A stretch of DNA of 55,202 bases, the filler included, from Sphacelaria rigidula (taxonomy: Eukaryota): the NCBI GenBank assembly GCA_964200075.2. It is 6 parts of 6 records of this genome, joined end to end, with 100 filler letters (N's around TTAATTAATTAA, not from the genome) between each part and the next. Parts side by side here need not be neighbours in the genome. Positions count along the whole stretch, not along the records: positions 27,655 to 36,770 come from CAXNAA020009260.1; 5 more parts are not named here. One strand, 5' to 3'. Position 1 is the first letter of the stretch. Each line of letters opens with the position of its first letter. Below are positions 1 to 55,202 of this stretch, one piece after another. The notes beneath the pieces were generated by a model. The model searched no databases and was not told the origin of the DNA. It worked only from the letters and a program-made list of their open reading frames with translations. The position numbers and the translations under genes were made by a program.

Positions 1-440
1 GTGGTGTGTTCGGCGAGTCGCATGAAGGGTGCGCTGCATCCTGCTAAGATTGTTCGGCCCGAAGCCTACGGGTTATCTTGCATTTGGATGATAGCCTCCG
101 ATGAGTTGCTTTATTGTCTGATATCCCCTCTTGCAGAGATATCCATGGCTTATACACTGCCTCATGGGTGCCTCACCATGTAAACACTACGCGAAACGAC
201 CATCCCCATTGTGCGGAGTTGAGGTTCTCCCACGCCTCACAACATGATCTAGCTCGAACACCATCATGGTTACCGCGAGAAACACGCAAGCGCGCAAAAA
301 CAATCGTTAACCTGGTTGCCTAGCTTACGCAGTGAGTGGCGTGTTTTGCAGCGTCATCGCCAACCGACACCAACCCCATCGGGGGTCCGCTCCTACAAAG
401 TCGGGACGGAATACGCCGGGTTCTCGCCGGACCAGGCTGA
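1..440 (+). repeat. Dispersed repeat family R1, copy 1 (cut by contig start)
   Basis: GTTCGGCGAGTCGCATGAAGGGTG...AACCTGGTTGCCTAGCTTACGC...CGCCGGACCAGGCT; colinear with 4150-4950 and, reverse-complemented, with 53775-54470. Confidence 0.85.
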
Positions 441-539
441 ACATTAAAAACATCACAGGGGGGGGGGGGGACAAGAGATGGATGCACACTGGCTAACACA
501 GACAAAAGGAAAGCATGCCTTTTTCGATGAGGCGTTCTT

Positions 540-3500
540 CTTTATTCAAGAAGAAGCGATTGCTCTGGCGAATATCTTGATAGAAAATATGTAGCGCCAC
601 CGGTTACAACTCTGTATCCGGGTACACGCGGGTGAGCACGAGCACTTTCGGGCGAAAAAGTACACCCAACACTCATGAAATCAACCACCGGGGACATGCT
701 TCCCATGACGCTGTCCCAAAGGGGCATATGGACCGGTCGACAACGAATCCCATTGCCTTACAAATATTGAGAATCATCCTCCTTTCCTCATTGACACATG
801 CGCTCGAGTAAATAGTGAAACTGAATTGCTTTCCTAGAGTCCCGTATCAAAGTACTTGTAATTGTAAAGACCGTTCTAGGCAACAGAGAGTGATTGCCTT
901 ACAAATCCGCAGCGAACAGACGAAAGGTCGGGTTTCTTTTGTGCGAGACAAGGCAGATTGAGCTACGCCTTGAATGTTCGTGGGTTGCGGGCACAACAGC
1001 CAGACATGGGCTGGGCAGTCCGACACTAGCCCTCAGGACTCACTGACTGCATCCACCTCAGCTAGCCCACACTAACGGTATTGGGTCACGCCCTACGTTA
1101 GCATGACACATGTCATGAGGGGCACATAGGTGTACAATAGGTAGGTGCGGTGGAACATGAGAATACCTGGGGTCAACAGAATCCAGGGTGGTGAATGATT
1201 GCTTGACTTCTCCTCTCCTTCCCCCCTCCCGCCCCTTCGACCGGTCCCATAATGAACTTTTGGTCGCAAGAACTTGGGCGTTGGCTCATTGCCTGCAGTT
1301 GGTATGGTCCCCTGGCGCGGCGTGTATGTTCGGTCTTTGATGACAGAATATGACGCGAAAGTGTCTACTGAAACATGAAAAATTCCAGCGAGCGGAAAGA
1401 GTGACATGCATACGTGCTGATCACGCCAATTATTGCGCGTGCGTGTCGAATTATCACATGAACGCGAGGGGAACGAAACTTGTACTCGTGCGCCGTGGTA
1501 ATTTAGTGTGCGCCCCAAGAACTGGAGGTGAGCCAGCCCGGAGGATAAATGTTTTGGTTTGTTTTTTTTGCAAGTGTCGAGTACAAAAACCACCTCCACT
1601 GTGTCGGATGGACCGCGTACAAAGGTGTTGAAAAACAAGCGGTCAACCGGTATACAGTAGTATCCGTCTCTAGGTGTGATGTCAAGACCTGGGTCGTAGG
1701 CTCTCATGACGCCCGCACCTAACTATTCGACTTCTTGTGCCCACGTGCTGATTGTACGGAACCTCATAATTGACCGGCCGGATCGGTTCTCGCGTACACA
1801 ACAAGGTTACCTGATGCTTCACACGGTCCAGATAATTGGTGCGAAATCTACTAGACGCACATCATCAATCATCAGCCACATGGAGGTCTCGGTAGGCAAT
1901 GAAATGAACAATGGGGTTGGGTTGGACACAGCTCTCTGAGTGGACATCATCAGCCCGTGTTGAATGCCACCCATCTACTCTCTCGCGCGCTCTCTTGTAT
2001 ATCGGCCCTTCTACCCGAAGCGCCACCGGCTACAGCGACATCACACGAAGTAGGACATGAACTCGCGGGAGAGCGCAGGATCTTGTTGAAATCTTTTCAG
2101 TTCACAACATACACCAGTAGACTAGTGGGATCTTGGATATTTTGGCTGTGACGGGGATGCTTGACCAAATTTTCAGCCGACTTCGGCGAGCGCCTGTGCC
2201 CAAAATCTACCACATGTTATTTCCAGGTTTAGCAATCTCAGCAGTATACGTACCATGATGATGAACTCACTCACTTTTTCAAAGCAGGCCCCGCGTGGGT
2301 GAGTAGAGTAGAAGCTAGCAGCCCCTCTGTAGTTCTGTTTGATGGAACGACTTTGACGATGGGGAGGACTGGGTAAACGAAATCATGGAATCTACCCGCA
2401 TCCACGCGGCGGTTTCAGCTTTTCTCGAGCCTCACATCTGCATCGCCGGCGGCGCTCGACATGATTGTGGTACTCTTCAGCAGTATATGCCAGGACAATG
2501 GACATCAGCGTTGCTGATGTTATTGCGTCGATAGGGGGAAACAAGGAGGACGTGTCTTCCTTCCTGCCCCGTGGGATCGCCCCTGGCGCAAAGCTGGTAA
2601 TGCGACGAGAGAGGGCAGCTGCGGAGGAGGTGATGCCTCCCGTATTTTGCAACAAAGTGCACGTGCATCAATAAGCCTCCCTGATACTGCGACAGCCAAT
2701 TGCTAGCTACCGCCACGCTCACTCGTCTTGGGCATAACCGGAGACTCATACGCGAACGGCTGGCTCTCTAGGATCATTTTGGAGTTGACGATGTGAACAA
2801 GAAGACGAGTGTTCAGCCTGAGTTAGTGTCACGGTTTTTACCACCCCTCGAGAAATGAGACAATGCAGTCAGCAGCCTCGATTGAGAGTTTGTACTGATC
2901 GTCAAGTATAGAGCATGTCTGAAGCTACCTCCTTCGAGAACTCCTATTCAAGTTTACCCACCAGAGCGCACAAACTGACGATGAATTTTGTATTTCCCTG
3001 ACGCCGGCACAAAAAACACACCGGGGTCATTTTCCACTCTGGTATCTGAAACACGGCCATGGCAACTTACCAGCACCACACATAAGCACAGAACTTACTT
3101 GCTGCGCCGAACGTATCCCTACAATATACACACTACACATACGCTTAGGTAGGTTGTGCTAGCAGTCATCGATCAAGGTCAAGATTGTGTTCGTACCCCA
3201 GCACGTTTTTGCTCCTGGTGGCCTTGTCTTCATTTCGATTTCTTAATTCGCGGTAACGTTTCATCTTTTTAATGTGAAGAAACCAAGTTTCATCCCGTTC
3301 ACAATGTAGACTCCGTGCACTCCTGTTGTGAATATTCAATTTTGTATTGATCAGCTACAATGCTGCACACCACCGGCGTGTGTGTATAGAGATACCGCCG
3401 AGTCCGTGCCGGGTGCTCGAGCATGACATATGCGGTCGAAATGCTCACTATAATCACCACACCACGCACGGCGCTTTTGCTGGACATGGATCTTTTTATC

Positions 3501-4060
3501 TTGCTAGCGAATCCTGGCCATCCGGTTTGCACTACACCTACAGTGTACGTTTCGGCTGCATGTTGCACGTCACGCACTTCCTTACACATGGTTATTACAT
3601 CAGTGGTGTTTAAAAGTTACAACATGCTGTCGATAAGCATTCTTTTCGCCTGTGAAAGCCAGCTCCAACACTGAGCAGGGGGCTATATATACTGTAGTCA
3701 AGTCAAGTACACTTTGACATCCTCGCACGTATTTGTAAGGTTACCGAACTTCCGCCGCGTTCCTTACATGCTGTATGGATGTAGTTCCGCCAGAGCTTTC
3801 GCATGGACTGTTGATTGCCCTACGCCACGTGCATCCCTCCCTTGTTTCAGTAGCAGGCCGCGTAACACAGGACATTCCTTCATCCGGTGTTAGCACGGTG
3901 GTTTTTACGAAATAGCTGCATCGTCACAGTTGACACCATAGCCAAATCTGGGATTTTTTAGCCAACTTTTCGATACGTCATCTGAGTTCAAAGAAGGTGT
4001 TCGTTGGCGGAGTTTATATAAACCCGCCAAACCTGCGATACAATAGAACGCCAATGATCT
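540..4060 (-). pseudogene. Decayed coding tract of unknown origin (possible TE or viral relic)
   Basis: Protein-like minus-strand frames broken by stops (204-aa ORF 1093-1707, 542-727, 2477-2749, further fragments near 1750-2200 and 3720-4060); no family recognised. Confidence 0.3.
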
Positions 4061-4149
4061 CAAGATGATGGCCGTCGCCTTCGTGGCGGAGGAAGCGATG
4101 AGCTACGAGATCAGTACTCTCTCGCAAGACCACGAGGCTGGTTCGCGCC

Positions 4150-4950
4150 GGGGGAGGGTGGGTGGGGATGTACTCATGATCATGCATTCCACAGTCATCA
4201 GATCATTGACCTCGCATCCCTACAATGCCGGGACGGAGCACGCCGGATTTTCGCCGGACCAGGCTCGCATTCAATCACCAAGCGCGAAGCGCCGCGGTGC
4301 GTTCGGCGAGTCGTATGAAGGGTGAGCTGCGTCCTGCTAAGTAACATTGTTCGGTCCGAAGCCTACTGATTCTCTTTGCATTTGGATGACAGCCTCCAAT
4401 GAGTTGCTTCATTTTCTGATGTCGCCACTTCCTGAGACAGTCACGGCTTATGCACTGCCTCATGATTTTGCATGCCATAGTCATTAGACACTGATCTCGC
4501 ATCCCTAAAAGCCAGGGCAGAGCACGCCGAGCGCCGGACCAGGCTCGCACAATCAATCACAAAGCGCGAAGCGCCGTGATGTGTTCGGCGAGTCGCATAA
4601 AGGGTGAGCTGCATCCTGCTAAGATTGTTCGACTCGAAGCGTACTGATTTCCTTGCACATGGGTGACGACCTCCGATGAGTTGCTTCACTTTCTGGAATG
4701 GACACTTTCAAAGACAGCCACAGGTTCCACACTGTCTCATGGGTGTCTCACCATTGAAAGACTACGCAGTATAATCACCCCTTTTGCGCGGATTTGAAGC
4801 CCTCCCACCCCGCACAATATGACCTGGCTCGACCACCATCATGGTTACCGCAAAACGAACGCAAGCGCGCTAAAACAAACAGTAACCTGGTTGCCTAGCT
4901 TACGCGGTGGATAGTGTGCTTTACAGTGTCGTTGCCAATTAACGCCAAAC
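4150..4950 (+). repeat. Dispersed repeat family R1, copy 2 with internal ~280-bp duplication
   Basis: CGCCGGACCAGGCTCGCA...AAGCGCGAAGCGCCG...TTCGGCGAGTCG occurs at ~4252 and again at ~4532; the distal part matches 1-370. Confidence 0.85.
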
Positions 4951-5407
4951 CCAAGAAGGGAGAATGGGGTGGGGGGTAAACACCGAAGCAGTGACAAAGT
5001 CCGCCCTCCCTCGTCTCACGCTACCCCATTTTGCTCCATTGTGTCGATCAGACTTTGCCCTTCGCCCATGTAAAGATTTCGGTTTCACGGTGCCCTCGTG
5101 CCCCCGTGGTCTCATGGCGAAAATGAAACTATCAGATCGGGAAATTGACGGTCATTTGTTGTTCGGTTCCCGGCAGGTGCAGTTGGATCTTTCTGAAACA
5201 TAACCGCTTACCGTCGATATAAACGTGAGAATGTGAGTAGCAATAAAGAGCTCACTTGATCAGAGTCGACACGGTGCGGAAGTGCTGATGATTCAATCCG
5301 TGATGCTAAGTCTCGAGGCGTGTACCGGGGGAGACATGAGTCCAGTACTTCGACACCACGGTCTCATCCCGAGGACGGGGAAGGATAAGAAATGTGCCGA
5401 AAATTCA

Positions 5408-5448
5408 GAAGAGAGAGAGAGAGAGAGGAAGAGAGAGGGAGAGAGAGA
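5408..5448. repeat. (GA)n microsatellite
   Basis: Interrupted GA run seen directly. Confidence 0.9.
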
Positions 5449-6861
5449 TCGCTTGCACTCGCTGCGTGCCATAGGTTTCCTTAACGAAAAAGGAGGTCAA
5501 GTGTGCAACGTCGAGTCCGCAATCCGGCGATAGTCGTCGTCTGAGAAAATATGGAGGCGCTTTTGAAGTTCCATTATGAAAAAGATGCCCGGTGGGACCA
5601 TGAGGATGACGCATCTGGACGAACTGTTTGAAGGGTAGAAAAATCTTCCGCGCACAACCCTGTTCCGGAAATAACCACCCACCGCGAATGAGTTACCCTT
5701 AGAATGATTGCCCCCGCTCGTGTTATATGCACTCGGAGGGTACCCGCGGTGTAGATGGCACAATATACACGGGGCCATGTTTTTTGTGCCACTCATCCTT
5801 AAGCTAGCTCATCTCTGTTGTGTTGTCGTGCGCCTACCGTAGCAGGCCAAAATGCCCACCTGTCCTTATGCCGCGAACAAGACTTTTCCGATTGTACACT
5901 TATGACCGTTGTGCACCAGCGTTGTGCCTCAGCGACCGGACGTGTTTCGGGTACAGCAATAAGGACGTGCGTGATGACTGACTTATCTATGATGCCAGGC
6001 GATCAAGTCGGGAAATTACGTTACCTGGAGATCACTCAAGACCAACGAAGACTGCGCGCGAGTCGGTCTGCGGTAAGGAATGATGTAGATTGCACAGAGG
6101 CATATATGATCATAGCAGTATTTTGGTTGACAATCTGGTTTCCGTCGTTGGAAGCAAGAGTACGCGAGCTGATAAGAACACACGATGGAAGCTGACGGGC
6201 TGCGGGGGGGAAATGTTAATACTACAGTCATGATCCATATGATTCAACACTCGAAAATGAATCGCCACGTAGATACAGTATAAGGAGGGTTACGGGTTGT
6301 TGATCTCTCAAGACGATGGACTCTTTCCGAGGAGGGGGGGAGAGGGTGAAAATATGACGAGAAAAAACAAGAGAAAATAGAGCATGAATCTACCGATGTA
6401 TCGCTTGCAACCCCGAGTGCTGCCAGTGCTTACTGAGCGCCTTCCGAACTATTCTCGGCGGAGAAACAAAAATCTCATAACACCATGCACACTCTCGGGG
6501 TAGCTCATGATGCCCCGTAACCGAACTGACCTAGCATCATCAGAACACAGGTTCGCTGTCCTTTACTTCGTTCGCAGGAGTCGCTGCTTTTGCGGCTGCA
6601 CATTCCAGCAGCATCGGACCCCCAAAAACGGCATGTGAGTGCTGGCAGGGAGAAAAATTCGTGTAAGCGATGCACCCTTCCCGATTGAACGAGTGTTGTG
6701 TCGTGAGCAAGGCAAAACTTATTTCTGCGTACATGATGACGTCACGTAACGTACGGTGTCGTCTTGCATTCTCTCTCAAACATCGGTTAGGGCTCGATTC
6801 CATGCTATTGTCGGGCTGGATAAATGTATGTATATATGTGTATGTATATGCATAAATAGAG

Positions 6862-7223
6862 CCGATCGCCCCGGTGGCTCAGTTGGTAACCTCGAAATCT
6901 TCTGACGAGTGGGTCGTGGGTCCGAATCTCGGTGTAATCACACGATCTGGGATCTTTTCTCACACAATGCCCAACAGCGGAGAGCGACGACGTCGTGGGT
7001 GCACAAAATTCGACTCCACGGTAGACGAGGGAAAGGGGATAGCTGGAACCCTCTCGCGATAATGCATACGACAAGTACCGCAGAAGGACGGTGAAGTGCT
7101 GAAACAAAACAACAAAGGGAAACTTCTGTGTTGGCCTTCCTCTTATGTGCCCCTGGCTGTTGCGCCAAAATACCGGAAGGTGTAGACTTGCGTCCAGAAT
7201 ATATGAGATGGCAACACGCGCAC
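6862..7223 (+). mobile_element. tRNA-derived SINE, full-length copy
   Basis: Pol III A-box TGGCTCAGTTGG and B-box-like GGTCCGAATC at tRNA spacing; body colinear with 17361-17766; candidate TSD ATAGAG at 6856-6861 and 7224-7229. Confidence 0.85.
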
Positions 7224-9067
7224 ATAGAGTAGGTGTAATAACTGGTGCAGTCCGCCCGTTTCTTCGGGATGGCAAATCAACCACGAGCCGATACGAGCTT
7301 AACCCCACTCTCTGATAACGCGCGCGAAATCAAGTCATTCTCTTTGCCAAGACTTCATTCTTCTCGAATCGCGGACATTTCCATAGAGCAGGGGTGCATT
7401 GCCACAAGTGTATAAAGAGGAGGACCCATCATCGCACAATATGGCGTGAAACTGACGGATTAATTACCCATCTCATGTCATTATTCTTCCCAGAAGAATC
7501 CATCGCGATCAATACTTGCGGTGCTGCGTGAGCAGGATGCCAATGCCTCCTCCGGAATCGCGGGAGCACACTCTCGATCGTTCAGTCTCGCGACACCAAT
7601 CTCACGTCCTGATCCGGCAGCTGCCGCTGCCGCATGGCAAGGTTAAAATTGATCAGTAGCCCCGAAAACGTATTCTGAGAACCACACCCCTATCTTCGCC
7701 CCCCTCTCATTCTTGAATTCCTGCACCAATGCAGCCTTCCGCAGTGTACGGAATGCGAGTGCCGTGCTTTCGAATTTATCCCGTCCCGCCCAGAGGAAGT
7801 CGGCGAGTGGTGGCTGCCGAGGCGACACGGGTTCGACGCTTCTGCATGGAGAGCAAAGTGCCGATGCGGGTGAATACAAGAAAACCGCATTTGACGACCG
7901 TGAAATCCCAGGGAAGTGTCGATGTGAACAAACAACGCAATCTCTGTTGACAATCGTAAAACTAAAAAAAAAATGTGGGCGCGGGTAATCGGACCAAAAG
8001 CAGACATTTCCACAAAACGTCTTTTTACAGTTTTTTTTTTGCATGTGTAGGGCAAAACGCTGATGAACTCCCCCTTTGTGGTGGTATCCGCATCATTTCC
8101 CCCTTGTACTCGTCTCTTCGTAGGCCCTTTGACAACACAAACTTTATGTAGATGTAACGTTTTTCGTCGACTTGAGGGGAGAGTAGTCTGTACCTATTTC
8201 CCCCAATATCTTGCTCGTGTTCGGTCGCCAAGCCAAAAGTCCTCGCAGAATTCATGCCCTTGAATTTCATGTTAGTTGCCCACCATTTTTCTTATCGTCC
8301 GCCAATTTCACGACCGCTTGTCACTCATTCAACTTCGGCGGATTTTTCCGCGCTGTGTTGACGGGGCCCTGGGACTCGAACCTGGGACCCTGTTTACGGT
8401 AAATGAGCATACGCAGTCATATATTGGTGTCGCCAATGTGAGCAGGTGAGGACACCTCGACATGCACACTTAGGGAACGTTTTCCCTTCTATGTGGCAGT
8501 ATCATCATCGACAATCAAGCGCCGTCGACGTCAAATGAGAAGACCACTATCCTCCTCCGACAGACTGACTACTCCGGGTGCCGTGTCGGTGGTGTCGTCA
8601 TAGGGCCTGGGTTCGGCAATGTAGTGCGGAGCACACGCAGGAGTGATAGTCCTGCAGAGAGTGAAAATATTCTTGGTGACCAGACAACTGTCTAGCTATT
8701 GGGTCATGGAAATCGTCCTCGCAGATGCTGTCTAGTGGGGCGGAATTACAGAAGCCTGGCGACGTCGAGAACGTGCTCTCCACAGTATTGGGTTTTGTTC
8801 CTATCGGGGGCTGCTTGTGGAAATGAGAGCGTATTTCATTATTTCAACATGTCGCGCAATCATAGTACGTGGGTGTGTCCTTGCACCTGACCCCACCTCC
8901 CCCCTGCCCCGCCTGCGCGTTCACTCTCATATTTCGACTGTCGCATTATAGGCACTCTCACGATGATCATCACCCTGTGCGGCGAAGGTGCGGCGCTTGT
9001 AGATGCAGCGAGTTTTCGTCGGCCTACGGATGCGTCGTATGCAATGCTCATCAGGTATGTATGCCAG

Positions 9068-9110
9068 TGTGAGAGTGAGAGTGAGTGTGAGTGTGAGTGT
9101 GTGAGAGAGC
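9068..9110. repeat. GA/GT compound microsatellite at contig end
   Basis: GAGAGT/GAGTGT units seen directly. Confidence 0.85.
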
Positions 9111-9118
9111 GTGCGCGG

Positions 9119-9218
9119 NNNNNNNNNNNNNNNNNNNNNNNNNNNNNNNNNNNNNNNNNNNNTTAATTAATTAANNNNNNNNNNNNNNNNNNNNNNNNNN
9201 NNNNNNNNNNNNNNNNNN
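9119..9218. other. Artificial contig linker (44N-TTAATTAATTAA-44N)
   Basis: Exactly 100 bp with a six-frame stop linker at 9163-9174; identical to the other four linkers. Confidence 0.98.
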
Positions 9219-9361
9219 CACCAATCGAGCAGCGGCGGTGCCTTATGTTACCAGGTTAGTCTGCAGTTCACAGCGATATGCTCAGGTCGTGCTGATTTGG
9301 GAAGCTCGAAGAGTTGTGGTGACGACAGAGAATGCTGGGTTTACTCCCGGCCCGGCTCGTA

Positions 9362-9616
9362 GAGCAATGCTACGATAGGGGTTGCACTTATTGTTTCTGG
9401 GTCTCGTTTTTGTAGGAACCCAAATATATAGGGCTTACTGTGCAACCCGAATCTCCGGGGACCGGACATGGAGATGCACGCAGGGACCTTTTCGTGAATT
9501 GGAATCATATTCAGTCATTTTCAAGTAAAAATGATGCCAATTCTGAACATGACCCGTCCAACACCCCGAGAAACATTTTCGCTAAAAAAAGTGCAAGCCC
9601 TACCGTAGCATCACTC
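9362..9616. mobile_element. MITE with Sola2-like termini (GAG...CTC)
   Basis: TIR GAGCAATGCTACGATAGGGGTTGCAC / GTGCAAGCCCTACCGTAGCATCACTC; flanks CGTA/AGTA (3 of 4 match). Confidence 0.8.
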
Positions 9617-10086
9617 AGTATATTTTATATATGCCTATCTGACAAAACCCGAACTCCTCCTTTGTTATCCCAAGGTTACATTCAAATATCTGGATATAGA
9701 GGGCCCTCTACAAGTAGTGTAGCACGAAGTACACGAAGTGTGAGGTGGGTTTTGGGCATGCTCTCGAAACAATCGTGACACACAGCGTAAGCGTGGCAGA
9801 GGACTTTGCGCCTCGGAACGCTCACGTCGCTATCTCAGCATTGCCTCTCCACCAAAAGCAAGGGTTTGTATATCTCAAAACGAGCGGCGTGCACCTGATG
9901 TTCGATCGCAGTACCGGGGGCTTCAACGGTTAGCGCTTGTATTCCCCCAAGGGTGTTCATTACCCTTGCTTCAACACGTACACTTGACTTGGCTAGGCTA
10001 CTGTTCGAATATTCCACCTCCTCCAACTACCCCGACCTGCTGTCGTTTCCCGCGTCGCCGCGTTGTATCTCTCCACATGCCGCCAG

Positions 10087-10284
10087 GCAAAAGCTCGTCA
10101 ACAAGGTCTGACGGCGCTGACGCAGCAGTCGGGTCCGGCGGCGGCGAGGGATGCGGCTTTCTATTTAGGGGGCTTTCGACATTTGCTAACGGCATACCGA
10201 GATATAGACTTCGACGGACAGAGGGCCGAGGGCCGATATCGAAACGGAAAGAGCATACTCTCCAGAATGTTCAGGGAGCGATGA
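10087..10284 (+). CDS. Candidate terminal exon of an unknown gene (AKARQQG...SRMFRER*)
   Basis: Pyrimidine-rich tract and CAG acceptor at 10084-10086; open protein-like frame to TGA; upstream exons not identified. Confidence 0.4.
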   Translation, partial: AKARQQGLTALTQQSGPAAARDAAFYLGGFRHLLTAYRDIDFDGQRAEGRYRNGKSILSRMFRER

Positions 10285-11169
10285 TGGCGGTTGAGGAATG
10301 GGGGGAAGGGTTGGGTTCGTATAGAGAGGACGAGTTCCCGACGAGTTGTTGCGGCACTTCTTCCCTCTTACGGGAATGGTATCCACACACACCACCCCCG
10401 ACTCTTCTGAGCCTCTCCGTGTGTTGTTGTCACGAGAAGGTTTTTGTTTTGTATAGGTGACCTTTGCTTCGCTGGCTAGCCCTGAGAACAGTCCATAGTA
10501 TCCCTGCACGTGTGGGGTGTCCAAGCCAAGAGTCCACTGTACGCAAAAGATCGTGTCCTTGAGTGTAGGGAGTCCGATTGTCTTGTGTTGACAAGGTCTC
10601 GGGTATAAATCTCAACCTGATCGCTGCGATACGCTGAAAGCAGGAGTTGAAGGGTCACTTTGAAGTCGCAAAAGTTGGTGAGAGACAAGTAGAGTGCACC
10701 AGCTCATGAATAAAATTTAACTAGTGCGTAGATCGCTAACGTGGACACCTGGACCGCGCAAGAGATACATGACAAGGCAGAGGAGAAAAAAGTAATTTAT
10801 CCTCGCTAGATAGCACGAAAAAGGTTACAAGTCCTCTTCTCGTCACAAAAAAGATACGAGGATGCTCATCAAAAGGGGATTGATGGGGACACTGCTTTGC
10901 AAGAAAGACAGGGGTGAACTATCGCAAGTATATGTCGGGAAGCTGTCTCACTTCAGAGGATGAGCAGTATCGTCGCCAGTCACGGGAAAGGTGCCTGGTT
11001 TTACAGTGGATCGTAACCTCGATCGCTCTTCTCCTTGTCAGCGAGTCCATGTACAAAAAGCGCTTCTACAACTACAGTGGACACGGCAGTATGGTCAATG
11101 ACGCGTTTGCTCGAATGGACGAGATGATGTGCACTCTTGTGCGCAATAGCTGTTTATCCGTGTTTGTTG

Positions 11170-11175
11170 TCGTGC

Positions 11176-11206
<31 letters not shown>

Positions 11207-11212
11207 TGCGTG
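11170..11212. repeat. (GT)n/(GCGT)n microsatellite
   Basis: Seen directly. Confidence 0.9.
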
Positions 11213-11431
11213 CTCTATCCTTCGGACGCTTGTACGCTGGCATAAATTTCTGAGCGAACGCGCCAGCAAGGCAGCAGCAAGAGGAGGATGAATACCAACC
11301 AACGCCTTGATGAAACCACGCTCGGGTTCGGAAAGCCAGCAGAATTCAGATGGAAATATTAATGACCACCGCCGCGCTTCGAAAGCGTTGCTAGCGCTTA
11401 TAAGCGTAGGGACACACACGTTCGTCGCCGG

Positions 11432-11695
11432 TCATGTGGAAAACGCGCGATGATTTATCCTAGCGGTCCAGCGTTTAGGCGCCACCTCGGTCAATGCCTG
11501 CTGCTTGAGCGCGTCATCATCCACGCGGTAATGCCAGCGTGCATACTGGTGGGCGCCCCAAGGGTCCGGGGCGTGCCGAACCAACGGTCGATGCAAAGGA
11601 AACACGACCCACGATCGACTGTCCACGTTTTTTTTGTTCCACTCGATGTGTATAGACAAACGTTTCATCACGGGGTTCATGTACAAGTACCAATC
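11432..11695 (-). CDS. Candidate terminal exon of an unknown gene (DWYLYMNPV...NHRAFST*)
   Basis: TTGTAGTCAG acceptor followed by 87 open codons with globular-protein composition; no family recognised. Confidence 0.4.
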   Translation of the reverse strand, partial: DWYLYMNPVMKRLSIHIEWNKKNVDSRSWVVFPLHRPLVRHAPDPWGAHQYARWHYRVDDDALKQQALTEVAPKRWTARINHRAFST

Positions 11696-12794
11696 CTGAC
11701 TACAACACACGCACATGAACTCAGGTTACAGCGGAAACGTGTCCAGTTCAGACACATGTATATCGAACTCTCTATCGTACATGACGGCTACAAATGGTTG
11801 ACAAAAACATCCCTAAGAATTGACAAAAACACCCCAATGTCTCGCTCCTCCCGCCGCCTCACCAGCGGACCAGTCTCTGACCGCTCCCCCTCTTTTCCCG
11901 TCATCCATTTTACTATGGACACGGCAAACAAAATGACCTGTGCCACACCCCGTCGTTCCTCCTCCACTCTACCAGTGCTCATGTAGGCAGTATTACGGGT
12001 TTAACGACCCACGCCCATCACCCCTACCGTCCATACTACACCCGCTTCGTCTGTATTCTTCTTTCAAAATCACTTCCACCGCCAGCGCGGCAAACGTAAT
12101 AGCGCCCTTGTCCACTCCACTCATCACAATACCCCCCCATCGCTACTCCTATTATGGGCAAGGTATATTGTATGAAAGAGCCGTAATAAGCGCCCAGATG
12201 TTGGGGGTGTCTCTATCAGGAGCAGGAACGGTGCTCCGTCTCGAAAGGGATGCGTGGTCAATGGCCAAACGGCTGAGGCAAGATATAAATGAGTACCCCC
12301 CCATCCCCCCCCCCCGCCCACTAAAGTGTTCCATCTCGAAAACGATGCATGGTCAACGGTCAAACGAGAAAGGCAAGCAAAAAAAAAGTACCTCCTCCCT
12401 CCTCCCTTCAACTATAGGCAGAGCGACCTCAACGATGTGCCTGCGCATGAGCACGCCGTTCCTCCCCTCATCACCAGCTCTGCTATAGATGTAGCGACCA
12501 TAATGAATCCCGCCCCCTCCAATCCTTTCCTCTCCAACGCCACTTCTGCTGCACGCGTAGCGACCACAAAAACACCCTCGCCCCCCTGCCATGTCCTTCC
12601 CCTGCTAGTACTTATACCCAGGCATAGCAATAATACATATTTCCTCCTTCGTCCTTCCGTTGCCGGAGTTTCGCTCCCCTTCTTCCCTCTTTCTTTTCCA
12701 CGCCGCGAATCCTGATGTAAACGTAGGGGCCGCAATGATTATTTACTCATCTCCCTACCCTCTCGGTGTACGATACCCGAGCGCCGTTTTTCCT

Positions 12795-15233
12795 CTAAAG
12801 GCCGTCTTCATATTCTGTCAAGTCGGCCAGGTGGTCAATATCATAGCAATCCCAAGATTCTGGCAACTCCGATCCGAACACAAAGTCTGTCACGTCAACA
12901 TAATTTTCCCCTCCTTCACCGCCGTCGTCGTCATCGTCGTCGTCGTCGTGGTCGCCACCCAAAAGGAGTGCTTCCAGCTCACATACCTCTTCCTGAGTAG
13001 GGGTTGGCGCCTCTTGACATTCGAAGTCATCGTCGTCGTCGTCCGGGAGAGGTGGCACCAGCTGACAGTCCTCCTCCTGAGCAGGGCGTGGCACCTCTTT
13101 ACATTCGAGGTCATCGTCGTCGTCATTCGGGAGAGGTGGCACCAGCTGATCAAACGAGTATTGAGGGGGGGTTGTCACCTCCTTACATTCGAGGTCATCG
13201 TTGTCCTTGTCCGGGAGAGGTGGCGATAGCTGACAGACCTCCTCCTGAGCTGGGCGTGGCACCTCTTTACATTCGAGGTCATCGTTGTCCTTGTTCGGGA
13301 GCGGTGGCGAGAGCTGACAGGTGTCCTCCTGAGCAGGGCGTGACACTTCTTGACATTCAAGGTCATCGCGGTCGTCGTTTGCGAGAGGTGGCGACAGCTG
13401 ATAGACCTCCTCCTGAGCAGGGCGTGGCACCTCTTCACATTCGAGGTCGTCGTCGTCGTCATCCGGAAGAGGTGGCACCAGCTGACAGACGTCCTCCTGA
13501 GCTGGGCGTGGCACCTCCTTACATTCGAGATCATCGCTGTCCTTGTTCGAGAGCGGTGGCGAGAGCTGACAGACGTCGTCCTGAGCTGGGCGTGGCATAT
13601 CTTTACATTCGAGGTCATCGCGGCCGTCGTTCGAGAGAGGTGGCGACAGCTGACAGACCTCCTCCTGAGCAGGACGTGGCACCTCTTCACATTCGAGGTC
13701 GTCACCGTCGTCATCCGGGAGAGGTGGCGATAGCTGACAGGCGTCCTCCTGAGCAGGGCGTGGCACCTCTTTCAACTCGAGGTCATCGTCGTCATCGTCC
13801 GGGAGAGGTGGCGTCAGCTGACAGACCTCCTCCTGAGCAGGGAGTGACACATCTTTCCATCCCTCGCCTTCTAGACCCTCTACGATAGATACTACCGTAG
13901 CCCAGTCAGACGGTTCTAAGCTCTGCGTGCCTTCCTCCGTCTCCGCTTCCGCCGCAGCTGTAATCCACGTGTTGCCGCCTCTCTCGTCAGATCCCGGCTC
14001 CCCCGTACACTCGTCAGACTCCAGCTCCTCTGCCCACTCTGCGAATACGTCCGCTATGAGCTGGTCAATGTCTTCGTCTTCCTCGCCCCTTCTCCCGTCC
14101 GACATCAGTTCCGTGATGGGCGTACCAATCATGGCGAGCCTTTCCTCCTTCCCCGCACCAGCCTCGATCGCCACTCCTTTAGACGGCGTGACTGGCTGAG
14201 CAACTGCTACTTTCTCCTGGCTTTCTCCCTCTACTGGCACTTCAGTTGCAGACGCAAGAGTTAGACCCCCTACCTCTTCATCTCGTCCTTCCGCCGCCGT
14301 GTTTTCTGACGTACATGTAGCGATGGTCGCGTCCTCTGCCGATCCCGTCCTTTCCCTCCCCGCTGCCTCCCCTACCGCAGGCATGGCGACCATGACATCC
14401 TCCTTGTCCTGCCTCAGCCCTTCTCCCATCGCCACTCCTGCTGTAGGCGCAGCGACGTCACCACCCTTCTCGCTCCCGTCGCCTTGGCCGTTCTCCGACA
14501 CTGTCGGGGTCTCTGTTTGAGTAGAATCTTCAACCATTTCCAAGCTTTTCACTCTGGCTGCCTCTGGCGACACGACTGTTGTAGGTGCAGTCGTGCCCAA
14601 CACTGCCTTCATCCCATTGTTGTACCCAAGTCCCCTCACCTCCCAGGGGTGCCGCCTCCTTTTCCTTGTGCCGAAAAACTCCGCGGGAGACAGACCGGGC
14701 GGGAAGGTCGGGCCGTCATCACGCTCCTGTCCAAGATAGTCCTCCCGCTCACGTTCCCGAGATGTACCTTCTTCTGTAGCCAACACTTCTCCTGAAGTTC
14801 GATCGACGGGCTCCGGTCCAGGGCTGGTTAACAAAGCGGATAAAGCGGCCATGTGCCGAGAAGATGACGGCGACGAAGGGGCAGATGGAGACGAAGAAGC
14901 ACCGGGAGTTGAGGGTGAAGCCAACAACGCTCTTTCGTGGTCCCACGCATCATCCTCATCATGGGGGCCGGGCTGGTATGTGCACGCGGTCATCTTCAAA
15001 TTTCTGTTGTCTTGGACTTGATTCGGGTGTAAAGAAGCGCCCGCTGCAGAGAGGAGCAAAATCAAGATGTTATCGTCTTCGCCCACCGCACACTGCAGGG
15101 CTAACAGCATGAAGCTGGCCCATTGTTCCGTCGAGGCTTGCTTGTAGATCGCCGCGAATATTTCCTGAGCGCGCGGGCGTAACTCGTCGGGGTGGCGTCG
15201 CGGTGGCCAGGACCTCGGCCAATCGCAGTACAC
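12795..15233 (-). CDS. Intronless 812-aa ORF: ankyrin-family-like N-terminal helices, low-complexity acidic middle, 28-aa acidic Cys/Pro repeats
   Basis: Longest ORF in the window. N-terminal RAQEIFAAIYKQASTEQWASFMLLALQCAVGEDDNILILLLSAAGA resembles the leader and first repeat of brown-algal ankyrin-repeat proteins. The start is GTG and no in-frame ATG was found upstream, so it may be an internal exon or a pseudogene. Confidence 0.6.
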   Translation of the reverse strand: MYCDWPRSWPPRRHPDELRPRAQEIFAAIYKQASTEQWASFMLLALQCAVGEDDNILILLLSAAGASLHPNQVQDNRNLKMTACTYQPGPHDEDDAWDHERALLASPSTPGASSSPSAPSSPSSSRHMAALSALLTSPGPEPVDRTSGEVLATEEGTSREREREDYLGQERDDGPTFPPGLSPAEFFGTRKRRRHPWEVRGLGYNNGMKAVLGTTAPTTVVSPEAARVKSLEMVEDSTQTETPTVSENGQGDGSEKGGDVAAPTAGVAMGEGLRQDKEDVMVAMPAVGEAAGRERTGSAEDATIATCTSENTAAEGRDEEVGGLTLASATEVPVEGESQEKVAVAQPVTPSKGVAIEAGAGKEERLAMIGTPITELMSDGRRGEEDEDIDQLIADVFAEWAEELESDECTGEPGSDERGGNTWITAAAEAETEEGTQSLEPSDWATVVSIVEGLEGEGWKDVSLPAQEEVCQLTPPLPDDDDDDLELKEVPRPAQEDACQLSPPLPDDDGDDLECEEVPRPAQEEVCQLSPPLSNDGRDDLECKDMPRPAQDDVCQLSPPLSNKDSDDLECKEVPRPAQEDVCQLVPPLPDDDDDDLECEEVPRPAQEEVYQLSPPLANDDRDDLECQEVSRPAQEDTCQLSPPLPNKDNDDLECKEVPRPAQEEVCQLSPPLPDKDNDDLECKEVTTPPQYSFDQLVPPLPNDDDDDLECKEVPRPAQEEDCQLVPPLPDDDDDDFECQEAPTPTQEEVCELEALLLGGDHDDDDDDDDGGEGGENYVDVTDFVFGSELPESWDCYDIDHLADLTEYEDGL
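12970..13845 (-). repeat. 84-bp coding tandem repeat, ~10.5 units
   Basis: Unit PAQEEVCQLSPPLPDDDDDDLECKEVPR; 84-bp period (TCGARGTC at 13021, 13105, 13189...). Confidence 0.95.
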
Positions 15234-15410
15234 GCCCTCGCCAACATAGTAGTCACCGGCTTTAGCTTGATCCTGCCAGTATCGCCCGTTGTTCAGCTGC
15301 GCAACATCGCATTGTGTATCGTCGCAGTTGAAGCGGCGTTGTCAGCGAACAGGGGAAAGACTGGCAGATACAGGCTTGTTCACGCTAATCATCCAAATTA
15401 TATTCATCAG

Positions 15411-15667
15411 GAGCAATACTACGGTAGGGGTGCACTTTTTTCGCGAAATTTTGCCTGGTTCAGGGGCTCCTAACGATTCTAGACGCACAAGAATATGGGT
15501 CAGAAAATCCCCGCTTGCAGATTTATTCGGGATATCGCCGGCACATTGTGACAGTAATCCTGGCGTACTCTCTCATATTCTCATGAGTCGTGTTTTGGAT
15601 GAGATAAAGGGCTCTTAACAATTCTAACCTCAGAAAATATTTGTGTACCCCTACCGTAGCATCACTC
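15411..15667. mobile_element. MITE, Sola2-like
   Basis: TIR GAGCAATACTACGGTAGGGGTGCAC / GTGTACCCCTACCGTAGCATCACTC; flanks TCAG/TCAA; inverted homologue at 16396-16659. Confidence 0.88.
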
Positions 15668-16395
15668 TCAACGATTCCTTTTTGCAATATACCTATCCAA
15701 TAGTCGCATACATGGTACCATCCTGACCGTCGTGAACCAATCAGCGACCTTGACACAGTCCTGAAATTAAGAATATGAACTCCAAACCAAATTTCTTCTC
15801 AATCTCCACACGCTGAAAAAGTGTAGTAGCCGCCATCAACCCGGGAATCCAGCGGGAAAAAAAATACTCAAAAACGATGGTGATCGGATCGAATTACATC
15901 CAAATCACGGCATTTCTGTTATGTGGGGTTTTGGCGCCGTCAGACTTGTACTCGTAGAAATATGCACCGGAGACCCCGGAGAATTCCTGAGGGTTCCCCT
16001 TATATCTGTCGTGGAAAATCTCAAACCACCTCAAAATTGGCAGTTCGGTAGACTTTGGCGCTCCAAATGCAGTAATATGTTGTTTGAAATATTTCAAAAT
16101 CCGTGCTAGATTCCAGTCCCCCTGGGTCTTCATGTCGAGACCCCCGAAAGCCGGCAAAGAATAACCTAAAAACGAACAAAAACAAATGTTAGCATCCCGG
16201 GATAGTCCAAGAAATAGTTGTACAAAGTTTCGTTGCGCAACGAAGAAAACTCACGCAATAATGTCGCTTTCACGTTGGATTTACCCAAAAGATCTTCTCA
16301 ACACTGAAATCAAGAGGTTTAGGAGTTCGCCCAGTTTAAGCTCACTTAATCACACAAAACTGAAAACCTTCACGGCATCTTTTGAAGCTAGACTG

Positions 16396-16659
16396 GAGTG
16401 ATGCTACGGTAGGGGTACAAATTTTCTGAGGCTAGAATTGTTAGGAGCCCTTCATCTCATCCAAAACACGACTTATGAAAATATGCGAAAGTACACCAGG
16501 ATTGCTATAATATATTCCAACGTGCTGGGGATATCCCGAATGAATCTGCAAACAAACGGAGATACCCTGACCCATATTCTTGTGCGTCTAGAATCGTTAA
16601 GAGCCCCTGAACCAGACAAAATTTTGCGAAAAAAGTGCACCCCTACCGTAGCATTGCTC
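16396..16659. mobile_element. MITE, Sola2-like, perfect 4-bp TSD
   Basis: GAGTGATGCTACGGTAGGGGTAC...GTGCACCCCTACCGTAGCATTGCTC flanked by ACTG at 16392-16395 and 16660-16663. Confidence 0.92.
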
Positions 16660-17360
16660 ACTGCGATACTTTGCATGAATGGGTCATTTTGAATTTTTCA
16701 TTAGTTATCGGGGGTCTCTGAAGGGCATCTGATCGCCGAGGAACTCTGGGATTCTCCATAACCTTGAAGAAAAATAAATAAATCCAAGAGAGTCAATCTA
16801 TCGAAATTCGGGGGGGGGGATTGTTGCTGTTGGCATTGTAGCTGTTGTCTTCACATTAAAAACCGCCCCGATCTCTGCACAGTACATTCATAGTTCCGTA
16901 CGGGCACATGTGATGCGGGCGCCTTACAAGCTGACTACCAAAAAATACGGTACAAGGAAATCAAAGAAAAATAATAATAATAAGGGCCCAGATAATTCAA
17001 CACAGACGCCATGAAAATGAAAGAAGAAATGATAGTAACCCCATGAGGCCCCAGGAGACCATTCGGACTAAAAAAGGAGACACTGGAGAGCCCATCGCTC
17101 CCACTCGACACGCGAAGCGAAGTAATAATTATTCCTAAATCAAGAAGTCAAAATCATCCATCATACAGTAAAAATGATATGGTTCTGTCCTTGTACCCCT
17201 ACTTGGCCGAGGTGTATTACCCGCCGGGTTTACGCCGGCGGCCATGCCCTTTCCCCACACATGTCTATCTACACATGTGTGGGCGTTCTGAAAAACTAAG
17301 AGACGCGTGTTATCCTTTGGATACTCCGTTGGAAGGCAAAACTAAGGCGTAGCACTTCAA

Positions 17361-17766
17361 CCGATCGCCCCGGTGGCTTACGTGATAGCCTCGAAACTTT
17401 CGGTCAGTTGGGTCGTGGGTTCGATTATTGTCAATGGAGGTACACCAACTGGTATTTTTGCTCACAGCATACCCAACAATGGAGAACGACTACGTCGTGG
17501 GTACACACACATCATGATTCAACTTAACGGTCGACGAGGGCAAGGAGTCGCTGAACCCCTCTCGCGCGATAAAAGCACAAAAAAGGCGAACGCACCGCGC
17601 AGAAGGAAGGTGGAGTTCTTGAAGCAAAATAAAACAAAGGAGCAGAAAAAAAAGTTCCTGTGTTCGCTCTTCCTCCTGTGTGCGACCCCGACTGACGCGC
17701 CCACACAAACTGAACGGTGTAATAAGCGGGCCTCCAGAATAGATGGGATGGCAACACAATACGCAC
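17361..17766 (+). mobile_element. tRNA-derived SINE, diverged copy
   Basis: Same 5' end CCGATCGCCCCGGTGGCT, B-box GGTTCGATT and same 3' tail TCCAGAATAGATGGGATGGCAACAC as 6862-7223. Confidence 0.85.
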
Positions 17767-18336
17767 ACAAATCCCCACCATTCTGAAATATTTCATGTCG
17801 GGTTTTTCATCGGCCAGGCACACCCCCGCCATACGCAGACACTTACTGACGGACAGCCATATATGTACGAAAGTACAAGGCTCAACAACAAGAACATCAC
17901 AAAGCAACACACTGCGCTGGGGAAAGAGTGAAGGACGCGATTAGTGAATGACCTACAGTATGTACAAATGTGTGCAGACGTTCGAACGAAGTATAACGCC
18001 CCGCCCTATCAAGTCAAGAAAAATATGAGAATGGACCTTTGACTTTGGCAGCGATTGTGCACGACCTTTCGCGTATTTTATCCTTCTTCTGCTTGATTGT
18101 GGGCTGAGGTCGTCACTTCAGCAAATCATTTTTCGGTCGAAATGGTGCGGCGGGGAAGAAAAAATTCCGATCAGGATAGGTCGTCATTCATGTTGATATC
18201 ATTTTTTTGCATGAAAATGACAACCAACCTATCAGGTCGGAATTTTTCAATCCCACCGCATTTTTTTTTTTTTATTTGATTAATGATTTGTTACGATAAC
18301 CCTTGGGGATTTTTTTAAAACATAATGGAAACAAAA

Positions 18337-18436
18337 NNNNNNNNNNNNNNNNNNNNNNNNNNNNNNNNNNNNNNNNNNNNTTAATTAATTAANNNNNNNN
18401 NNNNNNNNNNNNNNNNNNNNNNNNNNNNNNNNNNNN
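18337..18436. other. Artificial contig linker
   Basis: 44N + TTAATTAATTAA + 44N. Confidence 0.98.
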
Positions 18437-18943
18437 ACACGCGTGCCGATGACGATATCACCAGAGAGAGAAGCAACGACAGAGAGGAAGCTCCTCGCCC
18501 GTGTCCTTTGTGTGTCCCCGCTCGGCGATTACCAAACTCTCGAGAGACTGGCATCATCAATGTTATTATACCAGCATGTGCCGAATTTTTCATGTCCCGA
18601 AACACCGAGCTGCGGAAAGATTCCGTCGTCTCTTCTTGCCTGTCGCCAACGCGAATATCGATTTCTCTCTGCCTCTCGTTTTGGAAAGGACGCGCCTCTG
18701 TGCGCTGAAAAACATGTTGAAAAAATAGAGCAATGTTCCCGTCACCGCTACTACTGTTCTCTGCCAGACACATGTCAGCAAGGGCGGTGCTGCGGCAATA
18801 ACAGATAGATCCAATCTCAACTTAGGGGGTGTTATTCATCGTTGATTTTCGCCGACCTCCCCCTACCCGGGTGGCCGAGCAGAAGGGCACGCCGCACGCC
18901 AGTTGAGGGGGGTGTATGAGAGGTCAAACACTTGTAGAGACCT

Positions 18944-19355
18944 TTTTCACATGCGGAGTGAAAAAAGATACCTATGGTGGTGACCTAACTGTTGCTAGCG
19001 TGGCGCATAAGCAATGTGCAGCACACGCTGGTCGCGTGAACAGCTCGGTACAGTACGAGTAGCCTCCCATAAGTAATAATCATTCCGATGTCAGGAGGAC
19101 GTGGTTACGGTAACAAACTGCATCGAAGTCGCAAGACCTGTGAATACTAGAGAGTTTGGTCTTTATGATCTGCATCCTCAAAATTAAAAACGGTTCTGAA
19201 AACCTGAGGGAAGGTGACCGCTTCGGGTCCAGTTAAACATCCGAAAAAACCATCGAATAGCAATACGAAACTTTTCCGGGATCGGCATCGGACAGTGCTC
19301 GAACAACGGAACAGAAATCGACAAGTTACCGTTCGTATTAGAAAACAATGCGCAT
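18944..19355 (+). repeat. Left arm of the inverted repeat bracketing the Gypsy relic
   Basis: 18944-19098 is the reverse complement of 27401-27554 apart from one substitution and one indel; 19101-19355 is a more diverged reverse complement of 26961-27202. Confidence 0.92.
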
Positions 19356-19801
19356 GGAACGCTTTGCAGCTTGGAAAACACAGATTTTGATGGAAAGAAA
19401 CTTCTCCGGGCCCCCATGTGTGTTGTATCCGCCTGTAAAAGTATTTCCTCGTTCATCGATGCCTGGCTTGGGGACAGGATCCGCTGTTCATTCTAAAACG
19501 TAGCCCAACCCCGTAACCTCTATTGCACTCCAGTAGAGTTTACCGCGTTGGGCTACGTTTGAGTGTGGTTGATATCACTTGATTTGCGTGTGAACAGCGA
19601 GAAGCGGGATATTAATGGGGCTGACAGTCCCGTGTGCTCCTCGCGTGCGAAAACTCATTTTTCGTTGAAATCGCTGTGGCGCAAATTTGGGGTCTACCAA
19701 GGCCCCACTTCGCGATGGAATGTATATTCCGTCCTTGCCCGAGGGTTCACGGTGTGCGTTGGGTTAGGCTTATGGTTAGGAGTAGCAACACTTGTAGAAT
19801 T

Positions 19802-21750
19802 ATGTCAACTATTCTCAAACGTAGTCTGACGACGGTTAACCCTTGGACCGCGGTGCGGGTAGTCGCTCACAACTCTGATCCAGACGCCACTATCGCCGAC
19901 GATGACCAGGATGACGATGGTTGGACTCCCACGAGTGCCTACTGCAGAGGCAAGAAGAAGAACAACCGGCGGGATGACGACGACAACGGTGGTGGAGGCC
20001 CACGCCGCCGCCATGGCTGCGGAGGATCCTCCTCGGGCGGTTTCGGACCGAACCGCACGGTCCACAATAACCGCGGCCCGACCCGGAAGAAACACGTAGG
20101 CAATTACTATTCTTCCGGGTCTTCCGCGACAGGCTGGAACCGATCTAGCACATACCTGCCCCCCTTGGGTTTGACGACACCAAGACAAGTGATACCTAAT
20201 ATGGCCAATGTTTCGGCTCGTATTTTAGGTTATCTGATATGGACACACCAGACCGCCCATTGTCTTCTACTGCAGCCCGCGCTTTAGCAACCGCTGCGGC
20301 TGACAAACAACGTTCCGTAGCTAGTAAAAAACCAGCTTCCGATAGAGTCGAATTTGCCCGAATAGCTGCTATGTAGAGACAGTATATTCAGATGGATGTG
20401 CAAAAGCTCCGGGATATTAAAAACATGCCTGCTGCGGATAACGAAGATTCGGGACAGTTTACTTATGCCCTCATTAAACCCACTCGCCGCACTGTTTGCA
20501 ACATCCTTCACTTGGCGGATGCAACTGGCGCCAAACGTGTCGAATATTCCGATTGGGTAGAAGGCTGGCAGACCCCTTTGCATACAGCATTGCATAGATC
20601 CATCAGCCGCCGCTCTCCCGTCATCGCTGCTTCTTTAACGCAGATCATCGAGGGCTTCCTCGCCCGAATGGGTCCGAATCGTTCCAAGGGGAAGACAGGC
20701 TCGGTATTGCTCTCTGATCTGAAAGGGCGTCTGATCGTTTTTGTTTGATCAAAGTGACCAAGCTAGTGCTATCCAGAGGCTGAGTTTTTTTGTTGTCGCA
20801 TCGGATGTCCCTTTCGCGGATTACCTCCGCGAATATAAGCTTTTGGTCTCCGGTACACTACGGGTGTCGGACGCCAAAACGGGCCGAGTGACGCAATGTG
20901 TCAGACTTAGGTTCGCAATAGCGTTGCTGAACAATATTCGGCTCTGATACCGTCGTTATTTCCGGGTGTCTTGGCGCATCGCGAGGTGCCTTACGCCTCT
21001 GCTGATGCTACGTGGCCTGCTTTTGTACACCAAGAGGGTAATCTAACGCCCGCCATACGTGGCAAGCCTTCTACGCCTGTGAGTTCACAACCTACGGTTG
21101 TGTCCTCCGCTCATGCCCAAGGGTCTCGCGGCAGGAGTTCGAGTCCATCTCGCGCTTCATGGACCCCCGACGCGGTTGCCGGTTCAGTTATGCATGTTCA
21201 AAGAACGGAGGTGCATTCAGTGCGAGTTTTGATGGTCGGCCGTTTTCCGAGGAAACTTGGGAAAATGTTTATTTGACTTCAACCACGGCATTCATCACAG
21301 ATGATTCCCATTTGTGGAACTTACCTATTTCGTCTCCTGCTAGACGCAATGCCTTCAGCAGTCATACCAACAGTTGCATCATCTGTAGTTTTCAAGGCCA
21401 CAGTATGCGTGACTACGACAGTCCATGCACCAATGTCTTTGATCTCATGAACCCTGAATTGCAGGGCAATGAACCCGCGTGGCGGCGATGGCAAAAACGC
21501 ATGCGCGACTATCGCCCACCAAATCAAAATTATCGTATTAATTCGAAATCAACGTGGCCACAAGAGCTCTAATCGCGATCGCCGACAAAAAAACAACAAG
21601 GCAAGCCCTCGCCAGAACGATCATGATTCTCGCGACAATAAACGACCCCCTGATAGACACCAGCGGACGGGGCCGACCCACAACTTGAACCCCAACACCA
21701 GGAACACTGGTACTTTCACTACAGGTCGCGTAGATCCATGCCGTGCCGAC
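19802..21750 (+). pseudogene. gag-like ORF, frameshifted
   Basis: Fragments 19802-20287, 20392-20748, 20741-20947, 20971-21276, 21159-21572; degenerate zinc knuckle CIICSFQGHSMRDY near 21375. Confidence 0.7.
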
Positions 21751-21837
21751 GCCGGCGTTCTACGGTCTTCCGTGCCGCCGACAGCAGTAGCAAAGACTTT
21801 TTCAGCACAGCCCGCGGAGTTCATGACTGAGATTGCT

Positions 21838-22135
21838 CACCCGGCTCCCCCAGCACTATGCAGGAGCGTTACAGACGGCATTTCAAATCGACCCCCGTCT
21901 CCAACCTCCACACACTTTTCAACACAGCCCAGAGCCCGCGACTAGGATTATTCGCCCGGCCCCCCCGGCACTATGCAGGAGCGTTACAGACGGCACTTCA
22001 AATCGACCCCCGTCTCCAACCTCCACACACTTTTCAACACAGCCCGCAGACCCCGCAACTAGGATTGTTCGCCCGGCTCCCCCGGCACAATGCAGGAGCG
22101 CAACTGACGGTCGTTCAAACCGACCCCCGTCTTCA
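21838..22135 (+). repeat. ~116-bp tandem repeat, 2.5 units, at the gag-pol junction
   Basis: CCCGGCYCCCC...GCACTATGCAGGAGCG units start at ~21838, 21953 and 22070. Confidence 0.9.
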
Positions 22136-23109
22136 TCCCTCCACACACCGCGTAACAATTGTGTCACCCCGCGACTCAGACCTACACCCGGCCCTGAACT
22201 TGATCCTTCAGTGCCTAGTATAAGTCTGAGGTGTGGGAGGACCAACCGCCAGTCCCTCAGGCAAAGGCTTCCCTCAGCGACCGCACGCACAAGTAGTAGC
22301 AAGCCTTTTTCAGCTGACCTAAGTGTTGCTGATTTGCACTTGACCACATCGGATCATGTAAATCCCAATCAATTGGATCGAGCTCCTTCCCCGCGGTTTT
22401 CAACACGCGCGGATCTACCTTCGGCCGGTTCTAACAACAACCGCCCCAAAATACCTTCGGCTATGACCCCCCAGACAAGCTTGCCTACGGAAAACAGCCC
22501 AGAAGTTTCGCTCCGTCATGCCCCGATGCTGACCCCATCCACCTGACTGGATGCAGTCGTGGTATCATCCCAAAATGTTTCGGAAGTTCCTCGACCATTG
22601 TCACGGCGAAAGAGAGAGCCCCGTGAACATGCTCCCCAGGACGCGCGCGCATCATCACGTACACCTCTTTCGAGCGGAACTCCTCGACCTCAATCTCTCC
22701 AAAATGCGACAACTTTGAGCTCGACGGCTCTATCAATTATCACGGGAGAAACTGAATAAAATATTTCTGACGTCAATGCTTCTACAATCAACGACTCCAG
22801 CCCCACAGAATCTGGATCCCCCGCGGACGGCGATCCCTATTAACCGAAAGCGATCATTTACGAAATCGCCGATAGTAACTCTGACCGTGCCACACCTGGA
22901 AATAATACCGTCCACACTCCTCACTGGTGACAAATCTGACTCACCGGCGGATCACCCGCCGTGCGTTTTTGCTGTCAGCCCCGCTGATCCTGACCAATTT
23001 ACCTTGCCGGAACACGGTCCGGATCTTGTCGGCGGTAAAGTGTCTGTAGATCCGGCCACTTTCACTACACGCGTTGCGATCCACTCTGGTCCAAACGCTA
23101 CCACGCCTA

Positions 23110-23419
23110 CGAAATGCGTATCCTTGTTGGTCAGCGACAGCCGCAAACCTTTATTCGAGAATCAACATGGAAACACATCAAACAGACTGGTGCTGCTACT
23201 GCAGCTTGCGAAACCACCACCCAACCTCGAGTATGGGGCGGCTTCGGTGATTCTACCGCACCCCTGACGGCACGAAGATCCCCACGTCTCAGTGTGCAAT
23301 TCTTTCACAACATCACTCATTCTGCCAGCCTGAAAGTCTGGGCATACATTGTCCCTGACACCACAATGCACCACGCCATGTTATTGGGCAGAGATAGCTA
23401 TATGCGATTTAATAGATGA
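23110..23419 (+). pseudogene. Retropepsin-like aspartic protease (active site degraded)
   Basis: CVSLLVSDS/PQTFI (degraded LLDSGS), flap VWGGFG and C-terminal MLLGRDSY. Confidence 0.75.
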
Positions 23420-24169
23420 ACCTACCGCACGCTTCCACCACCATCGCCACACTCCACGCCTTGTGGAGAATGCAACCTTGAACACTTCAGTACACTCCAC
23501 GGCGCCCTGGCCTACCAAATTAATACTCAAACATTCGGAGCTGCTTACCACCTGCGATACAACGGTAGTGTTGGCATTACACTCCCCGACGATACTCAAC
23601 TTTTAGAAGTTGCAATAGTTCGCCGAAATGGCATGCCAGCACTTACGGCTCATTATCTTGCCGAAATGTTACCCCGTATTGGCGCATCAGCCGACACAGA
23701 ACATTTTGTCTCGGCAGGACAACAACCCCTCCCTCTTACGAGTCATGCTAACTTGGAACCCGGCAATATTTTGAGAACCACCGCTGCTCCCCTAATGCAC
23801 ATCTTACTCGAGACGTGCGTAACAGAGCCTGCTGCGCCAAACGCCACATCTCCGGCGGAGTGAGTCCATTGTGTCGATGAAACTTATTTCGACCTCGCCT
23901 CTGCGACTCCACCCCAGGCCTACACCGTGGATCCTGCCCAGTCAAATTCCGATCCTCCAGCTAAAGTGCTTCAACGCTCATCACCAGATTCTCGGAATAG
24001 TTTCTTGCAAATGTGAAACCAACTGCCGACACACATGCGCGACATCAATTTTGATCTTCATGGGCCCGGCTGGGGACCGGCAGTCATCCAAGAACTCAGT
24101 GATGTCCTGCTACAGTACCAGGACCGACTTTCCCGATCCAAGACGGATCTTGGGCATTGAAAAACGCTG

Positions 24170-25030
24170 TCCTTTAAGGTTACCCTCCAACCCGGTGTCT
24201 CGCCGATCTCTTCTCGGCCATACTGGACAAACCCAATCCTTACCGAGAAGGTTAACGCTATCTTGGATGCATATTGGAGGCGGGATTAATACAACATTCC
24301 TCCTCTCCTTGGACTTCGCCCCTTGTGGTCGTCCCCAAAAAGGATGGAAACATACGCATAACCGTGAATTACCAACGGTTAAACCGCGTCACTGTGATCG
24401 GTAAACTTCAAATTCCCCGCATAGATGAAGTCTTCGAATCCTTAGGCTAAGGAAAAATATTCAGCACCTTCGACCTCGCTTCTGGGTTCTTTCAGAATGC
24501 TTTTCACCCTGACATAGTCCCACTGACAGCCTTTTGTACCTCGTCCAAACTCTACGAGTGGCTTCGAATACCACGAGGCACTGCCACTGCCCCGGGATGC
24601 TTCCAACGCTTAATGCAACGCGTCACCGAGGGTCTCGAGCACATCATCATGTACCTGGATGACGCTATCGATTTCAATGCCTCACCTCTTGCACATATCC
24701 GCACTCCACGAGAATTTCTCTCTCCCCTACGCACACACGATTTGAGACTGTCTCCATCCAAAGCTCGCGTTGGTGCGACTGACCAGGATTTCCTGAGGCA
24801 TTCCATTTCGCCAGCAGGCCTGCATCCGGATACAAAGTCAAGACGATGACTGCCTTGCCGATGCCAACCAACATTCCTCAACTTCGCTCATTGTTGGGCG
24901 GACTATCCTACTACCGCACATTTTTGCCGAATTTATCTAAACGGATTCGCCCCCTTCCTGAGTTACTCAAGAAAGGGGCCGTGTTTTCCTTCACAACCGA
25001 TGTGGAAAATATCACCCGCGAATTAGTCGT
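24170..25030 (+). pseudogene. Ty3/Gypsy reverse transcriptase and connection domain
   Basis: SPWTSPLVVVPKKDGNIRITVNYQRLN, IPRIDEV, FSTFDLASGFFQ, YLDD at 24652-24663, QLRSLLGGLSYYRTFLPN; in-frame TAA at 24448-24450. Confidence 0.95.
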
Positions 25031-25089
25031 GCGCGAACAACATCCTATCAACGCAGAGACCCAAGACTGCTCTCTACAGCTCCATACAC

Positions 25090-25851
25090 AAACGACCCAA
25101 CTGGAAAGTTCTATCTCGAATTGCCTCGCGACATCCAGGGCAAGGACACCAAACCCCGCGTCTCCGTGCATAGATTCAAACCATGCAGGAACCCGCATGA
25201 TACAAGCGACATGCCCAAGTACCTGCCTGCCGGATTCACACAGTATGTTCTCAACAGCTACTCGACCAAGTCCCCGCCCTACCACGTTACCACCGATGAC
25301 GTGACGGAACAGTCCCTCCGATTGACCGTGTCCACCATCTCCGGTCACCAGACAAACCGTGGTCGAGGTTAATTACTGTCATGTATAAGACCCACTGGAA
25401 CGGTCTCCGAAGAGCGTCTTGGGAACGCGAATCCGACCTTCAATTGCACCGCCGTGCAATCCTCCTGTACTGGACGCAATCTCAATATCAGAATCTTGCT
25501 CACAACAAGAAATATCGCAACATGCGTCGTAGCGCAGCAGCCCGCGAACTTCACCGCGACCAGGGACTACGCTTCGCCGCCGATGGTTACGAACTTGTAC
25601 CCACCAAGACTTGTTAGACGAAGTTCTTTGCAAACGAGCGAATACTACCCAAGGGCAGCTATCCTTGGTTTAAAGGCAGCGAAAACCTCTGGTGGTTGGG
25701 TCAGACTCACTCCGCTAACCTGGTTTCTGCCGACACATACATCGTGCGCTTCATCAATGACCCTGGACCGATACAGCTCAAGCTCCCGCCAGCACTGTAC
25801 ACCACCAACCCATCTGCACCACGTGGATCCTGGTGCCTTCAGCGCCTTTAG
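25090..25851 (+). pseudogene. Integrase C-terminal tail: SH3/GPY-F-like, chromo-like and PWWP-like segments
   Basis: YLELPRDIQG...RVSVHRFKP; TVSTISGHQ...MYKTHWNGLRRASWERESDL; LPKGSYPWFKGSENLWWLGQ...TYIVRFINDPG. RNase H and integrase core are not seen. Confidence 0.7.
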
Positions 25852-26960
25852 TCCAAAGGACTTCGCCGCGGTCTCCAGCGCAACATCGACCACACCCACG
25901 ACGTCCACATCCGCTTTGATCGACGCCCCTTCGCCGCAACTGTTGCCCCCCTTCTGTAGCATTGTTTGCCCTCCTTTCTTCACTAGGATCCTATTCTACG
26001 ACATCCACAACAGGCCCACCTATATCGGACGATGATCGAAAAATTGTTGACGATACCCACCATCTACGACTGCTGGAGCTATAGTATCCCCTTTCGGCTG
26101 GCGCTCGATCTCGTTGGATCACCGATTTTCAGATTTTGCTTCCAACCAACATGCGTGGTCGCATACTGATCTTGCAATTCTTTCTCTTTTCCCCCTAGGT
26201 TGAAGCTCTGCTCCCTTATGTACCTTTGGATTCCCCCACGTCGAAGCTCTGCTCCCTGTTGTACCTCCCTGCCGTTTTTTCCTCTTTGGATTACCCCAGG
26301 TTGAAGCTCCCTCCCTGTTGTACCTCTCTGTTGTCCCCCTTCGTTTTTCCAGGACGCCGAAGCAATTTGTGCTTCTTCGTTGATTGCTAGCACAAGCAGT
26401 TTGTGCTTTCGCGTTTCGAAGCAGTTTTTCTGCTCCTCAAAGCAGTATATGCTTCCCTTCTTTTGAGGTGTGGGAGTGGGTACGGGAGTGTTGGATACGG
26501 GAGTGTTTCCTTACAATGCCTTGAGGCAAATCTGTTGCATACGGGAGCGTTTCCTTAGGTATGCTTTATTAGCCGCTCATGACTTTACGAGCAAAGAAAA
26601 ACCTTAGTTTTCGCTGCTTTGAGCAGAATCCTCATACTGTAATAAAGGTTCGTCTGGGTGGGTTAGTGTCATGACGCATATTTGCCTGTTGCGATGCCGC
26701 TTCAGACCCGTTGAAGAGTCTGGCTATTTGCATTTAGGGAATTCTAAGACCTAAGACTGCAGTTCTGCCTAGAGTTGGTCAGGTACGAGTGTGAGTTAGT
26801 ATATGGCAGAGACGATGATGGCTCGAGCGTGCCTTTGTGCGAGCGAGGGCCACCCGCTGTCACTAGCGCCTACTGCCCCTCTCTCAGCAAAGAGGTCTAA
26901 CGCCGGTGAGACTGAGTTACTGAGCGTGCTACTGGATTGATTGAGTAGATACTGGAAGGT

Positions 26961-27554
26961 ATGCGAATTGTTTTCTAATACGAACGGTAACTTGTCGATT
27001 ACTGTTCCGTTCTTCAAGGGCTGCCTGATGCCGATTCCCGAAAGGTTTGGTGTTGCTGTTCGATGGTATCCTCGGATGTTTAACTGCCACCTTCCCTCAG
27101 GTTTTGAGAGCCGTTTGAAGTTTGTGGTTACAGTTGATAAAAATCAAACTCTCTAGCTTTCACAGATGTTGCGACTTCGGTGCAGTTTGTTACCGTGACC
27201 ACCTCTGAGCAGACGGGAGTACGCGCTAGAGCAACGAAAGGCAGCTATGATCCGATTTGCCTGCCGTACTGCCGACAGCGTCGGGTGAAAGCCACAAGAC
27301 CCTTGCTGTCGGCGGTTGATGGCGTGGGTCTCGAATACAAAGACATGCGGTTGATCGTAGAGCACTCTCGTCTCTTTTCTCAACTTGTGATAATCCATGA
27401 CCTCCTGACATCGGAATGATTATTACTTATGGGAGGCTACTCGTACTGTACCGAGCTTCCACGCGACCAGCGTGTGCTGCACATTGCTTATGCGCCACGC
27501 TAGCAACAGTTAGGTCACCACCATAGGTATCTTTTTTCACTCCGCATGTGAAAA
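26961..27554 (-). repeat. Right arm of the inverted repeat (LTR-like), runs to contig end
   Basis: Reverse complement of 18944-19355 with ~195 extra bp (27203-27400). Confidence 0.9.
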
Positions 27555-27654
27555 NNNNNNNNNNNNNNNNNNNNNNNNNNNNNNNNNNNNNNNNNNNNTT
27601 AATTAATTAANNNNNNNNNNNNNNNNNNNNNNNNNNNNNNNNNNNNNNNNNNNN
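27555..27654. other. Artificial contig linker
   Basis: 44N + TTAATTAATTAA + 44N. Confidence 0.98.
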
Positions 27655-27674
27655 TTGTTTTGTGTGTTGTTTTG

Positions 27675-27676
<2 letters not shown>

Positions 27677-27709
<33 letters not shown>
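27677..27709. repeat. Poly-G run
   Basis: About 33 G near the contig start. Confidence 0.9.
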
Positions 27710-27711
<2 letters not shown>

Positions 27712-28655
27712 GAAGCAACAGCGATTTTGTCGCGAGCCGTGTTTTCAAGGCCGGCGCCTAAGTGTTGTGGTGTAGGCATCTGTACTGACAAGAGACACGG
27801 CGTGTGCTTTACGTAGCGCTCGTGCGCTGTGAAGATCGCCGGTGGGCTACTAGACATATGGAGACGGGCCGGGATCAATTGCCGGGGAAGTATTGAGGTT
27901 AAGTGCCTGCGAATCAGCAATGTGAGCGACTCCCAGCGTATTACTATGTGAGGTATACCCAGGCAAAGAATATCGTGAGCCGAACGGGGCTCTGCGTGCG
28001 AGGGTCATGGAGAGCACGGGAGCTCCTGGTGCTGCCTCGTGAGGAAGGAACGGTGCGTGTTCAGTCAATGGCTACTGACTGGTAGTACAACCAAGGGGAT
28101 GTATGAAACACGTGACGGGTAGGGGGCGGGCTGCATATGCGTGCGGGGTATTGAGTGTGCTGAGTGCACGACGTCGCGGGTGGAAGCCGGACGAGCACAC
28201 TGTACGATAGACGTGCGGATGTGTTATCTCAGGGGTCTCGTGGTTCTGTGCAAGGGCTGGGCACCATGCGACCTTGGGCTGTCGGCCTGCGGTGTAGTTG
28301 TGCTATGCGTTCCACCTTTGCGGGTTTGCGGAAAGATATACACGCAGCTACATAGATATCACAGCATCATCATAGTGCACGTACTGTAATATGGTGTGCA
28401 GCGTGCGGAGAAATAGAGCTGCCCATTTTTTCAGTACAACAGGGTACTTACTGACTGTAGTTTTGCGTGAGCTGGGCAGGGCATAGAGCTGCACCTATGT
28501 TACAGTATAATAGTGTACTGACTCTAATTTGATGGGGCTGCGTTAGCTTACGCATGTGGTTGGTTGTGGGACAGTGGGGCGCTATTCCTACGGCTGGGAG
28601 GCCTCGAATGTACTGTACTAAGCGTGCGTGCTGGAAAGCAAATGGGGAATCTCAC

Positions 28656-29513
28656 CTACCGCCGGGGGTGAATCCGTGTAAGCAATCGTTCCTCGTCACT
28701 GCCCTCCTCCTCCTGTACCGAAGCGGCGCCAGCTGCGCTCCGGTCGGGCTTGCCATGTGTGCTGTCTCCCGCATCAGAGAGCGCCGATCCCGAACATTTT
28801 TGGCGTTTTGGTAGAGGGTCGGTGAGGTTCACCGGGGCAAGGGGTTGGGACTGTAATGCGTGAGAGGACCGCGTGCTTAGAGGACCGCATCGGAATTTGA
28901 ATATCCCTGTGGTTAGGGTTAGGGTTAGGGTTAGTGTTGGGGTTATGGTCAGGGGCGTAGTACCTGCAGGGACTGGCCTGATTGGTTTTGGAAAACGTCG
29001 ATCCTGAGGTGTTTTGAACTACGGCGCGGTCCTCTAAGCACGCGGTCCTCTCACGGATTACAGGGACGTTGATCGCTGTGGCAGCAGAGGGGGGGGTGGT
29101 AGCGGTGGTGATGGTGTGGAGGGCGTGGGGAACGCGCCGGGAAGCACGAGGAAGTCGCCTATTTTCTTCAAGCCACCGTGGGTGGTTGTGTCAGTAGCCC
29201 ACAGGTGGTCCACCGATGCTTCCAGCAGGGCGCGGGTCTGAAGGTCCCTTCGAGCGTCGGGGGTGACACTTGCTGCCATGGAAGGTTGCAGAAGCGTCGC
29301 AATGTTCACGGATGTGGACTGTGCGAGGATGTCTGGACAAACACACAGGAGCTGGTTTAGTGGTGTTTCGTCCGCGGTGAGGCCCAACACCGCGATCACC
29401 TTTTTCGGGTTTATGACGGAGAGGCCCCCCCGCACCTCATAGACCAGCGCGTGGAGGGCGTCGACGGAGGGTATCTCCTCCGGGGCGGACATATCCAGCG
29501 TGTCAGGGACCAT
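28656..29513 (-). pseudogene. Unknown ORF (~213 aa when reconstituted) disrupted by a MITE
   Basis: Removing 28851-29063 plus one TSD joins ...PQRSTS in frame to QPLAPVNLTDPLPKRQK...IHPRR*. Confidence 0.55.
28851..29063. mobile_element. MITE with 38-bp TIRs, 3-bp TSD and an internal TTAGGG tract
   Basis: TIR CTGTAATSCGTGAGAGGACCGCGTGCTTAGAGGACCGC (1 mismatch); GGA at 28848-28850 and 29064-29066; (TTAGGG)3 plus 4 degenerate hexamers at 28913-28954. Confidence 0.92.
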
Positions 29514-29789
29514 TGCGAGGTAGTTGGCGGTTGGATTGTAGGAGTTTGGAGGTAGTGTGCGAAAGGAGAGGGCGAGCCCGCGTGCAGCGGGGAGAGCCTT
29601 CGCCGTCGGAGCTGTCTCAAATCGGTTTCTACTTCCCGTGCTGTTTCTCGGTGGGTAGGAATCGATAATCAGTGAAGGACTGGCGACGTGTGGCGCTCAT
29701 ATATCACTCGTTCTTGACAGTCCCGTGTCATAACGCCTACGGCTATATGTAGGACTTCCTGTCAAATGATCCACACCTTCTACAAACCC

Positions 29790-29910
29790 GAAAAGTGGAT
29801 ACCTGAAAAAGGTGTAGGGACACCTGACAAAACGTAGATGTATAACTGAAAAAGGTGTAGGGACACCTGAAAAAAATAGAGGGATATCTGAAAAAGTTAG
29901 AGGGACACAC
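29790..29910. repeat. ~21-bp degenerate minisatellite (ACACCTGAAAAAGGTGTAGGG)
   Basis: About five degenerate units seen directly. Confidence 0.75.
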
Positions 29911-30365
29911 GCGGCCATTCGGCTACCCCCTTGGAATCCTCTATCGCGATTTTCATCCTCTCGGGGGTAAAGTGATCCTCCCGAGGACGAAAATACCCTC
30001 TACAGGGTACGAGTATTTCATACTCAGTTCCGGTCATAAAACGAAACCTCTGGAGGGCATCTGATGCTCCAGTGACTTCTGAGGTCTGAATCTCTACAGG
30101 TGGTTTTCGTGAACGTTCTCTAGAGGGAAATATGAAGGGCAGAGGGAAACATGAGCATCATTCCTCTGGAGGAGGGACCGGCTATGGCCTCTCAGGCATT
30201 TGCTGCGACTCCGGAGGACATACCTTAGCCGTGCAGTATCCTCCAGCGTGTACATTTACTCTTGTGCACTTGTGTCGTAGCTGCTCACAGGGCACCTTTG
30301 GGACCCCAGCAATCTTATGGTATGGGCCATCACGCCAGATACATCTGTATCACCCGCCGTTCACA

Positions 30366-30463
30366 TTGACCTTCCTCTTGTGTGACCCCGGCTGGTGCGC
30401 CCACATATACCGAAGAAAGGTGTAGATCAGTGTCCAGAATAGATGGGGCGACAACATACAATG
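30366..30463 (+). mobile_element. 5'-truncated retroposed copy sharing the SINE 3' tail, 15-bp TSD
   Basis: CCTTCCTCTTGTGTGACCCCGGCTG...TCCAGAATAGATGGGG matches 7130-7223; CACCCGCCGTTCACA at 30351-30365 and 30464-30478. Confidence 0.88.
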
Positions 30464-30792
30464 CACCCGCCGTTCACAGATTGAATTGCAAAGACAACAC
30501 TCATTCCCAGCTAAAATACCACCACAAAACCCCTGCAGCAAAGAGCACGAGTCGGGAACAGGGATATAGATACACACTGCAGTATTTTAGTTGGGTATGA
30601 TATATGTCTTGTTGGTCGAAGTTCAGACTCGAGCATCTTCTTCCATGGTCGCGGAGTCGCGCAGTGCCGGAACCATGCGGGGTAGGGTCCGGGCAAGCTT
30701 ATATGGCATACACACCCATGACGGTGTTAGTGCAGACAGACAAAGCTGCGCACACTGTTCAAGTCTTTTCCACGTTGCACTGTCAGCAGAAA

Positions 30793-30826
<34 letters not shown>

Positions 30827-30830
30827 GTAT
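30793..30830. repeat. (AC)n(AT)n microsatellite
   Basis: Seen directly. Confidence 0.9.
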
Positions 30831-32179
30831 CTATAGTCCTGCGCTGTCTGTACTGTACTTTGCCTGCTTCCCCTTCACGTCCTACTGACTGCAGCGGTGA
30901 GCACGCTGGAAAAACGGGCGTCGTGATGTATGCTCAGTAGCTGACGGTATGTAACACCCCCATGCACCCAAAGTTACAGGCATCCACTTTATTTAGCTAT
31001 GCGTGGCTCATATGCCGCGCTAACTCTGCAGTATATTGCACCGCACGTAAATAACCACAATACGGTACTGTCCTGCACGGCATTGTACAGTTCAGTACAG
31101 CACCAAACCGTGCTTATTGTTGTGATGTTCATATCGTCGTCAACGTACAGAATAAACCGCGATCATAATTTGTGGCGTTTTTATGGTAGACTCGGGACGA
31201 CAGGGTTTAAAAACCTGTATACATACATTTCAGAAGTTCATGCTGGTATGTCAAAATAATCATCCCTAACCAAAGCTGTACAGCGCGCCCACGTGGAAAT
31301 ACATTCGCGATCAGTGTGTGGGATTTGTAATCAGCCGAGCTTGTTGAAGACTTCGATCCCCTTGCCCAATTGATGAATGGAATGGGGGGCAAGATAATGA
31401 GTTTTCAACAATTTCTGCTTTATCTCGATTCTCATCCACTGATACGGTGCAGCATGTGGGACTTGAACAGCAGAAGTTGCTCGCAAATAGGTTTTCGTTT
31501 TGCCCTATTTCAGGTATTGGCGGGCAAAATGAGGATTTATTTCGAATAACTTCTGGTGTACAAAGTCCATATGCGAGTGTATATGGGATTTGAATAGCCT
31601 CTGCTGTTTGAAATAAATCATTTTGGCCCGATTCCAATAATTTGGAATTAGGATTTATTTCGAATAACTTCTGGTGTACAAATTCCAGATTTTTTTATAG
31701 CACTTGTGATACAAACAGACGGCAGTCTCCAGTTGTGGTCAACATTTGCTTACTCTACAGTGCAGATTGATCACTGAACTAGGAAAACAACAAAACTTCG
31801 GTCAACGAGTACGAAATTTCACTATTTCGGGTGGGACCTTTCATTCTACTTATTGTTTTACTGCCATCCACTTGTGCACGAGTTCGTTCATATTTATTTA
31901 CTACAGGTCGATCCTTTCACATCTTTTCATAAAGTACTCAAGCTCCAAACCGTCTCACCGTTATTCTTGTAACAATGGTAAGCTCACAGCACGTGGGGAT
32001 ACAGTCCAACGCAGTACAGTACACGTCGATCGTCAGGATATCCTTGTTCACAGCTTCAGGTGATTTGATTTCTTTCGTTCGTTGGTGGCGTTGAAAACCA
32101 GAGCCTTCTGAGCGGTTCTGAAAACACCAGGGCATCATAGCATTGCACCGATTCTTAGAAAGAATCGGATTCAACCAGA

Positions 32180-33310
32180 TGTAAGAGGTATGTTTATGTA
32201 CTCCGTATCTTGACGGATTACCTAACATCCTCACCCCTGGCCGCGGGTACTAGCCAGTTCCCGCAATCAGTCTTCCGGGCGCATATCTTTGTTTCGAATC
32301 AACGGCCCATCATTATACTGTCCCCCTTTTCCCCAACGCATCACACCGCGATCCGTAACACCCCCCGTCAGTCCTAGGATTGAAAACCCTGGGACTGACG
32401 TGGTTCACACGATAGATCGCCGCGTTACCATGTCCTTCTTCCGAGTGCTCAGCGTTGGGGTGTAGCCGTCGATCTTGATAACCGCTCTGCCGGGTTAGAC
32501 CACGTGGGGAAATTGACCACCGTGCAGAACGATCCCTTTTTCTCCATTAATTAGACCCTGAAGCGGTTCCGGTACCCTGTTCCTTCACCGCATATTTCCG
32601 CACATCCGACGGCGTCATCTCTTCCCAATCCCCATCTTCATACTTGATACAGTAATACGGCTGACGGCAGTCGAACACTTCCCCGTCGAACTCCTGCTGC
32701 TCACCTTGGCTGTCCACAAACTGTTTACGTATTCTGGTCCCTCCAGGAATGAGTCGCAAAGCTTCATCCCGAGGGAAAGAGTCTCTTTCCGCTCGAGATG
32801 GGTTAACGGATAGGCGTGGTTTGGTTTACGGATTAAATAGTTCCCACAAGGCATGAAACACGTCCAACCGTAGCCCAGTGAAACTGTCCAAAACTTCCTC
32901 CTCTGAAAGCCAGTGAGATTCGACTCCGTCATGAAACAACCTCCGATAGGCCCACTCCCAGGACGACCCTGATTCTAACACCACTTTCCTATCTGTCAAT
33001 ATGTACAGTTGCGGAACGGTCGTGATCTCCTGAGCTAACCCCAAAATCTTCATCGGCGGCGTCCTGCTGTCACTAGGGTTTGCAGCCCTCAGAAATCCTG
33101 CTCCTTGCCGCTGTAGTTTGCCCGATATGTTCCCCCAAATCACCAAAGACTTCCACCACTGCTTTGATGCATAGCTCCCCCCCCCTGCCCCGGTGCCCAG
33201 CAACACCGTTACTGGTGAGCGGTGGCTACTCTTGCTGTGGTGCCAAACTTCAGCTTGTACCCACAGCTGTTGTACATCGCTCCTACTCGCTTCGGCTAAA
33301 ATGGCGTTCG
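32180..33310 (-). mobile_element. Internally deleted Gypsy-like LTR element relic: protease joined to a chromo-like and Tudor-like tail, PPT and 3' LTR
   Basis: VTVLLGTGAGGGSY (LLDTGA with D>G); one frame 33206-32547 with a single internal TAA; PPT GACGGGGGG followed by TGTTACGG at 32360. LTR end uncertain (32180 or 31968). Confidence 0.7.
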
Positions 33311-33324
33311 CGCTGTTCTAAGAC

Positions 33325-34263
33325 GCATGGGAAACTCCTCGCTCCCTGTCAACCTGTTCGAAAACACATGCAAAACTCCTGGCTCCCCTGTCAACCTGCT
33401 CGAAAACATATGGGAAACTCCTGGCTCCCTGTCAACTTGTTCGAAAACACATGGGAAGTCCTGGATCCCTGTCAACCTGCTCGAAAACACATGGGAAACT
33501 CCTGGCCCCCTGTCAACCTGTTCGAAAACACATGGGAAACTCCTGGCTCCCCTGTCAACCTGTTCGAAAACACATGGGAAATCCTGGATCTCTGTCAACC
33601 TGGTCGCACGCACAAGGGAACCTCCTGGATCCCTGTCAACCTGTTCGAAAACACATGCAAAACTCCTGGCTCCCCTGTCGACCTGTTCGAAAACATATGG
33701 GAAGTCCTGGCTCTCTGTCAACCTGCTCGAAAACACATGGGAAACTCCTGGATCCCTGTCAACCTGCTCGAAAACACATGCAAAACTCCTGGCTTCCCTG
33801 TCAACCTGTTCGAAAACATATGGGAAACTCCTGGCTCTCTGTCAACCTGTTCGAAAACATATGGGAAATCCTGGACCCCTGTCAACCTGATCGAAAACAC
33901 ATGGGAAACTCCTCGCTCCCTGTCAACCTGTTCGAAAACACATGCAAAACTCCTGGCTCCCCTGTCAACCTGTTCGAAAACACATGGGAAATCCTGGCTC
34001 TCTGTCAACCTGCTCGAAAACACATGGGAAGTCCTGGATCCCTGTCAATCTGTTCGAAAACACATGGGAAACTCCTGGCTCTCCTGTCAACCTGTTCGAA
34101 AACACATGTGAAACTCCTGGCTCCGCTGTCAACTTGTTCGAAAACATACGGGAAATCCTGGCTCCCTGTCAACCTGCTCGAAAACACATGCAAAACTCCT
34201 GGACCCCTGTCAATCTGTTCGAAAACACATGGAAAGTCCTGGCTCTCCTGTCAACCTGTTCGA
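33325..34263. repeat. 40-42-bp minisatellite, ~23 units
   Basis: Consensus CTGTCAACCTGTTCGAAAACACATGGGAAACTCCTGGCTCCC. Confidence 0.97.
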
Positions 34264-34584
34264 CAAGCAAGGCCTTGACATCTTGAGCCTTCGTCCTCGC
34301 CCATTTTCCTGTATGCAATCAAATCCTGCTTGTTTGCTGCATGGTGTAGGCATATATATATATATATGGTTCATACAACTTTCTCGTACATCCATTCGAT
34401 GTCCGGCTTGTATGTTGGCAACTTGCATAGTCTCCACGATAAACACACTAGTCGTTCATTCCAAGCCAACGACTTCCATTTGATTATTTTCAGTGTAAAT
34501 CCGGCAAAGGAACGTGTGGAACCCATGGACTCTCAGGACCAAAAGAATGTAGCCCTGCCCCCCGGGACGATTATAGCGCGCGCA

Positions 34585-34705
34585 GGTAGACGGTCATCTT
34601 CGAATTGATCGTCGGAGCACGCACGTAGACGGTCATCTTCGAATGGATTGTCAGAGCGTGCACAAGTAGACGGTTATCTTCGAATTGATTGTCGGAGCGT
34701 GCACG
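34585..34705. repeat. ~40-bp tandem repeat x3
   Basis: GTAGACGGTCATCTTCGAATTGAT...GGAGCGTGCAC at ~34587, 34625 and 34667. Confidence 0.85.
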
Positions 34706-34999
34706 AGTATAGGCGGTCAACGGGAACTGACGGAGCATCCGTCTGATGGCCGCATCCAAACACATTAGCCTGCAGCTTCACTCATAGCCGCTCAATCGTT
34801 GTGGATCTGAGTTTATTATCACACTCATAAGTAGCTACATGAAATTTGGCAGGCGGGCACCAACAATAATTGTTGACGAGCAACTGTTGCAGGCTTCATG
34901 CAGTCCTGTGATCCACCGCTGCGGGTAATACTGATCAAATAATGGTATGTTCAGCAGTGGACCTGTAAACAACCACCCACGTATTCACAGTCGAAATAT

Positions 35000-35885
35000 A
35001 ACTATAAGTACATGGTTAGGTTTGATCTCTTAAAATCGAAACAACTTCACAGAACTCTCCATTTGTTTTACGTATGCATGGCTCGTTTATACTCTTTGAA
35101 GATATGTACCAAGGGGGCAAACGATCAAACAGGGGAATCACGTAAAGCTTTCATCAATTTTCCATGACAAAATAGCATTTATTTCGAGCATTAATGATTT
35201 CCCCCCCTGACCAGGTGGTGGGGTAAATACCTCATGTTTCATTTATTCAAGCCTCGCAATTTCTATTCATGGCTAATCGGCTTACATCGTATCGTGCCTG
35301 CTAGCACGTATGCACAACCAGTTTGACATTACGGTTACACAAGTAGATTTTCGTGCATTAGCGGACGGCAGCGTAACAATTTCATTCTCTATCAGTTGCA
35401 TACACGGTAATGTATGAGGTGCGGCTATTAGGTGCACACGGAAACGATCACCTATGTATTGAAAGTCGTGAAGTAAAGTCAAAGTACATGGTTGGGTCTG
35501 ATTTCTTCAAAAATCGGAGCAGACATCACATAGCCCCGAAGTTCTCAAGCATGTATGGCTCGCCCACCCACCCTTTGGAGCTATCCAGCAAGGGCAAAAC
35601 TACCAATCAGGGGGGAACCACGTTGAAGTTACATGCAACTTCTATGGTAATAACACACATTATCGCATCAATGATATGCCCACCCCCCCAACCGGGGTAG
35701 AGTAAATACCCCATGTTGATTCAAGCTTTGCAACTTCCATTCACGACAAATCGGCTCACATGGTATCGTGCCTTGTAGTATATATGCACAACCAGTATGG
35801 CATTACGGTCACACGAGCAGTTTCGTGAATTTGCGAAGTAAATAGAGAGTAAAAATGACATTCTTTCACCGTTGCATCCGTGGCC
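35000..35885. repeat. Old ~480-bp tandem duplication
   Basis: AAGTACATGGTT, GTAAATACC, GTATCGTGCCT, TATGCACAACCAGT and CATTACGGT each recur about 470-480 bp apart. Confidence 0.8.
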
Positions 35886-36770
35886 ATGCATGAGATACTC
35901 TAGCAAGTGGTTCGCGTTCCTAAAAGTATATGCTGTACTCGTTACTAGTTGTAGTCGACAACATCTCGATAGCTCCTGTGTATCTTTTCCGCAGGCTGTT
36001 CGCTAACTCCCATCTGCTGGTTGATATCGCGTTGAGTAGTTTCACTCAGGCAACACGACTATTACTACTTCATGTGTCCCCACAGTATATAGTCTCGAAT
36101 AGACAGTACACGGCAGAGGTTCTTCCGTATGCATAGTCCGACATTTGATATTCGATGGTGATTCGGAACAGTTTTGTTCCCACAGTGAATGCACATTACT
36201 CATGCACTGTTAGACTGAGTACAAAGTGAACGATTTCATCGAGGAGATGGTGCAGGCCGTAATTAGTCAGTACCGTCATCTCGTACAGCCATACTGTGAC
36301 AGCATCACAATAAATAAAACGGTAGCATGTCGTAAAACCCAAGGGTGTTATCGCAACTCAATGTGCGGAGACACGACCGATTTTTAATTCAGCGGGTCTT
36401 CTCGAGTTTGAGTATGTGTGGAGCAGCATATTGTACCGTGGTTCCATTTCATTCAGCTGTATGAAACTCCAAAAATCATAGCGTGCAGCAACAGCAGCGT
36501 CAGTTGTGAATAAGTCTAACGTTAGTCCGTCCAGCGGCGCACGACGATAGAATATACTCGAATTAGTAGGAGTTCAACTGGCATTTACTGTCAACCTCGT
36601 CTGTATACACCATCCCGTTTCTGGTGTGCAAACGTGATGAAAACTCCCGTGTGGTAAATACAGTAAGCACAAGCTTGATGGGTGAAGACGGCATAGTGTT
36701 GTGTTGCTCTTTTCAGCTGCATCACATAGCGGGAAGCACATAGCAGCTGTTGCATGGAAAGATTTAGTAA

Positions 36771-36870
36771 NNNNNNNNNNNNNNNNNNNNNNNNNNNNNN
36801 NNNNNNNNNNNNNNTTAATTAATTAANNNNNNNNNNNNNNNNNNNNNNNNNNNNNNNNNNNNNNNNNNNN
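36771..36870. other. Artificial contig linker
   Basis: 44N + TTAATTAATTAA + 44N. Confidence 0.98.
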
Positions 36871-38481
36871 CCAGCGATCAACTTTTTTCTTCCTTTTGGG
36901 CAATTAGGCCGAAGAAATCGTGAATTTGGTGATTTTGATTCGTGATGATTTGTCCTAACCGTGCAATGTTATCTTCTCTATGCCCCCCGCCCGCATTCCT
37001 CCTTTCTTCTGTGGGTATCGTCGAGTATCGGATTACTCGTTTGGAGAGCGTCGCCTCTTCCCGCACACTCTAAAAGTGACGCTTGATCGTCAGGGCAGTG
37101 TCTTGTGTTCGCTTTTCAAGTCAAAATCTCTGGAGACGGTCGCCTCTTCCTATAATAACCGGCTCTAGAGTTGAACTCTCCGACCTTCGATTGGGTCATC
37201 TGGGTTTTTCATTCATTTTCAAGTGAAAAGTATGCCGATACAACATATGACCGACCCTGGGGTAAGTGGGGGGAGAGTGACACTTGTCCGTGTATTCCCG
37301 AGGTACGAGCTCAAGCCGCAGCGGACGGAGGCTGTAACGGTACGGCGAACATGGCGGTACCAATACAATCAACACCACAGACGAAGAGGAGAGCATAATT
37401 CGGTCACCATGATGTTGTCGGTTCCAGTACACGCCATGTTCTTCACCTTGGGTTGTTTGTGCGGCTGTGTACACAAGCAGCGGCGCTGTCCTCAACAGAA
37501 AATGTCTGAGGGTATCGTATTTGCACATGCGCACGCACCGAACTTAAAAGTTACTCTGCGACCGATTCAGACCTGCCCCCCGACGTTTCCCCCCGAGCCT
37601 CTTCTGGCTGTCGTGATTTTTCACTTGTATGCATTGGGGACGGTGCGTTGCTCAGGACATTCAATCAAGGGATAGGTTTTATCCGGGCGGTTCTCCACGG
37701 TTACGTGCGCGATTCGAGCGCCGATTGTTGCGTTGGGTGCTCACAACCCCAATGCATCACACTGCAGCGCCCATTTCAGGGCACGTCCCGCGGTCAGATC
37801 AGTAAGTCGGAGAAAAAAAAATCAGGGTTAGAGTGTACGCCTTTAAAGCAGGAGGATAAGGCCGCGGCTATGGGGTGCGTGTGGATGGTCAGCAACAGGA
37901 TGTAGAGTGTGAACAGGGAGGGTGTTGCATGCGCGCGCGATCAACCAGTCAAGAGATGAGATGGTGAAAGCAAGTGTATTTGGGTCGAGCATTCCAGGAC
38001 AAGAAAAGAAAAGGAGAATTTCCGTCTGTGGTCGCTATGATTTCCTGGAACAGCTCATTCACTGTTTTTGTCCCGAGTAGCATGTTCAACTGTCTGTGCT
38101 ACATTTGCACTATCCAACAGTGTCGTAGTTGTACAGGAGAGTAAAGGCGTTGTGATGCGTGCATTGAGCGGTACACGCAGCTCAAGAGCAAGGCACAGAA
38201 TTGACGCGGCCGGAGGCGTGTGATTTGAAAAAATTGGTCAATTGTTGATGACGAACTAGATATTTCAGACGTGTAGAGCTTCCCTCTCGAGAAATATCGA
38301 AATTCAAAAGCTCGTCAATTGAGGGTGTTATACACCGTCATGAACCGGTATCGTCCTAGTGCGGAGAAATAAGAAATACAACATCAAGCGAAACCTGATG
38401 AGGTAACAAAGAAACCGAAACCTCTCCTGTGTTGACCACAACAGCCCCTGGCAATGTACTCGTTGCTATATAAATGCGCAC

Positions 38482-38994
38482 CTGACTCTCCATCTGCAGC
38501 AATACCATGTACTCGGCAGGCGTCCTCTCGGGGTCTGTCGGGCCAGTGGGATTACATGGGCGCACGATTCTAACCGAGTGCACGTGCTTCATCATGGGCG
38601 CCACGAATTGAAGCATGTCGGTCGGGATCATATGCGCGGGCACCGACAGTATGCAGAGCAGCGTGCTTCGTCGCTCGGGAAGCTCGCTTCCCGCATTGAA
38701 AGGATTAGTCGGGTTATCGTCGTTGTTGATATTGAGTTGGTGAGTTCGGTAATCGTTGTTCTGGTGAAACGGGTTCGTTGGGCTGGCTCTGGTGTTATTG
38801 TCGGCATCGGTGTCGATGTTGAGGTAGTAAGTCAGTCTCCCCGACAGTAACCCCAGCTGCGGATTTCCCGTCATAAACTCCAGGCTTACTTCCGCCGCCG
38901 CTGCCACCACCATGGTAGCCATGGCTAGGGGCACCAGTGCAAGGAGTTGGGACCTGGACTGACCTGCTGGACACAACATCCATGGTGCTTCCAT
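38482..38994 (-). CDS. BRAP: BRAP2/IMP (RNF52; plant BRIZ) ubiquitin ligase, first coding exon; remaining exons not found on this contig
   Basis: EFMTGNP..GRL and STLLCILSVPAHMIPTDMLQFVAPMMKHVHSVRIVR...YMVLLQMESQ match the BRAP2 RRM-like domain; donor CAG|GTGCGC at 38481. The start codon could be a downstream ATG. Confidence 0.88.
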
Positions 38995-39203
38995 ATTTGC
39001 CTTACTTCTCAGACTCAAATACTGGATCACTACGAAAACGATTCGTCTTGGCGGAACGGAATCTTTTCACGTTTCACCACATAACCCGTGTGGGCGATGT
39101 GTTTCATCACTATACGTTCAAGTGTGTGGCTACATACTTACCACAGTAATCGAAGCAGCAGCACAACGAGCATGTAGCACGCTGGAGCAAAGGCAGGAGA
39201 AGC
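38995..39203. promoter_or_regulatory. Probable bidirectional promoter region
   Basis: Only ~209 bp separate two divergent ATGs; inferred from gene geometry, no motif identified. Confidence 0.55.
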
Positions 39204-40339
39204 ATGAAATATATGAAGCAGCTAGCTCCGTTGCCCCTACCGAGCACCGCAACACGAGACACGAGGGTGTGGCATGGGGGAAACGACTACGGGGGGCCTG
39301 GCGCGTGGAAACGCCCCCGCCGTTCGAAGCGAGCAGGGGCGGGCGTTGTCCCACTTTCCGCTATGAAAGAGCCCCTAGATCTCACCATGATCCTGCACCA
39401 GGGCGAAAATCGCGGTAAAGGGGGCCGTAAAAACGGAAAACGTTTTCGTCAACAAAGAAGAAATTACCGTTTATTAGCCTCGCGCCTGGAATCTTTGTCG
39501 CTGGAGCGAGCACCATCGTACGGCGGCGGCGGTGATGATCCTCCCGGTATTGGATGGACTTCGTCGACTATGAATTCAGAGGAACAAGAGTATACTGGCG
39601 AGATCTCGCACAGTTGGCAACGCGACCAGCACCAAAGCCCGCCGAAGAGCATTCCTCGACAGCAGTGTTTTATTTCCCACGCCATGCCCCCCGATATCGT
39701 CGACGGGGGAGGATCTCCCGACGAACAAATGTCTCAGGTGTTATTGCGGCAAGCACCACAACAACAAGATGTTACCAGCAAGCAAGATGTAGCGAGAAGG
39801 CCAGCAGCGGAGTCGGACAAGACGGTGACTGTCGACGCGAAGCAGCACAACAATCGGGCATTGACGCAGCAAGAGGCTAGTGGCAGCTGCGGCACGCCTA
39901 TCCAATTTTTCAGCAGCAACAACGGTAGCACTTCGCGCGAATTACGCGCGCCAAACGCATTAGTGAAAATGGCCGTTGATGATAATTGCAACGCGCAGGC
40001 TGATGACGCCAGATCAAAACTACGGGTGGTCCTCGAACAGGAACGAATCCTCGTCGAGAGCATGCGCCAACGTCGACTCGACGCACGTCTCAGGAGTACA
40101 GGACGTAAAACTTTCGGCGCCCGAAATCCTCACGGCTCAGCGGGAGATTCGCGAGCCCGAAAATTACGGTGTGCAAATGAGCAAAATAGGAACGCGCGGG
40201 AAAAATATGTCACACGGGATGGCGAGGGATCAAGACGTGCTCGTATCCACCCACTCTTGTTCATGACCGAAGCAGACCTTCGACGTGTAGAGCTGCACCA
40301 TTTGGGACTCGAGGACGCTGAAGCGGTACACCTTTCAAA
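39204..40339 (+). CDS. Exon 1 of a ~1353-aa IQ/Sfi1-like/C2H2/RGS-like/WW protein
   Basis: 379-aa ORF ending at donor AA|GTGAGA (phase 2), compatible with exon 2. Confidence 0.75.
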
Positions 40340-40597
40340 GTGAGAGAAGCTGGTCGCTGTTGAAGAGCGATGGTTTGGATGACTCGCGTTATTACGATGC
40401 GGACAGCGGGGGAAATTAGTATAATAGTATGGCAGACTCTCAGGACTGTGTCATTTTGTGCTGTAAATCAATTTCAATCTTCTATTTGGCATTTAACTGG
40501 TGGCAGTGCTAGCGAGGAACTTGTGCGTACGTGTACAACTCTTCGCACCAAGCTCACTCAACTCACCAATGCTACCAATAACCACCACACACACAAG

Positions 40598-41396
40598 GTT
40601 CGAGGAGGCCAGACGGCGAAAAAAAGACTACGCCGCATACTACGATCTCACCATGCGATATGGACCACTGTCGGACGAAGACTTCGGCATGGCTGAGTAT
40701 CCAGGGGAAACATATGTCGCAATAGTTTCAGACGCCGCGCAAATTGTCCAAAACTGGTGGTGGAGCACTTGGCCACCGATACTCCGGCGACGGAAATCAG
40801 CGGCTCTAGCCGTCCAGTCGGTGTTTCGAGGTTTTGTAAAAAGACGGCAATACCAGGGAATCGTTCGCTTGAGAACGCTCTGGGGCACCACACGGATCGT
40901 TGCGCATGTATTCGTGTCATGGCGAGACCAAACTGCCAAGGTTCGCAGAGTGACGGCGTTCACAAACCGCTTTCAGAAACTCTGTGTGGTGCGATGTCTA
41001 CAGGCATGGCGAAGACACGTTGAGACCGAGCGCGCAGCTAGAGAAGACGTGGTTCGTCAGCGGTTGAGACGAGCTAAGGATGGCATCCGTGCGCGGGTGT
41101 TTGAACACTGGGTCATATACACCGAGTCTTCGCTCGCTATTGATAGGATGCGGCGGCGTGTTATTCTGCGGCCTGTACTAAGGGCGTGGTCCAAACGTGC
41201 ACTGGCCGATCGAGTGAAGAATCGTATGTTCTGGGCTTGTGCAAAGCTCGCGAGCAGAGCGCTTCGCTATGACGGGAGGAGGAGGTTCGTGGAAACTCGC
41301 CAGGCATGTTGCAAAATACAACACTTTGCGAGAGGGGTGATTACAAGAGCGAAGGTGCAACGGGAATTGGCGGAGGACATTATCCAGGCTGTTGAG
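40598..41396 (+). CDS. Exon 2: IQ motifs and Sfi1-like Trp repeats
   Basis: AAG| acceptor, GAG|GTGAAA donor; AALAVQSVFRGFVKRRQY, ACCKIQHFARGVITR; FVSWR, LQAWR, FEHWV, LRAWS. Confidence 0.85.
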
Positions 41397-41958
41397 GTGA
41401 AACGCGTTATTATGTCATTTGCATTCTCCTGTCTTCACAATTTAACCCCCCATTCTTCAGGGGATCGGCTCATATATTTTCCCATACCTATCTTGTACTT
41501 TGTCGTCGAGGATAAGATCGGTATTGCCGACGCTCGTCGGAATTCATCGTATTCTAGCGTCATTGACAACTCTGGGTTTCACGTACTCTACAAAAGAACT
41601 CTACTGTTGGGATTCAAACTCACATTACCCACCCAAGCTAGTATTGATGGACGAGGGTACAATTGTTCTCAGATATGCGAGGAGTATGTGCATGTCGCCG
41701 GTCAACCTTCGTTTTTCCTGCCCACCGTCCCAACTGCCGTCGCGCGTACGCGTATGCATTCGGACTGCTGCTCTAAGACGGAATTCAGCTGTACGTTGAG
41801 CCGATTCGATTTCGTGCTCAAATCTGAGCATCATGGGAATAAATTGTTCATGTCCGGAACGTAGAACCCACTACCTTTAGGGTGGTGTATCTTTCTTTCG
41901 CTAATCTTATTCCATCGTCTCTTATTTCCCTTCAAACGGCAAAACGCCGGGCTGATAG

Positions 41959-43185
41959 GATGAGCGCTTGAGTACTCTCGTCGAAGAAGAGCAAGCTCGC
42001 AGAGATCGTCTCCAAGAAATGATAGGCGCGCGAATGTTACGAATAGAAGACAAAGCCAACGCGTTCCTTCAAACACTGGCTGGTAAGTCCGCCATGAAAG
42101 AACTTTCATCTGGAAGAGGGACGACAGGAGCGCGTCAGAAGACAAGTAGAGCAATACCTGACCGAATAAAGGGTAGCTCGCCAGTCAATGCCGTCAGACC
42201 TCGAGCGATTGCGGAAAGCGAAGCTCGCAAAAAGGTGGTCCATCAGTTCGCTTTACGAGAAAAAGCAGCGTTACGGCACGACTTCAACGCTAAATGGCCT
42301 CCCCCACTCCGCTGCCCTCGTGCTGACTGCCGAGCAACGTTCGTCGACCGAAGCCACTGTGCCCGCCATGCAGTGGACACTCACCCAGAAGATGCCCCGG
42401 GAGTGTCAGAATTGGGGGTGGTGTTCAGCGAATCCACGGGTCTTTTGACCTTCGAGGACTACTTGTCGATGGCCTCGAGCGAAAGCCATGTTCGCCCGGA
42501 GGAGAGACAAGTGATGGCAGGATCGATGTCGTGGGCGGCTTCCGAACATGAGTTGAAGGGTGTACGGCGTAATCTTGAGCTGTGGAAGGCGATTTCTCGG
42601 TGGAGAACCGTCTCGAGCGCGTCCTCGAGTTACCAGCAGCTGACGGCCGCAGCATACAAACTGATAACTCCCGTCGATCTTGAAGAAGCGGCGGAAAGTG
42701 TTAACAAGGGTCATCAGCGCGAAGGGGGTGGTGGACTCAGCACGGTCCTCAGCAGCGGTCGGCGGGAAGGGATTACTCGCAGCACAGAGGCAGGTAACAA
42801 CGAATCCTCGGATGACAATGAAACGAAAGCGTACGATTGTGCGATCGCCGCGGTTGTCCTTGAGAAGGCCGGTTGGCGAGCTCTTGTGGACATACACAGG
42901 ACCGCTATCGGGCGAGGGTTCCTAACAAGCACGCCGTACTTTCAATCCCTGGAGAGCGTGGGAAAGCCTGTTAGGGAAGCCGTTATGGCGATTGCCGCGG
43001 ACATCATCTCACAAAAACGCGCGGAGCGGTTGGAGGAGGCTCGGACGCTTCGGGCGGCAGCAATCCTTTGCAATACCGAGGCAGCCATCGATGCCTTGGC
43101 CGAGGAGACGTTGGCAGCTGTTCTGGAAGAAGAAAAAGGAGACAAGGGAGAAGAAGGGATACTTGGGAGTGCTTTGGATAACCTG
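41959..43185 (+). CDS. Exon 3: C2H2 zinc finger and RGS-like region
   Basis: TAG|GATGAG acceptor (phase 0), CTG|GTGAGC donor; CPRADCRATFVDRSHCARHAVDTH; GLLTFEDYLS...NLELWKAISRWR...GFLTSTPY. Confidence 0.85.
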
Positions 43186-43759
43186 GTGAGCGAGTGGCTC
43201 ACGCCGTCACTGCATGTGCTGACCATACCATACTTGTAGTACATGCGGATGCGGATGCAGTGGTATTCGACAAAACGAACACGTCTTCACTTAAGTCGGC
43301 AAACTCCTTAGGGTGCAACAAGTACTGCGGAAACTAGCTGCCACCATTACGGCCCTCCAGGCTCTTTCAAATAGGTCTGAACCCCAGTACAACAATCCTG
43401 ATCTTTAAAAACTTTCCCGGATCTCTGTGATACTCATTTAGTGTACCAAGTGACACCTCAGCGGTATGCACCGATATGATCAGCTTGTGGGCTCTGCCCG
43501 AGATCTCTGTCCCTGAAATCGGAGGGTCGTGCTTTGGTTCATGTGACAGAAAAGTCAGGGTGGTCCCAGTGCTACTCTTCCTACTGAATAACTGTGTTGT
43601 CGTAAGGCACGGAGTGGATGAAAAACGGGTTCGCGCTGTGTGCCGTGAAGTTTTCGGTTCGCTTGCTTCTTTCTCCTCCAGCACATTGTCCGAATCGCTC
43701 GTCAATATACCGTCCCTTTTCTTTCTCCGTCGCAACTTGATTTTTTTTTTTGCGTTTAG

Positions 43760-44659
43760 GCAGCACTACTCGCAGTGGTAATCATGGCCGAGCGGAGTGC
43801 ATTTACCAAAGTCATATCAGCCGTATGGAAAGAGGTCGTAGACAAGGCGGCACGGCAGCACGCCCGCGAACAACGCCAAGTCACTCCGGGGGTAGCCGAC
43901 GCCGTAGCCGAGTCAGTATGCTCCATATCTCGTTCCGTAGTCATGGACGAGTTGATAAACGAATGTGCTTCGGAACTTACGAGGCCTGGCGGGGCGTTGT
44001 GGCCAGATGAGCGCGCCGCTGCAGCGGTGGCCGATGGGGTTGTGTATCGCGTACGCTGCAGCATCATGACAGAAATGATTGAGACATCATTGGTGGAGTT
44101 ATCGAGATCCGGAGAGGCGAAGGGGTTGGTGTTGAAAGGGCCGATTGCCCAGACGGAGGATAGTATCACGAGCGATATTAGTGAACAGGAAGGGCAGGTT
44201 GTAGCAACAGAAGACAGTGTAGCATGTGTAGTGGGAGGAGGAGGGGTAGACGAGCGGACAGGTGAAGATGAACTTCACGAGTCGGATGATGAAATTGGAC
44301 CAGGTCTACCAGAGACAGGGAGCGGTGGTACCGTCGATGATGCCGGGACGATGAGAACGTTGACTATGACCTCGGCCTTGGAGGAGCGGGCGGCTATCAT
44401 GGTCCAGACCGTGGTGCGACGCAAACTGGTCTATCGTGACACGAAGAGACTGGTCGCTCGCACATTCCTCAAGCTGTACGATCCAGTACATCACAACGTC
44501 TACTGGTACAACCAGGCATCGGGAGAGTCAACCTGGGACAAGCCCACTATTATCGATCTCTACTTCAAAAAGCTCGGCAGCGGCGGTGGCCAGGCCGTCC
44601 GGGAAATACACTACGACGAGTATTCTGACGGCACAACATCTGGCGTGATGACCACATGA
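43760..44659 (+). CDS. Exon 4 (terminal): IQ motif and WW domain
   Basis: Poly-T tract and TTTAG| acceptor in frame; AAIMVQTVVRRKLVYR; YDPVHHNVYWYNQASGESTWDKP; TGA stop. Confidence 0.88.
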   Translation, partial: AALLAVVIMAERSAFTKVISAVWKEVVDKAARQHAREQRQVTPGVADAVAESVCSISRSVVMDELINECASELTRPGGALWPDERAAAAVADGVVYRVRCSIMTEMIETSLVELSRSGEAKGLVLKGPIAQTEDSITSDISEQEGQVVATEDSVACVVGGGGVDERTGEDELHESDDEIGPGLPETGSGGTVDDAGTMRTLTMTSALEERAAIMVQTVVRRKLVYRDTKRLVARTFLKLYDPVHHNVYWYNQASGESTWDKPTIIDLYFKKLGSGGGQAVREIHYDEYSDGTTSGVMTT

Positions 44660-45623
44660 AATCGTACCCCCACAGTGAACAGAGATAGTAAGGGATAAGT
44701 GGAACGAAGCTGTCCTGTTGTTGGCCAAACACAAAACCCAGGACGAATTTGGTTGGCCTAGCATCCCTGGTCAACCGGCGATCCGCGGTCTCACGGGACG
44801 GAGTAGCTCTAAACCGTGGATGAGGGGGCCTGTTTTAAGGAGACAAGAGAAGTGAGAACGCGCAGTGAGGGAGAGAGTGGTTCTGGTGCCTCTCGTTTTT
44901 TGTTTTTGTACTTCCACTTAGCTGCCCATCAGCTCTCAACCAATCGGAAGGACAACAACAACAGAAAATGACCAAAGCTACCGGAATCACTCTCGTTCTA
45001 ACGGCGCGTTCTCACTTTACTTGTCTCGTCAAAACTGACCCAACGCCACTTCCGACGTAACGTGTCCGAAAAAAGCGTGTACGGATAGGAGACATCTCGA
45101 AAAATGTTTTTCTAGTACAGAGAAAAAAGACCAAGTGTGCAGGAAAATACTTAAGCGGTCCTATGGGTGTTGACGGCTTCTCTGCCTTTCATTCATTGAC
45201 AGGATTCTGGAACGTCCATGTGAAGAGATGACTGCTGCCCCCGAGCCAATCAATTTGGTCGTCTCCACAGGTAACAAAGTTCCTTGTCCCATCGGTTCAT
45301 CATGACACCGTCCTCCACAACCGTCCTCGCAAAACGGTGTGAAGTTTTTGCCGATGTGTGAATTCTGGGTGATGAGAGTGAACAAGCCTGTAGTCAAACC
45401 CTAATCCTAACCTTTGACAAACCTTGACCTTAACCCAAACCGGGCAAGGGGGAAGGGATACAGTGTTCTAAACGAAGTGTGCGTTAAAAGACATCGATTT
45501 TAGCCAAACGCTTGCTGAGCGGGTCGGCGTGCTATTTGGACTGTGAGCCCTGTACAGATACGAATGTGACGGGTCTTGACTAAAACTGGGTGCTTTCCAA
45601 CCATGGAAATGGAGAGCAAGGTC

Positions 45624-45895
45624 TAGTCATGCCATGGTAGGGATACACGAAACATATTTTACGGGGCTTTGAATCGTTAGGAGCCCTTGATCTCATCCAA
45701 AAAAACGACTTAATGAAATATTATGCAAGAGCAGGTCACGATTAGCATGTCAATGGTCAAGGAATGTGTCGAATGATTTTCGAAGCAGGAATGTCCCGAC
45801 CCATGCTCTTTGCGCAGCTCCTATTTCAACCCTCGGAGCCCCTCAATAAGATAACATCTGAGCCCAAATGTGCAACCCCTACCATGTTATGACTC
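45624..45895. mobile_element. MITE, Sola2-like, diverged subfamily
   Basis: TAGTCATGCCATGGTAGGGATACAC...GTGCAACCCCTACCATGTTATGACTC; TSD GGTC at 45620-45623 and 45896-45899; internal GTTAGGAGCCCTT.ATCTCATCCAAAA shared with the 16396 copy. Confidence 0.82.
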
Positions 45896-45986
45896 GGTCG
45901 GGGAGAGCTCTCTACTGATTTGTTCGAACTATACTTAACAACAAACTCTGCGAATTGAGGTTTAACTCCGAGATGAGGTTCAAGCC

Positions 45987-46086
45987 NNNNNNNNNNNNNN
46001 NNNNNNNNNNNNNNNNNNNNNNNNNNNNNNTTAATTAATTAANNNNNNNNNNNNNNNNNNNNNNNNNNNNNNNNNNNNNNNNNNNN
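45987..46086. other. Artificial contig linker
   Basis: 44N + TTAATTAATTAA + 44N. Confidence 0.98.
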
Positions 46087-46568
46087 TAATTCGGTAAACC
46101 TGACAAGTTGTGGTGTTCTCGGGAAATGTTCTCTTTACAGCTGGACCAGCTGGTATATAGAGAATATTTCGAACTCACGAGAGTCAAGCATACTTTGTAA
46201 AGAGGCGTCCACGAGATTCATTGCTGATTTTAGTGTGCAAGTTCCTCCGCACCCGCTCCGGGAAATGACTGTTCGGGCCAATGCCAATGCTAGTGGCCCG
46301 GTTAGCGGATTCGTGCTTTACAGTGTGCGGGGGTACACATGCGTTCGCGACTGTTCGAACGGACGCGCGATCGCGGTGGTCCTGCAATGTATCCGGCGGG
46401 CATGAACATTTCGAGAAATAATATATTCTCACGGGGGCTTAGCAATGCAAGAATACCGAGACCCTCGAAAAAGACGGACGGGACCGGGGCGCAGCCCCGG
46501 GTCCCGTGCGGCTTGTAACAATAATAATCATAATAAACGTTCCGTTTCCTGTGCCGCGATACCCCCAG

Positions 46569-46904
46569 TCGCTTCTCACCCCCGTGCCGCTGGAGCAACC
46601 GCAACAAGAAGTATACAAGCAGCAGCAGGAACACCAACGACGGCAGTCTCAGACATCGATCATGGAAGGCGTCATCACCGCCCCCAGCGATGACGTCTCT
46701 GACATCAGCACAGTAGATCTCATCAGCGAAAGCTCCAAAAAGCCGCCCCCACCTCCATTCGATACCGGAGCCGTGCGCACGGCAGATCCCGTGATCATGG
46801 CCGCTCTAGGTGGGACTCACTCCTTGGTGCTCACGGCTTCCGGAAAAGTGTTCGGCTTTGGAAGGCAGGAGCACGGTCGGCTCGGAACTGGAGCGGAGGA
46901 AGTG
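46569..46904 (+). CDS. Internal exon of an RCC1/UVR8-like beta-propeller protein
   Basis: CCAG| acceptor, GTG|GTGAGG donor, 336 bp; PVIMAALGGTHSLVLTASGKVFGFGRQEHGRLGTG is a typical RCC1 repeat. Confidence 0.88.
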
Positions 46905-48699
46905 GTGAGGAAGTATTGTACAACGCAGCACAGTGCACGTCGCAGTTAACGGAGACTACCTTCTACTATATGAGTATGATGGACATCCACATATACGCTA
47001 GTGGGGTACATGCACTTCACAGTAAGTGGTACAGTATACTTGCTGTACTTCACAGTGGTGTCCCCATCTCAAGACAGTCCTTTCCGAGGCAGGTTCCTCG
47101 TTTGCAGCAGTGAAAAGATATTTCTCTGGCGGGTGGGGCCCAGTCCAATTTAACCCTGAGTGCCGTTTTAGGGTGATCAATTTTTGCTCGAACTATGCCT
47201 CCTTGAACTGGGGTTCCCAGTGATCTGACATCATGTCGTTTCCCCCAACATATTCGCCGTCCGCGCAGCTTTTTCACCTTCCTGATTTCGATTTTGCAGA
47301 CTGATCGAAGTCACTTGGATGTATCGTTGAAAATGTTCCGAAATGACGATAACACAGTAGCATCATTTAGTCAGCATGAGGCAAAGCTAATGCGAGTAGA
47401 TGAAAGTCCGCCGTTTACGGGAGCGCCCGTCCAATGCCTGGTAAATGGAGTGCAAGCCTGATACCAGGGGAGAAATGGATGAGGTGATCCCGTACCGAGT
47501 CGTCCAGAGGAGAGGGAGGAGGGGGAGATAAAAACTACGGCAAAAAGAAAGAGCAAAATGTGTACTGATGTACGTGCACCAAGTAGTCCAACGGTATGCC
47601 TCGTACACATACGAGTGCTGTCCTAAGTGAGTACAGCACGCATAGCAGGGATCTATCTGGGGTCCTCCGATTGATTCAGGTGTTCTACCTACTTGCCATC
47701 TTTGTACACCTGTAGGCCATACGAAAAACAAACTGTACGAGCTGACAACGGAAGCAGCGTATAGATGGAATCTCGTTTGCGAGCTTGTTCAGCTCATCTC
47801 GAGAAAGTACAGGGCAGTTCCCCGACTACCAAAGTATTTGAATCGACCATTTCGTAGACCATGGGCGCCACGTTTTGAGTGCGATATACATGAAAATAAT
47901 GGGGATATTTTGCCTGTTGTCAAATATCGTCTCGGTGTATATGAACAACGGTTTGCACACGTGCACAGTACCGGCAGTAACGGGCAAATAATATGGACCG
48001 TATCTGATCATTAAACCCTTGACCGTCAGGGTAGGTAATCTAGGTCTCATGGTCATTTTCCACGCGAAAACGATGCCGATTCAAGAGATGACCCACGCTG
48101 GCGGTGAACGGGTTGAGATGGGCGCACGCATGAAGGCGGGTAATGCAGAGAATATGGATTCATGGCATCAACAGCATACAAAGTAGTGCCAGGTACAAGA
48201 AGGGTGTATGCCAACTATTGCACGTTACTGCACGCGCCGACGTTTCGTCCCATTTTTCACGGAGGGGGTCATCACCAGACCTGAGTCTTCTTGTTTCGAG
48301 TTGCACCCGAGCTTCGCTGCGTCTCCCGCCCATCGAAAATCGATGACCAAAACTGACAGCCCATCGGTCGCCCGGGAGATCGCGTTTGAAAATGACGATT
48401 CTTGCTAGGCAAGACCTGCGACGTGATCTGCATGGTAGACACGAAGTATACTTCAATGGTGGTCATGTACATTAGCGTGCGTACGTATCTATGCCTCAGG
48501 CTGAAGACGACATGGGGGTCACGATGCCCGTTGAGGTTTCTATGCTGCAGCAGCCGGGGGACTGGCGTGTGCGCTCGATGAGCTGCGGAGGCGTTCACTC
48601 GGCAGCTATCCTCGTGCGACAGTCGGAGGAAGACAACAGCTGAAAGCGGGAAATGCTGATGTTGTGATTCCGCCGATAGTGACCCTCGCGAACTGGTTG

Positions 48700-51500
48700 G
48701 CTCCAACATAATCACGCGCCTAAGGTCTTGTAGGTGGATATCTGCCAGTTGTGCGGTGATCTTGGTAATCTTGACAGATTTGATGTGATCTTCGTTCATG
48801 TGTTGGTGTCTGTAAATGTAGCGGGCTCCATGCGTCCTCTCTCCGATGCCGGCAAAAACGCGATAGAACGAGCGTGTAACTTTGAAAAATGTTGTATTTC
48901 TCGCGCACCGGGGAGGTTGGGCAGTGAGTAATTTCACGATGAGGCGGCGGTATGATGATTTTGGAATTGTCGGCGAAAATAACTGCTGGAATATTCGGGG
49001 CTAGATGAAAGCTTCGAGGTATCGTAGGCGATGTACACGTGTCGGTGTAGAAGGGTCTCGCGATCTTTCCAACAGTGCACGCGATCTTCAGAGCGTTCAC
49101 GAATACAATTTTATCGTTTGTTTGTGCTACTAGGTGAAATCGTGTTGTTAGCTAGGTGTACGTGTGTGCTTGAGCGTTGATTCGTCTCATGAAAAATGTG
49201 TAACGACCGCTTTCAGCGGTGTCGTTTGTATTGGGAGTGTGTGCGCTGTCGCCGGGGAGTGTATCGCGTTCATGTCTTGGTCGATAACGTGGGCTAGATT
49301 TACCAGTCACCACGTCGTATTGTATTTGCCAAGCGTCATGGGGTGAAAACAGGTTATTGTGTGATGCAGGTGTTACGTCGTGAGGCCGCATGCTTGTTGT
49401 GGAACCGACGCGCCTATGAAAGCGGATGTAGACTACCTACTTGTTTGGAATAGCTTGCAAATGAGATTCCATCTGCGCGCTTAGGCCGTGTCTCGTCGGG
49501 CTGAGAAAAAAACAGTCAAGAGCAAAGCAAACGCCCAGAAGCAGCATGTCGATTGCTCATCCATCTCCGCGCGTGATGTTGCGGCGAACGGTCAACATGC
49601 TGCTTTTGGGCGATTCCTTTCCTTTCCATTGTTTTTTTTCAGCCCGTCAAGATGGGCCCATATATCCAGTGCCAGATGGAGAGTTTCCGATAAAGCTCTT
49701 GTGGCACACGACGGCGAGTTGGAGTGAGATCTTGTGGTATTTGACAACAAGGTTCGGTAACAAGGTAAAATCCGCTGATCGTTTGCGACACGCAGCTAGC
49801 TAGGCACTGGAAGCACAGGTTTTAACGCTCATCCTTTGGCCACGAAACATCTGGAGGCGTTCCTTGTTCTGCAGGAGAGTCCGTATGTAGAAATGGACTT
49901 ACGTGGCCACAGGGCTGGCGTGAAATGAGCCCAAATGTATTGTCATCGCCGAGCCATCCAACTTCCACATAGTGAGGTCGTTCATGGTCTAAAGTCCCTC
50001 ACCCATAAGATTTTGTTGTGTCCGTGAGTGACGTCGCCTGTTGATAATACAATTCTGCCTAGTCAGACTCCGGCATTTTTCACTACTGAAAGAACTGCGC
50101 GCATGCTTTTCATCTCCCCGTGGCGTTCTTAGTATTCGTCTTGTGCGGACGATTAAGGGAGTGTTACAGGCAATCGGAAGGGGGTGTTGAGATCCCATGA
50201 AACGGTAGTTGGTGGATGCCGGTGGCCGAAACATGACGTTCTGAAAATATCATTGTTCGGACCCAGATCTGGACACTCTCCTTCACGGGGAAGATTTTAT
50301 TCGACGAAGCACTCTGCTGTTTGGCGATGCGCCAGGAGAGCGTCCTCGAATTTTTCCATGACCGACCCTTCTGTAACTTCACGCAAGTTGATATGCGATG
50401 GCACGTGCGCGACAGGCAGCAAAAAACAAGTAGCAGCCATTCGACTGATGCCGCGGTAGCCCCCCCATAAATGTAGCTGGTTTACACGGAGGCAATATCT
50501 GCATGTAAATCAAGGTGGCAAAGCTGAGCAAATTGATCAGTTGGGAATTCCCACCCTTGGGATCTTTATCGCCAATGCCGCCCACATGAGGCGCTCCATG
50601 CAGTCTCAGACCAGCTATCGTAGGCTGTGTGACCATTTCCTTCGTGACAATTTCGGGGTTGGTTTGGGAGGTTGTTATTGCGCCATTTCTCATTTACGAA
50701 TCAAAGGCTCGACAAGCGAAGATCGAGGTCTGGGGTGGAATGCGCAGATACGTTTGTGATTGGTTGCCTCGGTCTCACAACGGACGACCCGGGGTCCCGA
50801 AGACGGGAGATATGTGGGAACTTGGATATAGGTGAGCACCAACAACTGTATGCTTGGTGAGCTAAGTTCTCGATGAAAGCGGTAATAAGATACTTGCAGC
50901 GTTTGGCCATAATTCGGTCCCCGCGGCCTCAAATGGCTTCATATCCTCGCGCAACGCGTCAGCACTCCGGCTCGCTCGTCGACGTTTGAGTCCTTGGCGC
51001 GGTATGATTGAGTATCCCGAGCAGTCTCCTAGCTTTCAGACTCATTCGATTGTTCCACGTACTTGCGGTCTCCCGAATTGCAACGGGGAAAGTTGCGAGT
51101 TCAGTAATCGGCCCCCCAGCATTATCGTTCGATAGGTTTTTGGTGCAGCCTGCAGACAAAGGATCCCACAATCTGAGTGTCATACACACTGGTCCTTGAA
51201 GGTGAAATACCGGCTGCACTAAATTTTTCACGGCAGGCGTTTGAGCGTCAGATGTTCCAGATCGACCACTAGACATTTGTGAAAAATGTATCTTGGGATG
51301 AGGAGTATATGACTCAGAGATTCGGGAGCACGGAAGACATGGTGTGCTTTCTTCAAGGGCGGTGCTCGCAGACAGGAGCTGCTCGGATTCAGCGTCGAGG
51401 TTGCCGATGTTGAATTCAGTCGATGATTCTGTCCCGAGAGGTCTCGTGCCCAAGAGGTTGACAAACACGATTTTAGGTTTGCTCTGTTTGAGCCGTATGA
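48700..51500 (-). mobile_element. Heavily decayed Ty1/Copia-like relic
   Basis: Weak RNase H-like motifs (PAVIFADNS; HMNEDHIKSVKITKITAQLADIH; GDSAH...SGRYTFFM) with faint integrase/gag-like fragments upstream in Copia order; boundaries approximate. Confidence 0.4.
50542..50675 (+). repeat. Dispersed repeat R2, copy 1
   Basis: TGGGAATTCCCAC.CTTGGG...TGACC...TCGTGA.A.TTTCGGG, colinear with 54848-54985. Confidence 0.7.
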
Positions 51501-52630
51501 GGGACATGATTGCATTCCCCCCTCTTCTTTGATGTGGCGGACGCGGGCGATGGCTGGTTGGCGAGGCTTAATCTCCCCTCGAGGAAAGCTCGGAGCCACA
51601 TTCTCACGATCCAAGGATCAGAGAGGGACACTATCATGCTGCCGCGTTTATTTCTCGTCTGACATGAACAAGAAATCTTGCGTACACCAGTAGTTCACGC
51701 GTTGATGTCCCTTCCCTTCCTTCAGACACACGACGTACATAGTCCCGAAAGTGATGTTTTTTTGCGAACCTGGCCTTACCGTATATTTCGCACAGAGTTT
51801 AGTGATTGAGAAATATATCTCTTCCAAAATTGGGATTCCACGGGAGAGCAGTATCGTTTACCGAGGAAAAAAAGGGGGGGTGGAAGGGTCGCGTCACAGG
51901 GGGGTAGGGTGTTCTAGTCGGCCAGATGCGGTATCGTGGGTGGACGGTGGCATCGACGGAGACGATGCGAATGAATCGATATTGCAAAAGCGGCTGCACC
52001 CTCGTTGGTCAGCGTTTTACCTGATTCCCGTGAATACGCGATGCACGACGTGTGTTTTCATGCGAGTCTCCCACAGTGAAGATGGAAGACAAAACTCGGG
52101 CGTTTTGTTTGAAAGGCACACTATAAACCATGCACAGTTTGCTCGGGGGCACAAATGATGAAGACGAGAGTTGGATTGGATCACAAATGCCCCCCAAACT
52201 CGGTTCGGCCACTAGACGTGACGCAGATATTTACCGCGTCTGTCAGAGCACCTCCTAGGCACAAACAGAGATGCCACCACACGCAACACTTAAAATTATG
52301 GTATCAGCCGAATAAAATCATAGGGATTTGTATCTTGGCAAAGACGGAAGTAGTCGCGTAGTCTTGCGAACGCTTTGGCCTCGGTACTGTAAATACCCAG
52401 ACCTGCGTACAATAATCTGCCGAATGACCAGCAAAACAGGATGCACACGACAGGTGAAGTACTACATGCAGTAGAGGGTCAATCCTTACGGAGCAGATGG
52501 GCCAAGCAGAAATACACAGGGGGTCAGGTGAATGTGGCGGTCAGGTGAATGTGGGCTGACGTCAGCTGAAATGAGCGAAAATAGAAGCAAGGTGACACCG
52601 GCCCGTGACCACATCGTCAAGTATCGTACA

Positions 52631-52998
52631 GGCTGGTCCGCCCGAGAAGCCATCAGGAATGTTGAAACGCATTTTCTTTGCTCAATTTCGAATCGTTTTT
52701 GATGAATTTTTTTTTCAACACTATCTACAGGACGTATGTGCGAACAGCTGACCTTCCATCCCCTGTTTTTTTCCTTTATTCGTGAGTTAATGGCAAACTT
52801 GTCTCGAAAAAAACTGTTCTAAAATGTTACGTCGCCAATAACGCACGAGAAGAAAACAAAAACAGGGGATGGAAGGTCAGCTGTTCGCACATACGTCCTG
52901 TAGATCGTGTCAAAATTTCATCAAAAACGATTCGAAATTGAGCGAAGAAAATGCGTCATTCCGTCGACAGGCAGTTACTATGTGGAGATGGACCAGCC
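52631..52998. mobile_element. Fold-back MITE with long TIRs (GGC...GCC termini, possibly PIF/Harbinger-like)
   Basis: GGCTGGTCC...GGACCAGCC ends and ~110-bp near-perfect inverted arms (52667-52770 vs 52857-52956); no clean TSD. Confidence 0.8.
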
Positions 52999-53026
52999 AC
53001 GAATAATTCAAAAGCAAATATGTAGC

Positions 53027-53336
53027 GCAATTTCAAGTTTTTTTGGATGAAATTTTTGACACGATGTACAGGACGTCTGTGCGAAGACCCGACCTATCAT
53101 CCCCTGTTTTTTTTTTCTCTCCATGAGTTATTGGCAATTTTGTTCCGTAAAAACTGTTCTGAAATGTTCCGCCGACAATAACTCACGGAGAAAAAAAAAA
53201 CAGGGGAGGAACGAAGGGGTATTCGCACATACATCCTGTACATCGTGTCAAAATTTCATTGAAAACGATCCAAAATTGAGCGAAGAAAATGCGTCATTCC
53301 GTCGACAAGCAGTTACTATGTGGAGACGGACCATCC
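53027..53336. mobile_element. Second, left-truncated copy of the fold-back MITE
   Basis: Colinear with 52682-52998; ends GCAGTTACTATGTGGAGACGGACCATCC. Confidence 0.8.
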
Positions 53337-53774
53337 CCTTTGACTTGTCTTCTTCTACTCTCGGCTCAGAGACCTTCGCGAACTGCTCATTGGTTTGCAC
53401 ACTACTACCAGACGCCTTGGCGCGCTGGGGACCTCGTTTGCGTGCCATATTGGATACTGTGCGCCTAGTGCGACATGTGTTGTTGTACGGTCGCAACATG
53501 AAGTAACACGCGGTACAACCGACTGTAACCGCAAATCCACTTTTAGCTGTTTTTTTTTTGTTGATTCCACCGCATATGGTGCCCTCAACTCTCTACGCTT
53601 CGCACTTCACCACCGTTTGGTATTTCGTTTGATGGGACCTTCTCGAATCGCAGTGCTACATGAATTTGAAGACGTCGCCAATTACAATGATGTGTCGTAG
53701 TAGGCACAACTCGCGGCACATCGTGAGTGAGCACGGACTGAAGGAAAATGAGCTTCTTGGGCGGCCCAGCTCGT

Positions 53775-54470
53775 ATGGCATGCAAGATCACGAGTACACC
53801 CCCTTCCCCCCCCCGTCACTTACCGCCACTCCAGCCTGGTCCGGCGAAAACCCGGCGGGGTCCTTCCCGGCTTTGTAGGGATGCGAGGTCAATGATCGCA
53901 TGGCTACGGCATGCAAGATCATGAGTACCCCCTTGCCGGCACCTCATTCTGGGGGTTGGCGTCGGTCGGCAACGACGCTGAAAAACACGCCACTCACTGC
54001 GCAAGCCAGGCAACCAGTTTGCCATTTCTTCTTTTTCGCTTGCGTGTTTTTTTTTGCGGTATCTATGATGGTGTTCAAGCTAGATCATGCTGTGCGGGGT
54101 AGAGAACTCGATGTCCCCGCGGAAAGGGGATGATCGTACTTTAATAGGGAGTGTTGATATGGTGAGACCTCCATGAGGCAGTGTGCAACCCGTGGCTGTC
54201 TTTGGAAGTGACGATACCAGAAAATGGAGCAAGTCATTGTAGGCTGTCAGCCATATGCAAGACGATCAGCACGCCTCGGGCGGAACAATCTTGATAGGGT
54301 GCAGCTCACCCTTCATGCGACTCGCCGAACACATCACGGTGCTTCGCGCTCTAAGTCATCGCGGACCTAGTCTAGCGAAATCCCAGCGTGCTCCGGCCCG
54401 GCTTTGCAGGGGTGCGAGGTCAATGGTTTCATGACGACGGTCATGAGCATACCCTTCCCCCGCCCTCCCT
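53775..54470 (-). repeat. Dispersed repeat family R1, copy 3
   Basis: Reverse complement of 1-440 and 4150-4950; GGCTTTG.AGGG.TGCGAGGTCAATG recurs at ~53870 and ~54400. Confidence 0.85.
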
Positions 54471-54847
54471 GACACTCGTCCATCGGTTTGGCACTCCCGG
54501 ATATATTCACTTTTCGGCTGGGAACCGGGACAAAAGAAGTATGAATGCTGATGATGCAAAAGCATCTGCATCAGCTGCTAGAGTGATTTGATGGCACGTG
54601 AAAACACTCGTTTGAGAGCGTTCCTGCTTTCAAACAAAATCGCGTAGATGAAGGGAGGTGATGATGGCAAGCGGGGCGTCTCTTGCACTCCGGGGAGATG
54701 CAGCAAAGCGTTTATGGGTCCCACGTTGGATGGGCATGTTGTTTGTGATGACACTTTTTTACGATAGCCCCCCCCCCCCCCCCTCAAAAAGTGCCTGGTT
54801 TAGGGGGGGAAAGTCTAAAATGTAAAAAGCCGAGCACAACAAGCCGC

Positions 54848-54985
54848 TGGGAATTCCCACTCTTGGGTTCGTTCTCGCCGATGTCGCACATGTGAGTGGG
54901 TTCGTGCGGCCTGAACCCAAACAGGAGGCGCTGTATGACCTTTTTTCTCGTGAAACTTTCGGGCTGATTTTGGGTTGGGGGGGCT
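54848..54985 (+). repeat. Dispersed repeat R2, copy 2
   Basis: Colinear with 50542-50675. Confidence 0.7.
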
Positions 54986-55202
54986 ATCGAAACGTATCAG
55001 GAATTAATCCGTCTTCCCGGTACCCCCCTTGCATCTTGTTCTCGCGGAGTGGATCATGACTATCAGCACTCCCGCACCGGATAATATATATATTTTCCCT
55101 CACACTTTGAACCCCTCCCCTTCCTCGGGATGAGTCCGTGGCCTCAAGGGATCAATCCATCTCTCCCCCGGTACGTGCCTTTCATTTTTGTCTCGCGGAT
55201 TG

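Follow-up and report, generated by a model that had tools for sequence, protein, structure and literature searches.

A second conserved module, probably a Tudor/SH3-type barrel, follows the chromo-like domain of a brown-algal Gypsy integrase

Brown algae, to our knowledge, lack PRC2, H3K9/H3K27 methylation marks and DNA methylation, and the question of how their retrotransposons choose insertion sites is approached here through the tail of a Gypsy integrase in Sphacelaria rigidula (assembly GCA_964200075.2), encoded on contig G000:C9259 of the 244 Mb genome that was searched. The whole stretch of DNA analysed, called the window hereafter, is 55,202 nts long, filler included, consists of six contigs separated by N spacers, and is covered by four read runs, which were guessed to be RNA but are possibly DNA. 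A first-pass annotation of the window had proposed that this tail combines a chromo-like domain with a PWWP-like module into a dual reader of methylated histones.

The window copy is dead. Its parts are as follows:

19864..26960, + strand: what is left of a Ty3/Gypsy LTR retrotransposon that lacks both its ends (blastn against other copies)
23123..24274, + strand: decayed pol N-terminal/protease region (tblastn with P0192/P0194, ~41% identity)
24262..24846, + strand: broken reverse transcriptase (Pfam RVT_1, E 6.7e-15 on 24451-24846; tblastn)
25027..25110, + strand: two internal deletion sites (breaks in collinearity with L036-L054, which are larger copies)
25110..25315, + strand: remainder of the integrase C-terminal region, upstream of the tail (tblastn, residues 416-523 of P0001 on 25064-25369, 75% identity)
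25316..25476, + strand: module 1, chromo-like domain with one of three cage aromatics; frameshift near 25371
25477..25641, + strand: basic linker, conserved (net charge +6 in the median); the window copy has a stop at 25618-25620
25642..25848, + strand: module 2, conserved, ~70 aa, predicted Tudor/SH3-like barrel (family HMM match 25642-25845)
25849..25914, + strand: premature stop, then the short rest of the pol C-terminus
26667..26960, + strand: partial 3′ LTR, cut at 26960 (TG start after a G-rich tract)

In blastn alignments, other copies extend beyond 19864 and beyond 26960 on either side. Approximately 2.1-2.4 kb, from RNase H to the integrase core, are gone at 25027, and ~0.18 kb at 25110. 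The LTR starts at the same point in copy L044, after an unrelated flank, while other copies run past 26960; 279 LTR candidates were found in the genome. No paired LTRs were found in the larger genome stretches searched (sets of 20 and 18), hence the copies are left undated by LTR divergence. Three ~115-bp tandem repeats (21825-22171) lie within the element and are shared with other copies. The flanks of the element, 18944-19355 and 26961-27554, are mutual inverted repeats in four blocks (83-100%), the explanation being either a long-armed inverted repeat of the host or an artefact of assembly. Elsewhere in the window, an acidic open frame of 848 aa (12795-15341, - strand), in which a 28-aa (84-nt) unit is repeated in tandem about ten times, has no Pfam match.

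All the peptides on which the first-pass annotation relied are located in the window sequence: TVSTISGHQ at 25325-25351, YKTHWNGLRRASWERESDL at 25384-25440, LPKGSY...GQTHS at 25645-25713 and TYIVRFINDPGPI at 25735-25773. That they share one frame interrupted by one stop holds from YKTHW to DPGPI, with the stop at 25618-25620. It does not hold for TVSTISGHQ: the chromo-like domain is split by a short indel near 25371, and this peptide lies in another frame. Intact frames continue for ~23 codons beyond the stop at 25849-25851, which is therefore premature. The 'PW' of LPKGSYPWFKG is a decay private to the window copy, as L or R is found there in other copies, and it is not at the position of the PWWP motif.

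Other copies were used to establish whether the tail belongs to pol. A DNA search of the genome gave 422 candidates, of which 40 were scored, the 39 other copies being 89-92% identical, and a protein search gave 1227 candidate places, 145 of them scored. Nineteen copies from the former and 30 from the latter, minus two duplicates, make a set of 47. The integrase core end through module 2 is read in a single frame in 26 of the 47 copies (stop-free in 9) and both modules share one frame in 41 (stop-free there in 24), in a set that is biased towards intactness, since it consists of the best-scoring search matches. Locus L002 has a natural 707-aa frame, which contains Integrase_H2C2 (E 2e-10) and rve (E 6.5e-5) along with both modules, and its top PDB match is the Ty3 Gag-Pol (E 1.4e-24). 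The element has the H2C2 and rve domains, the LTR start and the RT-RNase H-integrase order of Ty3/Gypsy elements, and this order is found in full-length relatives and genome copies alike. Nine full-length relatives of 1272-2422 aa carry the same tail at their end. The two-module tail is real: the first-pass annotation was right to assign it to a Gypsy integrase, and the further conserved module that it described is indeed read in frame with pol.

The tail is also widespread. Forty homologues stood among 939 candidates, representatives at E<=0.001 number 675, and the named relatives come from Nemacystus decipiens, Ectocarpus sp. CCAP 1310/34 and Undaria. Conservation of both modules extends to diverged families. 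In module 2, the motifs WWLG, RFLD, PGP and WCLQ are present in 85-95% of the covering rows among 198 homologous proteins. One Undaria gene model (P0039), a kinase/cyclic-nucleotide-binding protein with module 1 at its end, probably arose when annotation fused the gene with an inserted element. When the module 2 profile was run against 8000 scored long proteins, the 21 matches included no recognisable host gene with the module, which is weak evidence regarding a host donor.

Module 2 is under purifying selection. Pairwise dN/dS among the 47 copies is 0.16 for the integrase core, 0.22 for the C-terminal region, 0.18 for module 1, 0.33 for the linker and about 0.22 for module 2, values drawn from non-independent pairs of copies that fall into about three subfamilies and whose synonymous sites are partly saturated (pS ~0.57). 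The ratio of non-synonymous to synonymous variants in module 2 is 0.11 for those common to at least 5 copies versus 0.58 for singletons; across the tail and integrase regions, the corresponding ranges are 0.04-0.11 and 0.58-1.44.

Module 1 is likely similar to chromodomains, judging from profile matches. Pfam Chromo matches 18 of 91 members (best E 2e-4), a weak similarity that bears out the chromo-like domain of the first-pass annotation. The Swi6 chromodomain aligns with it end to end, weakly (E 0.55), and the PDB search with alignment A1 placed four chromodomain matches on module 1 (Swi6, MPP8; E 0.55-1). Aromatic residues occupy the three cage positions in 3, 118 and 4 of 132 rows, respectively, which differs from the Y-W-Y cage of group I. 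Plant chromodomains of group II are described in the accessible text of PMC3605345 as missing the first and third cage aromatics, the pattern that module 1 follows in most rows.

What, then, is module 2? The best PDB match over all searches is the Tudor domain of PHF19, a weak one (E 0.015-0.044, from three overlapping profile searches in which a single protein was matched). It accounts for three of the 7 matches of alignment A1 at E<=10 (E 0.024-0.031) and for all those of alignment A2, in which 40 residues spanning three strands align gaplessly (E 0.015-0.017), while alignment A4 also matched true SH3 domains, those of ASAP1 (E 0.11-0.42). Among Pfam families, Agenet matches 9 of 91 members (best E 0.012; weak) and the myosin SH3-like family 9 of 91 and 6 of 24, with the lowest E value of any family (0.0054), so that the SH3-like matches are no weaker than those to Tudor-family barrels. 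Neighbours in two atlas searches, to be taken as leads, are mostly of Tudor type, all below 0.9; in the second search, only 1 of the 10 best family matches is in the same clan as the top match. Aligned by hhalign with 19 Agenet-like repeats of the host, module 2 scores 20.4 (probability 26%), compared with a maximum of 14.9 in 30 column shuffles and 22.3 for a bona fide Tudor control. Genome searches with Agenet or Tudor_2 did not retrieve the family of the window copy, Tudor_2 giving 0 matches. A Royal-family/SH3-type barrel is nevertheless probable given these weak matches, and the predicted fold of module 2 is, fairly probably, a Tudor-like barrel of five strands to which the family has added a short extension of its own. 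An origin by internal duplication of the integrase C-terminal region finds no support (hhalign 12.4; shuffles up to 18.6).

Host open frames of 1468-2025 aa on G000:C5818, C1530 and C3767 (L111-L120, L123, L124) contain many Agenet/Tudor-like repeats, 18 of which were scored on C5818; these proteins are candidate multivalent chromatin readers.

The original proposal, that module 2 is a divergent PWWP domain, is very improbable. The W-W pair of strand 2, which is conserved, and the R-F motif of strand 3 are reminiscent of PWWP domains, whose motif is loosely conserved according to the accessible text of PMC6222470, and one of 91 members touches Pfam PWWP (E 0.12). However, the flanking motif positions hold proline in only 1 and 2 of 94 rows, PWWP structures are absent from all PDB profile searches of module 2, and the PWWP search of the genome returned 2 host exons and no copy of the window family. 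Alignment of module 2 with these two exons, a shallow template, scored 13.9, inside the shuffles (maximum 15.8). PWWP domains are further described as having 1-6 bundled helices behind a barrel of five strands (PMC6222470). In 61 proteins, the median distance from the last conserved strand-like motif to the end of the short, variable C-terminus is 23 residues, leaving scant space for such a bundle. The PWWP identity was rejected in the light of the motif, the Pfam and PDB matches, the genome search and the hhalign score, and the profiles favour a Tudor/Agenet/SH3-like module.

The PHF1 cage, as given in the accessible text of PMC7492083, consists of Trp41, Tyr47, Phe65 and Phe71, together with Asp67; its positions were mapped by spacing onto the alignment of PHF19 with module 2. 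On that alignment, the equivalents of Tyr47 and Phe65 are aromatic in 83 and 84 of 94 rows, and that of Asp67 is Asp in 84, whereas the equivalents of Trp41 and Phe71, small residues and Pro, are aromatic in 0 of 94. Hence only two of the four cage positions of the PHF1/19 type are aromatic. Five further aromatics (P0002 positions 156, 157, 164, 200 and 211) are conserved in 80-84 of 94 rows and might complete a pocket. The dual methyl-lysine reader of the first-pass annotation is doubtful because both aromatic cages are incomplete, with one aromatic out of three in module 1 and two out of four in module 2. The chromatin background that it invoked is supported: the accessible text of PMC13076208 reports that PRC2 subunits are absent from brown algae and that H3K79me2 and H4K20me3 are linked to repression. 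Statements specific to Ectocarpus reach the host of the window only by extension.

Three accounts of the function of the tail were weighed. The one favoured here, with somewhat more confidence than doubt, is that the tail tethers the integration complex to chromatin through several weak contacts and not through complete methyl-lysine cages. Module 2 would fold as a Tudor- or SH3-type barrel, the tail would remain fused to the integrase, and the basic linker and the barrel would touch nucleosomal DNA, a histone tail or a host chromatin protein, contacts that could bias insertion as is thought for group II chromodomains. Chromo and Tudor-type domains without a cage are known to bind nucleic acid instead of methyl-lysine (PMC6222470, accessible text), and there are precedents for integrase chromodomains steering insertion (PMC11541908, PMC5348765, as far as their accessible texts go). 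Against this account, for brown-algal ECR elements, the available part of bioRxiv 10.64898/2025.12.07.692804 indicates that an intact chromodomain alone does not predict centromere targeting. Any recognition of methyl-lysine would go through a partial pocket (conserved Trp, Phe and Asp), possibly completed by other conserved aromatics, but this addition is itself doubtful. Alternatively, module 2 may be a true Tudor reader of methyl-lysine or methyl-arginine with a rebuilt cage, which, together with the chromo-like domain, would read a brown-algal mark such as H4K20me3, H3K79me2 or H3K36me3 and steer insertion. The conserved equivalents of Tyr47, Phe65 and Asp67, the five additional aromatics, the H3K36me3-reading function of the closest PDB match and the presence of reader-type domains in all four Ectocarpus Gypsy lineages (PMC12477816, accessible text) speak for this account. 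It is made unlikely by the missing Trp41 and Phe71 equivalents, since PHF1 W41A abolishes binding and even the three-aromatic cage of MTF2 binds weakly (PMC7492083, accessible text), and by the rarity of aromatics at cage positions 1 and 3 of the chromo-like domain.

The ASAP1 matches of alignment A4 imply that module 2 could also be a non-reader SH3-like barrel. Its role in the intasome or particle would then be structural (oligomerisation, DNA binding or host-protein binding) and independent of chromatin state, in agreement with the myosin SH3-like matches and with the incomplete cages of both modules. However, module 2 sits behind the chromo-like domain, which is where targeting modules are placed, and its profile matches the host Agenet-like repeats better than shuffles do, whereas it does not resemble the C-terminal region of the element's integrase. 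A structural role appears even less probable than a rebuilt reader. More speculative still, and improbable, is that brown-algal Gypsy integrases carry a tandem chromo and Tudor reader with a pocket rebuilt for H3K79me2 and/or H4K20me3, and that another Gypsy lineage, only distantly related, arrived at this chromo-like plus Tudor layout by convergence. If true, no dual-reader integrase would precede it, and H3K79 methylation would gain a natural probe.

These findings correct the expected ligand, as a textbook cage is found in neither module. Where published work describes one reader domain per lineage, the very abundant group described here keeps a second, Pfam-invisible domain under selection, and its tail is a small, testable protein fragment. 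Should the tail prove mark-specific, insertion would be targeted by a design not seen before, and methylation of H3K79 or H4K20 would possibly have a new reader.

The relation of this element to known Gypsy lineages bears on its novelty. The first-pass annotation had taken chromoviruses as comparison, which was wrong: the accessible text of PMC12477816 states that the chromodomain Gypsy lineages of Ectocarpus are not chromoviruses. It divides the Gypsy elements of Ectocarpus into four lineages. Three have a putative chromodomain, accompanied by NADAR in lineage IV, and the fourth, Gypsy-10, has a Tudor domain and was termed the first transposable element with such a domain. Lineage IV (e.g. 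Gypsy-12_Ec32), with its putative C-terminal chromodomain, is the nearest. NADAR precedes RT in three of eight scanned relatives with the same tail (P0193, P0194 and P0197; one of them is a chimeric gene model), and an Ectocarpus sp. protein, P0217, combines the same tail with NADAR. The integrases of the NADAR relatives group tightly with the window family, which lies very close to, yet outside, the 99/96-supported subclade containing the NADAR rows, in a tree of 32 rows that leaves out P0193 and reference chromoviruses (of 18 loci, 5 had no integrase match and 3 were dropped as too short). NADAR had 2 matches in the genome, neither adjoining pol of the window family. Since NADAR is found in close relatives and not in the window family, the latter is best described as a sister group of the NADAR-bearing elements. 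In contrast to the tail described here, lineage IV was reported with a chromodomain only and no second domain, a comparison that concerns the accessible text of PMC12477816, as opposed to its figures or FASTA files.

Gypsy-10_Ec32 likewise comes from a brown alga, and its integrase has a Tudor-type domain at the C-terminus (PMC12477816, accessible text). A separate Gypsy lineage of the Sphacelaria genome has a clear PTM/DIR17-type Tudor (PF21743; 76 matches), from which a correspondence to Gypsy-10 is inferred. It differs from the window family, in which PF21743 matches 0 of 91 members and leaves module 2 unmatched; the integrases are 22-25% identical, and that of the PTM-type lineage stands far away in the tree on a long branch. 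A comparison of module 2 with the PTM-type Tudor for shared origin (hhalign probability 2%) is uninformative because module 1 scores <1% against canonical chromodomains with the same shallow profiles. A decayed fragment of this lineage, 86% identical to L027, lies in the window itself (32550-33044, - strand), adjoined by an array of ~20 copies of a 41-bp repeat (33303-34286). The conserved stretch preceding the Tudor of this lineage looks chromo-like by eye; Pfam Chromo was found in none of 8 members, and a PDB search returned no chromodomain for it. A third Gypsy-type family (L063-L079) has a single, more canonical chromodomain at its extreme end and dominates the top Pfam Chromo matches; unlike the window family, its protein stops ~35 residues past the chromodomain.

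A chromo-like and Tudor-like tandem on one integrase was not found in a literature search of texts, although figures, supplements and Repbase entries might mention one. A preprint on an MSH6 reader has no bearing on transposable elements. The accessible texts of PMC12477816, PMC11541908, bioRxiv 10.64898/2025.12.07.692804, bioRxiv 10.1101/2021.11.30.470311 and PMC5348765 contain no tandem tail, and that of PMC3350952 neither a tandem nor a Tudor case. Already published are a chromodomain on this Gypsy group and a Tudor domain on another Gypsy, the tandem being apparently unreported.

Among solved structures, the PHF1/PHF19 Tudor remains the closest to module 2, which differs from it by an extra conserved C-terminal motif in addition to the cage residues. 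Among integrases, those of ECR/ECR-like elements, Chronos and chromoviruses similarly have a chromodomain-type module fused after the integrase, but are described with a single chromodomain. Finally, ECR-1 keeps all three cage aromatics, according to the part of its description available, unlike the chromo-like domain of the window family.

Follow-up and report, generated by a model that had tools for sequence, protein, structure and literature searches.

Chromo-like and Tudor domains at the Pol terminus, and a predicted methyltransferase-fold insert, in a Ty3/Gypsy family of Sphacelaria rigidula

The closest described system is Gypsy-10_Ec32 of Ectocarpus (Gypsy-10_ES in Repbase), which the accessible text of PMC12477816 reports as the first transposable element with a Tudor domain, with 636-bp LTRs, a 4-bp target duplication and one full-length copy accompanied by many deletion derivatives. 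The same text describes a homolog in Tribonema, argues for repeated capture of reader domains, aligns the Gypsy-10_Ec32 Tudor to cd20401 and, in that portion, names no C5 methyltransferase in Gypsy elements. Active retrotransposon DNA methyltransferases (DNMTs) are described for KnitGypsy-Dnmt3 of Klebsormidium and for SymbioDIRS-Dnmt3 and SymbioLINE-Dnmt in the available part of PMC5890265, where stramenopiles are not mentioned. Brown algae are reported to be without DNMT1, DNMT3 and DNMT5, with H3K79me2 and H4K20me3 linked to repression and with H3K9, H3K27 and DNA methylation missing (accessible text of PMC13076208), and a BLASTp survey of proteomes recovered DNMT1 from Discosporangium and outgroups alone (10.1101/2024.02.19.579948, as far as its accessible part goes).

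We analysed a 55,202-nt stretch of DNA from Sphacelaria rigidula (the window), and looked for copies of its elements in a 244-Mb fragmented assembly of the same organism. The window is made of six contigs with N spacers (core TTAATTAATTAA) between them, at 9119-9218, 18337-18436, 27555-27654, 36771-36870 and 45987-46086; since the contigs are separate and merely spacer-joined, adjacency across the spacers carries no meaning. The tail under study lies on the minus strand of contig CAXNAA020009260.1. Elsewhere in the window there are probable host exons for BRAP2 (38359-39066, minus strand; E 1e-11), a WW domain (43760-44656, plus strand; below cut-off) and an RCC1 repeat (46443-46946, plus strand), and at least ten tandem 84-bp units (12891-13946) within an 848-codon minus-strand frame that has no Pfam match. 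No tRNA genes were found in the window. Four sequencing runs presumed to contain RNA yielded dispersed contigs that speak neither for nor against expression. The element features, in the order in which they are read on the minus strand, are as follows.

34264-36770, minus strand: internal, non-coding part of the derivative, which reaches the end of the contig (the 5' LTR lies beyond it), 91-94% identical to copies L029, L030 and L031
33313-34263, strand not assigned: 41-bp tandem array, common to deletion copies, at the place of gag in fuller copies
33046-33272, minus strand: N-terminal half of the aspartic protease, in frame with the tail, with a degenerate D[ST]G motif (tblastn with residues 44-135 of P0001, E 1e-16)
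33034-33045, minus strand: deletion junction with 12-nt microhomology, whose two sides lie about 5.0 kb apart in fuller copies
32844-33005, minus strand: chromo-like domain, three predicted strands and a conserved LDVFHALW helix (from the model of the relative P0033)
32826-32828, minus strand: internal stop in the chromo/Tudor linker, at a site open in sister copies
32592-32741, minus strand: PTM/DIR17-like Tudor domain (PF21743, 28 bits against a cut-off of 27.2)
32547-32549, minus strand: terminal stop of the pol frame
32370-32546, minus strand: 3' untranslated stretch, where other copies have a longer, duplicated piece
32361-32369, minus strand: short polypurine tract (PPT; a G6 run) immediately before the LTR
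31707-32360, minus strand: 3' LTR, 654 bp, TG...CA, with both bounds (32360 and 31707) shared by many LTR-only matches

A first-pass annotation of this DNA had described a chromo-like and a Tudor-like segment in one frame with a single internal stop, and six-frame translation placed all of its quoted motifs on the minus strand: YILTDRK (33005-32985), WEWAY (32960-32946) and HWLSEEEV (32915-32892) share one frame, which also holds GTRIRKQF (32741-32718) and YYCIKY-EDGDWEEM (32657-32616), while the plus-strand frames of the window encode no protein with these tail motifs. The annotation also had the stop followed by a polypurine tract and the TG of an LTR. These elements do exist, yet the purine run at the stop is not the polypurine tract, and the G-run and TG lie 186 bp beyond the stop. 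In this family the hallmarks of Ty3/Gypsy elements are present, namely TG...CA LTRs, a primer-binding site, a polypurine tract and a short target duplication. The primer-binding site TGGCGCTT stands 3' of the LTR in 8 of 14 further LTR copies, and the 4-bp target duplication at six LTR copies lacking the primer site (solo LTRs) was exact in two and had one mismatch in three. A search of the organism's own genome with the window tail gave 40 scored matches among 137 candidates, at 83-100% identity.

The window copy lacks the integrase core, as first annotated: when a full Pol protein was mapped onto the window, residues 44-135 (protease) and 1816-1968 (tail) of P0001 came to lie end to end, and the rest of the protease, reverse transcriptase (RT), RNase H (RH), the methyltransferase-fold insert discussed below, and integrase (IN) are lost. 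From this copy the link between tail and integrase had been thought merely positional, which is not so in fuller copies. In sister copies L021 and L037, uninterrupted frames of 732 and 861 aa match Integrase_H2C2, rve and PF21743 (the last at 26 and 27.5 bits, respectively), and since integrase, chromo-like segment and Tudor share one open frame in sister copies, the fusion to integrase is established. The proposed order of RT, RNase H, integrase, chromo and Tudor in one ORF was likewise recovered from public proteins: P0001 (1978 aa) and CAB1110846.1 of Ectocarpus (1881 aa) each contain RT, RNase H, integrase and tail in a single ORF, with PF21743 scoring below cut-off in both (E 0.012 and 2.6e-4, respectively). 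Cladosiphon okamuranus, Nemacystus decipiens and Ectocarpus sp. CCAP 1310/34 are the sources of the named relatives, which makes a brown-algal host likely, and the Pol order PR-RT-RH-IN of Ty3/Gypsy elements (Metaviridae; PR, protease) is present in P0001, P0188 and the genome copies. Taken by itself, a window copy without integrase could suggest that the Tudor belongs to a host or domesticated gene lying beside LTR debris. This has next to no probability, however, because the Tudor is multi-copy, LTR-flanked and, both in sister copies and in public proteins, read in a single frame with integrase, which refutes the host-gene reading. All 30 of the PF21743 loci fetched, out of 76 found, align to the Pol tail described here, and they belong to at least three families.

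The element resembles Gypsy-10_Ec32 in that a Ty3/Gypsy Pol ends in an integrase-fused Tudor, in its 4-bp target duplication, in its many deletion derivatives, and in LTR size (654 bp here versus 636 bp). Ectocarpus CAB1110846.1 shares an integrase clade with the window family, while Gypsy-10_Ec32 itself was compared by description; matched in this way, the window family probably belongs to the Gypsy-10_Ec32 lineage. There are two differences. The accessible text on Gypsy-10_Ec32 names a Tudor only, whereas here, and also in CAB1110846.1, a predicted chromodomain precedes it; and the window family has a C5 methyltransferase-fold insert that CAB1110846.1 is without.

The Tudor assignment rests on a profile match above the curated cut-off, so that the PTM/DIR17-type signature first proposed from motifs alone is borne out in the window copy (28 versus 27.2 bits); unlike the PF21743 family at large, here the domain ends a retroelement Pol. 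Sister tails score 30.8-35.7 bits and sister families up to 42, and a shortened 69-aa piece of the window Tudor gave no Pfam match. We take cd20401 to be the AtPTM-like Tudor model. Six columns of the domain are aromatic in 25/38 to 33/35 rows.

The preceding segment is below Pfam detection, with no match to Chromo (PF00385) in window pieces or sister tails, and its assignment comes from structure prediction for the tail of P0033, a relative 28% identical to the rows of the window family (in the alignment of the two, A6, four rows of the other lineage described below are misaligned onto the chromo part). The model has pLDDT above 90 across both the chromo and Tudor modules. For residues 1-74, all nine of the structural matches listed for that region, among 50 listed in total, are chromo-type at modest Z of 4.7-5.3 (below 8). 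Oxpecker, Rhino, SUV39H1, Chp2 and Chd1 are chromo-type by title, and the HP1, cpSRP43, eEF3 and GEN1 matches we take to be so; the set thus includes the non-histone proteins eEF3, cpSRP43 and GEN1. Such scores agree with a chromodomain but also arise among widespread structural arrangements. The Atlas score for the chromo-like part reached only 0.82. A comparison of its profile with the PF00385 chromodomains of the same genome was not significant (13.2, with the best column shuffle at 21.0), and a sequence search of solved structures with the tail returned nothing useful. We conclude that the segment before the Tudor is predicted to have a chromodomain fold, in agreement with the initial proposal. 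A chromo-fold module likewise follows the GPY/F region of integrase in chromoviruses, Chronos and ECR-1 (PMC11541908). In ECR-1 the cage retains its three aromatics and, in the accessible text, no second reader is reported, whereas the chromo-like part of the window family escapes Pfam and has a Tudor behind it. Another repeated family in this genome (L155-L166) carries a canonical PF00385 chromodomain at the frame end, with no sequence kinship to either of the tails described here, and is possibly ECR-like.

Both tail domains are under purifying selection in fuller copies. Between the two subfamilies, dN/dS over 35 pairs, which are not independent, was 0.18 [0.10-0.36] for the Tudor and 0.17 [0.08-0.31] for the chromo-like part; the values of integrase, RT and the inter-domain linker were 0.12, 0.17 and 0.79, respectively. 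Among deletion copies the values were 0.80 [0.49-1.41] for the Tudor (13 copies) and 0.40 [0.21-0.71] for the chromo-like part, and constraint on the Tudor is apparently relaxed there.

For the P0033 tail model, the top of the Foldseek ranking is taken by multi-Tudor readers (SETDB1, 53BP1, Spindlin and Agenet), with E values no better than 9e-4 and low TM-scores of 0.13-0.19. When the cage positions of the chromo-like part are mapped onto the HP1 cage, a correspondence we assume, two are mostly aromatic (30/41 and 26/42) and the third is not. A tail of Royal-family fold might read no histone mark at all, its partner being instead DNA, RNA or some host protein, or its role being to stabilise the intasome in the manner of the GPY/F SH3 domain ahead of it: the chromo cage is incomplete, and in the fold lists chromo and SH3 barrels of non-histone proteins score level with readers. 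On the other hand, the best Foldseek matches are histone-reading Tudor arrays, the aromatic columns are conserved, and the integrase chromodomains of plants and fungi are known targeting modules (cited in PMC11541908). Chromodomains do occur both in centromeric and in genome-wide ECR-type elements, according to the accessible part of 10.64898/2025.12.07.692804, so that the target is not fixed just by having a chromodomain. Weighing these points, we regard a role outside histone reading as unlikely and prefer chromatin tethering, in which polyprotein cleavage would leave integrase carrying the chromo and Tudor modules, and these predicted modules would bind modified nucleosomes and bias insertion, with H3K79me2 and H4K20me3 as candidate marks.

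In fuller copies of the family, RNase H and integrase are separated by an additional stretch of approximately 300 residues. When this insert was compared by sequence with solved structures no match was obtained, and PF00145 matched only 2 of 27 members, with a best E of 0.0008, far under the cut-off; across the genome PF00145 gave two weak matches, both outside the element. Structure gives a different picture. ESM Atlas scored the insert 0.96, with 29 of 30 matches in PF00145 clusters; its model (pLDDT 86, pTM 0.84) retrieved C5-type methyltransferases in every row listed by Foldseek (best E 3.8e-10); and in structural comparison 19 C5 enzymes scored Z 21.4-13.3, the best with rmsd 3.6 over 273 aligned residues, and the next methyltransferase folds 10.7. 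These results predict a C5 DNA-methyltransferase fold over the whole domain, as a relative at the level of fold and not as an enzyme. A genome search with the insert, in which 110 of 131 candidates were scored, gave 72 matching places; the insert is also found in the Cladosiphon gene model P0009 and, partly, in the Nemacystus gene model P0012. Two sister families lack it at all 10 loci examined, as does Ectocarpus CAB1110846.1. A search with the insert profile for longer proteins found none, which is a weak search because such proteins exist (P0009). In the RT-RH tree the rows with the insert form two branches beside the insert-free clade, with an open fork, which fits one gain and one loss.

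Several observations were made alongside the insert. On the strand opposite RNase H and the beginning of the insert, eight of nine copies hold an open frame approximately 280 codons long (246 codons in the ninth; copies include L022-L024, L032, L033 and L035-L037), where the sense frame is often broken; this antisense frame may be a shadow of codon usage. Between protease and RT there is a conserved segment rich in beta structure (P0001, residues about 250-350; the same in L022, L093 and L094) that has no Pfam match and is reminiscent of a degenerate dUTPase fold. In the distant relative P0021, residues 1-270 show methyltransferase-like motifs by eye and another barrel-like segment precedes integrase, neither of which gave a score with our profiles.

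Compared with KnitGypsy-Dnmt3, SymbioDIRS-Dnmt3 and SymbioLINE-Dnmt, the insert is alike in being a C5 methyltransferase domain, here by predicted fold, within the Pol frame and under purifying selection. Those DNMTs, however, keep their key catalytic residues, are active, and reside in methylated genomes, while the insert is about 12% identical to solved enzymes, is without the PC motif, is missed by PF00145, and belongs to a group from which DNMT1, DNMT3 and DNMT5 are reported missing (PMC13076208). Using a motif register that we set, by assumption, from the motifs of M.HhaI, we saw neither PC nor a Cys at motif IV in any of the 18 copies parsed (25 examined, own genome). A Cys without the Pro was present in 4 of 11 public relatives, P0009 among them, and in no relative did we see the PC dipeptide or the ENV motif (motif VI). 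The dN/dS of the insert is 0.27 [0.21-0.33] and that of the spacer behind it 0.26 [0.15-0.49], and because the two are equal the constraint on the insert is not specific. CpG observed/expected was 0.88-0.95 in the elements and 1.0 in the window, that is, without CpG depletion. Some members of the lineage might still have a catalytically active insert, methylating the cDNA of the element or its target DNA, given the motif IV Cys in those 4 of 11 relatives, the retention of motif I, rich in glycine, and of a basic motif VIII, and the activity of the Symbiodinium and Klebsormidium retrotransposon DNMTs (PMC5890265, accessible part). Against this stand the lack of PC or ENV in relatives and of Cys in all 18 parsed copies, the elements without CpG depletion, and PF00145 scores far below cut-off, and we consider such activity distinctly improbable. 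In the genome of the window, the modelled insert is likely catalytically inactive; it would have been gained early in the lineage and lost in some families, and may be retained as a non-catalytic module binding nucleic acid or SAM.

The window copy itself is one of a group of deletion derivatives. Among the 19 other best copies, 12 have the same microhomology join, 5 are integrase-joined and 2 are otherwise rearranged. The gag of L032 and L033 has no match in deletion copy L029. In a tree of tail DNA the deletion copies group with one subfamily in a star-like arrangement with end branches near 3%, and tails are open at similar frequency among deletion copies (4 of 13) and integrase-joined copies (5 of 12). 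We infer an old burst of deletion copies that would have been moved in trans, since LTRs, primer site and polypurine tract are kept. In the window copy the tail would then be a passenger beside cis signals. The in-frame join of protease and tail raised the question of a selected fusion protein, which we rejected as unlikely because gag is missing and the Tudor drifts.

Within the non-coding region of the element the window also shows a 450-bp direct duplication (34967-35418 and 35442-35894, 69%) and a second short array of 39-41-bp units (34575-34709). At G000:C1532 (L030, L113) a 10.5-kb deletion derivative lies between two LTRs that are 89% alike; a primer site follows the second of them, which suggests a tandem or recombinant array.

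A second Gypsy lineage is present on another contig of the window, with the following features.

24451-24846, plus strand: partial RT belonging to this other lineage (RVT_1, E 6.7e-15)
25373-25842, plus strand: tail of the other Gypsy lineage, with chromo-like YKTHW...SWERESDL at 25384-25440 and a terminal barrel at 25642-25842

This lineage has at least 40 copies in the genome, its tail is fused to integrase in L042, and a sequence search of solved structures with that tail gave as sole match the Polycomb chromodomain 1pdq, at E 0.31. The profile of its chromo-like part, too, showed no significant similarity to the PF00385 chromodomains of the genome. The two lineages are distinct, as originally described, being 27-32% identical over RT-RH and falling into separate clades in both RT-RH and integrase trees (quick trees; 3 of 41 rows were left out of the RT-RH tree for low coverage). 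Their terminal domains are dissimilar, again as first described (hhalign, 0.19%), and their chromo-like parts show no similarity either (0.18%). The tails of P0033, P0071 and P0131, distant relatives of the window lineage that fall apart from the other lineage in the integrase tree, have a third module behind chromo and Tudor, and this module is homologous to the terminal barrel of the other lineage (hhalign 95.8%; 28 bits versus 8.2 for the best of 1000 shuffles), in a comparison of three distinct sequences with boundaries set by eye. The third module of P0033 is modelled as an SH3-type barrel, matching the RDM15 Tudor (Z 6.2, rmsd 2.2, 56 aligned), with which TraI and other SH3-like barrels tie at Z 6.4-6.0.

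These results bear on the initial idea that both lineages had independently added a second Royal-family reader behind the chromodomain. For the window lineage a second Royal-family domain is supported by PF21743; for the lineage at 25320-25851 it is unproven, since Tudor and non-reader barrels are tied. As to independence, two captures of different second barrels from host genes, each behind the lineage's own chromodomain, would agree with the separate RT-RH and integrase clades, with the mutual dissimilarity of both chromo-like parts and second domains, and with the captures published for Ectocarpus (PMC12477816, accessible text). But the barrel is shared with relatives of the window lineage, so that module exchange or loss also fits: a shared module pool, exchange of tails, or loss from a three-module tail would fit equally, and among the 30 loci examined of the 76 with PF21743 a host donor gene is absent. 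Independent capture is in our view a serious contender, at somewhat below an even chance.

Taken together, we find it fairly probable that the tail in the window is a passenger of a non-autonomous Ty3/Gypsy deletion copy, that the predicted chromodomain and the Tudor of fuller copies likely tether integrase to chromatin, and that the methyltransferase fold is likely inactive. A more speculative proposal, which we hold only tentatively and rate as doubtful, is that this brown-algal clade holds the last C5-methyltransferase-fold domains of a lineage that has lost host DNA methylation, repurposed within Pol in non-catalytic form (at the outside still active in the Cys-bearing relatives) and coupled to a modular chromo-Tudor(-barrel) reader array, with parts that pass between unrelated Gypsy lineages, which aims integration at H3K79me2/H4K20me3 chromatin.

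While the Tudor fusion has been known since 2025, the chromo-Tudor tandem and the methyltransferase-fold insert appear to be unreported: we found no report of either in the literature covered, most subscription journals and Repbase lying outside that coverage. The surveys that found DNMTs absent from brown algae used sequence searches of host proteomes, and the insert is invisible to PF00145. If our reading of it is true, the insert would add one more independent case of a retrotransposon acquiring a DNMT and would be the first such domain reported in a dead but selectively maintained form, making testable what benefit such a domain brings to an element where the host is without 5mC. A tail with two readers, in algae where H3K9 and H3K27 are unmethylated, would also allow a direct test of the marks that retrotransposons recognise there.
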